Below, piece by piece: positions 1-64,000 of a stretch of 64,000 nucleotides of DNA (positions are counted from its first letter, which is position 1; every line of letters starts with the position of its first letter). Made by a program: the position numbers and the translations under genes. The notes beneath the pieces are model-generated. The model was not told where the DNA came from and did not search any database. It worked only from the letters and a program-made list of their open reading frames with translations. Source of the DNA: Pirellulales bacterium (GTDB lineage: Bacteria > Planctomycetota > Planctomycetia > Pirellulales > JALHPA01); NCBI GenBank assembly GCA_049840575.1, contig JASGKV010000010.1, positions 1,633 through 65,632 on the forward strand, read 5' to 3'.

Positions 1-40
1 CTGGACGGAGTGGGTCACGCTCGACGATTACGGATCCGTC

Positions 41-601
41 TTGGCCGGTTTCAAGGATCTCTCGGGGATCCTGTCGTTAAGCGAGTTGCGCGATCTGACG
101 TTGAATCTGGCGGACGGCACGTTCTTCAACCCGCCGGACGACCGCACGATCCGACAGCTCGACAAGTTTCCCAAACTCGCGCGTTTGGAACTGGTCATGC
201 CCTGTCTGACCGCCGCGCCGAAGACCGACGCTTGGCTGCCGGATTTGCGCGATCGGGCGAACCTGAAGGTTCTGCGTCTCGACGCGTGTCGCGACTACTC
301 GACGCATCTGTGCGAAACGAACGCCGCGGGGGAATCGGTCTCGCTGTTGCCGCCGAACTTGGAACTGTTGGTGTTGAGTCTGCCGCCGCAGGACCCGGCC
401 GAGATCGCCGCGCTGCGTCGCGCATCCGAAGCTGTTGGTGGTGGACCTCTCCGAACGCGACCCGCGCGATCCGTCGAAGTTGCGCGTGCCTGGGAGCGGA
501 ATTGTTCAAACGGTTCGGCCTGGACGACCTGCCCGAGACCGACCAACTGCGCCTACCCGGCCGCCTGGTGGGTCGCGCCGGCGACCGCGACGAGTCCCTG
601 A
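41..601 (+). CDS. Leucine-rich-repeat-like protein fragment (upstream part may lie outside the window)
   Basis: Repeated L-x-x-L-x-L spacing (LSELRDLTLNL, LARLELVM, LKVLRLDAC, LELLVLSL). The sense appears to continue in other frames after about 425 and 490 (KLLVVDLSERD, ELFKRFGLDDLPE), suggesting frame breaks. Confidence 0.35.
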   Translation: MAGFKDLSGILSLSELRDLTLNLADGTFFNPPDDRTIRQLDKFPKLARLELVMPCLTAAPKTDAWLPDLRDRANLKVLRLDACRDYSTHLCETNAAGESVSLLPPNLELLVLSLPPQDPAEIAALRRASEAVGGGPLRTRPARSVEVARAWERNCSNGSAWTTCPRPTNCAYPAAWWVAPATATSP

Positions 602-619
602 GGCGAGTTCATACGGAGT

Positions 620-652
620 GGCCTCAAAGAGGCTCAAGAAAGGAGCAAAAAA
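620..652. repeat. Left copy of a 33-bp repeat (GGCCTCAAAGAGGCTCAAGAAAGGAGCAAAAAA), followed at 741-764 by CGTAGGGTGC and a GGTGCGTC-TTCG-ACGCACC hairpin
   Basis: Its reverse complement recurs at 1775-1807 with one mismatch. The CGTAGGGTGC module recurs inverted at 1763-1772. Confidence 0.75.
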
Positions 653-987
653 GGGGCCATGTCGTTCTCGATCGTAGAAAGCGTGCGTGTCGAGTACGAG
701 AGGCGTAGAGATGTGTCGGTGTCGATGGAGTGTCGCCTTCCGTAGGGTGCGTCTTCGACGCACCGAATCCTGTAGGGATTCCAGAGTCTTCGCTATTCTG
801 TAATCCCTCCGGGATAACCAATTCCATTTTTTACGGCTCACCGGTGGTGCGCTCGCGACCACCGGCTAGTGAGCTGCGATCCCTTCGGGATCGGAAAGAT
901 GCGATCGGCCGCGTAAAACCGTTTTGACTCTCCGCATTGATCTTGGGACAATAAAAGCAATCCACGGCCTTGCGGAGAGCCACGATC

Positions 988-1283
988 ATGCATTTGGAAA
1001 TTCACGGTGACGGCGAACGCCTGATCCAAGCGAGTCTTTCCTCGGGTCTGTTCCAATCGGCCGAAGAAGCCGTGACCATGATGGCGGCGCCTATATGAAT
1101 CACTTCCCGTCCTTACCGACGCTGCGGCCCGCGCACGACGCGCATACGTTGGCCGCCGAGCAAGGCGTTTCCCCCTATGCGTCGGATGCCGCACGGCCGG
1201 ACTTCTGGCCGAACGAGGAGACGACCGACGAATTTCTCGAATTCTTACACGACGTGCACCGCGCCGAGCCTGGACCGGAGTAA
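988..1283 (+). CDS. Putative antitoxin of the downstream PIN toxin (frame break near 1095)
   Basis: A short ORF at 988-1098 (MHLEIHGDGERLIQASLSSGLFQSAEEAVTMMAAPI) abuts ORF 1095-1283, which ends 6 nt before the PIN gene. The size and position are typical of VapB-type partners. No family was recognised. Confidence 0.45.
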
Positions 1284-1289
1284 CGACGT

Positions 1290-1685
1290 ATGGATTTCGT
1301 CGTGATCGATACGGACGTCGTTTCGTTTTATTTCAAAAACGATGCCCGCGCCGATCCGTTCAAGAATCATTGGGCCGGCAAAACGTTGGTCGTTTCATTT
1401 ATGACCTTAGCGGAGCTTCGGCTTTGGACACGAGTGCGACGGTGGGGGCGATCCCGCATCGATCAACTCGAAGCCTTCGTCAAGAGTCGATTCGTCGTCT
1501 ACCCCGTCGACGATCGACTCTGCGATACTTGGGCAACTCTGATGGCTGAGTCTCGCGCCAACGGTCGAAATCTTCATCACTCGGACGCCTGGGTCGCGGC
1601 GACGGCTTTGGTGATCGGGGCCTCGCTGGCGACCAATAACCGCAAAGACTACCTAAGCATCGAAGGATTAAGTTTGTTGATATAA
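1290..1685 (+). CDS. vapC: PIN-domain ribonuclease toxin (VapC-like)
   Basis: 131 aa. N-terminal VVIDTDV acidic motif, LAEL, HSDAWVAATAL and a C-terminal NNRKDY, which is the typical PIN layout. It sits directly downstream of a small partner ORF. Confidence 0.8.
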   Translation: MDFVVIDTDVVSFYFKNDARADPFKNHWAGKTLVVSFMTLAELRLWTRVRRWGRSRIDQLEAFVKSRFVVYPVDDRLCDTWATLMAESRANGRNLHHSDAWVAATALVIGASLATNNRKDYLSIEGLSLLI

Positions 1686-1774
1686 ATTCATACGAAAAGT
1701 AACGATGATTTCGGACGCCTGAAAGTCGCTTTGCGGACGAGACAATAACAGTGCTCGGGATAGCACCCTACGAA

Positions 1775-1807
1775 TTTTTTGCTTCTTTCTTGAGCCTCTT
1801 TGAGGCC
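1775..1807. repeat. Right (inverted) copy of the 33-bp repeat
   Basis: TTTTTTGCTTCTTTCTTGAGCCTCTTTGAGGCC is the reverse complement of 620-652 with one mismatch. GCACCCTACG at 1763-1772 is the inverted copy of 741-750. Confidence 0.75.
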
Positions 1808-1817
1808 GGCTCTTCTC

Positions 1818-3425
1818 TCACTCCTCCGTCTCCCAGCGGAACGCGATGTGTTTGCGCCAGTTGGCGTCGTCGGTCGTGGGGTAGTCGCTGCGGTCGTGGA
1901 CGCCGCGGGTTTCTTTTCTTAACTGCGCCGCTTGGATCATCAGCCGGGCGCACATCAGCATGTTCTGCAGCTCCCAGCCGGACTTTTCGTTGAACTGTCG
2001 GGGCAGCACGTACGAACACCACCGCTCGATGTCTTCGGCCGCTTCATCCAATCCGGCGCCGTCGCGGACGACGCCGTCGGCGCACCACATCAGCGCTTTA
2101 AGAGAGTTGCGAATGTCCCAGGCGTTCAGCGGATCGCGATGCACGGCGGTGTCGACCCGCGCGTTTTCCAACGGCACGGGGCGATAGTCGTGGTCGTGGC
2201 TGGCGGCCAATTCCGAAACGCGCTCGCCGACGTGCGCACCGTAGACCAGCGCCTCCAACAAGCTGTTGCTGGCCAAACGATTGGCGCCGTGCAGACCGCT
2301 GCTGGTCACTTCGCCGGCCGCCCAGAGGTTGGGGACCGTCGTGCGACCGGCCAAATCGACGGTCACGCCGCCGATCATGTAATGCGCACCGGGCCGGACC
2401 GGAATCGGATCGCGGGCGACGTCGAGCCCGAACTCGCCGCACATCGCGCGAATGCCGGGGAACTTGCGATAGACTTCGTCCGGGTCGAGATGCTTGAGCG
2501 TGAGGTAGACGTTCGGATGGCGGGTTTTTTCCATCTGCGCGACGATCGCGCGGCTGACGACGTCGCGGCGCGAGTTCGGCCCGTTCGTCGTACTCGGGCA
2601 TGAAGCGTTTGCCCGCGCGGTCGATCAGATGCGCGCCGCGCCGCGAATCGCCTCGGTGATCAGGTTGCGACTGCTGCCGGCGATGTAGAGAACCGTGGGA
2701 TGGAACTGCATGAATTCCATGTCGCGCAGCTCGGCCCCCGCGCGATAAGCCAGGGCCAGCCCGTCGCCGGTAGCGACTTCGGGATTGGTGGTCTCGCGAT
2801 AGATTTGGCCGATGCCGCCGGTGCAGAGGATCGTCTGCTTGGCCCAGACCAACGTCTTGCCGTGCTCGGCGTTCCAAACCAACGCGCCGCGACAGCGGCC
2901 TTCGTGCGTCAGCAGATCGATCGTGAACGTCTGCGGCCACGCTTCGAGATTGGGCAACTTGCGCGTGTATTCCAAGACGGCGCGCATCACCTCTTTACCG
3001 GTGGCGTCGCCCAGCGCGTGAACGATGCGGTTACGGCCGTGGCCTCCTTCGCGCCCCAGAGCGAGATCGCCGTCGTCTTCTTGATCGAACTTGGTTCCCC
3101 ACGCGATCAGTTCGCGGATGCGTTTCGGGGCTTCGCGGACGACCATCTCGACCACTTCGCGATCGCACAGATTGCCGCCGGCCGCCATCGTGTCGGCGAT
3201 GTGATCGTCGAAGCGATCTTCGGGATCGAGCACGCCGGCGATGCCCCCCTGGGCGTACTGGCTGTTCGACTTGAGGAAGTCGTCCTTCGAGATGACCAGC
3301 GTCGAGAGCTTGGGATCGACGGCGATGGCGGCCCGCAATCCGGCCAGCCCGCCGCCGACGATCAACACGTCGGTGAAGAAGTGCGGAACGCGCTTGGGAT
3401 GAAACGGAACGAGGTATCGCCGCAT
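1818..3425 (-). CDS. nadB: L-aspartate oxidase (two frame breaks near 2638 and 2565)
   Basis: N-terminal FAD motif VLIVGGGLAGL, then QGGIA, HPT, and a C-terminal RLASNSLLE and ETRG. The middle segment GAHLIDRAGKRFMPEYDERAELAPR reads in a third frame. Confidence 0.9.
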
Positions 3426-3684
3426 GGACCGGATCGGTTCGGGAGGGATGGGAATACCCGGGAGTATAATTCAAACCCCACGCGAGGACAGGCGTTTCCG
3501 GCGATTTTGGCGGGGCAGGGGAGGGCGGGGACCGAAAATGGGCCGCCGATCGTGATGATGAAACTGATTTTCACCGATCTGCAAAAAGCAGACTCGTCGC
3601 GCCCGGCAATGGAAGTTTCAGCTCCGTGAAGATCCGTCTTATCATGAAAATCAGCGGCCTATTCCGCGTTCCACGCAGACGCGA

Positions 3685-6600
3685 TCACCCGCCCGACGCG
3701 CCTTTTTTGAACGCGTCGTAGATGTTGCGGTAGTCGCCAGGCGGGGCGGTGCGGCGGCTTTCGCGGTTGCCGCGTTGCGCGTCGTCGGTCGCGCCTTCGG
3801 CGGCCGAGCGCGATGTTTGCGGCGGACGCAGCCCCAGGTTGCGCAGCCGTTCTTGCAACGCCTTGGATGCGGTCTTGCCGTTCGCGCCGGGTTGTTGCGC
3901 GTTTTGGTTCAACTCTTCCCAACGACGCAGGAATTTCTTGGCGTCGTCCTGCGACCAACCGAGCTTGTCGAGCAGGTCTTGATCGACTTGGCCTTTTTTC
4001 ACTTGGCTGCGCAAATCGTCCAGCACCAGGTCCATCGCCTTCTTCGCGTACCGCGCGTCGGCTTCGTCGACCTTCGTGCCGCCGTCGTCGACGGCGTCAG
4101 GCGGAGCTTGATCGTCGTTCCCGTTGCGCAGTCCGCCGCCGCCATGCCCCGGGGCGTTGCCCGAGCCGGTCGGGTTCTTGCCTTGGCCGGAAGACGGACG
4201 ATCGCCGGCGGCTTTGCCCGACTTGTCGGCGGTTTGCGGATGCGGATTTTTTTGACCGGCGTCGTTCTTGGCGAGTTCTTGATCGACGTTCTTGCCGGTC
4301 TTGTCGGAGGGTTGTTTTCCTGCCCCGGGCTGTTTGCCCGCGCCTTGTTTTTCGCCCGAGCCTGCGCCGGTCTTGTCGCCGGAGTGCGCCGTTTTTCCGG
4401 CGGCTTCTTTTTTATCGCCGGCCTTCGCGCCGGTTTCGCCGTCGCCCTGTTCGTTGGCCGGTTTGCCCCCTTGGTCGGCGGCGGTGTTCGATCCGGCCGC
4501 CCCTTTGCCGGCTTGGTTCTTGGATTGACCGCCCCCCTTCTTTCCACCGCCGTCGCGATCGCCCCCTTGGTCGCCTTGCGAGTCCGAGTCGTTTCCTTTG
4601 CCGCTGGCGTTTTCGGGATCGTTCTTTTTCTCTTCGGCATTCCCCTTCGACGCGTCGCCTGCCGGTTTCGATTTGCCTTCTTGCTGGGTCTTCGGCGGGC
4701 CGTTCGCGCCGCCGGACTTGTCCGAGTTTTTGCCGTCCTGGTGTTCGGGCGCGGTGTTCCGATTCGGCTCGCCGGCTTTGCCGTCGCTCTTTTCGGGGGA
4801 TTTTTCGCCCGCCTTATTCCCAGATTCTTTCATACCGGGCTCCGGCTTGTCGCCCGCGTTCGGCTTGCCCGTTTCGTCGCCGGGTTGTTTGCCCTGCGCG
4901 TCGTCCGCGTTTTTGCCCGGTTCGTTTTTGCCCGGTTCGTTTTTGCCGGGGTCGTTTTGCGCAAGTTCATTGCGACCGGGGTCGCCGGTTTTGGATTTGT
5001 CACCGGCCTTGTCGTTCGGAGATTGTTTAAAAGCGCCCGACTTCGCGGCATCGTCGCCGGGTTCGTTTTTGCCCGTTGGATTTTTTCCGGCGTCGTTCTT
5101 TCCAGTGTCGCTTTTACCCGCGTCATTCTTAGCGGCGTCGTTCTTGCCGCCGGAATTGCCGGCGTCCTTGTTCGGCGAATCGTTTTTGTTTTCGGCGTTA
5201 GCTTGGCCGTTCGGTTGTTTGCCGTTTTGCTCGGGAACGTTCTTGCCGACTCCTTCGTTCTTCTGTGCGTTCTTCCCGTCGGTGTTCTTGCCGTCCTGGT
5301 TTTTTCCGTCGGCGTTGTTCTCGTTGCGCTGCGCGTTGGTCGGTCGCTCGTCGTTCTTACCGCCGGCGGGAGAGGGATTGCCCCCCTTCGGCGGCGTGTT
5401 CTCCGGCGTCTTCCCTTTGTCGCGTAAGTGTTCGAGCATCTTTTCGGCCGCGGCCGCGTCGTCGGCGCCGTTGGCGTCGAGCTTCTCGCTCCGATCTTGC
5501 GGTCGACCGGCGTTCTGTTGCGCGCCGTTCGTCGGCGCGCCGCTCGACTTGCCGCGGGCGTCGTTCTCGCCGGCCGGGTCGTTGGATTGCCCGTCGTTAT
5601 TCTTGGCGGGCGAGTTTTTTTGATCGGCCTGCGGATCGCCTTGGCCGGAACTTTGGCCACCCTTTGTCGCGTCCTTCGATTGACCGCCGCTCGCGCCGTT
5701 GTTTTCATTTTTCTGGTCGCCGCCGCCGGCGTTGCCCGCTTTGCCGTCGGACTGTTTTTCGTCGTTCCGCTTCGCGTCGTTTTGCTTGCCGTCTTGTTTA
5801 TTGTTTTCACCGGACTTCGACGAGCCGTTCTCGCCCTGTTTCGGCGAACCACTTTCGCCGTTGCCGCCGGATTTGTCGTTTTGTTTTTGATCGTCGTTCT
5901 TTTGCCGACTAGGCCGTTGATCATCGTTCTTCGGTTCGTTCGGACGATCGCCCTCGGGCTGTTTTTGCTCGTTCGGGCGCGGATTACGCTCGTCGTTTTT
6001 GCCTGGATTCCGCTGAGCGCAGGATCTTGAGGGTTCTGATCCTGCCCGCCGGGCGGGTTTTGCGCCGGATCGCGTTGTGTCGGATCTTGCGGGTTTTGGT
6101 CGCGGTTGGGATTCCCGCGTTGCTCGTTCGGACGCGATTTCGCGCTTGGGTCGCCGTCGGCGTTTCGCGGATCGCCGGCGTTGGGTTGCGGCTGCTCTTT
6201 GTTGTTGGCGTCGCCCGCTTGGTTTTGACCGCCGTTGCGCGGGTCCTGCGGGTTTTGATCCGGATCGTTTTTCGCCAGCGGATCGTTCTTGTCGTTTCGC
6301 GGATCGGTTTGGGATTCGATCACACGCAACTTGCGTTCGGCCGTGGTTTTGACGTTCGGCGCGGGAACTTTGTTGTCGATCGCTTCGGCGTAATAGTTCA
6401 CCACGTCGCCGACCTTCAAACGCAGGTCGGCCGGTGTGAACTTGACTTTCGTCGTGAAGTTGCCCGCATGCGCCGCGTTGGCGGGAAAGACGGCGAGGTT
6501 CTTGCGAAACGCGGCCGCTTCGCCGTTCATGCCGACGAGCGCGACCGAGGTCAACGCAAAGTCCGGATCGAATGCGCGGACTTCGAACGTGATCTCGCGA

Positions 6601-7975
6601 TCCACCGGCACGGCGATTTCAGCGGATGTGGGGGCCAGCAGTTCGACGACCGGCTCTTCGTCGCGAATCACTTTGATCGTGTGGCGGAGCGGCTCCGGAT
6701 TTTCCGCGCCATTGTTCGCGCGGAAGCGCAATACGTAGCTCTCGAACTCGGGCGAACTCCGCTTGTTCGCATCGGCGAAACCGAGCGTCCATTGGCCCGA
6801 CGCGGTCTGTTCACGCGCGGACAACGGAATACGTTTGGTCTTGTTCTTCTCACCGCGCAAGTCGATCCAGGCTTGCTTGACCGCCTGGTTGGCGTTCGCC
6901 CGGACGATGACGGTCGTCCCTTCGAGCGCGGTCACGTCGCCGCCGTCGGTGCGTGTTTCCGGCGGTAACTTGGTGTAAGCGGGAAAGCGGTATTCGATCC
7001 GTTCGACCGCGATATACGGCGCGGCTTGCACGTCGACGCGAAATTCCTGCGAACGCGCGTCGCCGGCGAGAATCGTATAGACGATATCCTGCTGCAAGCC
7101 GGCCGTTTCGACCGCGGGCTTGGCTTGGCCGGCGGCCGGCGGTTCGGGCAGTACGGCCGCATACTTGCCGTCGGTTCCGCGCGGCATCGACACCGCGCGA
7201 TCGCGAATTTGTTGATCGGCCGTCGAATAGAGCAGGGTAGGGGACTCGCCTTCGGCCAGACCGTCGATCACGGCCGCGACGGACAACGACTTGCCGCGGA
7301 AGATCGACGTCGTGCCCGGCGTCACTTCGACGATCCGCACGCGCGTCGGCGCGGTCAGATCGCTCCACGGAACGATCACCCGCGCGACGCTGGGGAACGG
7401 GTTCTTGGGCGAGAAGATGAAATACAACGCGAAGACCGCCAACAGCCCGACCAGGACGTAGCCGCGCTGAATGATCGCGCGCGATCCACGGCGTGATCAA
7501 TCCGAACGTCGCTCACGCCTGCGGCCGCCTGTTGCGATAACGCATCGAGCACGGCGGGCGGCAACGCGACGCGATCGTCGCGCAACGAGAGATAATTGAT
7601 CAACGAATTTTTGAGCGACGGCTTGGTCTCTTCGATCGAACGCGCGGCGTAGAACGGATTCACCTTATAGATCAACAGCGGCACGATCGAGCGCCACAGA
7701 TAATAGGCCGCGCCCGCGACCATCGCGCTCCACAGGATCAGACGTCCCCACATCGGAAGACCGTCTGAAACGACCCAATGATCGATGAGGGCGGCCAGCA
7801 GCAGAAAGCCCAACACGCCGACGACCAAGCCCAACGTGCGTTGCGCCAGCTCGACGCCTTTGACCTGGGCCCGCGCACGACGGAGTTGCGACTCGATAAG
7901 GTCGGTCCGTCGTTTCGCTTCCGGCGCGATCGGCGCCGTCGCGGTGGGTTCGAGCGTTCCCGCATTTCCGGCCAT
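3685..7975 (-). CDS. Very large membrane protein with a long Lys/Asn/Asp/Gly/Pro/Gln low-complexity region (DUF4175-like architecture; frame breaks near 7480 and 6020)
   Basis: The N-terminus has two hydrophobic helices (LGLVVGVLGFLLLAALI, LILWSAMVAGAAYYL) and a third after the break. A folded region of about 400 aa follows. Then come hundreds of residues of GKN/DGK/NPQDP-type repeats with no Met, Val or Leu. The tail is conserved-looking (AMDLVLDDLRSQVKKGQVDQDLLDKLGWSQDDAKKFLRRWEEL). Confidence 0.6.
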
Positions 7976-8318
7976 CGCCGTCCTCGCCTATGATCGCTGT
8001 CCGAAAGCGTCGGCCCCGATCCGATCCGGGCTTGCGTACGCGGCGGAGACCGCGGCCGACCTAGCTATTATAGACGTCGGCAAAGGCGGAAAAGGTTCCC
8101 GAAAATCCGACTTTTCTAGTCGCCAGGTCGAATTTCGGTCTCGACGCGTCGCCGAACTCGATTCTGCGGATTTCGACGGCCTAAATCGGTCGTTCGGTCA
8201 TGCCCGATCTCCGCAGGGTGAGCGAAAACCGAGACTTTCCGGGAGTTCGCTTCGAAAAAACGACCGCTTCACGGATCATGTCTGGAGTCGAGCACATCCG
8301 TCAACGAGGAGCCGCACG

Positions 8319-9170
8319 ATGTCGAAACCGCACGCCAATCGCCGGTCTCTCCGTCTGGTCGGAGCGTTCGTCGCCATGATCATGGCGTACGGCGTCGCCT
8401 CGGCCGATCAGGCGGAAGAAAAACGCGAAGCGGCGCGGATCAAACAAGCCGAGCAAGCGTCGACCAAGGCCAAGCAATCGGCCAACGACGCGGATCAAGC
8501 GTTCAAGCTCGCCGTGCGAAACGCGCGATCGGCCGAAGATCGGCGCGACGCCGCGTCCAAAGCGATCCAACGCACGCGGGACGAAGCCGAGCGCGCGTTG
8601 GGCGAATCGACCGGCTTGCCGGCGGCGATTCGCGACGTCGCCGCCGCCGATGCGGAATTCGAACGGATCGCCGCGCCGATTCGCGCGCGGGTGCGAAAAT
8701 CGGACGAGTACCTCCGCGCACAAGAAGCGGCGACTGTCGCGCGAGCCGAACGGGAACGCCTGACGGCCGACGTCGAACTCGACGACGCGGCGTTGGCCGC
8801 CTTGATTACGGAGACCGGAAAACTCCTGCGTCGTCCGGACGAACTCGAAACCGCCGCGATCAACGCCGACCCGACTGTCGCCGCGCAACGCAAGACGCTG
8901 GAAGCGGCCCAACGCCGCGCGGCGGAGTTGCGCGCGAAGGTTAAATCGCAAATCGACGATGCGCCCGGCTTGAAACGCGCCGTGGCCGAACTCCGAGACG
9001 CCGAGCAAGACCTGAACGCGAAACGGACCGAAGCGACGAAACGCCGCGCTGTCGCGCTCGCGCAACGAACGCAAGCGCAGCAAGCCGCGAATCATCTCGC
9101 CGACGTCAAATCAGCCGACCGCCGCGACGACGCGAACGACAATAAGAAAAACGCAAAGAAGAAAAAGTAA
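8319..9170 (+). CDS. Secreted coiled-coil protein, Ala/Arg/Glu-rich with a Lys-rich tail
   Basis: Start chosen at MSKPHANRRSLRLVGAFVAMIMAYGVASA (signal-peptide-like). The rest has heptad-like charged sequence and ends in KKNAKKKK. Confidence 0.6.
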   Translation: MSKPHANRRSLRLVGAFVAMIMAYGVASADQAEEKREAARIKQAEQASTKAKQSANDADQAFKLAVRNARSAEDRRDAASKAIQRTRDEAERALGESTGLPAAIRDVAAADAEFERIAAPIRARVRKSDEYLRAQEAATVARAERERLTADVELDDAALAALITETGKLLRRPDELETAAINADPTVAAQRKTLEAAQRRAAELRAKVKSQIDDAPGLKRAVAELRDAEQDLNAKRTEATKRRAVALAQRTQAQQAANHLADVKSADRRDDANDNKKNAKKKK

Positions 9171-9176
9171 GACAGC

Positions 9177-10763
<1,587 letters not shown>

Positions 10764-11132
10764 GCGTTTTTCGGATCGACGTCGTGAGAAGACGTGCGCG
10801 AAGGACGGAAAAAGGGAAAAGGAAAACGGTGGTCGCATGGCTCCGACGAAGGAGCGTTTCGGACCACCGGCTTCCTTTTTCCTTGTTCCGCCTCGGCAAG
10901 CGTCGGTCATCGACCGCGGACGAGCGAAGGACGCGAGACTTTATTCTAGGAACATCGCCGTTGTTTCTCAATGCGCCGTGCGCGTGCGGCACGACGTAAG
11001 ACGTGATCGGGTTTGGATTTTGGCCGAAAACGGTTATCTTAAGGTCCGCCGACGGCCGATTTTCGAGACGTCGCGCGACACACACGCGCCTTCGCGCAAT
11101 CTTCGGACTCATCGACGGACACCTTCGACCTC

Positions 11133-12280
11133 ATGCCGGATTTGCTACGCCAGGAAATCGCCGCCGCCGCGCACACGATCGTCGTCAAAGTCGGAACACG
11201 GGTGCTGACCGGACCGGACGGACGGCTGAATCAAGAACGAATCGCCGCGCTGACCGAAGAAATTCATCAAGTGATGCTAACCGGACGCAAGGTGGTCCTG
11301 GTCAGCTCCGGCGCGGTCGGCGCGGGGATGGGGCAATTGGGCCTGGAGAAACGCCCACGCGATTTGGCCCGCTTACAAGCGGTGGCCGCGGTCGGTCAAA
11401 CGTATCTCGTGCAGACCTACGACCGCGAATTTCGCCGCTTCGGTCGGCACGCAGCGCAAATTCTGTTGATCGCCGACGATCTGGATCATCGGACGCGTTA
11501 TTTGAACATCCGGAATACGATCCTGAATCTGTTGGAGCTGAACGCCGTCCCGATCGTCAACGAAAACGACACGGTCAGCGTCGAAGAACTCCGCACCACG
11601 TTCGGCGACAACGATCGCTTGGCCGCGATGCTGACCAACTTGATCCGCGCGCCGTTGCTCGTTCTGCTTTCGGACGTGCTGGGCTTGTACGACGGCGATC
11701 CCGCGCTGCCCGAGTCGAATATCGTGCATACGGTCCCGAAGCTCGACGAAAGCATCTGGGCGTTGGTCAAAGACAAGTTGACCGGGCTCAGCAAAGGGGG
11801 CATGGCCAGCAAGTTGGAAGCCGCGCGGATCGCGACGACTTCTGGCGAAAACGTGATCATTACCAGCGGCAAACAGCCCGGCGCGTTGGCCAAAATCGTG
11901 GCCGGCGAGGAAATCGGTACGCTGTTTTTGGCCCAAGGGGGCACGTTGTCGTCGTTCAAGCGTTGGTTAGGCTTCACCGCGCAGACGCGGGGCGTGTTGA
12001 CGTTGGACGACGGCGCGCGATGCGCGGTCGAACAAGACGGCCGCAGTCTGTTGGCGATCGGCGTGAAGACCGTCGCGGGCGACTTCAAAAAAGGGGACGT
12101 CGTTTCGCTGCGCGATGCGACCGGGTACGAGTTCGCCCGCGGACTTACGAATTACAATGCCGAAGATCTGACCAAGATTCGCGGCCTTCGCACCGAAGGC
12201 ATCGCCGCGGCGCTGGGCGCCCACCCCTACGACGAAGTGATTCATCGCGACAACTTGCGCGCACCCGCGTGGCCGAATAA
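11133..12280 (+). CDS. proB: Glutamate 5-kinase with PUA domain (3' end uncertain)
   Basis: VVKVGTRVLT, VSSGAVGAG, NENDTVS and the C-terminal PUA-like GDVVSLRD...ARGLTNY...VIHRDNL. As assembled there is no stop before the next gene. A stop at 12278-12280 is reached after a 1-nt shift. Confidence 0.85.
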
Positions 12281-12326
12281 TCCGCCGCCTTTTCAGGATC
12301 CCGGCCGAACGGCGGGAGTACGCGTC

Positions 12327-13636
12327 GTGTGGGAGATTTCGATCATCCTGGTTTTGATTTTGGCGAACGGCGTGTTCGCGGGCGCCGAAATCGCGATCAT
12401 CAACTCGCGCAAGAGCCGCCTGCAACCGCTGGCCGACCAAGGCGACGGCGGCGCACGCCGCGTTGGACTTGGCAGAAGATCCCAACCGCTTTCTCTCGAC
12501 GGTTCAGGTCGCGATCACGTTTCTCGGCATGTTCGCCGCCGCGTTCGGCGGCGCAAGTCTGGCCGGCAGCTTCGCCCGGTACATCGAATCGTTCGGGTTC
12601 GTGTGGCTGAACGAAGGGGGACACGCCGAGAACATCGCCTTCGGTTTGGTCACCACGGCGATCGCCATCGTATCGTTGATCCTGGGTGAACTCGTGCCCA
12701 AGCGTCTGGCCTTACGGAAAGCCGAGACGTTCGCCCGACTGGTCGCCCCCATCATGCAATTCGTCGCGTTGGTCGCGCGACCGTTGATTTGGGCGATGGG
12801 CAAGGCCACGAACGCGGCGCTGTTTCTGCTCGGCCGCGAACAAAACGAGCCGAGCGTTTCGATCGACGATATCGAACACATGATCGTCACCGGCACCGCC
12901 GAAGGCGTGGTCCAGGCGGTCGAACAACGCGTGGCCGTGGAAGCGTTGCGTTTGGGCGAGCGCAGCGTGAAGCAGGTCATGCGGCCGCGCATCGACCTGG
13001 ACGCGCCTCGACGCCGACACTCCGCCCGACGAAGTGCTGGGCGCGGTGATGATGGCGGGCTTTTCCCGCTTGCCGGTCTATGAGCACGATTTGGATCACA
13101 TTTTAGGATATGTGCATATCAAGGATCTCTTTCGCCAGCATTACATGGGCTGGCCGCTCGACCCGCGCAAACTGATGAGGCCGGCGCTGTTCGTGCCCGA
13201 ATCGATGCCGCTCGATCGGTTGTTGCAGTTATTTCAAGAGCAACACAACCAATTGGCGATCGTGCTGGACGAGTTCGGCGGGACCGAAGGGATGGTCACG
13301 CTGGAAGACGTCGTGCGCGAACTCGTCGGCGAGATTCGCGACGAGAAAACGCACGACATGGCGCAAGCGATCGTCAAACGCGACGATGGAAGCTGGCTGC
13401 TGGACGGCGCGGTGGGGATCGACGAATTTTGCGAAGCGTTGGAACTCAAGTCCCCGACCAGCGAAGAAACCCGTGGCTTCAGCACGCTGGCCGGACTGAT
13501 CCTGGACGAACTCGGCCACCTGCCTAAGATCGGCGATTCGCTTGTGTGGCGCGACGTAACCTTGGAAGTCGTCGACATGGACGGCATGCGGATTGATCGC
13601 GTGCTGGCCGCGAAATCGAATCCGACCAAAACCTAG
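12327..13636 (+). CDS. CNNM/TlyC/CorC-family protein (DUF21, CBS pair, CorC_HlyC; frame breaks near 12450 and 13010)
   Basis: The pieces are VWEISIILVLILANGVFAGAEIAIINSR, then FLSTVQVAITFLGMF...ELVPKRLA, then the CBS region MRPRIDL/FSRLPVY...AIVLDEFGGTEGMVTLEDVVRELVGEI, then the C-terminal transporter-associated domain. Confidence 0.85.
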
Positions 13637-13647
13637 TCGACGCGAAA

Positions 13648-14166
13648 TCACTTCTCGGAAAAGATCGACTTGCGAAACAACGGTTTCGCGAATTTCACTT
13701 TCCCGTCCAAGATGATAATGCCCTGCATGCGTCCGCCCCCTTTTTCGTTTTCGATAATCGCGTCGTAGACCCCGATGTCCTTGGGGAAGCGCACGATGGT
13801 GTCGCGATACGTCGCGTTTTCGCGCATGTCCCGCACTTCGACTTTCCGAATCGATCCCTTCTCGGGCTCGCCGCCTTTGTTTTTCCGCAGGTGCGTTTTG
13901 GCTTGAGTCAGTTCCGGTTCCAGCTTTTTCCAAACCGCATCGCCGGAATCATCGCCGAGTAACTTCACAAGCGCCGATCGATCGAGGAAGTAGGTCTCGA
14001 CCGCGGCGATGCGTTGTGCCGAATCGTCGGACGCCATCCCCGCGTTAAACTCGCGCAGGGCGATCTCGATTTTTTGTCGCGTCTCTTCCGGGATCGTCTC
14101 GGCCGCCTCGACGTAACCGACCAGCGACGCCAAACAGATAAACAGGACGATCGTCGATCGCATCAT
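13648..14166 (-). CDS. Secreted hypothetical protein
   Basis: 172 aa with signal-like MMRSTIVLFICLASLVGYVEA. No recognisable family. Confidence 0.55.
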   Translation of the reverse strand: MMRSTIVLFICLASLVGYVEAAETIPEETRQKIEIALREFNAGMASDDSAQRIAAVETYFLDRSALVKLLGDDSGDAVWKKLEPELTQAKTHLRKNKGGEPEKGSIRKVEVRDMRENATYRDTIVRFPKDIGVYDAIIENEKGGGRMQGIIILDGKVKFAKPLFRKSIFSEK

Positions 14167-14234
14167 CCGCCTCTCAAAAGTCGTTAATAAGATTTCTAGA
14201 GATTCTCGTTAGCGGAGTCGTTCCGCATCCGGAG

Positions 14235-15295
14235 TTAAATCGGCGGAGCGTCGCTGATGATGCCCGGCGTGATCAACGGGGCAGGGCCGTCGGTTGGGCC
14301 GTGAGTGTGACCATGCCCATGACCGCCGTGCGAGTGATCGTGGCCTTGCTCCTCGACGTAAACCAACCCCCACGCCAACCCTAAGCCCAGCAACAACGCC
14401 AACGACAACTTAAATCGATCATGGCTGTGGAACTGCAACTCGGGCAAGAGATCGCTGCCCGCGATACAGATACACGCTCCGGCTGCGAAAGCCAACGTGC
14501 CGCCGAGCCAAAGTTGCTGATCGCCGCCGCTGTTTTGCAAGCCGAGATAAAAAAGGGCGGTCCCCAACGGCGCGATCAACGCGTAGATGACGCTGACCGT
14601 CGTAGTGGCGCGATTCGACCAGCCCGAGAAGCGCATCAAGCTGGTGATCGACATCGAATCGAACGGCTTATGCAGGATCACGGCCAGAAAGTAGCCGAAG
14701 CCCGCCCAGCGAACCAGGGCTTCGCAGGTTTCGCCGTGCGTGACGAATTCGGGATGCACCACCGCGCCGAGCGCGAGTCCATCGATGATCGTGTGCGCCG
14801 CCAGCCCGAAGAAGACTCCACCCAGGTCCATTTTCCCTGCGGCAAGGCATGGTCGTGATGATGATGATGATCGCAGCCGGGACCGTGCGTGTGGTCGTGC
14901 GCATGCTCGTCGGCCAACACCGGCAACGATGCGCCGGCCAGGGGCGAATCGACCACGACCGGGGCAGGGGAGGGAGGTTCTTTCGCGGTCGGCTCTTCGT
15001 AAACTTCGTGCGTATGAAAATGAAAAATCCGTTGCAAGAAAAACGTGACCATGAAACCGGCCAACGTCAGTTGCATCACCGTATCGATGCCGCCGTGCTC
15101 GCTTTCCTCGAAAGCGAAGTAGGCGTGAGGAATCAGGTGCAAGATGCCGATTCCCAGCAAGACGCCCGCGACGAAACTCAGCGCGAATTGCATCCGTCGA
15201 TGCGTAATTTTGACGAATCGCGGCGCATAACCGCCGGCCAGCGACGCCAGAGCGATCAAAACGCAATAAAATACGACGAGCGGAAATTCGGTCAT
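14235..15295 (-). CDS. ZIP-family divalent metal transporter with a His-rich loop (frame break near 14840)
   Basis: The N-terminal TM region is followed by HAHDHTHGPGCDHHHHHDH. After the break it reads GGVFFGLAAHTIIDGLALGA and HKPFDSM, ending in a His-rich tail HDHSHGGHGHGHTHG. Confidence 0.85.
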
Positions 15296-15560
15296 GTGTC
15301 GACAATAACGCGGAAGCGCGGCGTTCGCCGCGAGGAACTTACAAGTCGATTGCATCTAGCAGCATCGAATATCGTTCCCACATCCCGTTTTGACTAGGGG
15401 CGAATCTCAAATCGGAACGAATTTCGCCTCCCGTGAGCGTTGACGAAACAGCGTGTAACCGCGAAAACGGCGACCGATCCGCGATTGGACACGTGAGCTG
15501 ACTCTGAAACACCAAAGATCGGATCCCCGGTATGACGGAGTTGGGTTTCATTCAATAGAG

Positions 15561-16019
15561 GTGGCGTTCTTGCGAGCTTGCTTACAACGCGTTTCCCGTG
15601 CATCGGTTACGGTCGCCGGTGAAATCGTCGGTGCGATCGAACGCGGATTGGTCGTCCTGTTGGGCGTCGCGGTCGGCGACACCGATCAAGACTTGGAGAC
15701 GATGGTCGAAAAGATTCGCACGCTCAGGATCTTCGACGACGCCGACGGCAAAATGAATCTCAGCGTAGCCGATGTCGGCGGCGCGGTATTGTTGATCAGC
15801 CAATTCACGCTGCTGGGCGACGCGCGGAAAGGTCGTCGTCCCGGCTTCATCGACGCCGCGCCGCCCGAGATCGCCAACGCGTTTTATGAACGCGCGGTCG
15901 CGTCATTGCGCACGGGCGGTTTGCTGGTAGAGACGGGGCGCTTTCGGACACATATGGAAGTCTCCCTAGTCAACGACGGTCCGGTAACGATCTTATTAGA
16001 CAGTCGCAAAACGTTTTAA
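15561..16019 (+). CDS. dtd: D-aminoacyl-tRNA deacylase
   Basis: [29 protein letters not shown] and the C-terminal [10 protein letters not shown]. Confidence 0.9.
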
Positions 16020-16103
16020 GACCGAGCGACTTGGCCTACACTCGAAACGTTATCGCCAAGCGGAGCAGGGGAGCGCTGTCTCTTTTCAGCCTGCGTCGCG
16101 CGT

Positions 16104-17704
16104 TCAATTCGATAACGACGGAAACCGATCGAGTCCGCGGAAGTCCAACTGCTGCGGTTCCGGTTGTTGCCACGGATAGGCTTGCGATCCGTTCCAATCG
16201 ACCGGGTAGGTGCGCGGTTGCGAGACGGAATTGTAGCCGTTGGCGTTGAGTGGTTGGCCATTCCGCGCGGGCACGTTGTTCAACGCCCAAGCGGGCTGAC
16301 GCGAATGTGCTTGATACATCGAGTACGGCGAAGTCGTCGGCTGAGTCGGCGCGATCCCGTTCGAACCGTTGCTATATGGCGTCGTTCCGTAGGGTGTTGT
16401 CGCGTTGCCGCCCGTACCATAGGGCGTCGTGCCATACGGAGAAACTCCAGGTGCGGACGAATAAGGGAGTCGCGACCCGTTTAAGGCGCCGCCTTGTAGT
16501 TGCCATGTACGAGGGTTGAGGTTCGATGTCGCCCCGGACGAGGTCGTCATCGCGCCGAGCGAGGGCGAATGTGAAAGGGGTTCGCTCGCCGGCGGTTGCT
16601 CGGCGGAGTAGGGGAGCGCACCGTAACGCGGCGCGGTATCGGAGATGCCGAGCGGTTGCGTGAACGGCGGCGAATGCTGCGGCTGAAACAATCCTTGCGG
16701 CGTCGATTCATAACGAGGTTGCGAGATCAACGGCTGCGACGGATAGCGACGCGCTCGACGCCGTACGGATCTTGCCCGTATTGCATGGGAGGGATGATCG
16801 ATTGCGGAACAAACGATTGCGTCGCGGGCCGCAATCCATACGGATTGCCGGTGATCGGTCCGTCGGCCGTCTCGGTCGTCGGCCAGAACGCGGGATTCGA
16901 CGCCGGCGCGTAACGCGAGTCGACCGGAATCCGGTTCCACGGATGGTCGTAGGCGCTGAGCGGGATGCCGTCGTACGATTTGTGAAACAAATTCTTCCGC
17001 CAGGCTTCGCCGTTCGCGACGGCGAAGCCGTCGCTGCGCAGGCGACCGTCCATCCAGGGCTCCACGTAATTCGACCACGCCGGATCGCCGGTCATGGCCA
17101 ACGTCAACACGATCAACACGGCGTAACAACCGAGGTTGGCGGCCGCGCCGTCGCCCCAAAACTTAAGCGCACTGCCGAAGGATTTTTTGAACCGCACCAA
17201 GCCCCAGTTGACGTCGATGCTCCAAAGCTCGTCGAGAATCAAGTGCGAGAGATACCCGGTCATCACCGCGCCGGCGTTCAGGAATCGCAGCGCGACGTTT
17301 TCGTTGTCGAAAATCAGAAACGCCAATTCACCCGCGATCACCGCTGCGGGCAGGCTGTGAAACATGCCGCGATGCACGGTGTAACGTTTTAAGAATTCGG
17401 CCGCGCCGAAGCGAACCACCAAATAAATGACCGCGCTGACCAGGATCAACGACTCGAACGAAAAGCCCCATTTCGCGAACCGTTCGACCATCATCATCGG
17501 CAAAACTGCCGCGGCGAACGCCACGCTTTCGCGCAGCGGCACGCCCGAGTCGCTGTCCAAATCGGGCATCATGCCGGCGATCGAACAGAGTCCGCCGGCC
17601 AAGACGCAACTCGACAACGGCACGTCGTAAAAAGCGTGCGCGGCCAACCCGCCGGCGATCCCCAAGACGGTGCTGGTCGTGATGTGCGTTTGAAAATCGG
17701 CCAT
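16104..17704 (-). CDS. Membrane-bound metal-dependent hydrolase (YdjM/DUF457-like) with a long Pro/Tyr/Gly/Ser-rich C-terminal tail (frame break near 16750)
   Basis: MADFQTHITTS, multiple TM segments, HRGMFHS and SHLILDEL. The tail continues in another frame with TTPYGTGGNATTPYGTTPYSNG-type repeats. Confidence 0.7.
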
Positions 17705-18022
17705 GAGGGACGTCCCTGTCTCGTTCCGGCTCGTGTGCGGCGAATCGTTCGGTGCGCAATGTGTCTCTAGGAAAACGGGGTAACTTTAGCGAACCGAGTC
17801 GTAACGACCAAGAGCAATCGCCTACCACGGCATCGCAAAAACGCTAGCACCCACGGTCCTTAAGATTCGCGATAAGCGATTCTCGCATCTGATTTTTGCG
17901 TTCGCTCCCCTGCCCGTTTTCGCCCTTTCGCAGAAACGCCCCAAGAGGCTACACTTCGCGCCCTCGCTTGCGCGAACGGATTCCGCGCGCCGCCGACACC
18001 TTCCGATCGAACGTGCGACGCC

Positions 18023-19032
18023 ATGGCCGGTTACGACCTGTTGATGCTCATCATCGTGATCGCGACGACGGTGTTCGGCGCCTCAAGGGGATGGCGTGGC
18101 AACTGGCCACGTTGGCGTCGCTGGTCGTCAGCTATATCGCCTCGTATCACTTCAGCGGTCCGTTAACCGACACCGGCCTCTTCGGCGACAGCGCACCCTG
18201 GAATCGATTCGCCGCGATGTTGGTCGTCTACTTGGTCGTGGGCTTGGTGATTTGGATGGGTTTTCGCGTCGTGGCCGAAGCGATCGACCGCGTCAAGCTC
18301 CGCGACTTCGATCGTCAACTCGGCGGCGTATTCGGATTCGTCAAAGGCATTCTCTTCTGCGTCCTTATTACGTTCTTCGTGGTCACGCTCTTACCGACGT
18401 TTCGCGACAAGGTGATCGGCACGTTTTCCGGCCGCGGCATCGCCAAGCTCTTGGCCAAAGCGGACACGTTAATGCCGCCGGAATTTCATACCCTCTTAGA
18501 ACCTTACCTGAAACGATTCGAAGAGAACCTGCAACCGAATTATCTGGGTGCAGACCCCGCCTCGCGGTGGCCGACCAACGTCGCCCCGACTCCGGAAAAC
18601 GTCGGCGACGCCTGGGCCCGCGGACTGCTGCCGGGCTCGCCGCAATTCACGGGTCCGCAGCGATCGGGTTACGCGCCGTCCGGCACGCAACCGCCGACAG
18701 TCGACGGGCGCATTCCGCAACCCTATTCCAACGGCGATCCGAACGGAGTTTGGTCGGGCAGGGGAGCGGCGCAAAACCCCGCGCCATCTGCCGTTCCTCA
18801 GTCCGATCCGCGCTCCGCCCCCCCCGGTCCGCAACCGCCCCCGGCCGGATACGATCCGCGCTACCAACCGTATCCGTCGGGCTACCCCCAAGGAGGCCTG
18901 CCGCCGGGGTACGATCCCCGGTTCGGGCCCCCTGCCGGAGGGTCACGATTCGGACCGCAAATCGGTCCGCCGCAATCGCCGGTCGAAGACCTGCGGCGTT
19001 GGGTCGCGGTCCCCGGCGAAGCGCCGCGCTGA
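18023..19032 (+). CDS. cvpA: CvpA-family membrane protein with a Pro/Tyr/Gly-rich C-terminal tail (frame break near 18085)
   Basis: MAGYDLLMLIIVIATTVFGA joins to KGMAWQLATLASLVVSYIAS in the next frame. DRQLGGVFGFVKGILFCVLITF follows. The tail reads GYDPRYQPYPSGYPQGGLPPGYDPRFGPP. Confidence 0.7.
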
Positions 19033-19411
19033 GCTGGAAGACGTGAATGAATTTCGCCCTGATCGATTCGCTCGCGACGATTTGAATCACAGAACTGGAT
19101 CGGCAACGAGCATATCGAAGACTCATGTCTCCGTGTGATGTCGCGAAACGGCAGGGAATGGAAACGACGCGGAATACAAAACGCTGTTTTCCGCGGAAAA
19201 CGAGGGGTCCGAACCGAACATAAGAGAGATTATCGGACGTTGCGTTACGGATTCGAACGGGGCTGGGTTCGTGGTCCGAGTCCCTGCTCCGACGACGCGC
19301 CACGATGAATTTCAGGTCGAACTCGGACTGCGCCTCAGGCGCTCACGACTAGGCGTGGTGGTGAGCGAGTCGGCACAACGGAGCAAGGATGGACGACGGT
19401 TCCAGCACGAG

Positions 19412-20384
19412 TTATGTCGCAACGCCGGATTCCAAAAACTTGCCCATCCGCCGAAATTTTTCATAACGCGTTTCGACCAGTTCGGCGGTCGGTTTCGCGG
19501 TCAGCTCGCGCAGCGATTTGACCAGATACTGCTTCATCCGCGCCGCCATTTGCGGATGGTCGCGATGGGCGCCGCCGAGCGGTTCCTCGATGACGTCGTC
19601 GACCACGCCGAGGCCCGGCAGATGCTTGCTGGTCATCTTCAAGGCGGCCGCGGCTTGTTCCTTAAAGGTGTGGCTTTTCCAGAGAATGCCCGCGCAGCCT
19701 TCGGGGCTGATGACTGAATAATAAGCGTGTTCGAGCACTGCGATTTTATCGCCGACACCGATTCCGAGCGCACCGCCGGAGCCGCCTTCGCCGATGACGA
19801 CGCAGATGATCGGCGTTTGCAGCCGGGCCATCATAAACATGCTCTCGGCGATGACTTGCGATTGGCCGCGTTCCTCGGCGCCGATACCGGGATACGCCCC
19901 GGGCGTGTCGATGAAGCAGATGATCGGCAGCTTATATTTGGCGGCCATTTTCATCTTAGACATCGCCTTGCGATATCCCTCGGGATGCGCAGCCGAAGTG
20001 ACAGGCTTGGCGTTCGGCCAAGGTTTTGCCTTTTTGGTGACCGACGACCATCACCTTGAATTGATCCAGTTTGGCAAAACCGGTTTTGATCGCGTCGTCG
20101 TCGCCGAACGATTTGTCGCCGTGCAATTCGACGAACTCGCTGAACATGAGCGAGAGATAGTCCGACGTCATCGGACGTTCGGGATGGCGCGCGACTTCGA
20201 CGGTTTCCCACGGCGAGAGTCCGCCGAAGACCTGCTTCTTGAGCTCGGCCAATTCGCGACGCAATCCGCGCAATGATTCGAGCACTTCTCCGCTTTTATC
20301 GTGTTTGGTTTCCAAAGCGGAGATACGGTCTTCCAATTCGTAGATCGGCTTTTCGAACGTCAAACGATGCATCGCGACGGCCAT
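19412..20384 (-). CDS. accA: Acetyl-CoA carboxylase carboxyltransferase alpha subunit (frame break near 19975)
   Basis: ARHPERP, GDKSFGDD and FGC/HPEGYRKA span the break. Then IICFIDTPGAYPGIGAEERGQ and SVISPEGCA. Confidence 0.95.
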
Positions 20385-20451
20385 ATCGATTCGCTCCGGG
20401 CGGTTTCCGTAATTCGATTTGAGTGTACGATTCTGCCTGCCGAGTTCGGCG

Positions 20452-21327
20452 TCAAACGGCGACCGACTTCAACACGCCGGCTTTCAGTTCGGCGGCGACG
20501 TCGGTCATCGTGTTCGGTCGATCGGCGGGTTTCTTCGCCAGCATCCGTTTCATCAACGCCGAGAACGCCGGCGCGACGTTCTTGTTGTACGTCTCCATCG
20601 GCGGCGACGGACTACGCAGATGCTTGTTCAACAATTCATTCGTGTTCGTCCCGGTGAACGGCGTCTTGCCGGTCGCCATTTCGAACGCCATACAGCCGAA
20701 GCTGTAAATATCGGCCCGCTGATCCAGCGATTCGCCGCGAATTTGCTCGGGCGACATGTAACTTCGCGTACCGGAGATCTGCTTGGTTTTGCCGGACAAC
20801 AGTTTGCCGAAAAACCCCTTGATCGGCACGGCGATGGCGAAGTCGATCAGCTTCACTTTGCCGGCGTCGTTGATCAGATAGTTGTCCGGCTTGATATCGC
20901 GATGAACGTAACCGTGCGTGTGAAACGCGGCCAAGCCCAGCGCGGCTTGTTGCAGGATCGACGCCAGTTTCGGCGCGAGACCTTCGACGCCGGCTTGCTG
21001 CAACGCTTGCTTCAAGTTCATCGACGGAAAGTATTCCATCGAGACGAACGGATGCTCGTTCTGTAGACCGTATTCGTAAATCCGAATGACGTTCGGATGT
21101 TCGAGATCCTTGGTGACCGCGAACTCTTTCTTCATCATCGCGATCTGCTCGGCGTCGACCTTGGCCAGGACTTTGACGGCGCGACGTTCGCTTTTGCTGT
21201 CGATCATCGCGTCCCAGACGTCGCAATGGCGTCCGGTCCCGATCTGGTTCAATAACCGATGGGAGCCGACGTACGCCTGCGAAGTCAAGTTGATCGCCAT
21301 AAGCCCGATCCGCGGAAAAAACGGCAA
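20452..21327 (-). CDS. Ser/Thr protein kinase (kinase domain only)
   Basis: VAVK-like RRAVKVL, HRDIKPDN, KLIDFAIA and GTRSYMSPE. The frame is intact. The true start may be the MAINL Met about 27 nt downstream. Confidence 0.9.
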   Translation of the reverse strand: MPFFPRIGLMAINLTSQAYVGSHRLLNQIGTGRHCDVWDAMIDSKSERRAVKVLAKVDAEQIAMMKKEFAVTKDLEHPNVIRIYEYGLQNEHPFVSMEYFPSMNLKQALQQAGVEGLAPKLASILQQAALGLAAFHTHGYVHRDIKPDNYLINDAGKVKLIDFAIAVPIKGFFGKLLSGKTKQISGTRSYMSPEQIRGESLDQRADIYSFGCMAFEMATGKTPFTGTNTNELLNKHLRSPSPPMETYNKNVAPAFSALMKRMLAKKPADRPNTMTDVAAELKAGVLKSVAV

Positions 21328-21446
21328 AATTTCAACAATCGCTTATCTTAATCCGCAAGTCTGTTTACGACAATTCCATCGACCGTCGCGCGTGGGCGAT
21401 ACGTAGCGAATCGGCGGACGTTTACGTTCCCGCAAAACATGCGGTT

Positions 21447-22341
21447 TCAGTAGGTCACATCGACCAGATAGAGGCCGCGCGCCGGAGCATTCAATCCGGC
21501 GACGCGACGATCCTTGGCCGCGAGCGAAGTCGCGGCGTGCTCGACCGGACGAAGCCCGCTGCCGATGTGCGCCAACGTGCCTGCGATCGTGCGCACCATG
21601 TTGTACAGAAAACCATCGGCCGCGATCTCGATGGCGATCAACCGCTCCGGAGCGAGTACGGTCGGCAATCGCGCGCACAACGCCGGATTTTCCACGCCCC
21701 CCCCTGCCCCATTCGGAGTCGGCTCCACATACGGTCGCCAGACACGGAGTTCGTCGACGGTGCGGACCGTCGAAAGGCGTTTCGAGCCGCTGGATTGGAA
21801 CGCGGCGAAATCGTGCGTGCCGACCAAGGCCCGGGCCGCGTTACGCATGCGTTCGACGTCCAACGCGCGATGCGTCCACCACAACGCATTGCGGGCGAGC
21901 GGCTCGGGCACGGGATTGTCCGAGATCGAGATATCGATAACGCTTGAGCTTAGCGGCCGTGCGCGGATGAAAATCATACGGAGCTTCGGCGATCTCCAAG
22001 ACCGAGATGTCCGGCGGGAGATGCCCATGCAAAGCACGCAGCCAAACAGCGGGTGCCAAGTTCGAGTGCGTGCGGAACGTCGCGACCTGCCCCAATGCAT
22101 GAACACCGGCATCCGTGCGTCCGCTGCAGTGAAGCGCAACGCGCTCGCCGGTGATCATCCGCAGAATGCGCTCGATAACGTCTTGAATCGCGTTGCCGGC
22201 GGCTTGCGATTGCCAACCGGCGTAGGCGGTTCCGTCGTAGGCCACCGTCATCCGATAATTCCGCACGCCGGGACCGGCGGGCGGAGCATCGGATCGGTTT
22301 AAGTCCGGCGAACGATCGTCGTTTGCTTCAGGCGTGATCAA
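21447..22341 (-). CDS. truA: tRNA pseudouridine(38-40) synthase (frame break near 21935; start uncertain)
   Basis: VAYDGTAYAGWQSQ, the catalytic SGRTDAGVHA, then GTHDFAAFQS and FLYNMVR in the second frame. Confidence 0.9.
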
Positions 22342-22349
22342 CGAAACAC

Positions 22350-23376
22350 CTACGCCAGTTGCGGCGCGGGTTTCTTAGCGAGCGTGGCCAACAGTTCGGC
22401 GATCTGCACGGCGTTGGTCGCGGCCCCCTTACGCAGATTGTCGCTGACGCACCAAAACGCCAAACCATTCGGTGCGGAGATGTCTTCGCGAATCCGCCCG
22501 ACGAAGACTTCGTCGCGACCGTCGCAAGTCAGCGGCATCGGATACTGTTTGGCGGCCAAATCGTCGACGACCACGATGCCTGGGAACGCGGCGAACAGCT
22601 TGCGTGCTTCGGCGACCGTCAACTTCTTTTCGGTCTCGACCAAAATGCTTTCGCTATGGCAGTTGCTCACCGGTACGCGAACCGCCGTCGGGCAGACTTG
22701 GATCGAGTCGTCGCCCAGAATCTTGCGGGTCTCGTACACCATCTTCATTTCTTCGCTGGTATAGCCTTCGTGCTTCGGCGAACCGATGTGCGGAATCAGG
22801 TTGAATGCGATCGGATGCGCGAAAACCTCGGGCTGGTGGCAGCCGCCGTGCAACTTCATGTGCGTGCCGTTTTCCAACTCGACCGAGCCGGCCAATCCGG
22901 CGCCGCTGGTCGCTTGGTACGTGCTGACGACCACGCGTTTCACGCGCGCGGCGTCGTGCAACGGCTTTAGCGCCACGACCATTTGCGTGGTCGAGCAGTT
23001 CGGGCTGCTGATGATCCCTTTATGCAATAGCGCATCGTTGGGATTCACTTCCGGAATGACCAGCGGAACGTTCGGGTCCATGCGCCAGTAACCGCTTTCG
23101 TCGATCACAACGCAGCCACGTTCGACGGCCCAAGGCACGAAATCGCGCACGGTCTCGTCCGGCGTGCTGCCGATCGCGACGTCGACGCCCAGAAACGAAT
23201 CGGGCTTCAACTCTTCGACGATGTGCGGCTTGCCGTTGAATTGGATCGTTTTGCCGGCCGAGCGCGCGGACGAGAGAAACTTGAAGTTGCGCCGGGAACT
23301 TCCGTTCTTCGAGCAAGCGCAAAATGATGGTTCCCACGGCGCCCGTGGCGCCGACGACGGCCAGAGTCTCGAACAC
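22350..23376 (-). CDS. asd: Aspartate-semialdehyde dehydrogenase (frame break near 23290)
   Basis: MFETLAVVGATGAVG, the active site SPNCSTTQMV, YQATSGAG and NLRKGAA. Confidence 0.95.
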
Positions 23377-23525
23377 GGCGAATCGCTCCCGAAATGAAGT
23401 CCGACGAAAAACGCGATCGTAACGATCGAATCGATTATTTTAGCACGCCCCGCCCTGCCCCGCGAGTCGGTGTGAGTCGCCTGCTGCGGCTGTCATGGGA
23501 GAGGAATTGCCCGGCGGAGGTTCGC

Positions 23526-24545
23526 TCAGAGCCGTTTGGAACGAGAAACGAACGGCGACTTTTCGCCGCGTCGAGCGCGGTTCCGGAACGCGATCGATGT
23601 AGTCGTCTTCGTCGCGCGAAATATCCATTCGAGGAATGTCCGAATCGTCGCGCTTTCGACGAACGCCAAGTTCCCGATTAACATCGCCAAGCCGAACGTC
23701 ATCATACCCATCCAAATGCCGATCCCCAGATGGACGGCCACGGCCATCGCCAGCATCATCGGGCGGAAGAGATGGGGCCAAATCAAGACGGCGTAACTCA
23801 ATTCCCAAAACATCGTCCCTAACGTCACCGCCGAAATCAGTTCCGGATACCGAGCGATCCAGACGGCGTCGAGCGATTGATATTCCAGATTGCCCACCGC
23901 CATCCAAATGGCGTCGCCCGTCCACCACGACGCGCCTTGCAGTTTGCCGAGCGCGGAAAAGAAATAGATCAAACACATGTGACATTGAATCAACCGAATC
24001 GCGATGTTCGCGCCGACGCTCGGTGCGGCGATCCGCGGCGGATCGCGGCGACGACGCAACCACGCGTCGACGGAAAACGCGTCTCCTGCGGGGCCGATCA
24101 TCACATACATCGCCAACATCGAGTTGACCGCGTCGAGCCCGAACAGCGCGAACGGCGCGCGACGCATGTACGAGATCGTCAACAACCACGCGGCGACGGC
24201 CGTGACGCGAGTGAAACAACCTAACATCAACAGCGTGAACACGACGAGCGCGGCGAGATGAATGCCCCACAACGTCGTGGAATCGGAAATCCAAGTGAAG
24301 TGCGACCAAGCATAGTCGGCGTATTGTGACGCGCCCGGCATGATGGCCGCCCGCGCGGGTTCGTCCAACCATCCCGCGGTTCCGAAAAAGCCGTCCCAAT
24401 CCAGCGTCCAAACGGTATGCGTATAGAGCAACATCGCGGTGGTCGCGATCCGCACGACGCCGAGCGTGGCCGGATCGCGCGGCGCGAACCAGAAGCGGTT
24501 CCAACCGTCGACCGTGCCGCGATAGAGTTCCCGAAAATAGCTCAC
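23526..24545 (-). CDS. HTTM-domain membrane protein (vitamin K-dependent gamma-carboxylase-like / SdpB-like)
   Basis: 339 aa, polytopic. The N-terminal WNRFWF.P.DP..LGVVRI pattern and overall layout are typical of HTTM. Its start overlaps the upstream stop (ATGA at 24542-24545). Confidence 0.8.
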   Translation of the reverse strand: MSYFRELYRGTVDGWNRFWFAPRDPATLGVVRIATTAMLLYTHTVWTLDWDGFFGTAGWLDEPARAAIMPGASQYADYAWSHFTWISDSTTLWGIHLAALVVFTLLMLGCFTRVTAVAAWLLTISYMRRAPFALFGLDAVNSMLAMYVMIGPAGDAFSVDAWLRRRRDPPRIAAPSVGANIAIRLIQCHMCLIYFFSALGKLQGASWWTGDAIWMAVGNLEYQSLDAVWIARYPELISAVTLGTMFWELSYAVLIWPHLFRPMMLAMAVAVHLGIGIWMGMMTFGLAMLIGNLAFVESATIRTFLEWIFRATKTTTSIAFRNRARRGEKSPFVSRSKRL

Positions 24546-25284
24546 GGTCCCCTCCCCTGCCCCGGATCGACGACGACTTCATTCGTGCGACGATCCAAAA
24601 ACTTCAGTCCCGTGTCGGCGCCGTACTCGATCTTCCACGGGTGCGAAACGTAGCTTTCGGACGCGTCGAGCTTCAGCTCGCGGTCCGCTTGCGCGGTCTC
24701 ATAGGCGACGCGCGGCTCCGGAACGAGGTGTTTCGCGTAATCGATGACGATCTTGTCTCCGCCGAAGCGTCTCAACAACTCTGCGCATAGGACGACATGA
24801 CATCGGCGAATCGCGCTTTCTTGAATTCGTACTCCTCGCGCGATTCGGCTTCGATCGGATCGAACTGCGCGACCTGTTCGGTCAGCATGAAATAACGGTG
24901 ATACAGCAAACGCGGCCGCGGCGCGAAGAGCCCGACGCGCAACTCGGGCGGGGGCAGCACGCCGCCGTTTCCGTCCGACTTGAACTCGTTCAGGTCGACC
25001 GGTTTGCCGGCTTTATCGAAGATTTCGAATTTCAAGAGATGGCTGAAACGGGGCGGATCGGGGGCGAAAAAGCGATAGCCCTGATCGAGTTTGGCGGCGG
25101 CGATATACGGATCGAATGGCGTCGCCAGTTCGCGCATCAACGGGTTCGGCGGCGGCGCGGCGTTCCATGTGGCCAGAATTTGCGCGATAAAATGCCACAA
25201 CAACAACGCCGTGACCACGCCGCGCGCCCACGCCGGCCATGGCGAAACAGAAGCGGCATCGGCGGTCGGAGAGTCGACGCTCAT
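24542..25284 (-). CDS. Membrane-anchored partner of the HTTM protein (possible SdpA/DUF5819-like; frame break near 24778; start uncertain, up to 25443)
   Basis: One N-terminal TM helix (VVTALLLWHFIAQILATW) and the motif QGYRFFAPDPP. It is translationally coupled to the HTTM gene. Confidence 0.55.
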
Positions 25285-25451
25285 AAAACGTCTATCGGCC
25301 GGAACATCGCCGAACTCGCTTACCCCGAGGCGCGTCGTTTTCTTCGACGGCGGAATCGTTATAAACCGCATATCTTGGCGCAAAAAAAACGCCGGCCGCG
25401 ACTCGTTTCCGAGCGCGGCCGGCGATCGATAATCGACTTCCATCGACTCGC

Positions 25452-26637
25452 TTAACGCGAAGCCGTACGAGTCACGGTCGTTTCCGGAGCGAAATCGAAG
25501 CTCAGCGGGCGTTCTTCGCCAGCCGTCAGCGTGATCGTCTTTTCTTGGACCGCGACGCGGCCTTCGACGACGGTTTCGACGCGAACGACGTAGTTTTCCC
25601 AGCTCGATCCGGCGGCTAGGCCGTCGGTCGCGAATTCGCGAATCGTGCCGGTTTGGTTCGTGGCGTTACCGGCCAAGGTCACCTTGGCGTCGGCCGGAAC
25701 GTTCAGGATCAACGTGGTCTTCAGCGTCTTGTCGTTCGCTTTGGCGACCGGCGAGTCGTTCGAACCGTTGAACGCCACGTTCAACTCTTGACCGCCGCGC
25801 ACGACGACCGTCTTGTTCTGCGAGACGACGCGGCCGTCGACGACCGTTTCCATACGGAATTCATAGGTGTAGTCGCGATCCGCGCAGGCCGCGCGAGACG
25901 TATTCGCGATGTTCGCCCACGCTCTTGGTTTGGTGACCGTTGACGAAGATCTTGGCGTCGGCCGGAACGTCCAACTTGATCACGGCGGCATAGCCGTTTT
26001 GCAAGTCGATGTTCCACGACGAACCACCCGTCGGCGGAACCGGCGGATTGGCGGCCGGCGGGGCCAGCGGATTCATGTTCGGAGTGGTGGGAGCAACCGG
26101 TGCGGTCGACGGAGCGACGGCCGGGCCGTTGATGACCGGAGTCGAGTCGATCACGGTACCGGAAATCACCGAACCACCGCTGGAACCCCAGCTGCCGTAG
26201 CTGCTGGTGTACGACGAGTAGCCCGAAGAACCACCGGACGATCCTCCGGACGAACTATACGAGTAGCCGCCCGAGGAGCCGTAAGAGTACCCCGACGACC
26301 CGCCGGAGGAACCACCGGACGATCCGCCGTAATAACCCCAGTTGCGATGATGGTGATGGAACAACCGCGGCGCATACGCGGTGTAGTAGCCCGAGCTGCC
26401 GTACGATCCACCGCTGGAGGCGGCGTAACCCCACGAGCCGGCCGTGCCCCAGGAACCGTAACCGGCATAAACGCCGGACGATCCGTAGCTGCCGCCGTAC
26501 GATCCGTACGAACCGTAGCTACCGCCCGAAGAACCACCCCCACGATGCCACCACCCGGCTTCGGCGGTACCGCCGGCCGCGAGCATCGCCATCGCGCCGC
26601 AGAACGCGACGAGACGCAACATGTGCTTGCGAATCAT
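25452..26637 (-). CDS. Secreted protein with a Gly/Ser/Tyr-rich low-complexity region and two TIGR03000-type planctomycete domains (frame break near 25882)
   Basis: Signal peptide MIRKHMLRLVAFCGAMAMLAAGGTAEA. About 150 aa of GGSYGSYGSYGGSYGSSG-type sequence follow. Two domains read IKLDVPADAKIFVNGHQTKS...REY...DYTYEFRMETVVDGR and LILNVPADAKVTLAGNATNQ...REF...YVVRVETVVEGR. Confidence 0.7.
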
Positions 26638-26978
26638 AAATCTCTCCGAAAAAGAATAGAGACGAGTCCCTGAAATGGCCGGGATGCCCGCGAGTTCGCT
26701 CAATACTAGCATGCGACTGGGCGGTTTGGGAAGAATTTCCCGATGAGATAAAGCAGGCTTAATCTGGCGGCAAGTCATTGACCTACCTTGGCTTAGACAG
26801 ATTGCTTTACGTGCGGCTTAGTGCAATCACATTGCCCAAGCATTAATAACGACCTTCCAACCGAATCGTTATAACCGGTGCAAACGCAGGAAATTCGCGG
26901 CGTTTTGACCAGATCGTGGTCACGACAGTAAGAACTCTTTCCGCGATGGAATCTTTCGTAATAAGTGAAAATTCGTGC

Positions 26979-28213
26979 TCACCGTTCGTTTCTATCTACT
27001 GCGCGAAGTTGGACCTGATCCAAATCGAAACGCCCGGTGGCTCCGTACAACCCCATCGTCACGATGGCTTCGCGGGTTTGGGGCGGCACGTCGAATTTCT
27101 GTTTCTCTAAGGTCCAATCCACATCGCCACGGAACGGGCCGATCCAATTGATGCCGACTTGCGTTCGGTTTTCGTCGAAGAACAGCACTCCGACCTGCGG
27201 CAATTGCTCGCGTTCCGTCCCGACCTTGACGTCTTTTGCTCGGACATATGCCGAGAGTTCGATCCGACGTACGACGCGACCATCCAAACCCAGTCCTTGC
27301 ATCATGCGTGTTTGCCGACCAGGCGTCGTGTTGGTGAAACTCGCGAAGCGTTTCCCCTCGGCGCTTTTTCGTCGTCGATCATCTTCATTTGGCGCTGATA
27401 GTACCAGGCGGTCGGTTCTTGGCTGTCGCCGGCGACATCTTCGAATCCGTCGTTGATGAGTTTCGGATGTGCCGGATCGGGTTTGACTTGTCGCGCGGCT
27501 TCGGCCTTGCCGGTCATCGGGACGAACAGCGTCGGTCGCAGCAATTCCTGCACGAGCTTGCCGTTTTCCTTCTTCATCAAATACAACACTTGCTGATACC
27601 GTTCGCCGACCGGCACGATCATCCGGCCTCCTTCCTTCAACTGGTCGATCAACGGTTGCGGCACTTTCTCGGGAGAGCAGGTAACGATGATCTTGTCGAA
27701 TGGCGCATGATCGGGCCAACCTTGAAAGCCGTCTCCGATTTTCACATGAACGTTTTTGTACTTTAAACGCTCCAGCGCGCGTTTCGCCGTGAATCCGAGT
27801 TGCTCGACGATCTCGATCGTATAAACGTCCTTCACCAACGGGCTGAGAATCGCGGCTTGAAAGCCACTGCCCGTGCCGATTTCCAAAACTTTGTCGGTCG
27901 GTTGCGGATCGAGTTGTTCGGTCATGTACGCGACGACGAACGGACCGGAAATGGTCTGCGATTCGCCGATCGGGATCGCCATATCGAAATACGACAAATG
28001 ACGGAATTTCTGCGGCACCAATTCGTGTCGCGGCGTATCGCGAAACGCCTGCAAAATGCGTTTATCTTTAATCCCTTGCGGTATCAAGTCGTCGACGACC
28101 ATCGATTCGCGCAACGCGGCGAATTCGGCGGGCGACTGCGCATTCGCGATCGAAACGAATGCCGCGCAACAGCAAAGGATGAACGGCAAAATCGACCAAG
28201 GACGAGTAGGCAC
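26979..28213 (-). CDS. pcm: Protein-L-isoaspartate O-methyltransferase with signal peptide and a C-terminal extra domain of about 140 aa (frame break near 27350)
   Basis: SAM motif VLEIGTGSGFQAAIL, then IIVTCSPEKVPQPL and GGRMIVPVG. The N-terminus is hydrophobic (WSILPFILCCCAAFVSIANA). The C-terminal domain reads in a second frame. GTG start at 28213. Confidence 0.85.
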
Positions 28214-28277
28214 GTGAAAATCTCCCCCACCGGTATTGCGTATGACGCGGCCTGACGCCTCGCCGCTTTCGTCCACA

Positions 28278-29096
28278 TTATTCTTGCACTTCCGCGACGA
28301 TTTCGAGAAGCTCAACTTCGTAGATCACGACTTCGTTAGGTCCGACGCCCGGTAGACCCGGCGCGGCGGGCGTATTCCCTTCTTTCCCAAACGCGGCGTC
28401 GGGCGGGATGTAAATCATCCATTTATCGCCCTTCTTCATCTCCAAGATCGCGTCTTTCAACCCCTTGATCACGCGACCGACCGGAAAGACCGACGGCTCG
28501 TTGATCGAGTGGCTGTTAAAAAACTGGCTGCCGTTGAGCAGCATCCCTTTTAAGTGCACCTGCACGCTTTCGGTAGGCTTCGGCGATCGACCTTCGCCCT
28601 CCTTCAAGATTTTGTATTGAACGCCGCCGGACAGCGTGACGACGCCTTCTTGCTTAGAGTTTTCTGCCAGGAATTTTTCGGCGGCCTTCTTATTCTCCTC
28701 CGCCGTTCGTTCGAGTTTCGCCGCGGTTTTTTCACGCGCTTCTTTCGTGATGGCGGTCATGAGTTCGCCATACTCGGTTTCGCTGATGGTCGGTTTTTGA
28801 TTGTTCAGACCGTCGCTCAGACCTTTGATCAGAGCGGGCAGATCGAACTCCATTTCGTCGGCACGAATCGCGCGAGCGATATCCAATCCGTAGGCATAGC
28901 TCTTTTTGGATTGATAGTCGGCGGCCGTTTTTTCTTCAGCCGTCGGGGTGGGTTTTTTAGCGGCGGGCGAAGTGGCCGCCGGCGGCGCTTTCGTCGTCGG
29001 AGAACCGGGACGGGCGGGAGCTTTCGACGGCGTTTGCGCGAACGTCGCGGTCAGACCGAGCCCGATCGTCGTGAGAAAAAAGATCACGCGACGCAT
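28278..29096 (-). CDS. FKBP-type peptidyl-prolyl isomerase (FkpA/Mip-like, secreted)
   Basis: Signal peptide, a Pro/Ala-rich linker, a dimerisation-helix region, and an FKBP core GVQYKILKEGEG...VQVHLKGMLLNGSQF...VIKGLKDAILEMKKGDKW. The frame is intact. Confidence 0.9.
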   Translation of the reverse strand: MRRVIFFLTTIGLGLTATFAQTPSKAPARPGSPTTKAPPAATSPAAKKPTPTAEEKTAADYQSKKSYAYGLDIARAIRADEMEFDLPALIKGLSDGLNNQKPTISETEYGELMTAITKEAREKTAAKLERTAEENKKAAEKFLAENSKQEGVVTLSGGVQYKILKEGEGRSPKPTESVQVHLKGMLLNGSQFFNSHSINEPSVFPVGRVIKGLKDAILEMKKGDKWMIYIPPDAAFGKEGNTPAAPGLPGVGPNEVVIYEVELLEIVAEVQE

Positions 29097-29283
29097 GGTA
29101 GTCTCGCAAGAAAGCATGATTGAAAAAGCCCTGAAGACTTCGTCGGTACGACGCCCTCGTAACGGTGACCTCCATCATATCCTGCGAGCGGTCAAACGGG
29201 CTCGCCCACTTGCGGACGTTTGAATTTTTCTCCATGTTTGTAGGAGTTTTCGATCCGATTTCCGCTCTTTCGAGTTCCCTGCG

Positions 29284-30080
29284 ATGCGATCCAATCCCGT
29301 TAAGCAGAATCTTCGTTCCGGCCGACCGACCATCGGCACGTGGCTATCTTTGGGCGATTTGTACGCGTCACGGGTACTGGCGCGGTTGAATTGGGATTGG
29401 CTGACATTGGACATGGAGCATCAGCCGATCGATTGGGAGACCGCCGCCGCGATTTTCGGCGCGATCGCCGACGCCGGAGGCGTCCCGTTGTGCAGGGTGC
29501 CGGAAGGAACGCATTTCTATATCAAACGCGCCCTCGACGCCGGAGCCTGGGGCATCGTGGTTCCGATGGTCGATACCGTCGAACAAGCCAAAACGGCGAT
29601 CGCGGCCGCCAAGTATCCGCCGCACGGGAACCGCAGCGTCGGCGGCGGAATGCACGCCTTGAATTGGAACGCGACCGCCGGCGAATACTTCGCTCGCGCG
29701 AACGACGAAGTTCTGGTCGTGCTGCAAACCGAAAGCCCGCGCGGCATTCGCAACGCGCCGGACATCTACGCGTTGCCCGGAGTCGATGCGATCTTCGTCG
29801 GTCCGAACGACCTCCGCGCGCAGATGCGCCCGACCTGGGGCGCGAACCGACCGATGCCGAATTCGAAGCCGCGTTGCAAACGATCGTCGATGTCGGAAAC
29901 GCGACCGGCGTACCCACGGGCATGCATGTGATGACGGTCGCCGCGGCCGAACAACGCTTGAAGCAAGGGATGCGTTTCATGGCGGTCGGCAGTGATCTGC
30001 GGCTATTGGTCGATAAAGCTCAAGAAACGCTCAAAGCCCTTCGGCCCGAGGCGGAGCAGAAGGATGTCGCCCGTTATTAA
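29284..30080 (+). CDS. HpcH/HpaI-family aldolase (frame break near 29830)
   Basis: GTWLSL...[25 protein letters not shown]-like [14 protein letters not shown], the QTES motif and FVGPNDL. Confidence 0.85.
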
Positions 30081-30688
30081 CGTCCTGCCGTACCACAGCC
30101 GCGCAGATCTCCTTCGACTAGCGAAAACATCACCGTATCCAGTTGTTCGCCTGCGACGTGAGACCGGCGGCGAGCGACTCCTTCGCGCGTCGCCCCGAGT
30201 TTGTGAGCGACTTTCTGGCTGGCGAAGTTCCCGACGGCGGCGACGACTTCGATCCGCTTCAGTCCGACGGCCTCGAATCCGAATCGGGCGGTCAACATCG
30301 AGGCGGCCGTGGCGATACCTCGGTTGCTTTCGCTGGTCCGCACGAAGTAGCCCATGTTCGCGCGACGATTACGGCGATCGAGTTGGTTGATGCCGATCGT
30401 CCCCAGCAAACGTTCGTCGGCCGCGTCGAGAATCGCGAAAGTGTATTCCCGATCTTCCCGCCAAGCGACCGGCACGTTCCGAATCCATTCGGCCGTGTCG
30501 TCCAAAGAATAGTGAGGATGATACCAAGCCAGCCAGGGACGAATTTGTTCGACCGATTCCCGGACCGCCGCGAACAACGGTTCGATATGCTCCTCTCCGG
30601 GCGGACGAAGGACGATCTGACCGCCGCACAGCACGGTGTCCGTCAACGTCGGCAAGCCAGCGGGCGTGGAGAACGGTCGAACCATCAT
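30077..30688 (-). CDS. GNAT N-acetyltransferase (RimJ/RimL-like)
   Basis: LRPPGEEHIEPLF, GYFVRTSESNRGIATAA, RIEVVAAVGNFASQKVAHKLG. The frame is intact. Confidence 0.85.
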   Translation of the reverse strand: MMVRPFSTPAGLPTLTDTVLCGGQIVLRPPGEEHIEPLFAAVRESVEQIRPWLAWYHPHYSLDDTAEWIRNVPVAWREDREYTFAILDAADERLLGTIGINQLDRRNRRANMGYFVRTSESNRGIATAASMLTARFGFEAVGLKRIEVVAAVGNFASQKVAHKLGATREGVARRRSHVAGEQLDTVMFSLVEGDLRGCGTAGR

Positions 30689-30973
30689 TGGCGGCGGAGA
30701 AAAATGACCTCAGGTTGCGGAAACGACGCCGGCATTCGCGATCAGCGTGCGGCGGACTCTATCTGACACACCGGCGGTACGCGGGTTCGACCCAATCCGC
30801 TTGCAAGCACTCAAATCATAACCGAACTCCGCGGAAAACCCAGATCGCGTGCCGGCGAGTTTCGCCTTGCCGCCGGCTTACGGCGTCGTTACTCTTGTCG
30901 CCGCTTCGGGCTCTCCGCTGGGAGATCCCGCGCCCCGATCCAACGTCAGGACGACGTTCCGTCCGGAATCCGC

Positions 30974-33553
30974 ATGATGCGGTCGAGTCGCCAACTTCGC
31001 CCCATACACTTGCACGCCCGCTTGTCGGTCGCGGTTTCGCCGTGCGCCGTCGCGTGCATGTTAACGCTCGTCGTGTGGACGACATGCCTGGGTTGCGCTT
31101 CGACTCAGTATGTCTCGGTCCGTCCGGTACCGAAAAACGCGTTGGCGGACTCATTGGATATTTTCGGCAAAGAAGGTCCGAAGCCGACCGAACGGACTTT
31201 GCAGTATCTGCGACGATACGACTTGATCGCGCTGTCGGAAAAAGACACGGCCGCGCTGTTGGAGCGCATGCAGGACATCCTGTGTCGCGATCCGTCGCCG
31301 GACGGCTGCCAAGCGTTGTCCGAGATGGCATATATCGGTGGGCTGAAGACGCAGGACAAAGATCCTAAAGCCGCCATGAATTTTTACGGTGCCGCGGTCA
31401 CACACACGTATTATTACTTATTCGATCCGCGATTCGCACAATACCGCAATCCGTACGATCCTCAGTTCCGTCAAGCGTGCGATCTTTACAATCAATCCCT
31501 CGAAGGTTGCCTGCGGTTGGTGCACAAGCTGCACACGTTCAATCCGGACTGTTGCGCGACCCTCGCGATCGGCGACAACGCTTGGGATTTGACGGTCTCG
31601 ATTAAAAACGGGCCGTGGAAAGCCGAGGAGTTCGCCGGTTTGGAATTCGTCAGCGATTACCAAGTCTCCAACCTTCCGAATCATTATCACGCCTTCGGTC
31701 TCGGCGTGCCGTTGATCGTCAAACGCAAACCCGGGGCGCAACCGCGTATCGACGATCGGCATCTGCCGCCGGACCTCAGTTTCCCGATGACGGCGTTTCT
31801 GCGTTTGCTGCCGGATGAAAACGGCTCGCATGCGCACCAAGAACCCCAAGCCGGCACCACCTGCAAGCGGCATCGTTTGGTCGTCGAGCTGTACGATCCG
31901 CTGACTTCGGGCGACGTCCGCGTCGCCGACAGGCTCGTCCCGCTCGAAACGGATCTCAGCACGCCGTTGGCCTACTATCTGAACAATCCGAAGCTCAGCG
32001 AATTCGACGTCAGTACGCTTGGTTTGCTCAAGCCGGCCGAGACGGCCAAAGTGACCGGCCTCTACATGCTGGAACCTTATGATCCGAAAAAAATCCCGGT
32101 CGTTTTCGTGCATGGACTGTGGTCTAGCCCCGTGACGTGGCTCGAGATGTTCAACGATTTGCAAGGCAGTCCCGAGTTACGCGCCGAGTATCAATTTTGG
32201 TTCTATCTCTACCCGACCGGCCAACCGTTTTGGTACAGCTCCACACGATTCCGTACGGATTTGAACGAACTCAAAGCCCGGCTCGATCCACAAGGTCGTT
32301 CGGCCGCGCTCGATCAAATGGTGTTGGTCGGACACAGCATGGGCGGACTCGTGTCCCGGATGCAAACGATCCAGAGCGGGGACGATTTTTGGAAGCTGGT
32401 GAGCGCGAACGCATTCGACGATCTTCAGGCCGACGATGCGACGCGCGACGCGTATCGTAAGATGTTTTACTTCGATCCGAATCCCGGCGTGAAACGCGTG
32501 GTGACGATCGGGACGCCGTTGCGCGGCAGCGAATTCTCGAACGGGTTCACGCAATGGGTCGGGCGTAAACTCATCTCGTTGCCCGACATGATGATGGCCA
32601 GCCAGGCTGAGATCGCGAAGCGTAATCCAGGTTTCTTCACGAACGAAAAATTGCTGAGCGTCAGCACCAGCATCGATTCGCTGTCGCCGAAGTCGCCGGT
32701 TTTTCCGGCGATGCTGTCGGCGCGTTGCGCGCCCTGGACCACGTTTCACAACATCGCCGGTCGCGTCGAGCCGAGCGGCTACTATCGTTATTCGAGCGAG
32801 GGCGACGGAATCGTCGAGTTGACCAGCGCTGAAGCGCCGGACGCCGCCTCGGAAATCATCGTGCCGGCCGATCACTTGCACGTCCATCGCCATCCGCTAA
32901 GCGTGTTGGAAGTTCGGCGAATCCTGCGTGAACATGCCGAAACGACGCGTTTACAGCCCAGCCCTTGGCAACGTCGCGATGCGGGAAACCCCGTGGCCGC
33001 CGCCCAGATGAACTGGGATCCCCCATTGATCGAGGCGACGCGGTTGCCGGTACCGGGCATGAGTCCTGCGACATACGCACAACAACCAGAGGAAGGAATT
33101 CGCCGTACGCCGAGCGATCCGGCTCGGCAACAAGCGGTCGATCAATCGGCGCCAGGCAATTCGCACATCGTGCAGGGTACGCCGACGGAATTTCGACAAG
33201 CGGCGGGCGAATCGACATCGACCGGCCCCGTCCGACCGCGCTCGGTCGACATGCCGTCGATGCAATCGACCAGCGCCGATATCGAATCGACGATTCTACG
33301 CGACGTCCCGGCGGGCCAGTTGTTTAAGAACCCGTTGCGGAAAGAAGGCTCTGCCCCGTCGAGTTCCGCCGGGGTCGAATCGACGATCTTACGCGGCGTG
33401 CCGGCAGGACGGCTCTATAAGAATTCGCAAACACAAGACGGCATCAGACCGAAGGGTCCGACCGTGAATCCGCCGCAGCGGTCATCCGTTCGGATTACGG
33501 ACGATGGGCTGCCGATGGCCGACCTACCGCAGACGGTACCGCTCTATCGTTGA
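30974..33553 (+). CDS. Large alpha/beta-hydrolase (lipase/esterase-like), probable lipoprotein
   Basis: 859 aa, intact. N-terminal TCLGC lipobox-like sequence. VVFVHGLWSS and the nucleophile elbow GHSMGG (nt 32330-32347). The C-terminal region carries a duplicated motif of about 31 aa (ESTILRDVPAGQLFKN / ESTILRGVPAGRLYKN). Confidence 0.75.
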   Translation: MMRSSRQLRPIHLHARLSVAVSPCAVACMLTLVVWTTCLGCASTQYVSVRPVPKNALADSLDIFGKEGPKPTERTLQYLRRYDLIALSEKDTAALLERMQDILCRDPSPDGCQALSEMAYIGGLKTQDKDPKAAMNFYGAAVTHTYYYLFDPRFAQYRNPYDPQFRQACDLYNQSLEGCLRLVHKLHTFNPDCCATLAIGDNAWDLTVSIKNGPWKAEEFAGLEFVSDYQVSNLPNHYHAFGLGVPLIVKRKPGAQPRIDDRHLPPDLSFPMTAFLRLLPDENGSHAHQEPQAGTTCKRHRLVVELYDPLTSGDVRVADRLVPLETDLSTPLAYYLNNPKLSEFDVSTLGLLKPAETAKVTGLYMLEPYDPKKIPVVFVHGLWSSPVTWLEMFNDLQGSPELRAEYQFWFYLYPTGQPFWYSSTRFRTDLNELKARLDPQGRSAALDQMVLVGHSMGGLVSRMQTIQSGDDFWKLVSANAFDDLQADDATRDAYRKMFYFDPNPGVKRVVTIGTPLRGSEFSNGFTQWVGRKLISLPDMMMASQAEIAKRNPGFFTNEKLLSVSTSIDSLSPKSPVFPAMLSARCAPWTTFHNIAGRVEPSGYYRYSSEGDGIVELTSAEAPDAASEIIVPADHLHVHRHPLSVLEVRRILREHAETTRLQPSPWQRRDAGNPVAAAQMNWDPPLIEATRLPVPGMSPATYAQQPEEGIRRTPSDPARQQAVDQSAPGNSHIVQGTPTEFRQAAGESTSTGPVRPRSVDMPSMQSTSADIESTILRDVPAGQLFKNPLRKEGSAPSSSAGVESTILRGVPAGRLYKNSQTQDGIRPKGPTVNPPQRSSVRITDDGLPMADLPQTVPLYR

Positions 33554-33851
33554 ACGCATCGGCGTTCGGAACTCGTAACGGCGGTAATCCACCCGACTCC
33601 TGATTCGTCTCATTCAATGCATCGTGATGGTATCGCCGTAAGACCTCGGCCGATACGGTCGCGAAACGGGGCAGCGCGATTCGCCACGCGGTCTTAAATG
33701 ACAGAGCCAGCGGCGAACGAACGAGGCGGCGGATCATGTGAAGCGTTTCCGTTGAGTCTAAACAAGCAACGTAACATTCCATCTCACGGTACGGCGAGCG
33801 GCGAGCATCGCGGGAATCTCTCGCCGACTCGCATGCAACAAACCTGCTTGC

Positions 33852-34376
33852 TTACACCGCGGCCATCAGCGCGGCGTTTTCTTCGCGGCAGGCCGACAGA
33901 TGGTTTTCGCCCAGCATGTCGAATTCCGGGCAAGGGTCCGCGTCGACCACGTCGTCTTGTTGACCAGCGGCGTTCGAGGCGACGACGTCGCCGTTCGCCC
34001 GGCGGGCTTGTAACTTGCCTGCCAAGGGACCGCGTCCGCCGCCGTTCGGGTGACGACTGCCGATCGGCAGCGGTCGGGCGACGGGATGCCGTTCTACGTT
34101 CACGCTGGGCGGGGTGTTGCGTTCGGTACGGACGACCTGAACTTTGGTTTCGTCGATGCGGTTGTTCATCAGTTGATTGAGGGCGGCCAGGGGGATTTCG
34201 ATCTCTTGCGTCGTACGGCCGGCATTCTTTTGCGGCAGTTCGTTACGCAGAACGCGGACGTTCGCCGGAGCTTCGATGCCGATCCGGATCGAGTTGCCGC
34301 GGAATTGCAACACCGTGATCACGATGTCGTCGCCGATACGAATTTGTTCCTGCAGCTTGCGGGTGAGAACCAACAT
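33852..34376 (-). CDS. csrA: Carbon storage regulator CsrA homolog with a C-terminal extension of about 110 aa
   Basis: MLVLTRKLQEQIRIGDDIVITVLQFRGNSIRIGIEAPANVRVLRNEL is a canonical CsrA fold sequence. AGGAG lies 7 nt upstream of the ATG at 34376. The remainder is low complexity. Confidence 0.85.
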   Translation of the reverse strand: MLVLTRKLQEQIRIGDDIVITVLQFRGNSIRIGIEAPANVRVLRNELPQKNAGRTTQEIEIPLAALNQLMNNRIDETKVQVVRTERNTPPSVNVERHPVARPLPIGSRHPNGGGRGPLAGKLQARRANGDVVASNAAGQQDDVVDADPCPEFDMLGENHLSACREENAALMAAV

Positions 34377-34755
34377 GGGACACTCCTTTGTTCCGTGTGA
34401 GAAAAGCTGAAATGCAGAGAAGTCGAGGCGATGAGTTCGGGCCGTGAGACCCGCGTTTTCAACGCTGTATGAGTAATGCAGACCTCGTGCCAATCGGTCA
34501 TAAAAATCCACGAATCGACGTAACTCCGCAATCCGTGAAGACTTGGCGATACTGGCCAGGCGTTCACGTCAAGAAACTACTGTACAAGTTCGTGTACAAA
34601 ATTACAAGCGCGGTCGAGCAGGATTTACAAAATGTTAAAAATTACGCTCAAGTCGGTATTCGCCGGCATTTTTGGAGATTTACCTACGAATGAAAAAGCT
34701 CTCGGGGAATTTACGTTCCGGGAGACATGTCGTGTGCGCTACGAATCTTCTGATG

Positions 34756-35491
34756 TTATGCCTTTTTGCGCTTCGTCAGCTTGTCGCGCAGTTTGGCGGC
34801 CAACTCGTATTGCTCTTTGGCGATCGCTTCGTCCAATTGCTCTTGGATCGTCCGTCCGACGCGAAAGTGTTTTTTAAGACTCTCCTTCAACTCGTTCAGC
34901 CGGACCACGAACTCGTCCTCGTCGTAACGTTCCTCCGCTTCGTAATCGACGTAAATCTTTTTGAAGCGATTCAACCCGCGATTCAGTTCGGCGATCGCCG
35001 ACTCGGCGCCGTTCTCGTCCAACTCCGAGAAAACGGAAGCCTGCACGCGATGGAACAACACGAACGGACGATACTGCTCGTGACCGATCGTCCAATCGTC
35101 GTCGGGCGAATGTTCTTTGACGAAATCCATGAACGACAACGTATGATCGGCGTCGATCACGGCCCGCTCGAATTCGCGTAGCGCCAACCAACTGATCCGG
35201 CGGTGATAAAACTGGGCGAATTCCTGGTCGGCCAGCGAACATTGCTCGCTGGTCATCGTGAATTCCGAACCTTTATCCAAAGACTCGCGAATCAAGTAAT
35301 CGAAATAGGTTTTTTCGCCGTGTGGTTTCTGACCGTCGGGCCGGTCGGTCGATTCCATTTGTAACAAACCCAAGTCAATGCGCATTTGAATGACTTGGCG
35401 ACCGTCGGACGCTTTGATGATGCGCCATCACCTCGTCCGGCCGATACGGCCAGTCGCGCAACAGCGTATCCAAATCACGACGCTTAGGCAT
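34756..35491 (-). CDS. UvrB/UvrC-motif (UVR domain) protein (frame break near 35426)
   Basis: C-terminal EQLDEAIAKEQYELAAKLRDKL UVR motif. The N-terminal MPKRRDLDTLLRDWPYRPDEV joins RIIKASDGRQVIQMRIDLG in the next frame. Confidence 0.7.
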
Positions 35492-35788
35492 AGGTTTCGA
35501 CCTTGAATCACAAGAAAATCGAGGGCGGGCGTTGCATCCGGAAACGCCCGGCCCAACGACACTGGTATCTTAGTTCGACAGGGCAAAAACGCCTAGCCGC
35601 GAACGGCGACACACGGCTTCCACGAACGCCTCGGTATACCATTCTTCGATGGACACTTTGGGTTAGCAGCGCCGACGACCGACGCCGCGGAAATGATCTT
35701 TTACGAATTTCTTCGGCGCACATAGAATTGCGACGGAGCGATGTGAGGGAAGCGACGATTCCGACGGTTCCGAAATCGAATCCGGGGA

Positions 35789-37563
35789 GTGCTCGCGATG
35801 GGGACGATGCGCCGTGAAGAACAAATCGCGGAAGCCGAAGAGCTGCTGGGCGATCGCTTGGATAAAGTCGCGTTCGCCAAGGGGCTGTTCTTCGGAAAGT
35901 ACCTACGTGAGACTTTGCCCCCCTACCCTATCGAACCGCCCCTGCTGCCGGTCGTCGCGCTAGCCGACGAACTGCGCGAGTTCTGTCGCACGACGATCGA
36001 TCCGGCGGCCATCGATCGTAACGCCCGCATTCCCGACGAGGTCATCCGGGGGCTCGGGCGCATCGGCGTTCTCGGCGCGTGCTTACCGACATCGTGCGGC
36101 GGACGCGGTATGAGTCAGACCGATTATTGTCGCATCTTGGAAATCCTGGGTGGACATTGCGCCAGTACGGCGTTGTTCGTCAACGCGCATCATTCGATCG
36201 GCCCCCGTGCGATCGTGCTCTTCGGCACGCCCGAGCAGCAATCCCGTTACTTACCCAAACTGGCGTCGGGCGAATGGATCAGCGCATTGCGCTGACCGAA
36301 GTCGAAGCCGGCAGCGACGCCGCCAACGTGCAAACGACGGCGGTCCGCGACGGCGACGATTACGTGCTGAACGGTTCGAAACGCTGGATCACCAACGGCG
36401 GCATCGCCCAAGCGTTAACCGTGATCGCGCACGATACGTCGCCCGAGGCCGCCGACGGCAAGCCGGGCGGAAAGCCTAGCGCGTTCCTGGTCACGCCCGA
36501 GATGCCCGGTTTCCGCGTCGTGGAAGAGCGGATGGAGAAATGCGGCGTCCGCGGGACGGCGACGTCGCGATTGGCGTTCGAAAACATGCGTGTGCCGCGT
36601 GCGAACGTGCTGTCGAAGCCAGGCAAAGGCCTCAAGATCGCATTGACCGTGCTCGACTACGGGCGCACCACGTTCGGCGCCAGTTGCACCGGAGCGGCGA
36701 AATTTTGCTTGGCCAAAGCGACCGAACATGCGCAACGGCGCGTGCAATTCGGCCAGCGGATCGGCGACTTCGAATTGGTCAAGGATAACCTAGCCCGCAT
36801 GGCGGCGGGCGTGTTCGCGATGGAAGCGACGACCTATCAAACGGCCGCGTTGATCGACGCCGGGGCCGACGACTATATGTTGGAAACGGCCATGCTCAAG
36901 GTCATGGCGACCGATACGCTCTGGACGATCATTAACGACACGATCCAAATCTACGGCGGCAAGGCCTACTTCACCGACGAACCATTCGAACGCATGTTGC
37001 GCAATGCGCGGATCAACATGATCGGCGAAGGAGCCAACGACGTACTGCGCACGTTCGTCGCGCTGGTCGGCATGCGCGACGTGGGACTCGATTTACAGGG
37101 CGTCCTCAACTCGTTGAAGCATCCGTTGAAAAACTGGAATCGCCTGACGGATTTCGCCGGCAAACGCTTGGAGTCGATGTTCCATGCCCCGGAAGTTCAA
37201 GTCCGCCACGCCGAGTTGCTCCATGAAGCGACCGAACTAGGTCGCCTGATCGCCCGTTTCTCGTCACAAATCGAAAAGCTGTTGCGGACGTATCGCGAAG
37301 CCGTTGTCGATCGCCAATACCAAGCGGGGCGCATCGCCGATTCGGTGATCGAACTCTATTCCAGCACGTGCGTGTTGCGGCGGATCGACGCGTTGCTCGG
37401 CTTGCACGCCGATGGGACGCCCGAGCGACGTCGGACGTTACGAACCGGACGCTTGGCGTTAAAGATATCCGCCCGACGTATCGAACGCGCACTGAACGAT
37501 CTCTGGGACAACGACGACGAAGAGTTCAACGCCGTGGCCGACCAAGAATTGGACGGCAAGTAG
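35789..37563 (+). CDS. Long acyl-CoA dehydrogenase (VLCAD/ACAD9-like, with C-terminal extension; frame break near 36285)
   Basis: FALTE-like LTEVEAGSDAA, KRWITNGG, GVRG, YGRT and the QIYGGKAYF...ERMLRNARI..IGEGAN motifs. Confidence 0.9.
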
Positions 37564-37616
37564 ACATTTAAGGCGGTTCAAACCACCGTCGAGATGATCA
37601 CGACTCGAATATCCGA

Positions 37617-37820
37617 CTAAGTCGACGTCCGACGACGCCACGCCCAAACAAACGTTACGGCGACGATGCCCACCAAAATTCCTAAATCGGCGACGGCCCC
37701 GCCACGTTCGAGAAACTCCGGAATCAAGGGTTGCGCGTGGGCGGATGAACAGGTACCGGCCAAGACGAGGCTCAAAAGTGCCGGCAGTAAGACGAGCGTG
37801 CGTAGCGGACGAGAAAACAT
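37617..37820 (-). CDS. 67-aa protein: signal peptide directly followed by a PEP-CTERM-like anchor
   Basis: MFSRPLRTLVLLPALLSLVLAGTCSSAHA, then QPLIPEF, then the hydrophobic helix LGILVGIVAVTFVWAW, then RRR. Confidence 0.4.
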   Translation of the reverse strand: MFSRPLRTLVLLPALLSLVLAGTCSSAHAQPLIPEFLERGGAVADLGILVGIVAVTFVWAWRRRTST

Positions 37821-37946
37821 GCGATCCGGTCGAAAACGTGGATGAGATTCCCTCTCTCCATCTAGGTGTAATCGAGTTTTCCGAATTGGCAATGAATTCG
37901 TAGCGAAGTGACGAAAGATTCGTCGAATCCAACAAGAATGATGCGT

Positions 37947-38429
37947 TTACGCAACAAACGCCAAATAATAAAAAGCGATTCCTGTGATGGCGGTCAACGC
38001 CATGCCATAGCCCGAAAGCATACCCAATCGCTTATGCGTGCGACTGTGCGGACCGGGCGTGGGAGGATCCGGAAATTTGCGATACGCCATCACGGTAACC
38101 AACACCCACAGCGCGAAAGTCGGTACGGCGAAACAGAGGTGCACGATCAGCACGCGCGTCACCGTGCCGGTTTCGTAATACGGCGAAGGGGCGGCGATCT
38201 CATGCCACTTGGTGAAGAAGCGCATATCGATCTCGAACGCCAGCACGGCGATCAGCAGAACGCCGCCGAGAAGCGTTCGCGCGGTTTTGTGCGCCGCGAA
38301 CTTTCGCTTTTTCGCCAAACCGATCGACCAAGCCAACGCCGGAATCGTAAGAAACATCGCGATAAATACGATGTCCAGCATCATCGACGCGGGTCGACTC
38401 GGCAGCAGATGATGCAAAAACCCCGGCAT
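37947..38429 (-). CDS. DUF420-like four-TM membrane protein
   Basis: 160 aa from the ATG at 38429. Four hydrophobic segments with a conserved-looking His pattern (AAHK, IVHLCFAVP, HKRLG...TG..FYY). The longer 313-aa ORF upstream overlaps the tRNA intron and is rejected. Confidence 0.5.
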   Translation of the reverse strand: MPGFLHHLLPSRPASMMLDIVFIAMFLTIPALAWSIGLAKKRKFAAHKTARTLLGGVLLIAVLAFEIDMRFFTKWHEIAAPSPYYETGTVTRVLIVHLCFAVPTFALWVLVTVMAYRKFPDPPTPGPHSRTHKRLGMLSGYGMALTAITGIAFYYLAFVA

Positions 38430-38655
38430 GAACCACGAACTCCCGACGACGACGCGCGCAGTCATGATAACGGAATCCGGCGAGACGACTGTCGAAATCC
38501 TCGCCGGCAAGATACACTGTGAGCCGACGATTCTAGCGAATCGTGCGACGTTTCCATACGGCGTCTTCCGATGTTGCGATCGGCATAGCCCGCGAATCGA
38601 TTCGGGTCGCCGCAACGCGCAAGATCGAATTATTGCGTCCGGAAACGACGTGCAA

Positions 38656-39036
38656 CCGGGTGTGGTGGAATGGCAGACACTAGGGACTTTACATGACGTG
38701 GAGCCGCCCGCGAGGAATCGCGGTGCGCGAATGTCGAGAATTGCCGGAATCTCCTGAGAGCCCTCGGACGACAGCGTGGTCGGCGACGACGAGCGCGAAC
38801 GTTTGAAAACGCGAGGGATTGGACAACCAGCAGCCGAGCGTCTCGCTTTCCCAAAGCGAGTCGAAGGTTCAGAGACTATGCACGACACGTCCTCTGTCGC
38901 GAAACGCGAACGGACGATGAGATAGTCCAGACGACGACCGAGAACGCCAGCGTTCGCGGCTCGGGGAAAGCCCAGAGGTCGTAAGAAAATCCCTTGAGGG
39001 GGAACCCTCGTGCGGGTTCGAGTCCCGCCACCCGGA
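38656..39036 (+). tRNA. trnL: tRNA-Leu(UAA) interrupted by a group I intron (exons 38656-38689 and 38986-39036)
   Basis: The joined exons give an 85-nt class II tRNA. Acceptor CCGGGTG/CACCCGG, D arm GTG-GAATGGCAGA-CAC, anticodon stem AGGGA/TCCCT, loop CTTAAAA, long variable arm GAGGG-GGAA-CCCTC, T arm GCGGG-TTCGAGT-CCCGC, discriminator A. No CCA is encoded. Confidence 0.85.
38690..38985 (+). ncRNA. Group I (IC3-like) intron in the anticodon loop of tRNA-Leu(UAA)
   Basis: Inserted after U34, the same site as cyanobacterial and plastid trnL introns. It ends in G. It contains CCTGAGAGCC (38753-38762) and GGTTCAGAGACTATGCACG (38866-38884), which resemble conserved core elements of known tRNA group I introns. 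It carries no ORF. Confidence 0.8.
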
Positions 39037-39062
39037 CTTCGTGAGCGGATGCTGAGCTGTCG

Positions 39063-39093
39063 GACGCGGGGAAAAGACTTTTTTCTCCGCGTC
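39063..39093. terminator. Hairpin between the convergent tRNA-Leu and mgtC (possible bidirectional terminator)
   Basis: GACGCGG...CCGCGTC stem enclosing an A-run and T-run (GGAAAAGACTTTTTTCT). Confidence 0.5.
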
Positions 39094-39112
39094 GCAGACT
39101 CTTCGCGTCCTC

Positions 39113-39599
39113 TTAGCCCCGCCCGCTCGGCAACCGTTTCTCAAGCAGCGCCGGGACGACCCTAAGAATCAGCAGCGCCAAAACGGTCGCCAAAATGGCC
39201 GAGGCGTCGCGACCCAAGCCGACCGCGACCCCGATCGCCGCGGTCAACCAAATTCCGGCGGCGGTCGTCAGCCCTTGAACGCGATCTTCGTCGTCGCCTT
39301 TCACGATCGCCCCCGCGCCTAAAAAGCCGATCCCGGCGATCAAACCTTGCAGAACTCGGCCGATCGAATCGTCGGTAAAGCCGAGTTGCTTAGGGACGAG
39401 CATAAAGAACGCCGCGCCGAGCAGCGACGAACATGTGCGTGCGCAATCCGGCGGCTTTGCCTTTGACCTCGCGATCGTATCCCAACACGCCACCCAAGAA
39501 TGCGGCCAGCGTCATTCGAAACACCAACCGTGTCGTCTCCGCCGCATCGGGCAGATCGGACAGTTCCGAACGCAACGTCTCGACGATCTCGGTAAACAC
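39113..39599 (-). CDS. mgtC: MgtC/SapB-family membrane protein (frame break near 39430)
   Basis: FLGGVLGYDREVKGKAAGLRTH, then LLGAAFFML, GIGFLGAGAI and TAAGIWLTAAIGVAVG. Confidence 0.85.
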
Positions 39600-39722
39600 G
39601 CTTGACCTCGATAAATCATAACGGGAATACGACGTCCGGAGAGTCTCGTCATCGCACGCGAGTCAACGGCGCGATGGTTGGCGGACGATTACTTTAGCCC
39701 GTCGGACACGCTGTGAAAACGC

Positions 39723-39750
39723 GAACGGACGGTCGCATGACCGTCCGTTC
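39723..39750 (-). terminator. Intrinsic-terminator-like hairpin downstream of the dioxygenase gene
   Basis: Perfect 12-bp stem GAACGGACGGTC / GACCGTCCGTTC with a 4-nt loop. On the minus strand it is followed by GCGTTTTC. Confidence 0.5.
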
Positions 39751-39779
39751 GACGCATCGCATGTCGTATACCGAAACCT

Positions 39780-40439
39780 TCATTCGCGCGGCGTGACGCC
39801 CAAGACGATATCGAAATTGGCGGCCAATTCGCCGGTCTTCGACGCCTTGATCGGCGCGAAATCAATCATGACCGAATCGCGAGCCTTTTCGTCGCGAATC
39901 CCCAATACCACGCCGTCGCGCGCGTTTCCGGGGTGACCTTTGATGTAGCACTGAGTGACGAAGGGCTGGTTGCCGCGTGTTTTCACCGCCACGTGGATAT
40001 GTGGCGAACGACCGGGATACGGCACCGGTTTGATCGTGCGAAAGTAGTATTCACCGGTCGAACCGGTCAAAAACCGGCCGAAGCCCTGAAAGTTGCCGTC
40101 CCGTCGTTCGCCGTTGCCGCTGCGCGAGTGCAGGTATGCGCCGTTATTGTCGCACTGCCAGATCTCGACCACGGCGTTGCGAATCGGCGAACCGTTCTTG
40201 GTCAGCACCTTTCCGGTCAGATGCGTGATCTCGCCCACGCCGGGCGTGATCGCGTCGTTGATGATCAGCAGGTCGTTATCCGTATCCAGCGGCATTTTGT
40301 CGGGATAAAACGGACCCTCGGTTTGGGCCGGCGTGCGGGTCAGTTCTTCGGCAAACAGCCCGCGCGTGGTAAACAACGCCGCGCCGAAGGCCGAAATTCG
40401 TAAAAACCGCCGACGATCGGGCAACCAGAGTTGGGACAT
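39780..40439 (-). CDS. Intradiol ring-cleavage dioxygenase family protein with a Tat-type signal
   Basis: DRRRFLRISAFGAALF twin-arginine signal, TEGPFYP, EIWQCDNNGAY and GRSPHIHV. Confidence 0.85.
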   Translation of the reverse strand: MSQLWLPDRRRFLRISAFGAALFTTRGLFAEELTRTPAQTEGPFYPDKMPLDTDNDLLIINDAITPGVGEITHLTGKVLTKNGSPIRNAVVEIWQCDNNGAYLHSRSGNGERRDGNFQGFGRFLTGSTGEYYFRTIKPVPYPGRSPHIHVAVKTRGNQPFVTQCYIKGHPGNARDGVVLGIRDEKARDSVMIDFAPIKASKTGELAANFDIVLGVTPRE

Positions 40440-40586
40440 GACGCGACTCCGCGAATGACGTGTTGTGACTGCGCGTGGGAAGGCTGTGACTCTTAACCTG
40501 AAAACGGACATTCAGGTTCCGAATCGTCAGCGCGTATCCTAAGGAATTTCCGCAAACTTCGCGCGATTGATTTGGTCACGGCTTGG

Positions 40587-42964
40587 TCACGATCGCTTGC
40601 TCGACGGCTCGCTTGCGGATTTCTCGCGTGCAACGTTCGTACTCGAATTCGCGAATTTGCGCTCTAGGTCGGTCAGCGTCATCAAAATCCGTTCGCCGGT
40701 CGCAGGCATGGCGAAACGCGGGATTTCCCCCGGCGCGACGTATGAAAGCGCGTTCTTCACGGCCGCCCAGGCGGCGATTCCCAGCGGCAACGGCGGTTCG
40801 CCGACCGCTTTCGAGCGTTTGACGCCGACATGGTTGTCCGGGTTGTCGAAAAACCTGCAACGGAAATCGGTCGGCAAATCGCCGATGTTAGGAATTTTAT
40901 ACGTGGTCGGCGAATGCGAGAGCAGCGTCCCCTTTGCGTCGTACTTCAATTCCTCGGCGGTCACCCAGCCCATCCCTTGAATAAAGCCGCCTACGACTTG
41001 TCCGCGATCGATACCGGGATTAATGGGAATACCGACGTCCATCAGCAGGTCGACGCGCGGCACGCTCAACTCGCCGGTGAAGCGATCGATCTCGACCTCG
41101 ACGACCGCAGCGCCGTTGGTGTAATACAAAAACGGCGTCCCCTTGCCCGTTTCGCGGTTCAAGTCGACGCCCGGCGTGACGTAGAACCCTCGCTCGCCCA
41201 ACGAGACGCGCTCGAAGTAGGCCTTCTTCACCAGTTCGACAAACGTCGTTCGCCGATCGGGTGCGCGTTCGTCCCAGACTTGCCCAGCGGCGAAGCGGAC
41301 GTGTGTGGGCGACGCCGGAATGCCGCGCGACGCATCGGCGAATTGGCCGGCCGCGAAATCGGCCAAACGACCGCGAATTCGCCCCGTGGCGTCGAGCGCG
41401 GCCATGCCGTTGAGATCGGTCCCGCACGACGCGGCGGTCGGACTGGTGTTGTTGTTTTTCTCGGTGCTGGTCGTCCCGACGACGACCGACGCGTACGGAA
41501 TGCCCAGGTCGTCGGCCACCAATCGGCGCACGCGGGTGTGCACGCCCTGCCCCATCTCGGTTCCGCCGTGACTGACCATCACCGTGCCGTCGAGATAGAC
41601 GTTGACCAACGCGTTGGCTTGATTCAGCGTTCGCTTGGTGAACGAGATGCCGAACTTAACGGCCGTCATCGCAAGACCATGCAGTAGTAGCACGCAATCG
41701 CGCATTCAGAGCGTGGATTTCCGCCCGTCGGCGATCGTATTCACTCTCCGCGCAGCTCGCCAAGTAACTTCGGCAGGACGTTGTTGCGGAAGATTTGCCC
41801 GTACGGCGTGGTGTTGCGTTCGGTGACGCCGTATAAATTCGCTTCGCGCACGTCGTAGGCGTCTTTGCCTAGGCGCATCGCGATCTCTTCCAAAATGTTC
41901 TCGATGCAGGCGATTCCCTGCGGCCCTCCGAAGCCGCGGAACGCGGTGTTCGACGGCAAATTCGTTTTGCAAATCCGACCTGTGATTCGCGCGTCGGGCA
42001 GATAGTACGCGTTGTCCGAATGCAACATCGCCCGCTCGAGCACCGACGTCGAAAGGTCGGTCGTAGCATCCTCCGTTAGAGTACAGGTCCAACTTCAACG
42101 CGGTCAGCTTGCCGTCGTAGTCGAAACCGACTTTGTATCGTCCCTTGAACGGATGACGCTTGCCGGTGATCGTCATGTCTGTGTCGTGATCCAGCACGAT
42201 CCGCGCGGGCCGACCCGTGCGTTGCGCGACGAGCGCCGCCATCGCGGCGGGCTGAGCGGCTTGCGTTTCCTTTCCGCCGAAGCCCCCGCCCATCCGTTTG
42301 CATTGAACGATGACCTGATTGAAGCCGATTCCCAGCACTTCGGCGACGACGGCCTGGACTTCGCTCGGATGCTGGGTCGACGAGAGAATCGTCAGAGCCC
42401 CTTGCTCGTCCGGGTAGGCCAAGGCGGCCATCGATTCGAGATAAAAATGCTCTTGCCCGCCGATGTCGAGTTCGCCTTCCAGCGTGTGTCGCGCAGCGGC
42501 GAAACCGGCGGCGACGTCGCCCGTTTCGATGATGCGTAACGGCCCGAGAAAATCGCCGGCGGCGATCGCTTCGTCGATGGTGAAGCGCGGCGGCAGCGGT
42601 TCGATGTCGGCGGTGATCAGCCGCTTGGCCGCTAACGCGGCGGCGCGAGTTTCGGCGACCACGATGGCCAACGGTTCGCCGACGAAACGCACGACGTCTT
42701 GCGCCAACAAGCAATCGTCCGGCACGATCGGACCGAACGTGTTGTGGCCCGGCACGTCGGTCGAGGTCAGCACGCAGACTACTCCCGGCGCCGCGCGGGC
42801 GGCTTCGAGATGAAGCATTTGACGCGGCCATGCGCGACGGGCGACCCGAACAGTTCGAGAAAAAGTTCGCCGCGACGCGGAGGAATGTCGTCGATGTAGG
42901 TCGAACGACCGGCGACGTGCGTCACGGCCGAATCATGCGGAAGATCGGCGCCGACGGCGTTCAT
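40587..42964 (-). CDS. xdhB: Xanthine dehydrogenase molybdopterin-binding subunit (at least three frame breaks near 42810, 42050 and 41720)
   Basis: HDSAVTHVAGRSTYIDDIP, GGQEHFYLE, RMGGGFGGKE, AFRGFGGPQG, GGTEMGQG and a C-terminal SKAVGEPP. Its start overlaps the xdhA stop (ATGA at 42961-42964). Confidence 0.9.
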
Positions 42965-44485
42965 TGCGCACCTCCGCGACCGTTTTGGTCGTTGCCGGAT
43001 GGAGCTTGATCGTTGGAGGTCGCGGCGACTCGCGGCGGCCCGCCTAGGCCGTTCCGGGCATATGGAGCATCCAAGGCGTCCGTCGCGTCGAAATAGAACT
43101 TCACCAAAAAATTCTCGGCTAAGCGTTTGCGATAATCGGCCGCCCCCCGCACGTCCGAAATCGGCGCAATTCACCGATCGCCGTCGCGCCGACCGTGCGC
43201 ATCGTCGCTTCGGTAAAGGGCTTGCCGCGGAGGCGCGGCTTCCGTCGCGCGTAAACGAACGATATTCGGCCCGACGCCGCCGTAAGCAATGCGGATGTCG
43301 CCGATGCGATTGGCGTCCAAACGCAACCAAAACGCGGCGGTCGCGGAAGAAATATCCAAGTCGCGTCGTTTGGAGACCTTATACGCACGAAAGACCTCGT
43401 CGGCCGCAGGCAGCGGAATATGAACCCGCGCCAGCAGTTCGTCCTTCATTTTTACCGACCGTTTGTAGCCGGTGTAGTAATCGTTGATGTCGACGCGTCT
43501 GCGCCGCGGACCAACCAGTTCGATCTCGGCCTGCAGTACGAAGAGCCCCGGCATCGTGTCTCCGATCGGCGAGCCGTTCGCGATATTGCCGCCCAAGGTC
43601 CCGGCGTTCTTAATCAACGGCGAACCGAAGCGATCCAACATCCCGGCGTACGACGGCAAGACGTCGGCCACGGCCGCTTCCAAGTCGGTCAGCGTCGCCA
43701 GCGCGCCGATGCTCAACGTTTGGTCGGTACGCTCGATCGTTCGCAGTTCGGTCAACGAGCGCGTACTGAGGACCGACTCGAACGTGCGGAATCCCTTATT
43801 CGCCTGCACCCCCAAGTCCGTACCGCCCGAGACGATCAAACAATCGGGCCGCGCCGCGAGGTGCGCGGCGGCTTGCACGACGGTCGCGGGCTTAAAAAAC
43901 TCGCGTGCGCCGTCGTGGATGGCGACCGCTTCGTTTTCATGGTTCCGCAAATCGGCGGCGATCGTTTGCGTATCGTAGAGCGAATTCAATGGGCGCAGTG
44001 CCGGCCTGATCGGTCTCCATACCGGCCTTCAGGATCGCTTCATATCCGGTGCAGCGGCACAGATTACCGGTCAGCCCACGACGCCAGTTTTGCTCGGTCG
44101 GCACGGTTTCGCGATCCAACAGCGAACACATCGAGACCACGAAACCCGGCGTGCAGAAACCGCATTGCGAGCCTTGGCAACGCACCATCGACTCTTGCAG
44201 CGGGTTCAATCGACCGTCGTAGCTCAACCCCTCGACGGTCACGATATGCGCGCAATCGAGTTGGAACAGATATTGAATACACGAGCAGACCGGGCGATAC
44301 CGAATCGTTTCACCCTCGGGTAGGCCGAGCAACGTCGTGCACGAGCCGCAATCTCCTTCGGCACAGACGATTTTCGTGCCGAACAGACCGAGGTCTTCGC
44401 GTAAGAAGGTCGACAGCGAAACGAACGCGCGATCGCGAACTTCGTACCTTCGATCGTTGACGTAAAGCAGCAGATAGTCGCGCAT
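42961..44485 (-). CDS. xdhA: Xanthine dehydrogenase small subunit (2Fe-2S plus FAD-binding; frame breaks near 43985, 43235 and 43160)
   Basis: CAEGDCGSCT and CQGSQCGFCTPGF...CRCTGY are the iron-sulfur motifs. The FAD domain has SGGTDLGV and AGTLGGNIANGSPIGD. The CO-dehydrogenase flavoprotein C-terminal RGAADYRKRLA is present. Confidence 0.9.
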
Positions 44486-44558
44486 GAAATTCCGAATTCC
44501 GCGCTCCTCCTCGATTCCCTAGTTCGATTGTAAACCGGATGCCGGGATCGGGCGAGCG

Positions 44559-45912
44559 TTACTCTTCCTCGGGAGCCGGCGCGGGGCGTAGAAATTTCGC
44601 TTGCGGCGCGGCGACGATCCGACCGTTCTCGAAAATCACGCGACCGCGTACGATCGTCCGCACCGCCCGACAGCGGAACTCGCGGCCGACGTAGGGGCTT
44701 AATTTGTGCCGATCAAGCAGTTCATCGCGGGTCAACGCTCCCTGGGCTGCGACGTCGATCAACGCCAAATCGGCGTCGTTTCCCAACGAGATCGATCCCT
44801 TGTTCGCGATGCGAAAGCGATTCGCCACGTTGGCGGCGGTCAATGCGGCGACGCGTCCCGGCGACACGCCGATCGACAGCAACGCCGGTAACGTCGATTG
44901 CACTCCGGCGATTCCGCCCCAAACGGCGAAGAAATCCTGCGCGGTTTTCATCTCGGCCGGGGCCGGCGAATGGTCCGAGCCGACGATGTCCACGCGCCAA
45001 TCCTTGACCGCGCCGATCAGCGCGTCGCGTTCGGCGGCCGGACGGAGCGGCGGAGCGCATTTCGCGGGCGCGCCGATGCGTTCCATCTCGGCGTCGTCCA
45101 GCAGCAGATAGTGCGGACACGTTTCGCACGTGACGTCCACGCCGAACGCATCGCGATATTTCCGCAGATGCTCGACGCCCCGTTCGCTGCTGACGTGCAC
45201 CACGTGCAGCTTGCATTTCGTTTCGCGCGCGAACAACAACGCGCGTTGAATAGCTTCCAACTCGCAAACGATCGGCCGACTGTTCAAGTAATCGCGCACG
45301 CCCGTTTTACCGGCGTCGCGCGCCTGGCGCGTCCAGGCGGAGGTCAACGCGTCGCTTTCGGCATGCACCGCCACGGGCAGACCCAGCCCGGCGGCGATCT
45401 CCATGCCGCGGTACAACGTGGCGTCGTCGCAACAGGCGAAGTCCTCGATGCCCGAGTTCGACATAAACGCCTTGAACCCGATCACGCCGCGCTCGGCCAA
45501 CTCGGGCATGCGATCGAGATTCGCCGGCGTCAGTCCGCCCCACAGCGCGTAATCGGTCAATGACGACGCGTCGCAAACGGCTTTCTTCACGTCGAACGAC
45601 GCACCGTCGAGCGTCGGCGGCGACGCGTTCAACGGCATGTCGAAAAACGTCCCGCCGCCGCCGGCGGCCAACGCCGCCGACCCTGTCGCGACTCCTTCCC
45701 ACGCGGTTCGTCCGGGATCGTTGAAGTGGACGTGCGCGTCGATCACCGCCGGAAACACCCACTGTCCGGCGGCATCGATGATCGTTGCGGCAGGCAACGT
45801 CAGTTCGGGACCGAGTTCGACGATCGCGCTCTCCGCTCACGCCGATATCCTGCAGGGCGACGCCGTTGGGGCCGACCGTTTTTCCGCCCCGGATCAGCAG
45901 ATCCAACGCCAT
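44559..45912 (-). CDS. allB: Allantoinase (cyclic amidohydrolase; frame break near 45825)
   Basis: AVIDAHVHFNDPG, GIGFKAFM, VAVHAE, LHVVHVSS and GSDHSP metal-ligand pattern. The specific assignment rests on operon context. Confidence 0.8.
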
Positions 45913-45916
45913 CGGT

Positions 45917-46283
45917 TCAGCTCCCGCGATAAGTGGAATACGACCAGGGCGAAACCAACAGCGGCACGTGAAACTTTTGTGCGACGTCCTTTACGACGAA
46001 CACCAACGGCACTTGATCCAAAAACTTGCCGGCGTCCGGATTTTGCCGCGCGTGATAATACCTGCGCAACGTGAAAAATCAGGTGATACGTACCGGTCAG
46101 AAAATCGTCTCCCTCCAACAGCGCGCCGTCCGAGCGGCCGTCGGCATTCAGCGTAAACACTTTCAAACGCTCAGGGCGTCCATCGCCGGCGTCTTGGCCG
46201 TGTCGCCAGAGTTCGCCGGTCATCCCGGCCGCCGGCGAACCGGAAGCCACATCCAAAACATGCGTACTGATCCGACCTGACAT
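45917..46283 (-). CDS. hiuH: 5-hydroxyisourate hydrolase (transthyretin-like; frame break near 46070)
   Basis: MSGRISTHVLD. After the break it reads FLDQVPLVFVVKDVAQKFHVPLLVSPWSYSTYRGS, ending in the family-diagnostic YRGS C-terminus. Confidence 0.85.
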
Positions 46284-46312
46284 AAACGAATTCGCTTTGC
46301 GGGGAGTGGGAT

Positions 46313-47158
46313 TCAATCTCGAACGACCGTGCCGTGGATCAACCCGTACGGCTCGCTGGTAGTGACGAAGATATCGTTATCGTTCGTCAACCCTAACGGG
46401 GTCAAATTGAACGGGATGCGATGTTGGTTCGGCATGGTCATCGAAACCGTCGTCACGGCCGGCACGCGGGCCAGAATTTCTTCGCCAATGGCGAAGATCG
46501 TTTGCTGCACGGCCAAGCTGTCGTGTGCGGAAAAGATTTCCAAGATCGCCGTCAATGCCGCATCGTGGGTCGCGTTGAAATCGATCTCCAAGTCGCCGTA
46601 ATCCCATTCGGCGTTGATCGTCGTGGCGAAAATACGATCCGTCACTTCCGGCAGCGTCGTGTAGCGATCCTTGATGAAACCGACGAAACCCGAACGCGTC
46701 GTCTTGAGAACCTGCAAACCCGCGATCCCGGCCTTCACGGAAACGCCGTTCTCGCGCGAGGTTTTCACCGCGACGGTGCGTCGACCCGACCCACCGATCT
46801 GAAACGCGTGCAAGTGGTCTTCGCCGTCGACGCGGATCCGTTCCCAACGCGTCGCGTCGATCTCGGCGCTCGCCCAGGCGACGTGGGGAAACTCATCGAC
46901 GAAATGTTTGGCCAGGATCAGACCAAACGCCTCGGGCGAGTCGAACTCGTGCGACTTCGCTAGGGCGTATACGGTGTTTTTCATCGTGTCGGTCGGCACG
47001 CACGACGCGTTGTCGCCGTCTGTGTAAACCCGGGTGAACTCTCCGCCCAGCAGCAGCCGCACGCCGAATTCGTGCAGCGTATGCAGGTCGCCGGTACGGA
47101 CGACCTTCGTCAGCCGCACGTCGCTCTTGCCGTAATAATCCGCGCTCAATCTGGCCAT
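46313..47158 (-). CDS. Urate oxidase (cofactor-independent uricase)
   Basis: YGKSDVRLTKV, TDTMKNTVY, VLKTTRSGFVGF and NQHRIPF. The frame is intact. The start ATG shares a base with the upstream stop (TGATG). Confidence 0.9.
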   Translation of the reverse strand: MARLSADYYGKSDVRLTKVVRTGDLHTLHEFGVRLLLGGEFTRVYTDGDNASCVPTDTMKNTVYALAKSHEFDSPEAFGLILAKHFVDEFPHVAWASAEIDATRWERIRVDGEDHLHAFQIGGSGRRTVAVKTSRENGVSVKAGIAGLQVLKTTRSGFVGFIKDRYTTLPEVTDRIFATTINAEWDYGDLEIDFNATHDAALTAILEIFSAHDSLAVQQTIFAIGEEILARVPAVTTVSMTMPNQHRIPFNLTPLGLTNDNDIFVTTSEPYGLIHGTVVRD

Positions 47159-47675
47159 CAACCGAACTCCGTCAAAGCGTGCGACATTCGTAAACGGGCG
47201 ATCTTCTCGATTTCGACTAATGCGGTCGCGATCTCCGTCGCTCGATCCTGTTCCAAACGGTTGGGCATCGCGGCCAAAATCGCGTCCTTCTTATTCTCGC
47301 GCAGATGATGAACGGAAAGTCGAACTTCGCGCGGTATGCGGCGTTGTATCGGTCGAACTCGGCGATTTCGCCGGGCGTCAGCGACGTCAATCCGGCGGCC
47401 GCTTGCTCGGAGGTGCTGGCGGCCGTCAACGCCCCTTCGCGCGCCAAGCGTCCGACCAAATCGGGATGTCGCAGAATCAAATCGAGTGTTTCCTCATCGT
47501 TCGCAGCACGCAGCGTCGATACGAGCGCCGCGTGCAACGCATCGAGCGACGCGAACGGTCGCGCCGACCACGTACGCTCGGCGATCCATGGCGAATGTTC
47601 GAAAAACGGTCCGCAGATTTCCACGAACCGCGCTTGCGACGATCGATTCAGTTCGGCCAAGCCGACGCCGCTCAT
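47158..47675 (-). CDS. uraD: OHCU decarboxylase (frame break near 47300)
   Basis: FEHSPWIAE, LRHPDLVGR, YRAKFDFPFIICAR. The ENKKDAILAAM...EIEKIARLR tail reads in the next frame. Confidence 0.85.
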
Positions 47676-48888
47676 GTCGTCACCGCTTGCAACAGAATGC
47701 GCGTCGCGGCGGCGATATCCTCGATCCGACTGTATTCGGCCGGGTTGTGGCTGATGCCCCCTTCGCTGGCGATGAACAACATCGCCAGCGGTAGATACGG
47801 CGCGAGAATCGCCGCGTCGTGTAACGCGCCGCTGGCCGCGTCGGGTAGCGCGATTCCCAACGCGCCGGCCGCTTGTCGCAGACGATCACAGACTTCGACG
47901 TCGAGCGGCATGGCAGGCAACGTTTCGGTTTGCGCGAAGTCCAGCTCTAATCCGCGCCGCGCGGCGATTTCCATAATCGCCGTACGCAGTAACAGATCGC
48001 CTTCGGCCAACACGTCGTCGTTGCGTGCGCGAAAGTCGATGAAGAACGACGTGCGGCCCGGGATCACGTTCAAGCCGTTCGGCTCGTTGGTCAAGCGACC
48101 GACGGTCAGGACGGTGTGCGTCGTTTTTTGCACAAGCTCCAAGGCCAACTTCTCGCACGCCAACACGCACTCCGCCGCGCCGGTCAAGGCGTCGAAACGA
48201 TCGTGCATTTGCGTCGAACCGGCATGATTCGGCTTGCCGGTCAGCGTCACCGCGTATTGTCGACGACCGTTGATCGCCGTGACGACCGCCACCGGCACGC
48301 CGGCGTTCCACATCGCGGGGCCTTGTTCGACGTGCAGTTCGATCAAGCCGCGATAACGCCGGGGACCTAAACGATCTTCTTCCAAGCAATACGGATCGAC
48401 GCCGTAGGCCGCGCCGGCTTGCAAATAACTCAGCCCGTCGCGATTTTTCAATTCGCTCAAGCGTTCGGCGGTCAACGTCCCGACCCACGCCCGGCTGCCG
48501 AGCATTCCCAGGTTAAAGGTCGTCCCTTCTTCTTCGGCGAAGATGATCAGTTCCAACGGCGCATGCGCGCAACGCGCAACACCTCGAGCGGCGCGACGAT
48601 CCCGACGACGCCGTCGTACTTACCGCCGGTCGGGACCGAATCGATATGCGAGCCGCTGAGCCACAGGGGCTCTTCCCAGCCGAAACGTTGCGAGCGTATA
48701 TGGACGTTGCCCGCCGCGTCGAATCGCGTCTTGCAGCCGACGTCCATCGCTTGGTGCATCACGTAATCGCGCGCGGCCACCCACTGCGGAGTGAATGTCG
48801 GCCGGCTATAGCCGATCGACGACGCGACCTCGCTGAACCCGGCGATGGTTTCGATATCGTGCGCGATGCGTTCGGGAGAGACGGACAC
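47672..48888 (-). CDS. allC: Allantoate amidohydrolase / N-carbamoyl-amino-acid hydrolase (M20 family; frame break near 48560)
   Basis: SGSHIDSVPTGGKYDGVVG, IIFAEEEG, GKPNHAGST and IASEGGISHNP. Its stop overlaps the uraD start. Confidence 0.85.
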
Positions 48889-48954
48889 TGTAGGAGTGCG
48901 GAATGCGGAGTTTGGGACGCGGAATCAAGACGATGAAAGAATAGATACCAACGG

Positions 48955-49941
48955 CTACTTGCCGAATTGTTCGCGCCAGGCGACGCCGGTTTTTTCCATC
49001 GTCGAGTTCGCTTCGGTCCGGCGAATACGCGTCAGCGTCGGCATACCCAGCGCAAACTCCTGCATCCAATCCCGGGCGAATTCGCCCCGCTCGGTTTCGG
49101 CGAAGACCCGCCGGATTTCTTCGAGGTTGATCACGCGCGGCCCGCGCGTCCGCACCGCGAATTCGGCCGTGCGGCTACAACGACTCGTCAGGTAGCTTTC
49201 AATGCCGTGTTCGTCCATCACGTCGATCACGCAACGGAGCGAACGAATCGCCTTGGCGTAGGCGAAACTCGGCGGATAGCCGTTCTCGACCATCACGTTG
49301 AAGCAGGCTTTCATCAAGTGAATCGCGCCGCCGTACAAAATCTGTTCTTCGAAGTTGTCTCCTTCGGTCTCGTGCTGGAACGACATCTCGACCACGCCCG
49401 CCCGGGTCGAGCCGACCACCTTCGAGATGGCCAGCACGATCTCGCGGGCATCGCCCGTCGCGTCGTGATCGACCCCCACGCAGCCGTAAACGCCTTCGCC
49501 CTTCAAAAACTTTTCGCGCACGAACGCGCCCGGCGCATTCGGGACATACAGGACGGTGTTGACGGTCTTCGGCGGCTGGATCGCGCCGTACAGTACGTTG
49601 AATCCGTGGCAGAAACAAATCGTTTGGCCCGGCCGCAGATTCGGCCCGATGTCGGCCTTGTAGATCGGCGGCTGCGCGGGATCGGCCAATTCGATCAGCA
49701 GGATATCGGCTTTCTTCGTCGCGTCGGCGATGGAGTAGGCTTCGTACCCGTCGGCTTCGGCCTGCTTGCGCGACGGGCTGTCGGCCGCGGAGCGCGTGCC
49801 GATAATCACCTTGCAACCGCTATCGCGCGCGTTGGCCGCTTGGACCTTGCCCTGAATGCCGTACCCGATCACGGCCAAGGTTTTACCGTGCAAGATCGCG
49901 GCGTCGACGTCGGCGTCGCGATAAATCTTTTCCTGAAACAT
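48955..49941 (-). CDS. Ketol-acid reductoisomerase-fold protein, divergent from canonical IlvC
   Basis: Class I KARI length and layout (KTLAVIGYG, HGFN, ETEGDNFEEQ, TAEF). It has GIQGKVQA where KARIs have GSQGHAHA. It has AKAIRSLRCV where KARIs have FECLHELKLI. The frame is intact. It lies 67 nt upstream of allC on the same strand. Confidence 0.75.
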   Translation of the reverse strand: MFQEKIYRDADVDAAILHGKTLAVIGYGIQGKVQAANARDSGCKVIIGTRSAADSPSRKQAEADGYEAYSIADATKKADILLIELADPAQPPIYKADIGPNLRPGQTICFCHGFNVLYGAIQPPKTVNTVLYVPNAPGAFVREKFLKGEGVYGCVGVDHDATGDAREIVLAISKVVGSTRAGVVEMSFQHETEGDNFEEQILYGGAIHLMKACFNVMVENGYPPSFAYAKAIRSLRCVIDVMDEHGIESYLTSRCSRTAEFAVRTRGPRVINLEEIRRVFAETERGEFARDWMQEFALGMPTLTRIRRTEANSTMEKTGVAWREQFGK

Positions 49942-50312
49942 AAGCCGGGGGCATCAAAAAAGAACGCGGAGACGGCCCATCGCAAGACGACGCGTTTCGC
50001 CGTTCACCACGCATCGGTGCACGGAACCACGCACCTGACCGACGAATGACCGGGACGCCGCGGCGCGCGAATAAAGCACGGAGCGAAACGAAGAAATGAC
50101 GCGCTCGTGGATGACCGGAGAGATCCGATAAGGAATCGACGAGAGCCGACGCTTGGCCAATAGTATCCGTTCGACTCTGGGGAATCGCAAGAGAATTTTT
50201 CAACAGTCCCAAAATCCCCGCGAGTAGAGCGGACTGGGATTCCGAATGGGGATTTGGATAATCGAAGGAATCGGTTCGCCGCTCGTTCGCCGTTTCCCGC
50301 AGGCTCTTCGAC

Positions 50313-52609
50313 TTGACCGCTCAGCAAACCAACTTGTTCGGCGGCGACGACTCGCCTTGGGAGACCGACGACCGGCGCGATCGGTTGGTCGCGGCGGTTG
50401 TGTTTCCCGAGGGGCCGAACGAGCCGTACGACTATGAGGTGCCCGAGCCACTTCGCGAACGGATCCTCAAGGGGCAGCGCGTCCGAGCGCCGTTCGGTCG
50501 CGGCGATCGGCAGTTGGTCGGGTATTGCGTGGAACTCGGTCCGCGGCCCGAGTTGCAGCGAAAACTCAAGTCGTTGCACGAGATCGTCGACGCCGTGCCG
50601 CTGCTGACGCCGTCGATGTTGGACATCACCCGCTGGATGGCCGAGCATTATCTCTGCGACTGGGGCGACGCGTTGCAAACCGTGCTGCCGGCCGCTGTAC
50701 GCAGCAAGCAGACGTTGCGCGAGTTGACGATCGTCACGCTCGGCCCCGGCGTCAACCACATCCTGTACGGCGCGAAGCCGCCCAAACTGACGCCGAAGCA
50801 AGTCGGCATCCTCGATTTCCTGCGTGCCAATCCGGCACCGATTTCCCTGGCCGACTTGGCCGCGAAGTGCGATGTCTCGACCGCGCCGATTCAATCGCTG
50901 AAAACCAAAAACCTGTTGCGATTCACCAAAGAGTTTCTCGGCGCAGGGGTCGGCCCCGAACTCCCCGCCCCGCGCGATCGCCCGCTGACGCTCAATCAGG
51001 ATCAAACCCGCGCGTTCGAAGCGATCCGCGACGCGTTGCTCGGCGGCCGGCACGAATCCTTTCTGCTGCACGGCGTCACCGGCAGCGGAAAGACCGAAGT
51101 TTACATGCAGGCGATCGCCGAAACGCTGGCCTTCGGCAAGCAGGCGATCGTGCTGGTTCCCGAAATCAGCCTGACGCCGCAAACCCGCGACCGCTTCCGG
51201 GCACGATTCGAACACGTCGCCGTGCTCCACAGCCACTTGCGCGACGCCGAAAGACTGTGGCATTGGGAACGGATCGTCCGCGGCGAGGTTTCGGTCGTCG
51301 TCGGCGCACGGAGCGCGATCTTCGCCCCCTGCCCTCGCCTGGGTTTGATCGTCTTAGACGAAGAGCACGAAGGGTCGTTCAAGCAAGACAAAGCGCCGCG
51401 TTATCATGCGCGCGACGTCGCGTTTCATCGGGCCTGCGCGCGAAAAAATCCCGCTGATTCTCGGTTCGGCGACACCCGCGCTGGAAAGTTGGCGACGCGC
51501 GTTGACCGGAGAGACCGTGTTGTGCGATCTGCCGGCCCGGGTCTCGAACCGACCGATGCCGCACGTCGGCACTATCGATTTGCGGATCGAAACGCAAAAC
51601 CGCATGCAACGCGGCGCGATCAGCCGACCTCTCCACGGCGCGATCACCGCCGCGTTGGCCGATCGCGGCCAAGTCATCCTGCTGCTCAATCGGCGCGGCT
51701 ACAGCACGCACATTCAATGTCCCGGATGCGGCTTCGTGTTCGTCTGCCCGCATTGCGACATCTCGCTCACGCACCACAAGTCCGGCGAGACGGCCGTTTG
51801 TCACTATTGCGACTATCAACGCACCGCGCCCGACGAAGTGCGAGGAATGCGGCTTCAGCGGCATGCGGTACAGCGGGTTGGGGACGCAGCGTTTGGAAGC
51901 CGAGGTCCGCGCCCGCTTTCGCGAAGCCAGCGTCCTGCGGATGGACACCGACACGATGCAACAACCCGGCAGCTACGTCAAGGCGTTCGAAAGCTTCCGC
52001 CGCCACGAGGTCGACATCATGCTGGGGACCCAGATGATCGCCAAGGGCTTGGACTTTCCGGACGTCGTGCTCGTCGGCGTCATTAACGCGGACACCGCCC
52101 TGCACTTGCCCGATTACCGCGCGTCCGAGCGGACGTTCCAGTTGGTGACGCAAGTCGCCGGACGCACCGGCCGCGGCGAGCGGGGCGGTCGGGTGTTGGT
52201 GCAAACGTTCAACCCCGAGCATCCTGCGATTCAAGCGGCGGTCAAGCACGATTACCTGATGTTCGCCGACGCCGAGTTGCCCGTGCGCGAGGCGTTCCAC
52301 TATCCGCCGTATTGGTCGTTGGCCCGGATGATCGTCCGTGGGCCCGCCGAAAAACGGGTCGAGGCGTTCGCCAAAACCTTGGCCGAACGCGTGGAGGCCG
52401 CGCTGCAAACCTCGGGCGTCGAACATCGCATCCTGGGTCCCGCGCCGGCTCCGTTGGCGAAGATCCGCAATCTGTATCGCTATCACTTTCAGATGCAGTG
52501 TCCCGACGGCGATGTGTTACGCGCCGCGCTCCGCACGGTCGTCTACAAACTAACACCCCCGGACGAGATTCAATTCGCGATCGACGTGGATCCGCAGGAT
52601 ATGCTTTGA
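50313..52609 (+). CDS. priA: Primosomal protein N' (replication restart helicase; frame breaks near 51415 and 51840)
   Basis: GVTGSGKTEVY Walker A, VLDEEH, the Cys-rich zinc region CPGCGFVFVCPHCDISLTHH...CHYCDY, and GTQMIAKGLDFPDV. Confidence 0.9.
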
Positions 52610-52618
52610 ACTAGGTTA

Positions 52619-52808
52619 CGGGGTTCGGGTTTCAGGGTTCGGAAAACGCCTGGCGGGGCGACCTCGATTTTGATGGCGTGCGAACACGACGGCTCTCCGT
52701 TCGCTTTTGCTCTGGCTCGCGATTTCGATGCATTTTAGGATGAGGGAACCGTTTCAGGTAACGCGTCGCCCGTGTACGTCGAAACTCGCTCCTGAAACCC
52801 GAACCCCG
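52619..52808. repeat. Element bounded by a perfect 18-bp inverted repeat (CGGGGTTCGGGTTTCAGG / CCTGAAACCCGAACCCCG)
   Basis: The arms at 52619-52636 and 52791-52808 enclose 154 nt in the priA-kinase intergenic region. Both arms sit in GGGTTC/GAACCC-rich runs. Confidence 0.55.
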
Positions 52809-52849
52809 ACCCCCGAAACCCCTCTCTGTCTTACAACTCCTTCAAACGC

Positions 52850-54568
52850 GTGCTGGGGGAAACGAGCTTGGAGCGGAAATGCCGCTTCTTGTTCGGCGCG
52901 TGTCTGTTGGTGCTCATCACCGGCAGCTTTTGGTGGTACGGCAGCCGGACCGAAGTGCTGGTCTACGCCAACACGCGTAATACCGGCCGCGCGCTGGTCA
53001 ATCCGATCCTGGTTCAAGTCCACTGGTGGAACGACGAGGAAAATAAGCAACGCGACGTCGGCAAAATGTTCGAGTCGATGGTCAAACGCTGGCAGACCGA
53101 ACGCTTCGAGTTTCAGGTTCTCAACCTCAACAGCGATAAGCCCGACCGCCAGCCGTTGGATCAAATCGACCGGGCGATCTACGAAAAATTCCTTCGCTTA
53201 GAGCCGTATCAACCGACCGGCAAAAAGCCGCACGATGGGAACGTGCTGCAGATCGATGACTCGCACGAGGATCTCTACGAGGAACGCCGCGACGACAAGC
53301 TGGAGAAATATTCGTATTACCAACCGATTTTCGCGACCGACCAAGCTTGCGTGAATTGCCATCGCAACTACGGCAAGTCGGGGCTTGCCCTGACCGGCGC
53401 GCCGGGGACGCGCCCCATGGAAACCGGCGATCTGCTGGGCGTCGTGAAGGTCGTCTTGCCCGACGCCGACACGCAAGGCGCGATCAACAAAAACCGCGCG
53501 TTCCTACTCGCCACGGCGATCATCACCGTGTTCATGGCCATGATCGCGGCCTACGTCATCGTGCGGTACGTCATCGTCAAACCGCTGAAGCATCTGCGCG
53601 ACGTCAGCGAAGACGTCAGCCGAGGCGACTTCAACGCGCGGGCCGACATTCAAACCGCCGACGAATTCGAAGATCTGGCCAAGGCGTTCAACAAAATGTT
53701 GCGGCACTTGGTCAACTCGCAAGAAGAACTGAAGCAGGCCAACAACAATCTCGACGGCAAGGTCGACGAGCTGGCCCAACTCAACATGCGGCTCTACGAA
53801 ATGAACCGCTTGAAGAGCGACTTCCTGGCCACGATGAGCCACGAATTGCGCACGCCGCTAAACAGCATCATCGGGTTCAGCGACGTGTTGAGTTCCATCA
53901 AGTCGCTCGACGACAAGCAGCATCGCTACGTCGGCAACATCCAAAAATCGGGCCGGATGCTGCTGGACATGATCAACGACATCCTCGATCTGGCCAAGAT
54001 CGAGAGCGGCAAGATGGAGATCAAACCGGTCGAATTCCAAATCGAAAACGCCGTCAGCGCGCAATGCGACATGGCCAAACCGTTGGCCGAACGCAAGAAC
54101 ATCGACCTGCTCTGCGAAGTCGAAGACGACGTCCGCCCCATGTTCCAAGACATGGGCAAGATCCAACAAATCCTCAACAATCTGCTCTCGAACGCGATCA
54201 AGTTCACGCCCGAGGGAGGCCGCATCGTGGTCGCGGCCAAGGAAGACGCCGAGACGGGCGACCTGCTGCTCGGCGTGACCGACAACGGCGTGGGGATCGC
54301 CGTGGAAGATCAAACGGCGATCTTCGAAAAATTCCGCCAAGGGGGCCAAGTCCTCGCCCGCGGCGACGCGATGACCCGCGAATACAGCGGCACCGGCCTG
54401 GGCCTGTCGATCGTCAAAGAGATCTGCAAACTGCTCGGCGGCGAGATCACGCTGAAAAGCGAACTCGGCCAAGGCAGCACGTTCACCGTCCGCCTCCCCT
54501 GGGTGCTGGGCGACGGCGAACTGAACGCCGGCCTGGCCACGAAACCGTCGTTCAAAGCGCTCACTTAG
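52850..54568 (+). CDS. Sensor histidine kinase with periplasmic CxxCH (DUF3365-like) sensor, HAMP, HisKA and HATPase domains
   Basis: TM segment, CVNCH at nt 53347-53361, second TM segment, HAMP, H-box SHELRTPLN, N-box NLLSNAIKFT and G-box GTGLGLSI. The frame is intact. Confidence 0.9.
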   Translation: MLGETSLERKCRFLFGACLLVLITGSFWWYGSRTEVLVYANTRNTGRALVNPILVQVHWWNDEENKQRDVGKMFESMVKRWQTERFEFQVLNLNSDKPDRQPLDQIDRAIYEKFLRLEPYQPTGKKPHDGNVLQIDDSHEDLYEERRDDKLEKYSYYQPIFATDQACVNCHRNYGKSGLALTGAPGTRPMETGDLLGVVKVVLPDADTQGAINKNRAFLLATAIITVFMAMIAAYVIVRYVIVKPLKHLRDVSEDVSRGDFNARADIQTADEFEDLAKAFNKMLRHLVNSQEELKQANNNLDGKVDELAQLNMRLYEMNRLKSDFLATMSHELRTPLNSIIGFSDVLSSIKSLDDKQHRYVGNIQKSGRMLLDMINDILDLAKIESGKMEIKPVEFQIENAVSAQCDMAKPLAERKNIDLLCEVEDDVRPMFQDMGKIQQILNNLLSNAIKFTPEGGRIVVAAKEDAETGDLLLGVTDNGVGIAVEDQTAIFEKFRQGGQVLARGDAMTREYSGTGLGLSIVKEICKLLGGEITLKSELGQGSTFTVRLPWVLGDGELNAGLATKPSFKALT

Positions 54569-54642
54569 GTTCCGGTCCCCGACCGAGACCGAATCGCCGA
54601 AACGCATAAAGACAACAAAAACCCCGACGAACGCGTCTGGAC

Positions 54643-55039
54643 CTATTTGGCTGCCGCGGCTTTGACGAGCGCCGTGAACGCCGCCGCGTCGAGCGCGTCA
54701 TCTTCGCGCAGATCGATCGCGCGGCGGACGTTTCCCTCCAACCCCGCGTTGAACAATCCCGCCGGATCGGGCAGCTTCGCCCCCTGGGCGAACGTCAGCT
54801 TGACGTACGTCTTATACGTCTCGCCGGTGCAGAGGATGTTGACCTTGCCGTCGGCCGGCAACGACCACACCGGCACGCCGGCCGGGTTCGTCGGCTTGAT
54901 CCATTTCCGTTCCTCCACCACGCCGGGCACCGCTTTTTGAATCAGCGTCCGTACGCGACCCAGCGTCGCGGCGCCAATCGGCGTTCGAGGGTTTCGGCGC
55001 GGCGGCTTTCGTCTTCGGAGTCGGTTTGGATTTCGCCAT
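54643..55039 (-). CDS. DUF1801 (YdhG-like) protein with a Lys/Pro-rich N-terminus (frame break near 54985)
   Basis: MAKSKPTPKTKAAAPKP joins IGAATLGRVRTLIQKAVPGVVEERKWIKP...TYVKLTFAQGAKL. Confidence 0.7.
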
Positions 55040-55040
55040 T

Positions 55041-55556
55041 TCACATCTTCTCCAGCGGCAGCTTGCTCGCTTGTTTGATCCAGTCGCAGAATTGTTTTTC
55101 GTCCAGTACGTGATCCTCGCGGATGTCGAAATAGCGAACGTTTTTCTGTTTCGACTCGCCCGGCGGCAGCGGCTTCAGCGAAGTTCCTTGGAAGAACGAG
55201 ACCTTCAGGTACTTATCGAAGCAGTGGTAGCCCATGAACCAGCCTTGGTCTTCGAAACCGTAGAACGGCGTGTTCCACTTCACCGCTTTGGCGACGTTCG
55301 GCACCGTCTTGACGATCAACGCGTCGATCCGCCGGCACAGCTCGCGCTTCCAGCCCGGCACGGCCGCGATGTAGGCCTGCACCGGCGCGTCGCCGTAGCC
55401 CTTGGCGATCTGCGGGTTGCCTCCCGAAAGCAGCACCACGCCGTCGGCGTTGGGCTTCAGCGGCGGGCGATCCATTTTCGGCTTGGTCGCTTTCTGGGCG
55501 GTTTTTTTGGCCGTTTTCTTCACAGGCTTGGATGCTTTGGAGACTTTTTTCGCCAT
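55041..55556 (-). CDS. DUF1801 (YdhG-like) protein with a Lys-rich N-terminus
   Basis: MAKKVSKASKPVKKTAKKTAQKATKPK, then IDALIVKTVPNVAKAVKWNTPFYG and YLKVSFFQG. Confidence 0.75.
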   Translation of the reverse strand: MAKKVSKASKPVKKTAKKTAQKATKPKMDRPPLKPNADGVVLLSGGNPQIAKGYGDAPVQAYIAAVPGWKRELCRRIDALIVKTVPNVAKAVKWNTPFYGFEDQGWFMGYHCFDKYLKVSFFQGTSLKPLPPGESKQKNVRYFDIREDHVLDEKQFCDWIKQASKLPLEKM

Positions 55557-55618
55557 GAGTTTCAACTCGAAGCAGTTGGACTTTCGGAAGAACGCGTGAT
55601 TGAACGACTCGACCAATT

Positions 55619-56023
55619 TCAAAATGTACGTTGGCCGGGAAAGCTCCAGCCACTCGGCAATTGCGGGAAATGGCCCCACATCTCCCATCTCGCTTCTATG
55701 TTCGCGGCCGGACGTGATGCCAATCCCCACTCGGGTGGATCGGGAAAACCGAACCATGCGTGTTGGATGAGGATTAGATCCTCATGATCGTATGTCGTGA
55801 CGAATTCGACTTCGTTACCGCTGAACCAATCGCGATCGTATCCCAGAATTCCATTGTTCGGAAAATCATTCAAATCTACCTTCAGCCAGACCAATGGCTT
55901 CATCGCTCTTTGTTGAAAACCCGTTTTCTGACGCTCGACCTGAACACCCTTCGCGTCCCATGGAATTGGTTCCCATTCGGGATCGACATCGTGACGCATT
56001 GAGTCGCTCTGAGGAAAGCGCAT
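55619..56023 (-). CDS. Hypothetical protein (Trp-rich; lower-GC stretch by eye)
   Basis: 134-aa ORF with coding-like composition and no recognised family. Confidence 0.45.
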   Translation of the reverse strand: MRFPQSDSMRHDVDPEWEPIPWDAKGVQVERQKTGFQQRAMKPLVWLKVDLNDFPNNGILGYDRDWFSGNEVEFVTTYDHEDLILIQHAWFGFPDPPEWGLASRPAANIEARWEMWGHFPQLPSGWSFPGQRTF

Positions 56024-56047
56024 TCCTATTGGGTTGATCGCGCTATT

Positions 56048-56305
56048 TTATGACGCCGAAGATTTCGAAAACAGTCGTCCGATCGCCGCCCCTTTCCACA
56101 GCCACAGCCCGGTGACGAGCACGATCGGCAGAAAGATGAAGCGAAAATTGTCGCGGTACTGCAACGTCTCCTCCGGCGGGCCGTAGATGTACCCGACCAA
56201 CGTCAGGCCGAAGAGGATGTGCGTCCAACGCAGGATGGAACGTTTGGTGGAGGCGGTCATGGAGATCATCAAGTTGAATAAAGCGAAGTGCAAAAAGGGC
56301 ATCAC
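56048..56305 (-). CDS. Small membrane protein (2-3 TM segments)
   Basis: 85 aa with hydrophobic segments FALFNLMISM, HILFGLTLVGYIY and FIFLPIVLVTGLWLW. Its start overlaps the upstream gene's end. Confidence 0.45.
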   Translation of the reverse strand: MMPFLHFALFNLMISMTASTKRSILRWTHILFGLTLVGYIYGPPEETLQYRDNFRFIFLPIVLVTGLWLWKGAAIGRLFSKSSAS

Positions 56306-56895
56306 GCGTCGAGCGGAACGCTCGTGCGTTCGAAATCGGTGTAGGGATACACTCCGTTGCGTTTCAGAAGAGTCAATAACCGTTCAGCGCCGTGCTCGTG
56401 CTTGAAAGCCAGCTCGTCTTCCGTGATCCCCAGACACAGCCGCAGTTCGCAATCCTGCTCGAACAGACGGAAAGTCCCATACGTCGCGAACACGAACCCT
56501 TTAATCGCCGACGTCTCGGGGGTCGCCGAGCCGATGTCCATCGACTGCTCCGCATGGATCGGATTCTCGATCGCATAAGGCGCCGACTGCGAGAGAATGC
56601 GTGGCCCCCAATCGAGCCGCGTCCGGTGAACGATCATCAGCTCGTAGTTCGTCTCCGACTCTTCCGGTTTACCCGTTAGATCGGCGGTGACGTATACCAT
56701 GCCGTCAAGATGTTTCGAAAACGCCAAAACGTCGGCGTTCCCGCCCAGCGCGAGCGGGAGGGACGAATGAAACACCTCGTCATCGGACGGTCCGAGAACC
56801 CGCTCGAGCGCTGCCGATCTGGCGTCCCAGACTTCTTGCCAATTATCACTCTCCGCTTCGTCGCTATTCATCGTTCGGCCCCTTTGCGAGAACAT
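56302..56895 (-). CDS. SUFU-like (suppressor-of-fused family) protein, immunity-protein-like
   Basis: Size and pattern (ALERVLGP...VFHS..P.ALGG..DV.AF...YVT.DL; ELMI; GITEDELAF) resemble bacterial SUFU-domain proteins. Called from memory only. Confidence 0.45.
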   Translation of the reverse strand: MFSQRGRTMNSDEAESDNWQEVWDARSAALERVLGPSDDEVFHSSLPLALGGNADVLAFSKHLDGMVYVTADLTGKPEESETNYELMIVHRTRLDWGPRILSQSAPYAIENPIHAEQSMDIGSATPETSAIKGFVFATYGTFRLFEQDCELRLCLGITEDELAFKHEHGAERLLTLLKRNGVYPYTDFERTSVPLDA

Positions 56896-56901
56896 CGTCG
56901 C

Positions 56902-57342
56902 TCAGTGTTTCAAAACCGCTTCCAACCGATTCAAATTCTGTTCGTTCGCGTCGCCGATGAAGGCGCGAATTTTCGCGGCCGTCTCGGCGTTTTCGAATTC
57001 TTGCACCCAAGACAGATGCGTCCGCTCGGCTTGTGGGGTCAGCGTGATCGTCAGCGTGAACCGAGGGGCGACCACGTGGTCGATAACGATGCGGCGGTCC
57101 GGCTCGATCACGCGGAACACGCTCTCGTTCTGGTAGTTCGCCCCATTCGGCCCGTGCATCGTGTAAACCCACCGCCCGTCGTTACGGAATTCGAACAGAT
57201 CGAACGTGTTGGTGAACCCATCCGGCCCCCACCACGCGGCCAACGTCTCGGGCCGCGCGAACGCGGCGAAAATCGCGGCCGGCGAAGCGGCGATCACACG
57301 TTCGGTACTCAAGGCGGCGTCCGAGGGATTTTCGATGGTCAT
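56902..57342 (-). CDS. SRPBCC/AHSA1-family protein
   Basis: ERVIAASPAAIFAAFARPETLAAWWGP and VVAPRFTLTITL are typical of Aha1-like START-fold proteins found downstream of ArsR regulators. Confidence 0.8.
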   Translation of the reverse strand: MTIENPSDAALSTERVIAASPAAIFAAFARPETLAAWWGPDGFTNTFDLFEFRNDGRWVYTMHGPNGANYQNESVFRVIEPDRRIVIDHVVAPRFTLTITLTPQAERTHLSWVQEFENAETAAKIRAFIGDANEQNLNRLEAVLKH

Positions 57343-57486
57343 GGATCTCTTCCTTCTTCTCACTGGGGAACGAAGCACGTTGAAAAAACGTCGTCCGACG
57401 CGGTCGGTCGCAGACGACGTCGTTTCGTCGATCGGGCAACAGCGAATTCGACACGCTCCCGCCCCTGTACCGTGTTTCGCCAAAAG

Positions 57487-57948
57487 TTAAGGCGTTCCGC
57501 CGCGCGCGACGACGTCCTGTAATTTTTCCAGCATCCCGGCCCAGCCGTAGGTCGCTCCTTGGAACGCTTGGTCGGCGTACGGCTGCGTAAAGTCGAACCC
57601 GGCGTGTTCGAACAGCAACCGCGTTCCCGCGCCGTCGGGCAGCAGCGTGAAACTGACGCGCGTGTCGGTCACCGGGCCGCCGGCGGTCCAGGTGAAGACC
57701 AGTCGCCCGCCGGCGTCGCCGCTTTGGTCGCGGGGCGGATCGCACTCCAGCACTTCGCACCGGACGGTCAGGCCGTCGAATTTCATGGCCGGTTTGGGCG
57801 GCACTTGGAACGTAAACGCGTGGCCGACGCGCAGGCTCGAAGTCGTTGGGGAACATCCATTCGGCCAGCGCCGCGCGATCGGCGATCGCGCGCAAACCTG
57901 GTCACGCGACGCGTCGAAACGGACTTCGCGTTGAATCGTTTTGTTCAT
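57487..57948 (-). CDS. SRPBCC/AHSA1-family protein (two close frame breaks near 57895 and 57840)
   Basis: MNKTIQREVRFDASRDQV, then AIADRAALAEWMFPNDFEP in another frame, then RVGHAFTFQV...LLFEHAGF. Its start overlaps the arsR stop (ATGA). Confidence 0.75.
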   Translation of the reverse strand: MNKTIQREVRFDASRDQVCARSPIARRWPNGCSPTTSSLRVGHAFTFQVPPKPAMKFDGLTVRCEVLECDPPRDQSGDAGGRLVFTWTAGGPVTDTRVSFTLLPDGAGTRLLFEHAGFDFTQPYADQAFQGATYGWAGMLEKLQDVVARGGTP

Positions 57949-58277
57949 GACTTGCTCTTTTCGGCCACCAGCGTTCGCAGTTTGTTCAGTCGCTCGTCCC
58001 AAAACCGTTCGTATTGCGCTAACCAGTCGCGGACCGGGCCGAGATTGTCCGGCACGAACCGGTAACGCCGCTCGCGGCCATGCCGCTGCTCGGTGACGAG
58101 TCCGGCGTCGAGCAAGATCCGCAGATGTTGCGAGACGGCCGGTCGACTCATCTCGAAGTGCGCGGCCAACGCCGCGACGCCGCTCTCGCCGGCGGTCAAC
58201 AGATCGAGCATCCGCCACCGCGCCGGATGACCGATCGCCGCGAAAACATCCGACCCGCGTTGTGAAGTAGCGACCAT
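57945..58277 (-). CDS. ArsR/SmtB-family transcriptional regulator
   Basis: FAAIGHPARWRMLDLL...VAALAAHFEMSRPAVSQHLRILLDAGLV is a winged helix-turn-helix. The frame is intact. Confidence 0.9.
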   Translation of the reverse strand: MVATSQRGSDVFAAIGHPARWRMLDLLTAGESGVAALAAHFEMSRPAVSQHLRILLDAGLVTEQRHGRERRYRFVPDNLGPVRDWLAQYERFWDERLNKLRTLVAEKSKS

Positions 58278-58333
58278 GCGGCCGAGTATAGGTAAGGAAT
58301 TACTTACGTGTCAAGCGGACGGATTTTTCACAC

Positions 58334-58522
58334 GGGTGCCCCAGGATCTCGATCCTGGGTCGCGCAGCGACAAGAAGCCGCGTAGACGGGAATTTTTTAC
58401 TGCTGGGCAGAGCGAGCGAAGAGTAGTCATCGCTTCGCGGTCCAGAGCGACTCGGAAAGCATCGTTCCGCGGCTTGAGCGTCTTGTCGCTGCGCGACCCG
58501 GGATCGAGATCCCGGGACACCC
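58334..58522. repeat. Palindromic MITE/REP-like element, copy 1
   Basis: Arms of about 50 bp, GGGTGCCCCAGGATCTCGATCCTGGGTCGCGCAGCGACAAGAAGCCGCG and its near-perfect reverse complement at 58468-58522, flank about 85 nt. The arms contain sub-hairpins (CCAGGA-TCTCGA-TCCTGG and GTCGC-GCA-GCGAC). Confidence 0.75.
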
Positions 58523-58532
58523 TGCGAGTGTC

Positions 58533-59034
58533 TTACCGTGATTCGTATTCGCGGCGTAATTTCTTCGCGCCATACTGCCCGCGTTGACAAAAATCGCAGC
58601 CGCACGGTTTGCGGCCATGCGCACCGGGCCAATAGCGCCAGCCGACGACTTGCGGCAGTCGGCGAATCTTATGAATTTCGGACGCGTCGATCTTGCGCGG
58701 AACGATCACCTCGAAACCTTCGGGCACGGTCGCGCGCAGCAACACGTCGACCGCTTCCGCGGCGGTCATCTTGCGGTGCGCATCGCGATAACGGGCCAGC
58801 CAGACGGACTGCACAGTCGGGAATGCGAAAATAAACTCCGCACAGCGGCCCCGCGTTTCTCCGCTTGAGCTCGCGCAGCCATTGATGCGAGATCACGAAA
58901 CTCGGCACGACGGGAAGCCCAAAAATGCCCGGTTCCGGAAGATGGCGTTTACGCAATCGATGGATGCCGTTACGACGCAGCGCATCGACGACGTTTTCCG
59001 TTGCGAGATGTACGAACATCGCCATCGCAATCAC
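58533..59034 (-). CDS. Conserved-looking hypothetical protein with a C-terminal Cys cluster (frame break near 58815)
   Basis: FVISHQWLRELKRR...GVYFRIPD joins SVWLARYRDAHRKMTAAEAV...PQVVGWRYWPGAHGRKPCGCDFCQRG. It lies between the two palindromic elements. Confidence 0.55.
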
Positions 59035-59096
59035 ACCGAGAGCAGACCTCTAGCCTCGAAAGAGAAATCGACACGATTGAATCCCCCAGGTTCGCC

Positions 59097-59283
59097 GGGT
59101 GCCCCAGGATCTTGATCCTGGGTCGCGCAGCGACGAGAAGCTCATGCTCACGGGGGATTGCCAAAGAGACCGTCGAAAGAATCGAAATGACAACTTCACG
59201 AGTTGTCGCCTCGCGCAAAGCATCGTCCCGCGGTTTTAGCCTCTTGTCGCTGCGCGACCCGGGATCGAGATTCCGGGGCACCC
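59097..59283. repeat. Palindromic MITE/REP-like element, copy 2
   Basis: Same arm sequences as copy 1 with a few substitutions (GGGTGCCCCAGGATCTTGATCCTGGGTCGCGCAGCGACGAGAAGC ... CTCTTGTCGCTGCGCGACCCGGGATCGAGATTCCGGGGCACCC). The central part differs. Confidence 0.75.
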
Positions 59284-59293
59284 TGCCCTGGCG

Positions 59294-59807
59294 TTACTTG
59301 CTCGCGGCGTCGCCGAAGCTTTCCAACACGTTCGTCAACTCGTCCAAAAATCCGGTCGGGAGGTTCTTGGGCGTCTTGAGATCCACGTGCAGATGCGTGT
59401 CCAGGCGTTTCGAGTACGGGGCGGAGACCGCCTGCGTGAAGTAACGCTTGTCCCACATTTGCGGCAACGCGGCCATCCCTTCGTACGGGCCGGGCACGAT
59501 CGTCACGTCGCCGACGATCCCCTTGGGATTGGGGCCGCGCTGTTTCGACGCGTCTTGCCAATCGCCGGTGAGGAATTGGTCATGAATCCAAAACTCGCGC
59601 ACCGTCGAACTCGAAGTGAATCACGTCGTCCTGCAACTCGCACTTCGCCTTGGGGTAATGCTTGATCACGACCTTTTCGATCCGGGCCCGCAATGCCTGA
59701 CGATCGAGCGTCGGCTTAGCGGCCGGCGCGTCGTCCGCCGCGGTGACGATGGTCGAACACCCCCAGACGAGCCAACACAGCAGCAGGGAAATTCGTGCGG
59801 TACGCAT
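59294..59807 (-). CDS. Secreted or lipoprotein-like hypothetical protein (frame break near 59600)
   Basis: MRTARISLLLCWLVWGCS signal/lipobox-like N-terminus. The two ORF pieces join at VIHFEFDGA / REFWIHDQF. Confidence 0.55.
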
Positions 59808-59991
59808 CGGGACCTCGTTCATTGTGGAGAAAACCGACCGAACTCGCCGTCTAGCGAGCCGGGACGATTCTAACGCACGGCGAGGACGCGCTGGGTCAGC
59901 GACTGCGCAACGTCGACCGCGAGCGGAAAAACACGCGTTTAGCGGAACAGAAAAACGCCGAAATTTTGGCGATATATCGGCGGACCAGGCC

Positions 59992-60020
59992 TTGACACAG
60001 CGACCGTAAACAAGTATACT
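59992..60020 (+). promoter_or_regulatory. Near-consensus sigma70-type promoter (TTGACA, 17 nt, TATACT) facing the tandem-repeat locus
   Basis: TTGACA at 59992-59997, a 17-nt spacer, and TATACT at 60015-60020. It sits in an AT-rich island unusual for this window. No CDS follows on the plus strand. Confidence 0.5.
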
Positions 60021-60120
60021 TATTTACATTAATCCAAATGTCGTTGCTGGAAATTACATCACTGGGCGGACGGCCGGGAGCCCCCTGAGCATGTTCGTAC
60101 GGCGATGATGCCCAATGCTC

Positions 60121-60627
60121 AGAGGACTGACGTCCCCCGCTCAGAAAAAAGAAAAGTCGCAGGGCACGTGATCGTAACGCTCGTAACGCTCGCGCAGTGA
60201 ACTTGGGGCGTTTCGGCGGGGCAGGAAACGGAGGACTGACGTCCTCCGCTCATTGGTAAAAGAAAAACGGTGTGCTCGAAACGATCGTTTCGCTCGTAAC
60301 GCTCGCACAGTGAAACTGGGGTGTTTGGCGAGAACGGCGCAAACCGAAGATCGAATGGATCGGCTCAAATAACGAAAACCGTCGCGTCACCGACGATCGT
60401 TTCGCTCGTAACGCTCGCGCAGTGAAAATGGGGCGTTTGGTCAGACGGCGCGAACCGGAGACTGACGCCCTCGCCACACTCGTGACAGAAAAACTCCTGC
60501 GGTGCCCGCGATCGCAACGCGCGTTTCGCTCGTAACGCTCGCGGCTTTCCTACTTACTGAAAACTGAATCCTGAAAACTGAAAACTGAAAACTCACTCGC
60601 AACGCTCGTAACGCTCGCGCAGTGAAG
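60121..60627 (+). repeat. About 4.5 tandem copies of a noncoding unit of about 113 bp
   Basis: The core GCTCGTAACGCTCGCGCAGTGAA occurs at 60179, 60292, 60404 and 60604, with a truncated copy at 60528. The flanking parts of the unit are also related: the GGAGGAC-TGAC-GTCCTCC hairpin, an AAAAGAAAA run, a CGATCG-centred palindrome, and TGGGGCGTTTGG. Confidence 0.85.
60557..60591 (+). repeat. Heptanucleotide microsatellite (CTGAAAA) x5, one variant copy
   Basis: CTGAAAA CTGAATC CTGAAAA CTGAAAA CTGAAAA lies inside the fourth unit of the tandem array. Confidence 0.85.
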
Positions 60628-60673
60628 ATAGATAACCCGAATTCGGAGGTCAGATGAGAAAACCGAATCGCGA

Positions 60674-61152
60674 CTATAAGAATTGCTGATACGCGGCCAC
60701 GGCCAGGACGTCGCAGCGGTCGTTTTCCGGGTGGCCGCTGTGGCCGGCGACGCGGGTGTACCTTAGCCGGTGTTTGGCGACCAGTTCGTCCAGTTCCTGC
60801 CAGAGGTCGACGTTTTTGACTTCGCCCCAACCGTTTTTTTCACGTCGCCGCCAGCCGTTCCGTTTCCAACCGGCCATCCATTCACTGAGGCCTTTGCGAA
60901 CGTATTCGCTGTCGGTGAACAATTCGACCGCCGTCGGACGCTTGAGCATTTCCAGCCCACGCACGACGGCTTGGAGTTCCATGCGATTGTTGGTGGTCAG
61001 CTTTTCGCCGCCGGAACGTTCGATTTCCTTGCCGCTGGACGGGTGACGCAAGATAAACGCCCAACCGCCGGGGCCCGGATTTCCGCTGCAGCCGCCGTCG
61101 GTGTACAACTCGACGGCGGGCAGCGCGTCGTGGGTTGAGAAGCGTCGGCCAT
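60674..61152 (-). CDS. rnhA: Ribonuclease HI (start uncertain; possible frame break near 61140)
   Basis: ELYTDGGCSGNPGPGGWAF, TNNRMELQAV, LFTDSEYV and GHSGHPENDRCD. The only nearby ATG (61152) is in a different frame from the catalytic domain. Confidence 0.85.
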
Positions 61153-61335
61153 GTGTGGTGCGTTGCGCAAGTGTCCGTTCCGGCGAGAAGGACGGGATTT
61201 TAGCAGGTGTTTTCCGTGCGGCGTAGTGTCCGACGCGTCGCGCGGCCTGGGCGAGCGATGCCGGTTTTGGATAATGAAGACGTTCACAAGACGATATCGG
61301 GCCGGTTTCAAGATTCCCGCGGAGCATCATCACGG

Positions 61336-62176
61336 ATGGCGATTCGGTTGTTGGCGTTGGATGTGGACGGGACGTTGGTCGATCTTGAGATCGGATTCCG
61401 TCCGCCACCACGGATGCGCTCGCGCACATCGCACAGGCGGGCGTATCGATCATGATCGCCACGGGCCGGCGTTACAGCCGAGCGTTTCCGATCGCCGCGC
61501 GCAGTGGGGTCGACTTTGCCGGTCGTCACGGCCAGCGGCGCGTTGATCAAGCACTCGCCGGGACACACGACGCTGTTTCGGGCCGAGTTCGATCAACGCG
61601 TGTTGGCCGAGATGCTGACGTTTTTCGCCGAACAAGGTCACGAGCCGGTCCTTTACACGGACAGCTACGGACGCGGCTACGATTTTCACCTGGGCCACCC
61701 TGCCCCGCGAACGCCGGAACTGCGCGAGTTTCTAGGACGAAATTCCGACGCGATCCGGATCGACGAGCGAATGCACGTCGATCCGCCCGAGGGCGTGTTC
61801 GCGGGATTCGTGATCGGCACGCGCGACGCGATGTCGGCCCTGGCGGCCGAGCTGGATCGTCGCTGGCCCGATGCGTTGTACGTGCATGTGATCCGCAGTC
61901 CGCGGTATTTGGGATTTATGTGCGATCGCGCCGGTCGGCGTCAGCAAGTGGTCGGGCGTACGACACGTGGCCGCTCTGCTGGGAGTCGCCGATCACGAGA
62001 TCTCCGCGGTCGGCGACGACGTGAACGACCTGCCGATGATCGTCGGCGCAGGGCCTGGGCGTGGCGATGGGGAACTGGCGCCGGACGACGTCCAGGCCGC
62101 GGCCGATCGCGTCACAGGCCGCCTGGACGAAGACGGCCTGGTCCGCGTAGCGGAGTGGATTTTGGATGCGAGCTAA
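61336..62176 (+). CDS. HAD-superfamily Cof-type phosphatase (frame breaks near 61385, 61510 and 61925, plus a locally shifted stretch at 62050-62075)
   Basis: LLALDVDGTL, IMIATGRRY and AVGDDVNDLPMI. GLGVAMGN is readable only in a shifted frame between two nearby indels. Confidence 0.8.
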
Positions 62177-62424
62177 AACGTCGCCTGGCCTCAGCCGCGA
62201 TCGATTCTCAATTGAAGCGATCGCACCGAGTCACAGGCCGGTTCGGCGCATCCCAAAGCCTCCGGAGCCCCGGCTCCGGTGGAACGTTACCGATCACGCG
62301 CAAGTACGACATTTCCGAGGTTCCAGCGTGCGTTTCGCCCGAAATTCTTGCTGGACGCATTTCCGGAGAAGGTTCATAATAAAGTGGTCGGGCCGATAGC
62401 GACGATCCGGCGGAGCTTGCCGAA

Positions 62425-62727
62425 ATGTGGGAAACTTTGAGCGATCTGTGGAACAACTCGATGTTTCGGGTCGTGTCCGGTATCGCGATTACGTCGGCCT
62501 TGGTCGCGTTGGGATATAAGCTGTTGGCAAGGTTGCGCGGTCTTAAGGATGAAGACCAGGTTTCGGAGACCGAGATGCTGTTGAATTTCCGGGAAATGGC
62601 TTCCCAAGGTGACCTCAGCAAGCAGGAATACCGAATTATAGAGTCGTTGCTGGTGAAGCCTCGGGACGAGGAAAGTCGCCGGCGACCGAAGTCGCGAACG
62701 TTCGACGCCACGGAGGGACTTCCGTAA
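62425..62727 (+). CDS. Small single-TM protein
   Basis: 100 aa. Hydrophobic helix VVSGIAITSALVALGY, then a charged tail with DLSKQEYRIIESLL. Confidence 0.4.
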   Translation: MWETLSDLWNNSMFRVVSGIAITSALVALGYKLLARLRGLKDEDQVSETEMLLNFREMASQGDLSKQEYRIIESLLVKPRDEESRRRPKSRTFDATEGLP

Positions 62728-63020
62728 ATCGCGCGTTTTCGCGGGGTTCGTTATGCTTGCGGAGCGTGTCGCCAGGATGCCGGCACTCGTCGCGAAAAAC
62801 CTGAACAAATGTACGCGAACGATTTCGCGGTCCGAAACGTACTGTTTCTGACCACTCGGTCGTAAGCCGTTCGAAACCAGAGGACAGGGATGCCCCTCTT
62901 GGCCGTGATTCGTAACACGGCGCCTTCGAACGTTTCAGACTCCTGACGAAACACACCGACGATTCTCCCCAGGGCGATGAAGCGCAACGGAGAGCGGAAC
63001 CCTTAAGGAAGACCCCAGGC

Positions 63021-64000
63021 ATGCCCACAGGTCGTGACGTCAACATCGGTCGTCGTGGTACCGGAACCACGAAACGGAACGCGTTCTGTTCGTTCTGTCG
63101 CAAAAGCTATCGCGACGTCGGACCCGTTGGTCGAAGGACCGGGCGACGTCTACATCTGCGGCGAGTGCATCGAACTCTGCCAGTCGATTCTGGATCAAGA
63201 ACGTACGTCGCCGCGGCACCAATGGCAAACAACTGTTCACCCGCGTCCCGTCTCCCGCGCGAAATCGAAGACGCAGCTCGACGAATACGTGATCGGGCAA
63301 GAGCACGCCAAGAAAGTGCTCAGCCGTGGCGGTCCACAGCCACTACAAACGCCTGAACTTGGCGGCCGAAGGTTCGAGCGACGTCGAAATCGACAAGTCG
63401 AACATCATGCTGGTCGGTCCGACCGGCTCGCGGCAAAACGCTGCTCGCCCGCACGTTGGCCGAATCCTGAACGTGCCGTTCGCGATCGGCGACGCCACGA
63501 CGCTGACCGAAGCGGGTTACGTGGGCGAAGACGTCGAAAACCTGCTGCTGAAGCTGCTGCACGCGGCCGACTTCGACATGGAAGCGGCGCAGCGGGGCGT
63601 GATCTACATCGACGAGATCGACAAGATCGGCAAGACGAGCCAGAACGTCTGGATCACTCGCGACGTCTAGCGGCGAAGGCGTGCAACAGGCGTTGTTGAA
63701 GATGCTCGAAGGGACCGTCGCCAACGTGCCGCCGCAAGGGGGCCGCAAGCATCCCGAGCAGCAGTACATCCAACTCGACACGAGCAATATTCTGTTCATC
63801 TGCGGCGGAACGTTCGTCGGGATCGAGAAGATCATCGCCAAGCGATTGGGCAGTAAGACGATCGGCTTCGGCACGCAAAGCGGCGATTCGCCAAGAAGGA
63901 ACTCGGCCGAGATGTTGCCGCAGGTCACGACCGAAGACATCTTCGAATTCGGCATGATTCCCGAGCTGTCGGCCGGTTGCCGATCATCTCGCCGCTCAAC
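63021..64000 (+). CDS. clpX: ATP-dependent Clp protease ATP-binding subunit ClpX (3' end outside the window; several frame breaks)
   Basis: Zinc finger CSFCRKS...[10 protein letters not shown], then [71 protein letters not shown] and [21 protein letters not shown], spread over three frames. Confidence 0.9.

Follow-up and report, generated by a model that had tools for sequence, protein, structure and literature searches.

The tRNA-Leu(UAA) gene of cyanobacteria and plastids, trnL(UAA), carries a group IC3 intron (Xu et al. 1990 and Kuhsel et al. 1990, as cited in Hausner 2014). A survey of intron-split bacterial tRNA genes (Williams 2020, bioRxiv 10.1101/2020.01.27.920355) reports 5292 of them in 21 site classes across phyla, and its Leu.3Ug class comprises group I introns excised from CUU/a...g/AAAA in bacterial tRNA-Leu(UAA). 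Split tRNA-Leu-TAA genes have also been described from Beggiatoa 'BOGUAY' and Ca. Thiomargarita nelsonii (MacGregor 2013, as reported in Flood 2016, PMC4853749), and for phages a 2014 review placed all introns then known in protein-coding genes.

Here we analysed a window of 64 kb (the whole stretch of DNA under study, 64,000 nucleotides) from a Pirellulales bacterium, in which a preliminary description had recognized a tRNA-Leu(UAA) gene interrupted at the site of the cyanobacterial and plastid intron. The insertion site is indeed the same (U34/A35, CUU/AAAA, with nearly identical flanking exon bases), and both exons, the 296-nt spacing between them and the G that ends the insert lie exactly where they had been placed (Table 1). 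The locus is probably a functional Pirellulales tRNA-Leu(UAA) gene split by an ORF-less 296-nt group I intron of a separate, Leu-type lineage, which most likely entered by endonuclease-driven homing.

Table 1. Features of the split tRNA-Leu(UAA) locus and its surroundings, in window coordinates.
Feature	Position	Strand	Description
DUF420 membrane-protein gene (P0001), 172 aa	37947-38465	-	Pfam PF04238; divergent from the tRNA
5′ exon, tRNA-Leu(UAA)	38656-38689	+	acceptor 5′ strand, D arm, anticodon stem 5′ strand, C32-U33-U34; exact string match
P1	38684-38705	+	exon C38687-U-U38689 and intron U-A-C38692 pair with G38698-U-G-G-A-G38703; RNAfold of 38683-38732
ORF-less group I intron, 296 nt, GC 0.60	38690-38985	+	RF00028 match; Leu-type lineage profile 144 bits; family covariation
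P2 hairpin	38706-38726	+	8 bp, one bulged U; GGAA (GNRA) tetraloop 38714-38717
P3 5′ strand UGUCG	38732-38736	+	pairs with CGACA 38883-38887
P4 5′ strand UGCCGG	38742-38747	+	pairs with 38827-38832
P5 and ~70-nt extended P5 domain	38752-38823	+	CCUGAGAGCC ... GGAUUGG, two internal helices
P6 and P6a	38833-38868	+	P6 38833-38835 with 38866-38868; P6a 38839-38842 with 38860-38863, one U•U
P7 5′ strand GAGACUA	38872-38878	+	bulged A38873; pairs with UAGUCC 38923-38928; P3 pseudoknot partner
P8 hairpin	38888-38916	+	38888-38891 with 38913-38916, extended stem-loop inside
P9	38931-38982	+	ACGAC 38931-38935 with GUCGU 38978-38982; encloses P9a 38942-38955 and P9b 38960-38977
3′ exon, tRNA-Leu(UAA)	38986-39036	+	A35-A36-A37-A38, anticodon stem 3′ strand, long variable arm, T arm, acceptor 3′ strand, discriminator A
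Strong hairpin	39047-39110	+	between tRNA 3′ end and convergent MgtC-family gene; -38.1 kcal/mol, z -4.4
MgtC-family gene	39113-39493	-	convergent with the tRNA

A tRNA-Leu(UAA) gene split in the anticodon loop

Joined, the two exons form an 85-nt class II tRNA-Leu(UAA) with a complete cloverleaf and the variable arm GAGGGGGAACCCUC; CCA is not encoded, and the spliced junction reads CUU|AAAA within the ligated sequence ...GGGACUU|AAAAUCCC.... As previously proposed, the break falls after U34 and the inserted sequence is a group I intron; its 5′ splice site has a U•G pair and its last base is G. ARAGORN called no tRNA in the raw window with the intron in place, called tRNA-Leu(UAA) once the 296 nt had been deleted, and in intron mode returned tRNA-Leu(UAA) with a 296-nt intron between CTT and AAAA. 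The split copy is the only tRNA-Leu(UAA) visible within the 64-kb window. Annotation by ARAGORN or by Rfam at default thresholds misses it, and as a result the genome would appear to be without a tRNA for UUA.

Using the neighbouring DUF420 gene as an anchor, we assembled a synteny set of Pirellulales-like relatives. The divergent tRNA-Leu(UAA)/DUF420 arrangement recurs in L300, L308, L309 and L310, and in all four syntenic relatives the tRNA is uninterrupted, 85 nt long and identical to the spliced window tRNA at 75-80 of 85 positions, which settles a doubt raised in the preliminary description as to whether the exon segments form a conserved tRNA in related genomes. The 5′ exon is identical to its intron-less orthologue in L300 at all 34 positions. 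Around DUF420 in L301, L303 and L307 the tRNA arrangement is not conserved, and L304-L306 and L311 were left out, their upstream sequence being too short to reach the tRNA site. Because four syntenic relatives carry an uninterrupted 85-nt tRNA-Leu(UAA), the two exons are not a chance pairing; because the junction in these relatives is CUU|AAAA, the splice sites are fixed and the presence of the intron is lineage-specific. Differences between the exons and their orthologues fall only at paired positions, where they are compensated, the pattern of a living gene. The empty site in 4/4 syntenic relatives is evidence for gain of the intron, with loss in four relatives rather than gain in one being formally possible, and the locus provides a clean comparison of occupied and empty sites inside one bacterial order. 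The planctomycete host that had been suspected is borne out by the flanking DUF420 protein and by the tRNA, both of which are closest to those of Pirellulales.

A 313-aa ORF running across the locus had been dismissed as spurious. This holds for its N-terminal extension, a false extension that also covers the split tRNA gene, but not for its C-terminal 172 aa, which are the real DUF420 gene. On the other side of the tRNA, the hairpin that precedes the MgtC-family gene was matched in stability by none of 200 shuffles and is likely a transcription terminator for the tRNA, the MgtC-family gene or both; a consensus terminator scan does not list it because it is without a T-tract.

The intron folds as a complete group I core

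The preliminary description had proposed a search with the Rfam model RF00028 near 38600-39100, and such a search gives an end-to-end match: in a permissive scan confined to 601 nt, the only scan in which the match was seen, the full model (positions 1-253) aligned to 38680-38950 at 31.7 bits (E 2.9e-6), though this lies below the gathering score of 50 bits, at which a scan of the whole window reported nothing. Five Leu-type relatives, by comparison, scored 52.8-70.2 bits, and of the Leu-type introns tested against RF00028 the window intron scores lowest.

Both the P1-P9 fold and the U•G at the 5′ splice site, likewise proposed for checking, were found. RNAfold places the splice-site wobble of P1 at U38689•G38701, with the loop AUGAC; P1 may extend through pairing of G38684-G38685 with C38704-C38705, leaving A38686 bulged. 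Omega-G is G38985, directly before the 3′ splice site, and this boundary is fixed independently by the intron-less orthologues. In an alignment of 25 family sequences 95% of cells are paired, compared with 30-39% when the partners are slid, and double changes occur at 38 of the 63 pairs. The wobble U(-1)•G of P1 is present in 25/25 sequences, the adjoining U-A and C-G in 25/25 and 24/25; P3 has double changes in four of its five pairs (99% of cells paired), P8 in three of four (100%), and all six pairs of P7 are invariant. In the P5 extension (helices 6-8 of the alignment), compensatory changes occur in all 15 pairs of helices 6 and 8, and all five pairs of P9b covary, while P2 is too variable across the alignment for pair counting.

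The window copy keeps P3, P5, P6, P7, P8 and P9, so that its group I core is complete including the P3/P7 pseudoknot, and P9 carries a compensatory change from CUAC/GUAG in relatives to CGAC/GUCG. Among the Leu-type members it also departs most from the consensus fold: the P4 mismatch C38745•A38829, unique among the 25, stands where all 24 relatives have U-A, P6a holds a U•U, and the P9b loop is GAAAG/AAAG, non-GNRA, where the family has a GAAA tetraloop. A further P4 pair, G38747-C38827, is G-C in the window copy and G•U in relatives. By analogy P7 would be the guanosine-binding helix, and we take its geometry to be like that of Tetrahymena P7. Inspection of 38690-38701 gave no convincing complement to AAAAUCC beside the guide sequence, and the anticodon stem may serve in place of P10. 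Judged from its sequence, the intron would be capable of self-splicing.

Two motifs had been likened to core segments of known introns. The second, GGUUCAGAGACUAUGCACG, was correctly assigned to J6/7-P7-P3′. The first, CCUGAGAGCC (38753-38762), had been read as the counterpart of plastid GGCAAUCCUGAGCC (P5′/P4′/P6) but maps to the 5′ strand of P5 plus its extension; the segment that does correspond to the plastid one is GGACAACCAGCAGCC (38821-38835).

An extended-P5 lineage with a Leu-specific branch

Profile comparison with nhmmer gave the window intron 144 bits for the Leu type, 118 for the Lys type and 8.3 for a profile built from 8 IC3 tRNA-intron seeds, among them the Ncf2 and Sel1 Leu.3Ug seeds. 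Matches to the profile of its own lineage (144-162 bits) run the full length, whereas the IC3 match covers the P7-P9 region only; reciprocally, the IC3 seeds obtain just 17-35 bits from the own-lineage profile. The suggestion that the intron is, or is close to, the cyanobacterial/plastid trnL intron thus reduces to a shared insertion site, with an IC3 score this low and a different architecture.

The lineage is marked by the core UCAGAGACUA (J6/7-P7) and a long P5 extension, and resides in tRNA-Lys(UUU), Arg(UCU), Lys(CUU) and Leu genes of many phyla. Within it the present analysis defines a Leu-specific sub-clade with the signatures CAGCAGCCGAG, GGUUCAGAGACUA and AUAGUCCAGAC, all three of which occur in the window intron together with two other Leu-type signatures, AAGGUUCAGAGACUAUGCACG and the terminal GUAAG. 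In a neighbour-joining tree of 217 intron-only columns the Leu clade that includes the window intron has 99.4% bootstrap support, and in 492 of 500 replicates the introns nearest to the window intron are of the Leu type. By these sequence comparisons, the intron is assigned to a lineage separate from the cyanobacterial/plastid IC3 intron and to a sub-clade specialised on tRNA-Leu(UAA)/(UAG).

Host tRNAs were assigned by testing junctions exhaustively, with U(-1), omega-G, U33, R37 and an anticodon stem of 5 bp as requirements. Host calls from ARAGORN in intron mode were rejected, their junctions being unreliable, with Asn, SeC or Stop given for Lys(UUU) or Arg(UCU) genes. With a signature pattern free of exon bases, 36 of 60 metagenome loci were resolvable, and their hosts were Leu(UAA) in 29 cases and Leu(UAG) in 5, the other 24 perhaps lying in non-tRNA hosts or at contig ends; the same may hold for the roughly one third of genome loci and the 86 viral-contig matches to which no host was assigned. 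The scan of the genome collection yielded at least 120 matches, and its host-tRNA and phylum frequencies describe a sample rather than a census, beyond which planctomycete Leu.3Ug copies may exist. Among the matches listed, none of 21 planctomycete loci has an intron of this lineage in Leu at U34/A35: they lie in Lys(UUU) or Arg(UCU), except for a Kuenenia intron one position upstream and two loci with no host assigned. This distribution, like the empty sites, favours gain over inheritance.

Contigs with the taxon labels Alphaproteobacteria, Gemella and Sumerlaeota, labels that can be wrong for MAG bins, have the U34/A35 site of tRNA-Leu(UAA) occupied, as do many phage-like contigs. A site that had been regarded as characteristic of cyanobacteria and plastids is thus occupied across phyla (Williams 2020; MacGregor 2013, in Flood 2016; present scans). 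Because the window intron is of another lineage and the site is not restricted to cyanobacteria and plastids, the finding tells us little of how old the cyanobacterial intron is, a question on which it had been expected to bear.

Splicing, origin and alternative explanations

Under the reading that we favour, a functional gene with an acquired intron, transcription would run through exon, intron and exon, and the intron would fold into P1-P9. Exogenous guanosine bound in P7 would attack after U38689, held in the P1 wobble; G38985 would then take over the G site, and the freed 5′ exon would attack after G38985, joining CUU to AAAA and restoring a 7-nt anticodon loop. The exons would probably be kept together by the 5-bp anticodon stem, as in Anabaena pre-tRNA. 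We infer catalytic activity, as well as the route and direction of transfer: entry into the chromosomal tRNA-Leu(UAA) gene would most likely have been by endonuclease-driven homing from a donor of the phage-like tRNA-array/HNH type, after which the ORF would have been lost (or was never present) and the intron would have drifted to the GC content of its host. No recent donor is identified, because the nearest relative is only about 72-74% identical and the GC content of the intron equals that of its flanks.

The intron might instead be a genuine member of the lineage that is decaying, poorly active or inactive, the gene then being a tRNA pseudogene and UUA/UUG being read by another tRNA-Leu(UAA) or a tRNA-Leu(CAA) elsewhere. 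Such decay would fit the low RF00028 score, the C•A in an otherwise invariant P4, the U•U in P6a, an irregular L9b where the GAAA tetraloop of relatives would normally make a tertiary contact, the lack of an endonuclease ORF and a view of the genome that spans 64 kb. We nevertheless judge it unlikely. The exons are free of decay, with their full cloverleaf and compensated changes, and P3, P7 with its bulged A, J8/7, omega-G and all core helices and junctions are kept. The P9 double change is compensatory and specific to the window copy, the same P4 combination (UUGCCGG...UCAGCAG) occurs in the Yba21.fMet.5Ug seed of Williams' alignment, and ORF-less members are common in the family.

Two further readings concern ancestry. 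It is very improbable that the intron is the one of cyanobacterial and plastid trnL(UAA), whether inherited vertically from ancient times or acquired from cyanobacteria, and so informative about the age of that intron. The identical site and flanking exon bases invite that reading, and universal core motifs (J6/7-P7, P7′, the P9 GNRA hairpin and terminal ..UAAG) give short local matches to Ncf2.Leu.3Ug and Sel1.Leu.3Ug; yet the profile scores are low in both directions, the long P5 extension, UCA in J6/7 and AAUUGC in J3/4-P4 set it apart, one of the two motif matches proved to be a non-homologous element, the exon likeness reflects conservation of tRNA-Leu(UAA) rather than intron ancestry, and the intron is absent from four relatives. 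Movement within the genome or within Planctomycetes, from tRNA-Lys(UUU) or Arg(UCU) by reverse splicing at another CUU site and with no Leu-type donor, seems if anything harder to credit. Related introns are common in these planctomycete genes, with the same CUU at the end of the 5′ exon, and GC-rich planctomycete Lys introns have the top raw BLAST scores against the window intron. That ranking, however, is accounted for by the high GC content common to both and is overruled by the profile scores and the core-column tree, in which the intron groups with the Leu type, all of whose signatures it bears.

Phage-like arrays as a possible reservoir

The 296-nt window intron contains no homing-endonuclease ORF. 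ORF-less family members are common (264-333 nt), and long relatives (642-803 nt) encode HNH_3 proteins. The nearest relatives of the window intron, L178 and L136, are part of tRNA arrays with PHROG-matching genes around them, such array-bearing contigs measuring 100-260 kb, and 19 of the 34 resolvable viral-contig matches are Leu(UAA) at the same site. We tentatively raise the possibility, which we would not yet call probable, that a second, unrelated group I lineage independently targets U34/A35, resides chiefly in tRNA arrays of large phages, with an HNH frame through the whole ribozyme core, and delivers copies that lack the ORF to chromosomal tRNA-Leu genes in distant phyla, the Pirellulales copy among them. 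If so, phage tRNA genes would be both reservoir and vector of tRNA introns, and occupancy of the U34/A35 site alone would be weak evidence for antiquity. With a Leu-specific clade that occurs both in phage-like tRNA arrays and on bacterial chromosomes, the horizontal spread of tRNA introns would have a route open to testing, and this family context is perhaps the more useful lead.

An HNH reading frame across the ribozyme core would make J3/4-P4, P4′-P6, J6/7-P7 and J8/7-P7′ protein-coding as well. An HNH gene overlapping the core would be a system for studying one sequence as both ribozyme and coding region.

Comparison with known systems

With the cyanobacterial/plastid trnL(UAA) intron the window intron has in common the gene, the nucleotide position, the expected splicing chemistry and an anticodon stem available to hold the exons, but no homology can be detected outside the universal core. 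Its P5 extension of ~70 nt contrasts with the short P5 of classical IC3 seeds; it has GAGAAUUGCCGGAA in J3/4-P4 and GGUUCAGAGACUAUGCACG where compact IC3 introns have AAAUUCGGGGAA in J3/4-P4 and GGUGUAGAGACUAGACGG. Its J6/7 reads UCA instead of GUA, its J3/4-P4 has AAUUGC in place of AAAUUCGG, and its P6 sequence is different. Unlike the cyanobacterial/plastid intron, it has relatives that often carry an HNH ORF.

The window intron splits the anticodon loop of a tRNA-Leu at position 3, with U(-1) and omega-G, and so falls within Leu.3Ug, whose insertion site, U(-1), omega-G and host isoacceptor are identical to its own. As that class is presented, however, it is defined by site alone, and the exemplars it gives (Nostoc azollae; seeds Ncf2 and Sel1) have the compact IC3 form and come from another lineage than the window intron. 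Closer in ancestry are the Mle24.Lys.3Ug seed of Williams' gpI_bact_tRNA model and tRNA-Lys(UUU) introns that our scans found in Microbacterium/Agromyces and Isosphaeraceae, which belong to the same overall lineage: they have the UCAGAGACUA...AUAGUCCAGAC core, the CCUGAGAGCC...GGAUUGG P5 extension, the P9 GNRA hairpin and insertion after CUU in common with it, and differ in their host (Lys UUU, CUU/UUAA), in forming a separate clade and in the P6 and J6/7 signatures CAGCAGGCAAG/GCCUCAGAGACUA.

The Azoarcus pre-tRNA-Ile intron (IC3) is likewise a small, ORF-less group I intron of a tRNA anticodon loop, with GNRA in L2 and L9, and is the mechanistic model for exon alignment and splicing; it differs in host tRNA and position (Ile2.5Ug) and in its IC3 core, which is compact and has no P5 extension, and scores 17 bits against the lineage profile. 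A tRNA-Leu(UAA) intron is also said to have been described from a gamma-proteobacterium by Vepritskiy et al. in J. Bacteriol. in 2002. The Beggiatoa and Thiomargarita genes are, as described in the source, a parallel outside cyanobacteria in which tRNA-Leu(UAA) escaped annotation through a putative group I intron; they belong to Gammaproteobacteria, a different phylum. Group I tRNA introns outside cyanobacteria are thus already published, and the window copy adds another, in which the U34/A35 site of tRNA-Leu(UAA) is seen to be used by two unrelated group I lineages.

A split tRNA-Leu(UAA) gene beside empty homologous sites

ARAGORN found zero tRNAs in the raw 64-kb window, and an Rfam scan of the whole window at gathering thresholds returned no match. 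After deletion of the 296 nt between the proposed exons, ARAGORN called a tRNA-Leu(UAA), and its intron mode placed the break at CTT/AAAA with an intron of 296 nt. Both exons match the segments named in the preliminary description, and the spacer ends in G. The group I identity proposed there was borne out by a permissive scan of 38550-39150, in which RF00028 (Intron_gpI; model 1-253, full length) aligned to 38680-38950 at 31.7 bits (E 2.9e-6). The split tRNA-Leu(UAA) is real, yet neither standard detector picks it up at default thresholds.

The adjoining DUF420 gene encodes a protein whose closest homologues overall (60-64% identity) carry no taxon names; the closest named ones come from Pirellulales/Pirellulaceae MAGs (56-58%), with Lignipirellula at 51%, which supports a planctomycete origin of the locus. 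The divergent DUF420/tRNA arrangement is kept at four homologous loci (L300, from Pirellulales MAG GCA_033762255.1, L308, L309 and L310), and the tRNA-Leu(UAA) is unbroken in 4/4. These tRNAs are identical to the spliced window tRNA at 75-80 of 85 positions, the differences occupy paired positions in the acceptor and T stems and the variable arm, and all four read GGGACUUAAAAUCCC across the predicted splice junction. The four syntenic, unbroken genes fix the splice sites to the nucleotide and show that the exons are evolving as a tRNA; they also show that the window lineage has the intron and that its sampled relatives lack it.

A 313-aa ORF previously called spurious is so only in its N-terminal extension: its C-terminal 172 aa are the DUF420 gene. 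That extension (38466-38888, -), which crosses the 5' exon and half of the intron, and a second long ORF (37908-38522, +), which lies antisense to the DUF420 gene and overlaps it, have no family match; both are typical of spurious high-GC ORFs and could mislead gene callers here. The very stable hairpin downstream of the tRNA lacks a T-tract and was missed by a consensus terminator scan. Farther along, a xanthine-dehydrogenase-family molybdopterin subunit (40587-42818, -) consists of two abutting in-frame ORFs, the upstream part with Ald_Xan_dh_C and a truncated MoCoBD_1, the downstream part with MoCoBD_2; at their junction (41703-41708) a single TGA is followed directly by ATG (...CTC TGA ATG CGC...). 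Sequencing error, a pseudogene, a truly split gene and a recoded stop are all possible explanations.

Coordinates of the split tRNA gene, its intron and associated features (window positions unless another locus is named)
Feature	Position	Strand	Remark
5' exon, tRNA-Leu(UAA)	38656-38689	+	matches earlier segment
3' exon, tRNA-Leu(UAA)	38986-39036	+	matches earlier segment
P1	38684-38692 with 38698-38705	+	wobble U38689•G38701
P2	38706-38726	+	GGAA tetraloop
P3	38732-38736 with 38883-38887	+	
P4	38742-38747 with 38827-38832	+	
P5 and extension	38752-38823	+	
P6/P6a	38833-38868	+	
P7	38872-38878 with 38923-38928	+	bulged A38873
P8	38888-38916	+	
P9	38931-38935 with 38978-38982	+	two hairpins inside
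omega-G	38985	+	
DUF420 membrane-protein gene	37947-38465	opposite to tRNA	172 aa; adjoins tRNA
Hairpin, likely bidirectional terminator	39047-39110		between tRNA 3' end and convergent MgtC-family gene; -38.1 kcal/mol, z -4.4
HNH ORF inside L178 intron	L178:8695-9360	-	HNH_3

Fold and lineage of the intron

Alignment A1 combines the window intron with 24 relatives taken from genome and metagenome collections. Its RNAalifold consensus contains P3, P4, P5 and its long extension, P6/P6a, P8 and a P9 hairpin; compensatory changes occur at 37/51 pairs. P1, P9 and P7, which forms the pseudoknot with P3, were placed by hand before pairs were counted; across the 25 sequences, standard pairs then filled 95.0% of cells, versus 30-39% with partners slid by 1-3 columns, and 38/63 pairs showed two-sided changes, while P7 was invariant at 6/6 pairs. 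The U•G at the 5' splice site, a check proposed in the preliminary description, is present in 25/25 sequences. The window copy departs from its relatives in P4, where C•A replaces the U-A of 24/24 and the adjacent G•U is changed to G-C; in P6a, with one U•U; and in loop L9b, which reads GAAAG/AAAG, not the family GAAA tetraloop. In P9 it carries a compensatory change of its own, from CUAC/GUAG to CGAC/GUCG. No convincing P10 pairing was found in the window intron.

The suggested likeness to the cyanobacterial/plastid trnL(UAA) intron held for the site but not for the lineage. The intron scored 144, 118 and 162 bits against profile HMMs of 13 Leu-hosted, 10 Lys-hosted and all 24 relatives, versus 8.3 bits, in P7-P9 only, against a profile of eight classical IC3 tRNA-intron seeds (two of them Leu.3Ug); these scores rule out the cyanobacterial/plastid lineage as source. 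In a seed-alignment comparison its core resembles Mle24.Lys.3Ug, a member of its own lineage among the seeds of Williams 2020, and differs from the Leu.3Ug seeds. The motif GGUUCAGAGACUAUGCACG had been rightly identified and forms J6/7-P7-P3'; CCUGAGAGCC, taken for the counterpart of plastid CCUGAGCC, lies instead in the P5 5' strand and extension, the true counterpart being GGACAACCAGCAGCC (38821-38835).

In A1, Leu-hosted introns carry CAGCAGCCGAG, GGUUCAGAGACUA and a terminal GUAAG, which Lys-hosted ones lack. A neighbour-joining tree of 217 intron-only columns split Leu-type from Lys-type introns at 99.4% bootstrap and placed the window intron in the Leu clade, nearest to L136 and L145 (p-distance 0.26-0.27). 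These introns cluster by host tRNA, not host phylum, which favours site-specific homing from one organism to another over a move out of a planctomycete Lys gene.

Distribution and endonuclease-encoding members

Scanning one genome per GTDB species for TCAGAGACTA-N(25-55)-ATAGTCCAGAC gave at least 120 loci; those listed span Planctomycetota, Omnitrophota, Actinomycetota (Agromyces, Microbacterium), Acidobacteriota, Chloroflexota, Elusimicrobiota, Bacillota and others. Among the matches listed, junctions were resolved at 80/120 loci: tRNA-Lys(UUU), CUU/UUAA (42); Arg(UCU), CUU/CUAA (24); Lys(CUU) (8); Val(UAC) (2); Leu(UAA), CUU/AAAA (3: L035, labelled Sumerlaeota, L075, Alphaproteobacteria, and L109, Gemella); and Leu(UAA) one position upstream, CU/UAAAA (1: L027, the planctomycete Candidatus Kuenenia stuttgartiensis). 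The 21 Planctomycetota loci among the matches listed comprise 13 Lys(UUU), 5 Arg(UCU), Kuenenia and two without a junction call, with a Leu intron at the window site in 0/21. A metagenome scan whose pattern came from Leu intron signatures only returned 60 contigs, 36 resolvable: 29 Leu(UAA) CUU/AAAA, 5 Leu(UAG), 1 Leu CU/UAAAA and 1 Lys(UUU).

The intron of the anammox Kuenenia (L027 ~1370-1680; MAG contig CAMBEP010000122.1) is 225 nt long with the same P7 core, and its position-2 class recurs in L175 and viral contigs L206, L218 and L284. Related tRNA introns occur in many Planctomycetota, Isosphaeraceae above all: in tRNA-Lys(UUU), at 280-337 nt (L024, L029, L033, L036, L041 from Singulisphaera, L045, L051, L067 from Paludisphaera soli JC670, L071, L079, L094, L102, L113), and in tRNA-Arg(UCU) (L061, L065, L078, L101, L119). 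Because neither planctomycete intron tested (L024, L113; 2/2) matched RF00028 at E<=0.001, routine annotation probably misses such genes. In a MAG labelled Alphaproteobacteria (L008, WGNJ01000027.1), the intron and exons of tRNA-Lys(UUU) cluster with those of Planctomycetaceae (L102), not with other proteobacterial sequences; either mis-binning of the contig or transfer of the intron may account for this.

The family falls into two size classes, 256-360 nt and ~640-800 nt. Long introns encode a 190-236-aa protein with Pfam HNH_3 (L178, 1e-9; L188, 2.7e-8), whose ORF starts near P1/P2 and traverses the whole ribozyme core in frame: ENCWN is read from GAGAAUUGCUGGAA (J3/4-P4), EIGQSAAEP from the P5'-P4'-P6 strand, GSETMH from GGUUCAGAGACUAUGCAC (J6/7-P7) and DDIVQTT from GAUGAUAUAGUCCAGACUAC (J8/7-P7'). 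HNH_3 introns of 640-800 nt split Leu(UAA)/(UAG) at the window site in phage-like viral and metagenome contigs: L178, L188, L201, L230 (9562 region), L121 and L127. The window intron's best matches, L178 (72% over 243 nt) and L136 (66% over 280 nt), lie in dispersed tRNA arrays whose adjoining ORFs match phage orthologous groups.

The general lineage pattern matched 119 IMG/VR viral contigs; the 34 resolvable loci were Leu(UAA) at the window site (19), Leu(UAG) (5), Leu position 2 (3), Lys(UUU) (5), Lys(CUU) (1) and Thr(UGU) (1). The phage-like tRNA array of L230 (IMGVR_UViG_3300021181_000006, 184 kb) holds two split genes ~2 kb apart: Leu(UAA) at 9562-9611, with a 747-nt intron and HNH ORF, and Thr(UGU) at 11583-11634, with a 671-nt intron and a PD-(D/E)XK endonuclease ORF (PF11645, 2.5e-15). 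According to Hausner et al. 2014, the phage introns known at that time all interrupted protein-coding genes, although phages carry many tRNA genes.

Origin and activity

The window intron has no ORF, its GC content (0.60) falls within that of its surroundings (0.57-0.63), and its identity to any relative found is at most ~74%; we favour a history in which one Pirellulales lineage long ago acquired it, site-specifically, in its chromosomal tRNA-Leu(UAA) gene. The donor would have been a Leu-type intron, perhaps phage-borne, whose endonuclease gene was lost after acquisition or never present, and whose base composition would since have ameliorated to the host.

Splicing should proceed by the standard two-step group I pathway, the anticodon stem AGGGA/UCCCU, which covaries in the family, holding the exons together. 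The main rival takes the window copy to be impaired: no other Leu-type intron tested scores as low on RF00028 (31.7 versus 52.8-70.2 bits), its fold departs from the family in three places (P4 C•A, P6a U•U, L9b), and a second tRNA-Leu(UAA) may lie elsewhere in the genome, of which 64 kb are in view. Since the core is conserved and the exons are intact and compensating, we infer from sequence that the intron is splicing-active.

Relation to known introns

Split bacterial tRNAs of this kind are already known, and the window copy is a further member. Vepritskiy and colleagues reportedly described a tRNA-Leu(UAA) intron in a gamma-proteobacterium in 2002. A public Kuenenia assembly already contains one at the neighbouring position; literature searches found no published description of a planctomycete tRNA-Leu intron. 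Williams 2020 catalogued 5292 intron-split bacterial tRNA genes in 21 site classes and many phyla, Leu.3Ug being one of four classical classes. Nor is the site a hallmark of cyanobacteria and plastids, as first supposed: a split tRNA-Leu-TAA is published for Gammaproteobacteria (MacGregor 2013, as reported in Flood 2016, PMC4853749), and L035, L075 and L109, among the matches listed, share it.

The added value is modest: a second, unrelated lineage uses the classical Leu site, occupied and empty sites are compared within Pirellulales, and the intron is linked to endonuclease-encoding ones in phage-like tRNA arrays. With the cyanobacterial/plastid trnL(UAA) intron it has only the insertion site in common.

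Follow-up and report, generated by a model that had tools for sequence, protein, structure and literature searches.

Multi-site sponge RNAs of the CsrB/RsmZ and CrcZ types are driven from a promoter and carry a short element that is repeated between hairpins. Among DNA sites, plasmid iterons and centromere repeats, such as sopC of F and parC of R1, recur with a period of 11-43 bp, and VNTR units generally, when active, are similar over their entire length. To our knowledge, no regulatory RNA has been characterised in the Planctomycetota, and we regard the small-RNA biology of this group as essentially unexplored. In Nostoc/Anabaena PCC 7120 the RNA NsiR1, of ~60 nt, is encoded in 12 tandem copies beside hetF (PMC9045159; Ionescu et al., 2010, cited there), with diverged peripheral copies, identical central ones and, for each copy, a promoter of its own with a DIF1 motif (PMC9045159). 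In Mycobacterium tuberculosis the MIRUs constitute an intergenic minisatellite family that is dispersed over many loci (PMC3635867).

The tandem array analyzed here occupies the region 3' of rnhA in a stretch of 64,000 nt from a Pirellulales bacterium, which in its full length is referred to as the window. Like the NsiR1 array, it would place a non-coding RNA in head-to-tail direct repeats within one intergenic region, with a possible antisense overlap with the adjoining gene (PMC9045159). However, whereas NsiR1 has a promoter for each copy, here one upstream promoter precedes all units, no per-unit promoter was detected and only one terminator-like site was found against 2.5 expected; moreover, no relative was found in other genomes and the transcript is a predicted one. 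With MIRUs and other VNTRs the array shares tandem non-coding units of tens to ~100 bp, a non-triplet period and, conceivably, an origin by slippage or recombination (PMC3635867), but MIRUs are dispersed, while this repeat is confined to one locus in 64 kb and shows a strong contrast between core and flanks. The CsrB/RsmZ/CrcZ sponge RNAs are resembled in the repetition of an element and, in the predicted fold, in the A-rich single-stranded linkers, although the element is much longer here (23-53 nt), neither a GGA-in-loop nor another known protein-binding motif has been shown, and no Rfam match was obtained. Like the iterons and the sopC and parC repeats, the array combines direct repeats and a short palindrome with an adjacent AT-rich segment and promoter, but it differs from them in its 113-bp period, in a palindrome that is intact in one unit only and in that no rep or par genes were found among the neighbours scanned. 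On these comparisons, the NsiR1 array may be regarded as the nearest functional analogy and a bacterial minisatellite such as MIRU as the nearest structural one. The features to which we refer are the following.

57945..58277, minus strand: ArsR/SmtB-family repressor gene (HTH_5, E = 1.9e-12; NF033788, 81 bits, cut-off 55)
58285..58314, minus strand: twin promoter TTGACA-18 nt-TATACT, the second 11/12 match in the window
58292-58307: 16-bp palindrome GTAAGGAATTACTTAC inside the twin promoter
58334-58522 and 59094-59286: MITE-like element, two copies of ~190 bp with 45-49-nt inverted ends
59580-59822, minus strand: signal-peptide-like hypothetical ORF (secreted protein)
59992..60020, plus strand: sigma-70-type promoter-like site TTGACA-17 nt-TATACT, 11/12 consensus positions (TTGACA at 59992-59997, TATACT at 60015-60020)
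60006..60027, no strand assigned: 22-bp near-perfect, operator-like palindrome GTAAACAAGTATACTTATTTAC, 93% complementary
60028..60120, plus strand: leader sequence between promoter and array
60121..60230, plus strand: unit 1, with degenerate hairpin AGAGGAC-TGAC-GTCCCCC, A-rich run and core 60172-60201 (nhmmer E = 6e-28)
60231..60343, plus strand: unit 2, with perfect 7-bp-stem hairpin 60230-60247, A-rich run, 16-bp palindrome 60277-60292 and core 60285-60314
60344..60455, plus strand: unit 3, with a different, weaker hairpin (GATC...GATC), A-rich run, CGTCG/CGACG hairpin and core 60397-60426
60456..60555, plus strand: unit 4, with degenerate hairpin, A-rich run, one extra 9-mer and core 60521-60540
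60556..60593, plus strand: heptanucleotide microsatellite ACTGAAA, 5.4 copies (score 62, 87% matches)
60594..60640, plus strand: partial unit 5, with full core 60597-60626 and then the palindrome CCGAATTCGG
60674..61150, minus strand: rnhA, the intact gene of RNase HI, oriented convergently to the array promoter (Pfam PF00075 RNase_H, E = 5e-40)
61315-62167: HAD hydrolase gene, divergent; compared to its homologue it has an in-frame stop and is frameshifted at several points

Anatomy and surroundings of the repeat array

Five copies of a 30-nt core, starting at 60172, 60285, 60397, 60521 and 60597 (span 60172-60626) and spaced by 113, 112, 124 and 76 nt, mark four head-to-tail units from 60121 onwards and a partial fifth, in agreement with the first-pass annotation of this DNA, which had described about 4.5 tandem units with the same periods. 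Four occurrences of the 23-mer GCTCGTAACGCTCGCGCAGTGAA were found, none with more than one mismatch, while 0.00 were expected from 100 shuffles, and 16 nt, CGCTCGTAACGCTCGC, are invariant in all five core copies; the core was found at no other place in the 64 kb. It is itself built of tandem 9-mers of the form CGnnnCGCT, and in unit 1 it has TCGTAACGC repeated 2.3 times, whereas the core of unit 4 breaks off after ~20 nt, following CGCTCGCG. The extra 9-mer of this unit explains most of the 124-nt period. Behind the broken core stands the ACTGAAA microsatellite, whose period of 7 and 5.4 copies at 60556-60593 bear out the earlier report of a microsatellite in unit 4, and the fifth core restarts 76 nt after the fourth, its end being separated by 47 nt from the stop codon of rnhA. 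Repeat periods of 7 bp, 9 bp and ~113 bp are nested in one array. Each unit had been claimed to contain a 7-bp-stem hairpin, an A-rich run, a CGATCG-centred palindrome and the core. The tandem non-coding anatomy stood, but the hairpin GGAGGAC-TGAC-GTCCTCC (60230-60247) and the 16-mer palindrome CGAAACGATCGTTTCG (60277-60292) are perfect in unit 2 alone and degraded elsewhere.

The region was also correctly described as non-coding with reading-frame echoes on the minus strand. No plus-strand ORF of at least 40 aa exists between 60009 and 60756, and the short plus-strand ORFs have in common only the core-derived residues IV(T/S)LVTLAQ. On the minus strand the ORFs read the core in shifting frames, since the repeat length is not divisible by 3, and are thus echoes of the repeat; a coding repeat was rejected on account of this period and of the stop codons that follow the core in every frame.

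The neighbours named earlier, rnhA (60674-61150) and a secreted hypothetical protein (59580-59822), both on the minus strand, were recovered. The best rnhA matches are 84% identical (P0001: 84%, no gaps), and those with a name belong to Pirellula or Pirellulales MAGs. In five related loci, which represent three distinct arrangements, recG directly follows rnhA, and in the two closest relatives with the HAD-rnhA pair other sequence is found after rnhA, which places the array at a break in synteny. The downstream secreted-protein gene has an in-frame stop when compared to a homologue of 156 aa, and together with the disrupted HAD hydrolase gene and the MITE-like copies this makes the neighbourhood look unstable and suggests that the region may be decaying.

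The probable array promoter, its twin and the ArsR/SmtB gene

The promoter claimed on the plus strand, with TTGACA, a 17-nt spacer and TATACT, is present at 59992-60020 with 11/12 consensus positions. When 59500-61000 was scanned for sigma-70-like sites it was the sole match, located upstream of the whole array, and no per-unit promoter was detected in this interval. In the entire 64-kb window two 11/12 matches were found, while only ~0.07 were expected under a Markov model. The AT-rich island reported around the promoter exists but is short, with a GC content of 0.31 over 60003-60060 compared to 0.60 window-wide. Transcription is predicted to start at ~60027-60029, and the palindrome GTAAACAAGTATACTTATTTAC, which is unique in the window with 0 expected, spans both the -10 hexamer and this predicted start. 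Judged from sequence, the array promoter with its operator-like palindrome is probably genuine, and it appears very unlikely that a consensus promoter and such a palindrome would be aimed into the array by chance. The leader (60028..60120) contains a 16-codon ORF at 60038-60088 that lacks a Shine-Dalgarno sequence, and an imperfect inverted repeat (60072-60092/60115-60135) allows the leader to pair with the start of unit 1.

The second 11/12 match, the twin promoter on the minus strand, has hexamers identical to those of the array promoter and ends 7 nt upstream of the ATG of the ArsR/SmtB-family gene, a placement that fits a leaderless mRNA of this gene. Since the twin promoter sits where a real promoter belongs, the array promoter is likelier to be real as well. 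The promoter reading of the first-pass annotation was therefore strengthened, the array promoter being one of two such matches in 64 kb and its twin being placed at a real ArsR-family gene. A palindrome of the form GTAAR...YTTAC lies over each of the two promoters, and the pattern GTAAR-N4-14-YTTAC occurs three times in the window versus 0.37 times expected, two of the three occurrences lying on the two promoters; however, this pattern was chosen after both palindromes had been seen, which makes its statistic partly circular and only a lead.

The ArsR/SmtB gene is located 1.7 kb from the array promoter, and its product is the sole DNA-binding protein among the neighbours scanned, which comprised rnhA, the HAD hydrolase, ArsR, an AHSA1-like protein, hypotheticals, a histidine kinase and PriA. 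We infer that the ArsR/SmtB repressor is a candidate regulator of both promoters and not of the repeats themselves; the putative ArsR operator is unlike the repeat core. The absence of an obvious partner gene, which had been noted earlier, thus holds for the repeats among the neighbours scanned, but the gene at 57945-58277 supplies a candidate regulator. ArsR/SmtB repressors act via inverted repeats in promoters (PMC8790569), and similar to promoters regulated in this way a palindrome here lies over core promoter elements, with an ArsR/SmtB gene nearby that has a palindrome-bearing promoter of its own (PMC8790569). In contrast to the known ArsR/SmtB targets, which are protein-coding metal or stress genes, the array is non-coding, and the putative operators, with 8+8 bp and 11+11 bp, differ from the classical 12-2-12 arrangement.

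Conservation within the array and the search for relatives

Among units 1-3 identity amounts to 81-94% in a core of 48 columns, compared to 45-60% in the flanks (Fisher p = 5e-3 to 1e-8), and the ordered set of 9-mers is the same in each unit. The units are tandem, head-to-tail and non-coding as in a VNTR, but they are not alike along their full length. This contrast is the pattern of a constrained element, which neither uniform neutral decay nor a recent VNTR expansion would be expected to give, and something appears to hold the core, be it selection or localised gene conversion. Conservation and covariation were assessed on the 4.5 internal copies, no homologue having been found.

The first-pass annotation had named conservation outside the locus as part of its test against a plain VNTR, and in all collections searched neither the core nor the unit had a relative. 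The array is absent downstream of rnhA in nine related Pirellulales loci, and the locus of the secreted-protein gene's homologue contains nothing like it. An exact 24-mer of the core gave 0 matches both in 185,579 species-representative genomes and in the JGI metagenomes. The invariant 16-mer returned at least 100 single matches from unrelated phyla in the genomes, which among the matches listed extend to at most ~24 nt, and the two Pirellulales-affiliated matches that were inspected (L043, L045) proved to be unrelated; in viral contigs the 16-mer likewise gave single matches only. When two 12-mers were required 90-120 nt apart, the metagenomes yielded 16 unrelated repeats, apparently mostly coding. 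No match was obtained by blastn against plasmids and phages, and an nhmmer profile of the unit, run against all retrieved loci, scored only at loci that had been picked by the 16-mer. To cover arrays that may have been wrongly annotated as genes, ORF echoes of the minus strand served as protein queries and revealed no relative, and a second search of this kind retrieved two unrelated repeat proteins, an apparent phage tape-measure protein and a low-complexity ORF. The lack of relatives outside the locus pushes toward a plain VNTR, whereas the contrast between core and flanks counts against it. The array appears best filed as an orphan without known sequence family, that is, as a lineage-specific, promoter-associated tandem non-coding repeat.

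A possible repeat-built transcript and its rivals

Consensus folds and unit folding z-scores revealed no conserved RNA structure common to the units on either strand. The covariation terms of the consensus folds for the two strands were -0.19 and +1.06 kcal/mol, with double changes at only 1-2 pairs among four units, a comparison of low power that is limited to internal copies. Unit 2 apart, folding z-scores of the units lay between -0.3 and +1.6; unit 2 was the only one with a score near -2, which it had on both strands. Folding of the whole region compared to shuffles was not significant (z = +0.28 for the plus strand and -0.96 for the minus strand). When the plus strand is folded, the A-rich linkers are mostly unpaired, at 0.52-0.89 versus 0.42 overall, and the cores are average. 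For hairpin 1 the minus strand gives the greater stability in units 1-4 (-15.4/-5.7, -19.2/-15.0, -7.3/-4.5 and -9.1/-6.8 kcal/mol, minus/plus), because the two substitutions of unit 1 form G.U pairs there only. This stability hints at the other strand. A terminator scan detected no plus-strand intrinsic terminator in the array region, and in 59500-61000 one terminator-like site (unit 3, minus strand, 60398-60377) was found versus 2.5 expected; on the minus strand variable hairpins precede U-runs, the hairpins being weak in units 1 and 2. At gathering thresholds Rfam gave 0 matches in the whole window, and with E up to 5 it gave only three chance microRNA matches in 58000-62000, all outside the array. 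No tRNA or tmRNA genes are present in 55000-64000. Taken as a small RNA, the core finds target matches inside the window of only 10-12 nt, which is at chance level. The earlier suggestion of a structured or processed small-RNA family consequently received no positive support from Rfam, covariation, z-scores, which are ordinary, or a search for per-unit promoters.

The reading that we tentatively prefer, while giving it less than an even chance, is that the locus specifies a repressor-gated, plus-strand non-coding RNA of repeated modules that is specific to this lineage. A repressor would bind the 22-bp palindrome over the -10 hexamer and the start and thereby gate the promoter at 59992-60020, which when released would fire a plus-strand transcript from ~60028 through four full modules and one partial module. 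Each module would combine a stem-loop and a second, variable hairpin with an A-rich linker that is exposed and with the constrained core (30-53 nt). As the repeated element, this core would be the working part, several identical binding sites on each RNA making it a sponge or decoy; alternatively, sibling RNAs would arise if the transcript gets cut up. As the plus strand has no intrinsic terminator, the transcript would reach the 3' end of rnhA from the opposite direction. As gatekeeper the ArsR/SmtB repressor encoded 1.7 kb away would be likeliest, in which case the RNA would appear when the signal of this repressor is present. In its most specific form, which we consider rather unlikely, an ArsR/SmtB-type stress or metal repressor would control both its own leaderless operon and a repeat-built RNA antisense into rnhA, a modular regulator of the sponge or sibling-RNA type, with 4-5 copies of a constrained 23-53-nt element that would be unique to this uncultured Pirellulales lineage. 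In favour of a plus-strand RNA we count the rarity of the promoter, the twin with its shared hexamers at the ArsR gene, the palindromes on both promoters, the lack of a plus-strand ORF behind the promoter, the constraint on the core, the mostly unpaired linkers and the precedent of NsiR1. The points that speak against a plus-strand RNA are the failure to find homologues, the lack of a common unit fold, the plus-strand z of +0.28, the lack of a terminator, the greater stability of hairpin 1 on the minus strand and the disrupted neighbour genes. If the plus-strand RNA is true, the locus would encode a compact regulator RNA whose tandem modules are controlled by a repressor that senses metals or stress, and it would offer, with two operators and one repressor, a pair for testing. 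The constraint on the core and the link to ArsR through the twin promoter make it worth a transcript check; as an orphan it is for now a single-genome curiosity.

The main rival to the plus-strand RNA, possible although somewhat doubtful in our estimate, is a functionless, lineage-specific minisatellite (VNTR) that arose by slippage and unequal recombination in a variable, decaying intergenic region. It would account for an array that in all searches is unique to its contig and is missing from the nine related rnhA-downstream regions, most of which have recG directly after rnhA, with the array at the synteny breakpoint, and it would likewise be in line with the nested 7-, 9- and ~113-bp periods, the irregular unit lengths, the broken end on the rnhA side and the signs of decay and repeat insertion nearby (HAD frameshifts, the stop in the secreted-protein gene and two MITE-like copies), as well as with the failure to find RNA structure, terminators or per-unit promoters. 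Under this explanation the core may be kept alike as a homology stretch for copy conversion, and the promoter may be incidental or may do no more than drive the very small leader ORF or an antisense transcript that enters rnhA. However, flanks near saturation at 45-60% beside a core at 81-94% with the same ordered 9-mers fit it poorly, and so does a consensus promoter with an operator-like palindrome directed into the array, a combination very unlikely to arise by chance. If the array is only a minisatellite, its use would be that of a strain marker, and it would show in addition that a conserved core can persist in a tandem array whose flanks diverge. Either way no wider conclusion follows, nothing related having been found elsewhere. 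A transcript might instead come from the minus strand, as the 3' untranslated region of rnhA or as small RNAs derived from it, with a unit that would consist of core, hairpin, U-run and second hairpin and that may act as stacked terminators or as modules for a U-run-binding chaperone such as Hfq. The greater stability of hairpin 1 on this strand in all four units, the conversion of the A-runs to U-runs after the variable hairpin with a terminator-like site in unit 3, and the direction of rnhA transcription point to this possibility, which we nevertheless judge improbable, as the terminator scan accepts a single unit out of four, where chance alone would yield 2.5 sites in the region, a positive covariation term was obtained, the region z of -0.96 is not significant and the plus-strand promoter would be left without a role.

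Of similarly low probability is the view that the array acts as DNA, with iteron- or centromere-like sites or a transcription-factor sink for a sequence-specific protein, whose target would be the 23-bp core or the 9-bp sub-repeats within it. The core of 23-30 bp with 16 invariant bp and direct 9-mers would suit such sites, an AT-rich segment adjoins the array, the missing RNA structure is no objection, and near 60 kb the sign of the cumulative GC skew is reversed, a change that rests on the last 4 kb only. On the other hand, no Rep, Par or initiator gene, and hence no Rep or Par partner for the iteron or centromere reading proposed in the first-pass annotation, was present among the neighbours scanned, which form a chromosomal housekeeping context. 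The 113-bp spacing is also far from that of known iterons and centromere repeats, only one unit has an intact CGATCG palindrome while GATC is ubiquitous, DnaA-box-like 9-mers number 4 versus 4.3 expected, and the core occurs nowhere else in 64 kb. An orphan or degenerate CRISPR-like array, in which an AT-rich leader with promoter would be followed by direct repeats, would match the layout and the cores of 30-53 nt that lie ~60-80 nt apart, yet it is scarcely credible and effectively refuted by the homology between its spacers, since these would-be spacers have a hairpin and an A-run in common with 47-63% identity 5' of the core, and the inter-core segments are 64-74% identical over 42 nt. Moreover, repeat length and spacing are irregular (113/112/124/76 nt), and no Cas family was detected among 27 ORFs scanned.

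Integron attC sites and REP/BIME elements were rejected by eye, the cores being direct and not palindromic and lacking R''/R' motifs. A replication origin was also rejected, with four near-matches to the DnaA box in 64 kb versus 4.3 expected and none of them in the array. No significance with respect to Dam was attached to the CGATCG centre, as the window contains 9.9 GATC sites per kb.

Gene order between the histidine kinase gene and rnhA

In several Pirellulales, represented in our comparison by four related loci (L003, L121, L158 and L160), the genes for a histidine kinase, RNase HI (rnhA) and recG lie in this order on one strand. In the window rnhA is inverted relative to the histidine kinase gene, recG is not adjacent, and kinase and rnhA are separated by some 6 kb made up of small, hypothetical or repeat-rich sequence. 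The kinase-rnhA region (about 54600-61150) is a rearrangement breakpoint. A MITE-like element of about 190 bp is present twice within it:

58334-58522, MITE-like element, first copy
59094-59286, MITE-like element, second copy

Both copies have terminal inverted repeats of 45-49 nt that are 86-91% complementary and separated by about 95-99 nt. From one copy to the other, the repeated segments share 90-96% identity. Some 570 bp lie between the two copies, and the ORFs in this segment (58533-59034) could not be annotated. No third copy was found elsewhere in the window or in the related loci. A long inverted repeat (ends ...CTTTGTCATCCTGAGCGGAGCGGGGA... and ...TCCCCGCTCCGCTCAGGATGACAAAG...) was also observed at positions 2760-3050 of L157, upstream of the homologue of the window's secreted-protein gene; this, too, is a MITE-like element, with a sequence unrelated to that of the copies in the window.

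Disrupted genes around the array

The gene for a Cof-type HAD hydrolase (61315-62167), divergent from rnhA, is broken compared with its homologue in L001, the locus of the closest relative, relative to which the reading frame is interrupted by an in-frame stop and changes at least once, and some stretches are locally scrambled. These defects reflect either a pseudogene or assembly indels; since rnhA and the ArsR and histidine kinase genes are intact, errors are unevenly distributed over the contig. The gene of the secreted hypothetical protein (59294-59822, minus strand) is split into ORFs of 80 and 102 aa with an in-frame stop at about 59620, and both ORFs are covered by a single 156-aa homologue, P0123 (44% identity, tblastn). 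Only two homologues of this protein were found in a collection of 5.8 billion proteins.

The ArsR/SmtB gene and its predicted promoter

57945-58277, minus strand, ArsR/SmtB gene
58285-58314, minus strand, predicted promoter of the ArsR/SmtB gene

Only 7 nt separate the end of the TATACT hexamer from the ATG of the ArsR/SmtB gene, whose mRNA appears to be leaderless, and the -35 and -10 hexamers flank a 16-bp palindrome (GTAAGGAATTACTTAC). The downstream AHSA1/SRPBCC-family gene (57487-57960) overlaps the ArsR/SmtB gene, an arrangement that looks like an operon.

Base skew and other repeats

GC skew, calculated in 2-kb bins over positions 1-64000, remained largely negative between 18 kb and 60 kb, then became positive in the last two bins (+0.045 and +0.040), which places the cumulative minimum near the array (about 60000), with only 4 kb of the window lying beyond the turn. 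DnaA-box-like 9-mers were not enriched, and the turn is probably a gene-orientation effect. AT skew was extreme (-0.68) in the bin at 4001-6000, which holds about 10 copies of a GCCCGGTTCGTTTTT-like repeat with a 15-nt period (4900-5199); the minus strand of this repeat resembles a coding region for pentapeptide repeats. In L001, the gene-poor stretch after rnhA contains three similar promoter-like sequences (about 7140-7180, 7345-7385 and 8325-8365), all three with TTGAC(A/T), 17 nt and TAGC(T/C)T, followed by GCC.
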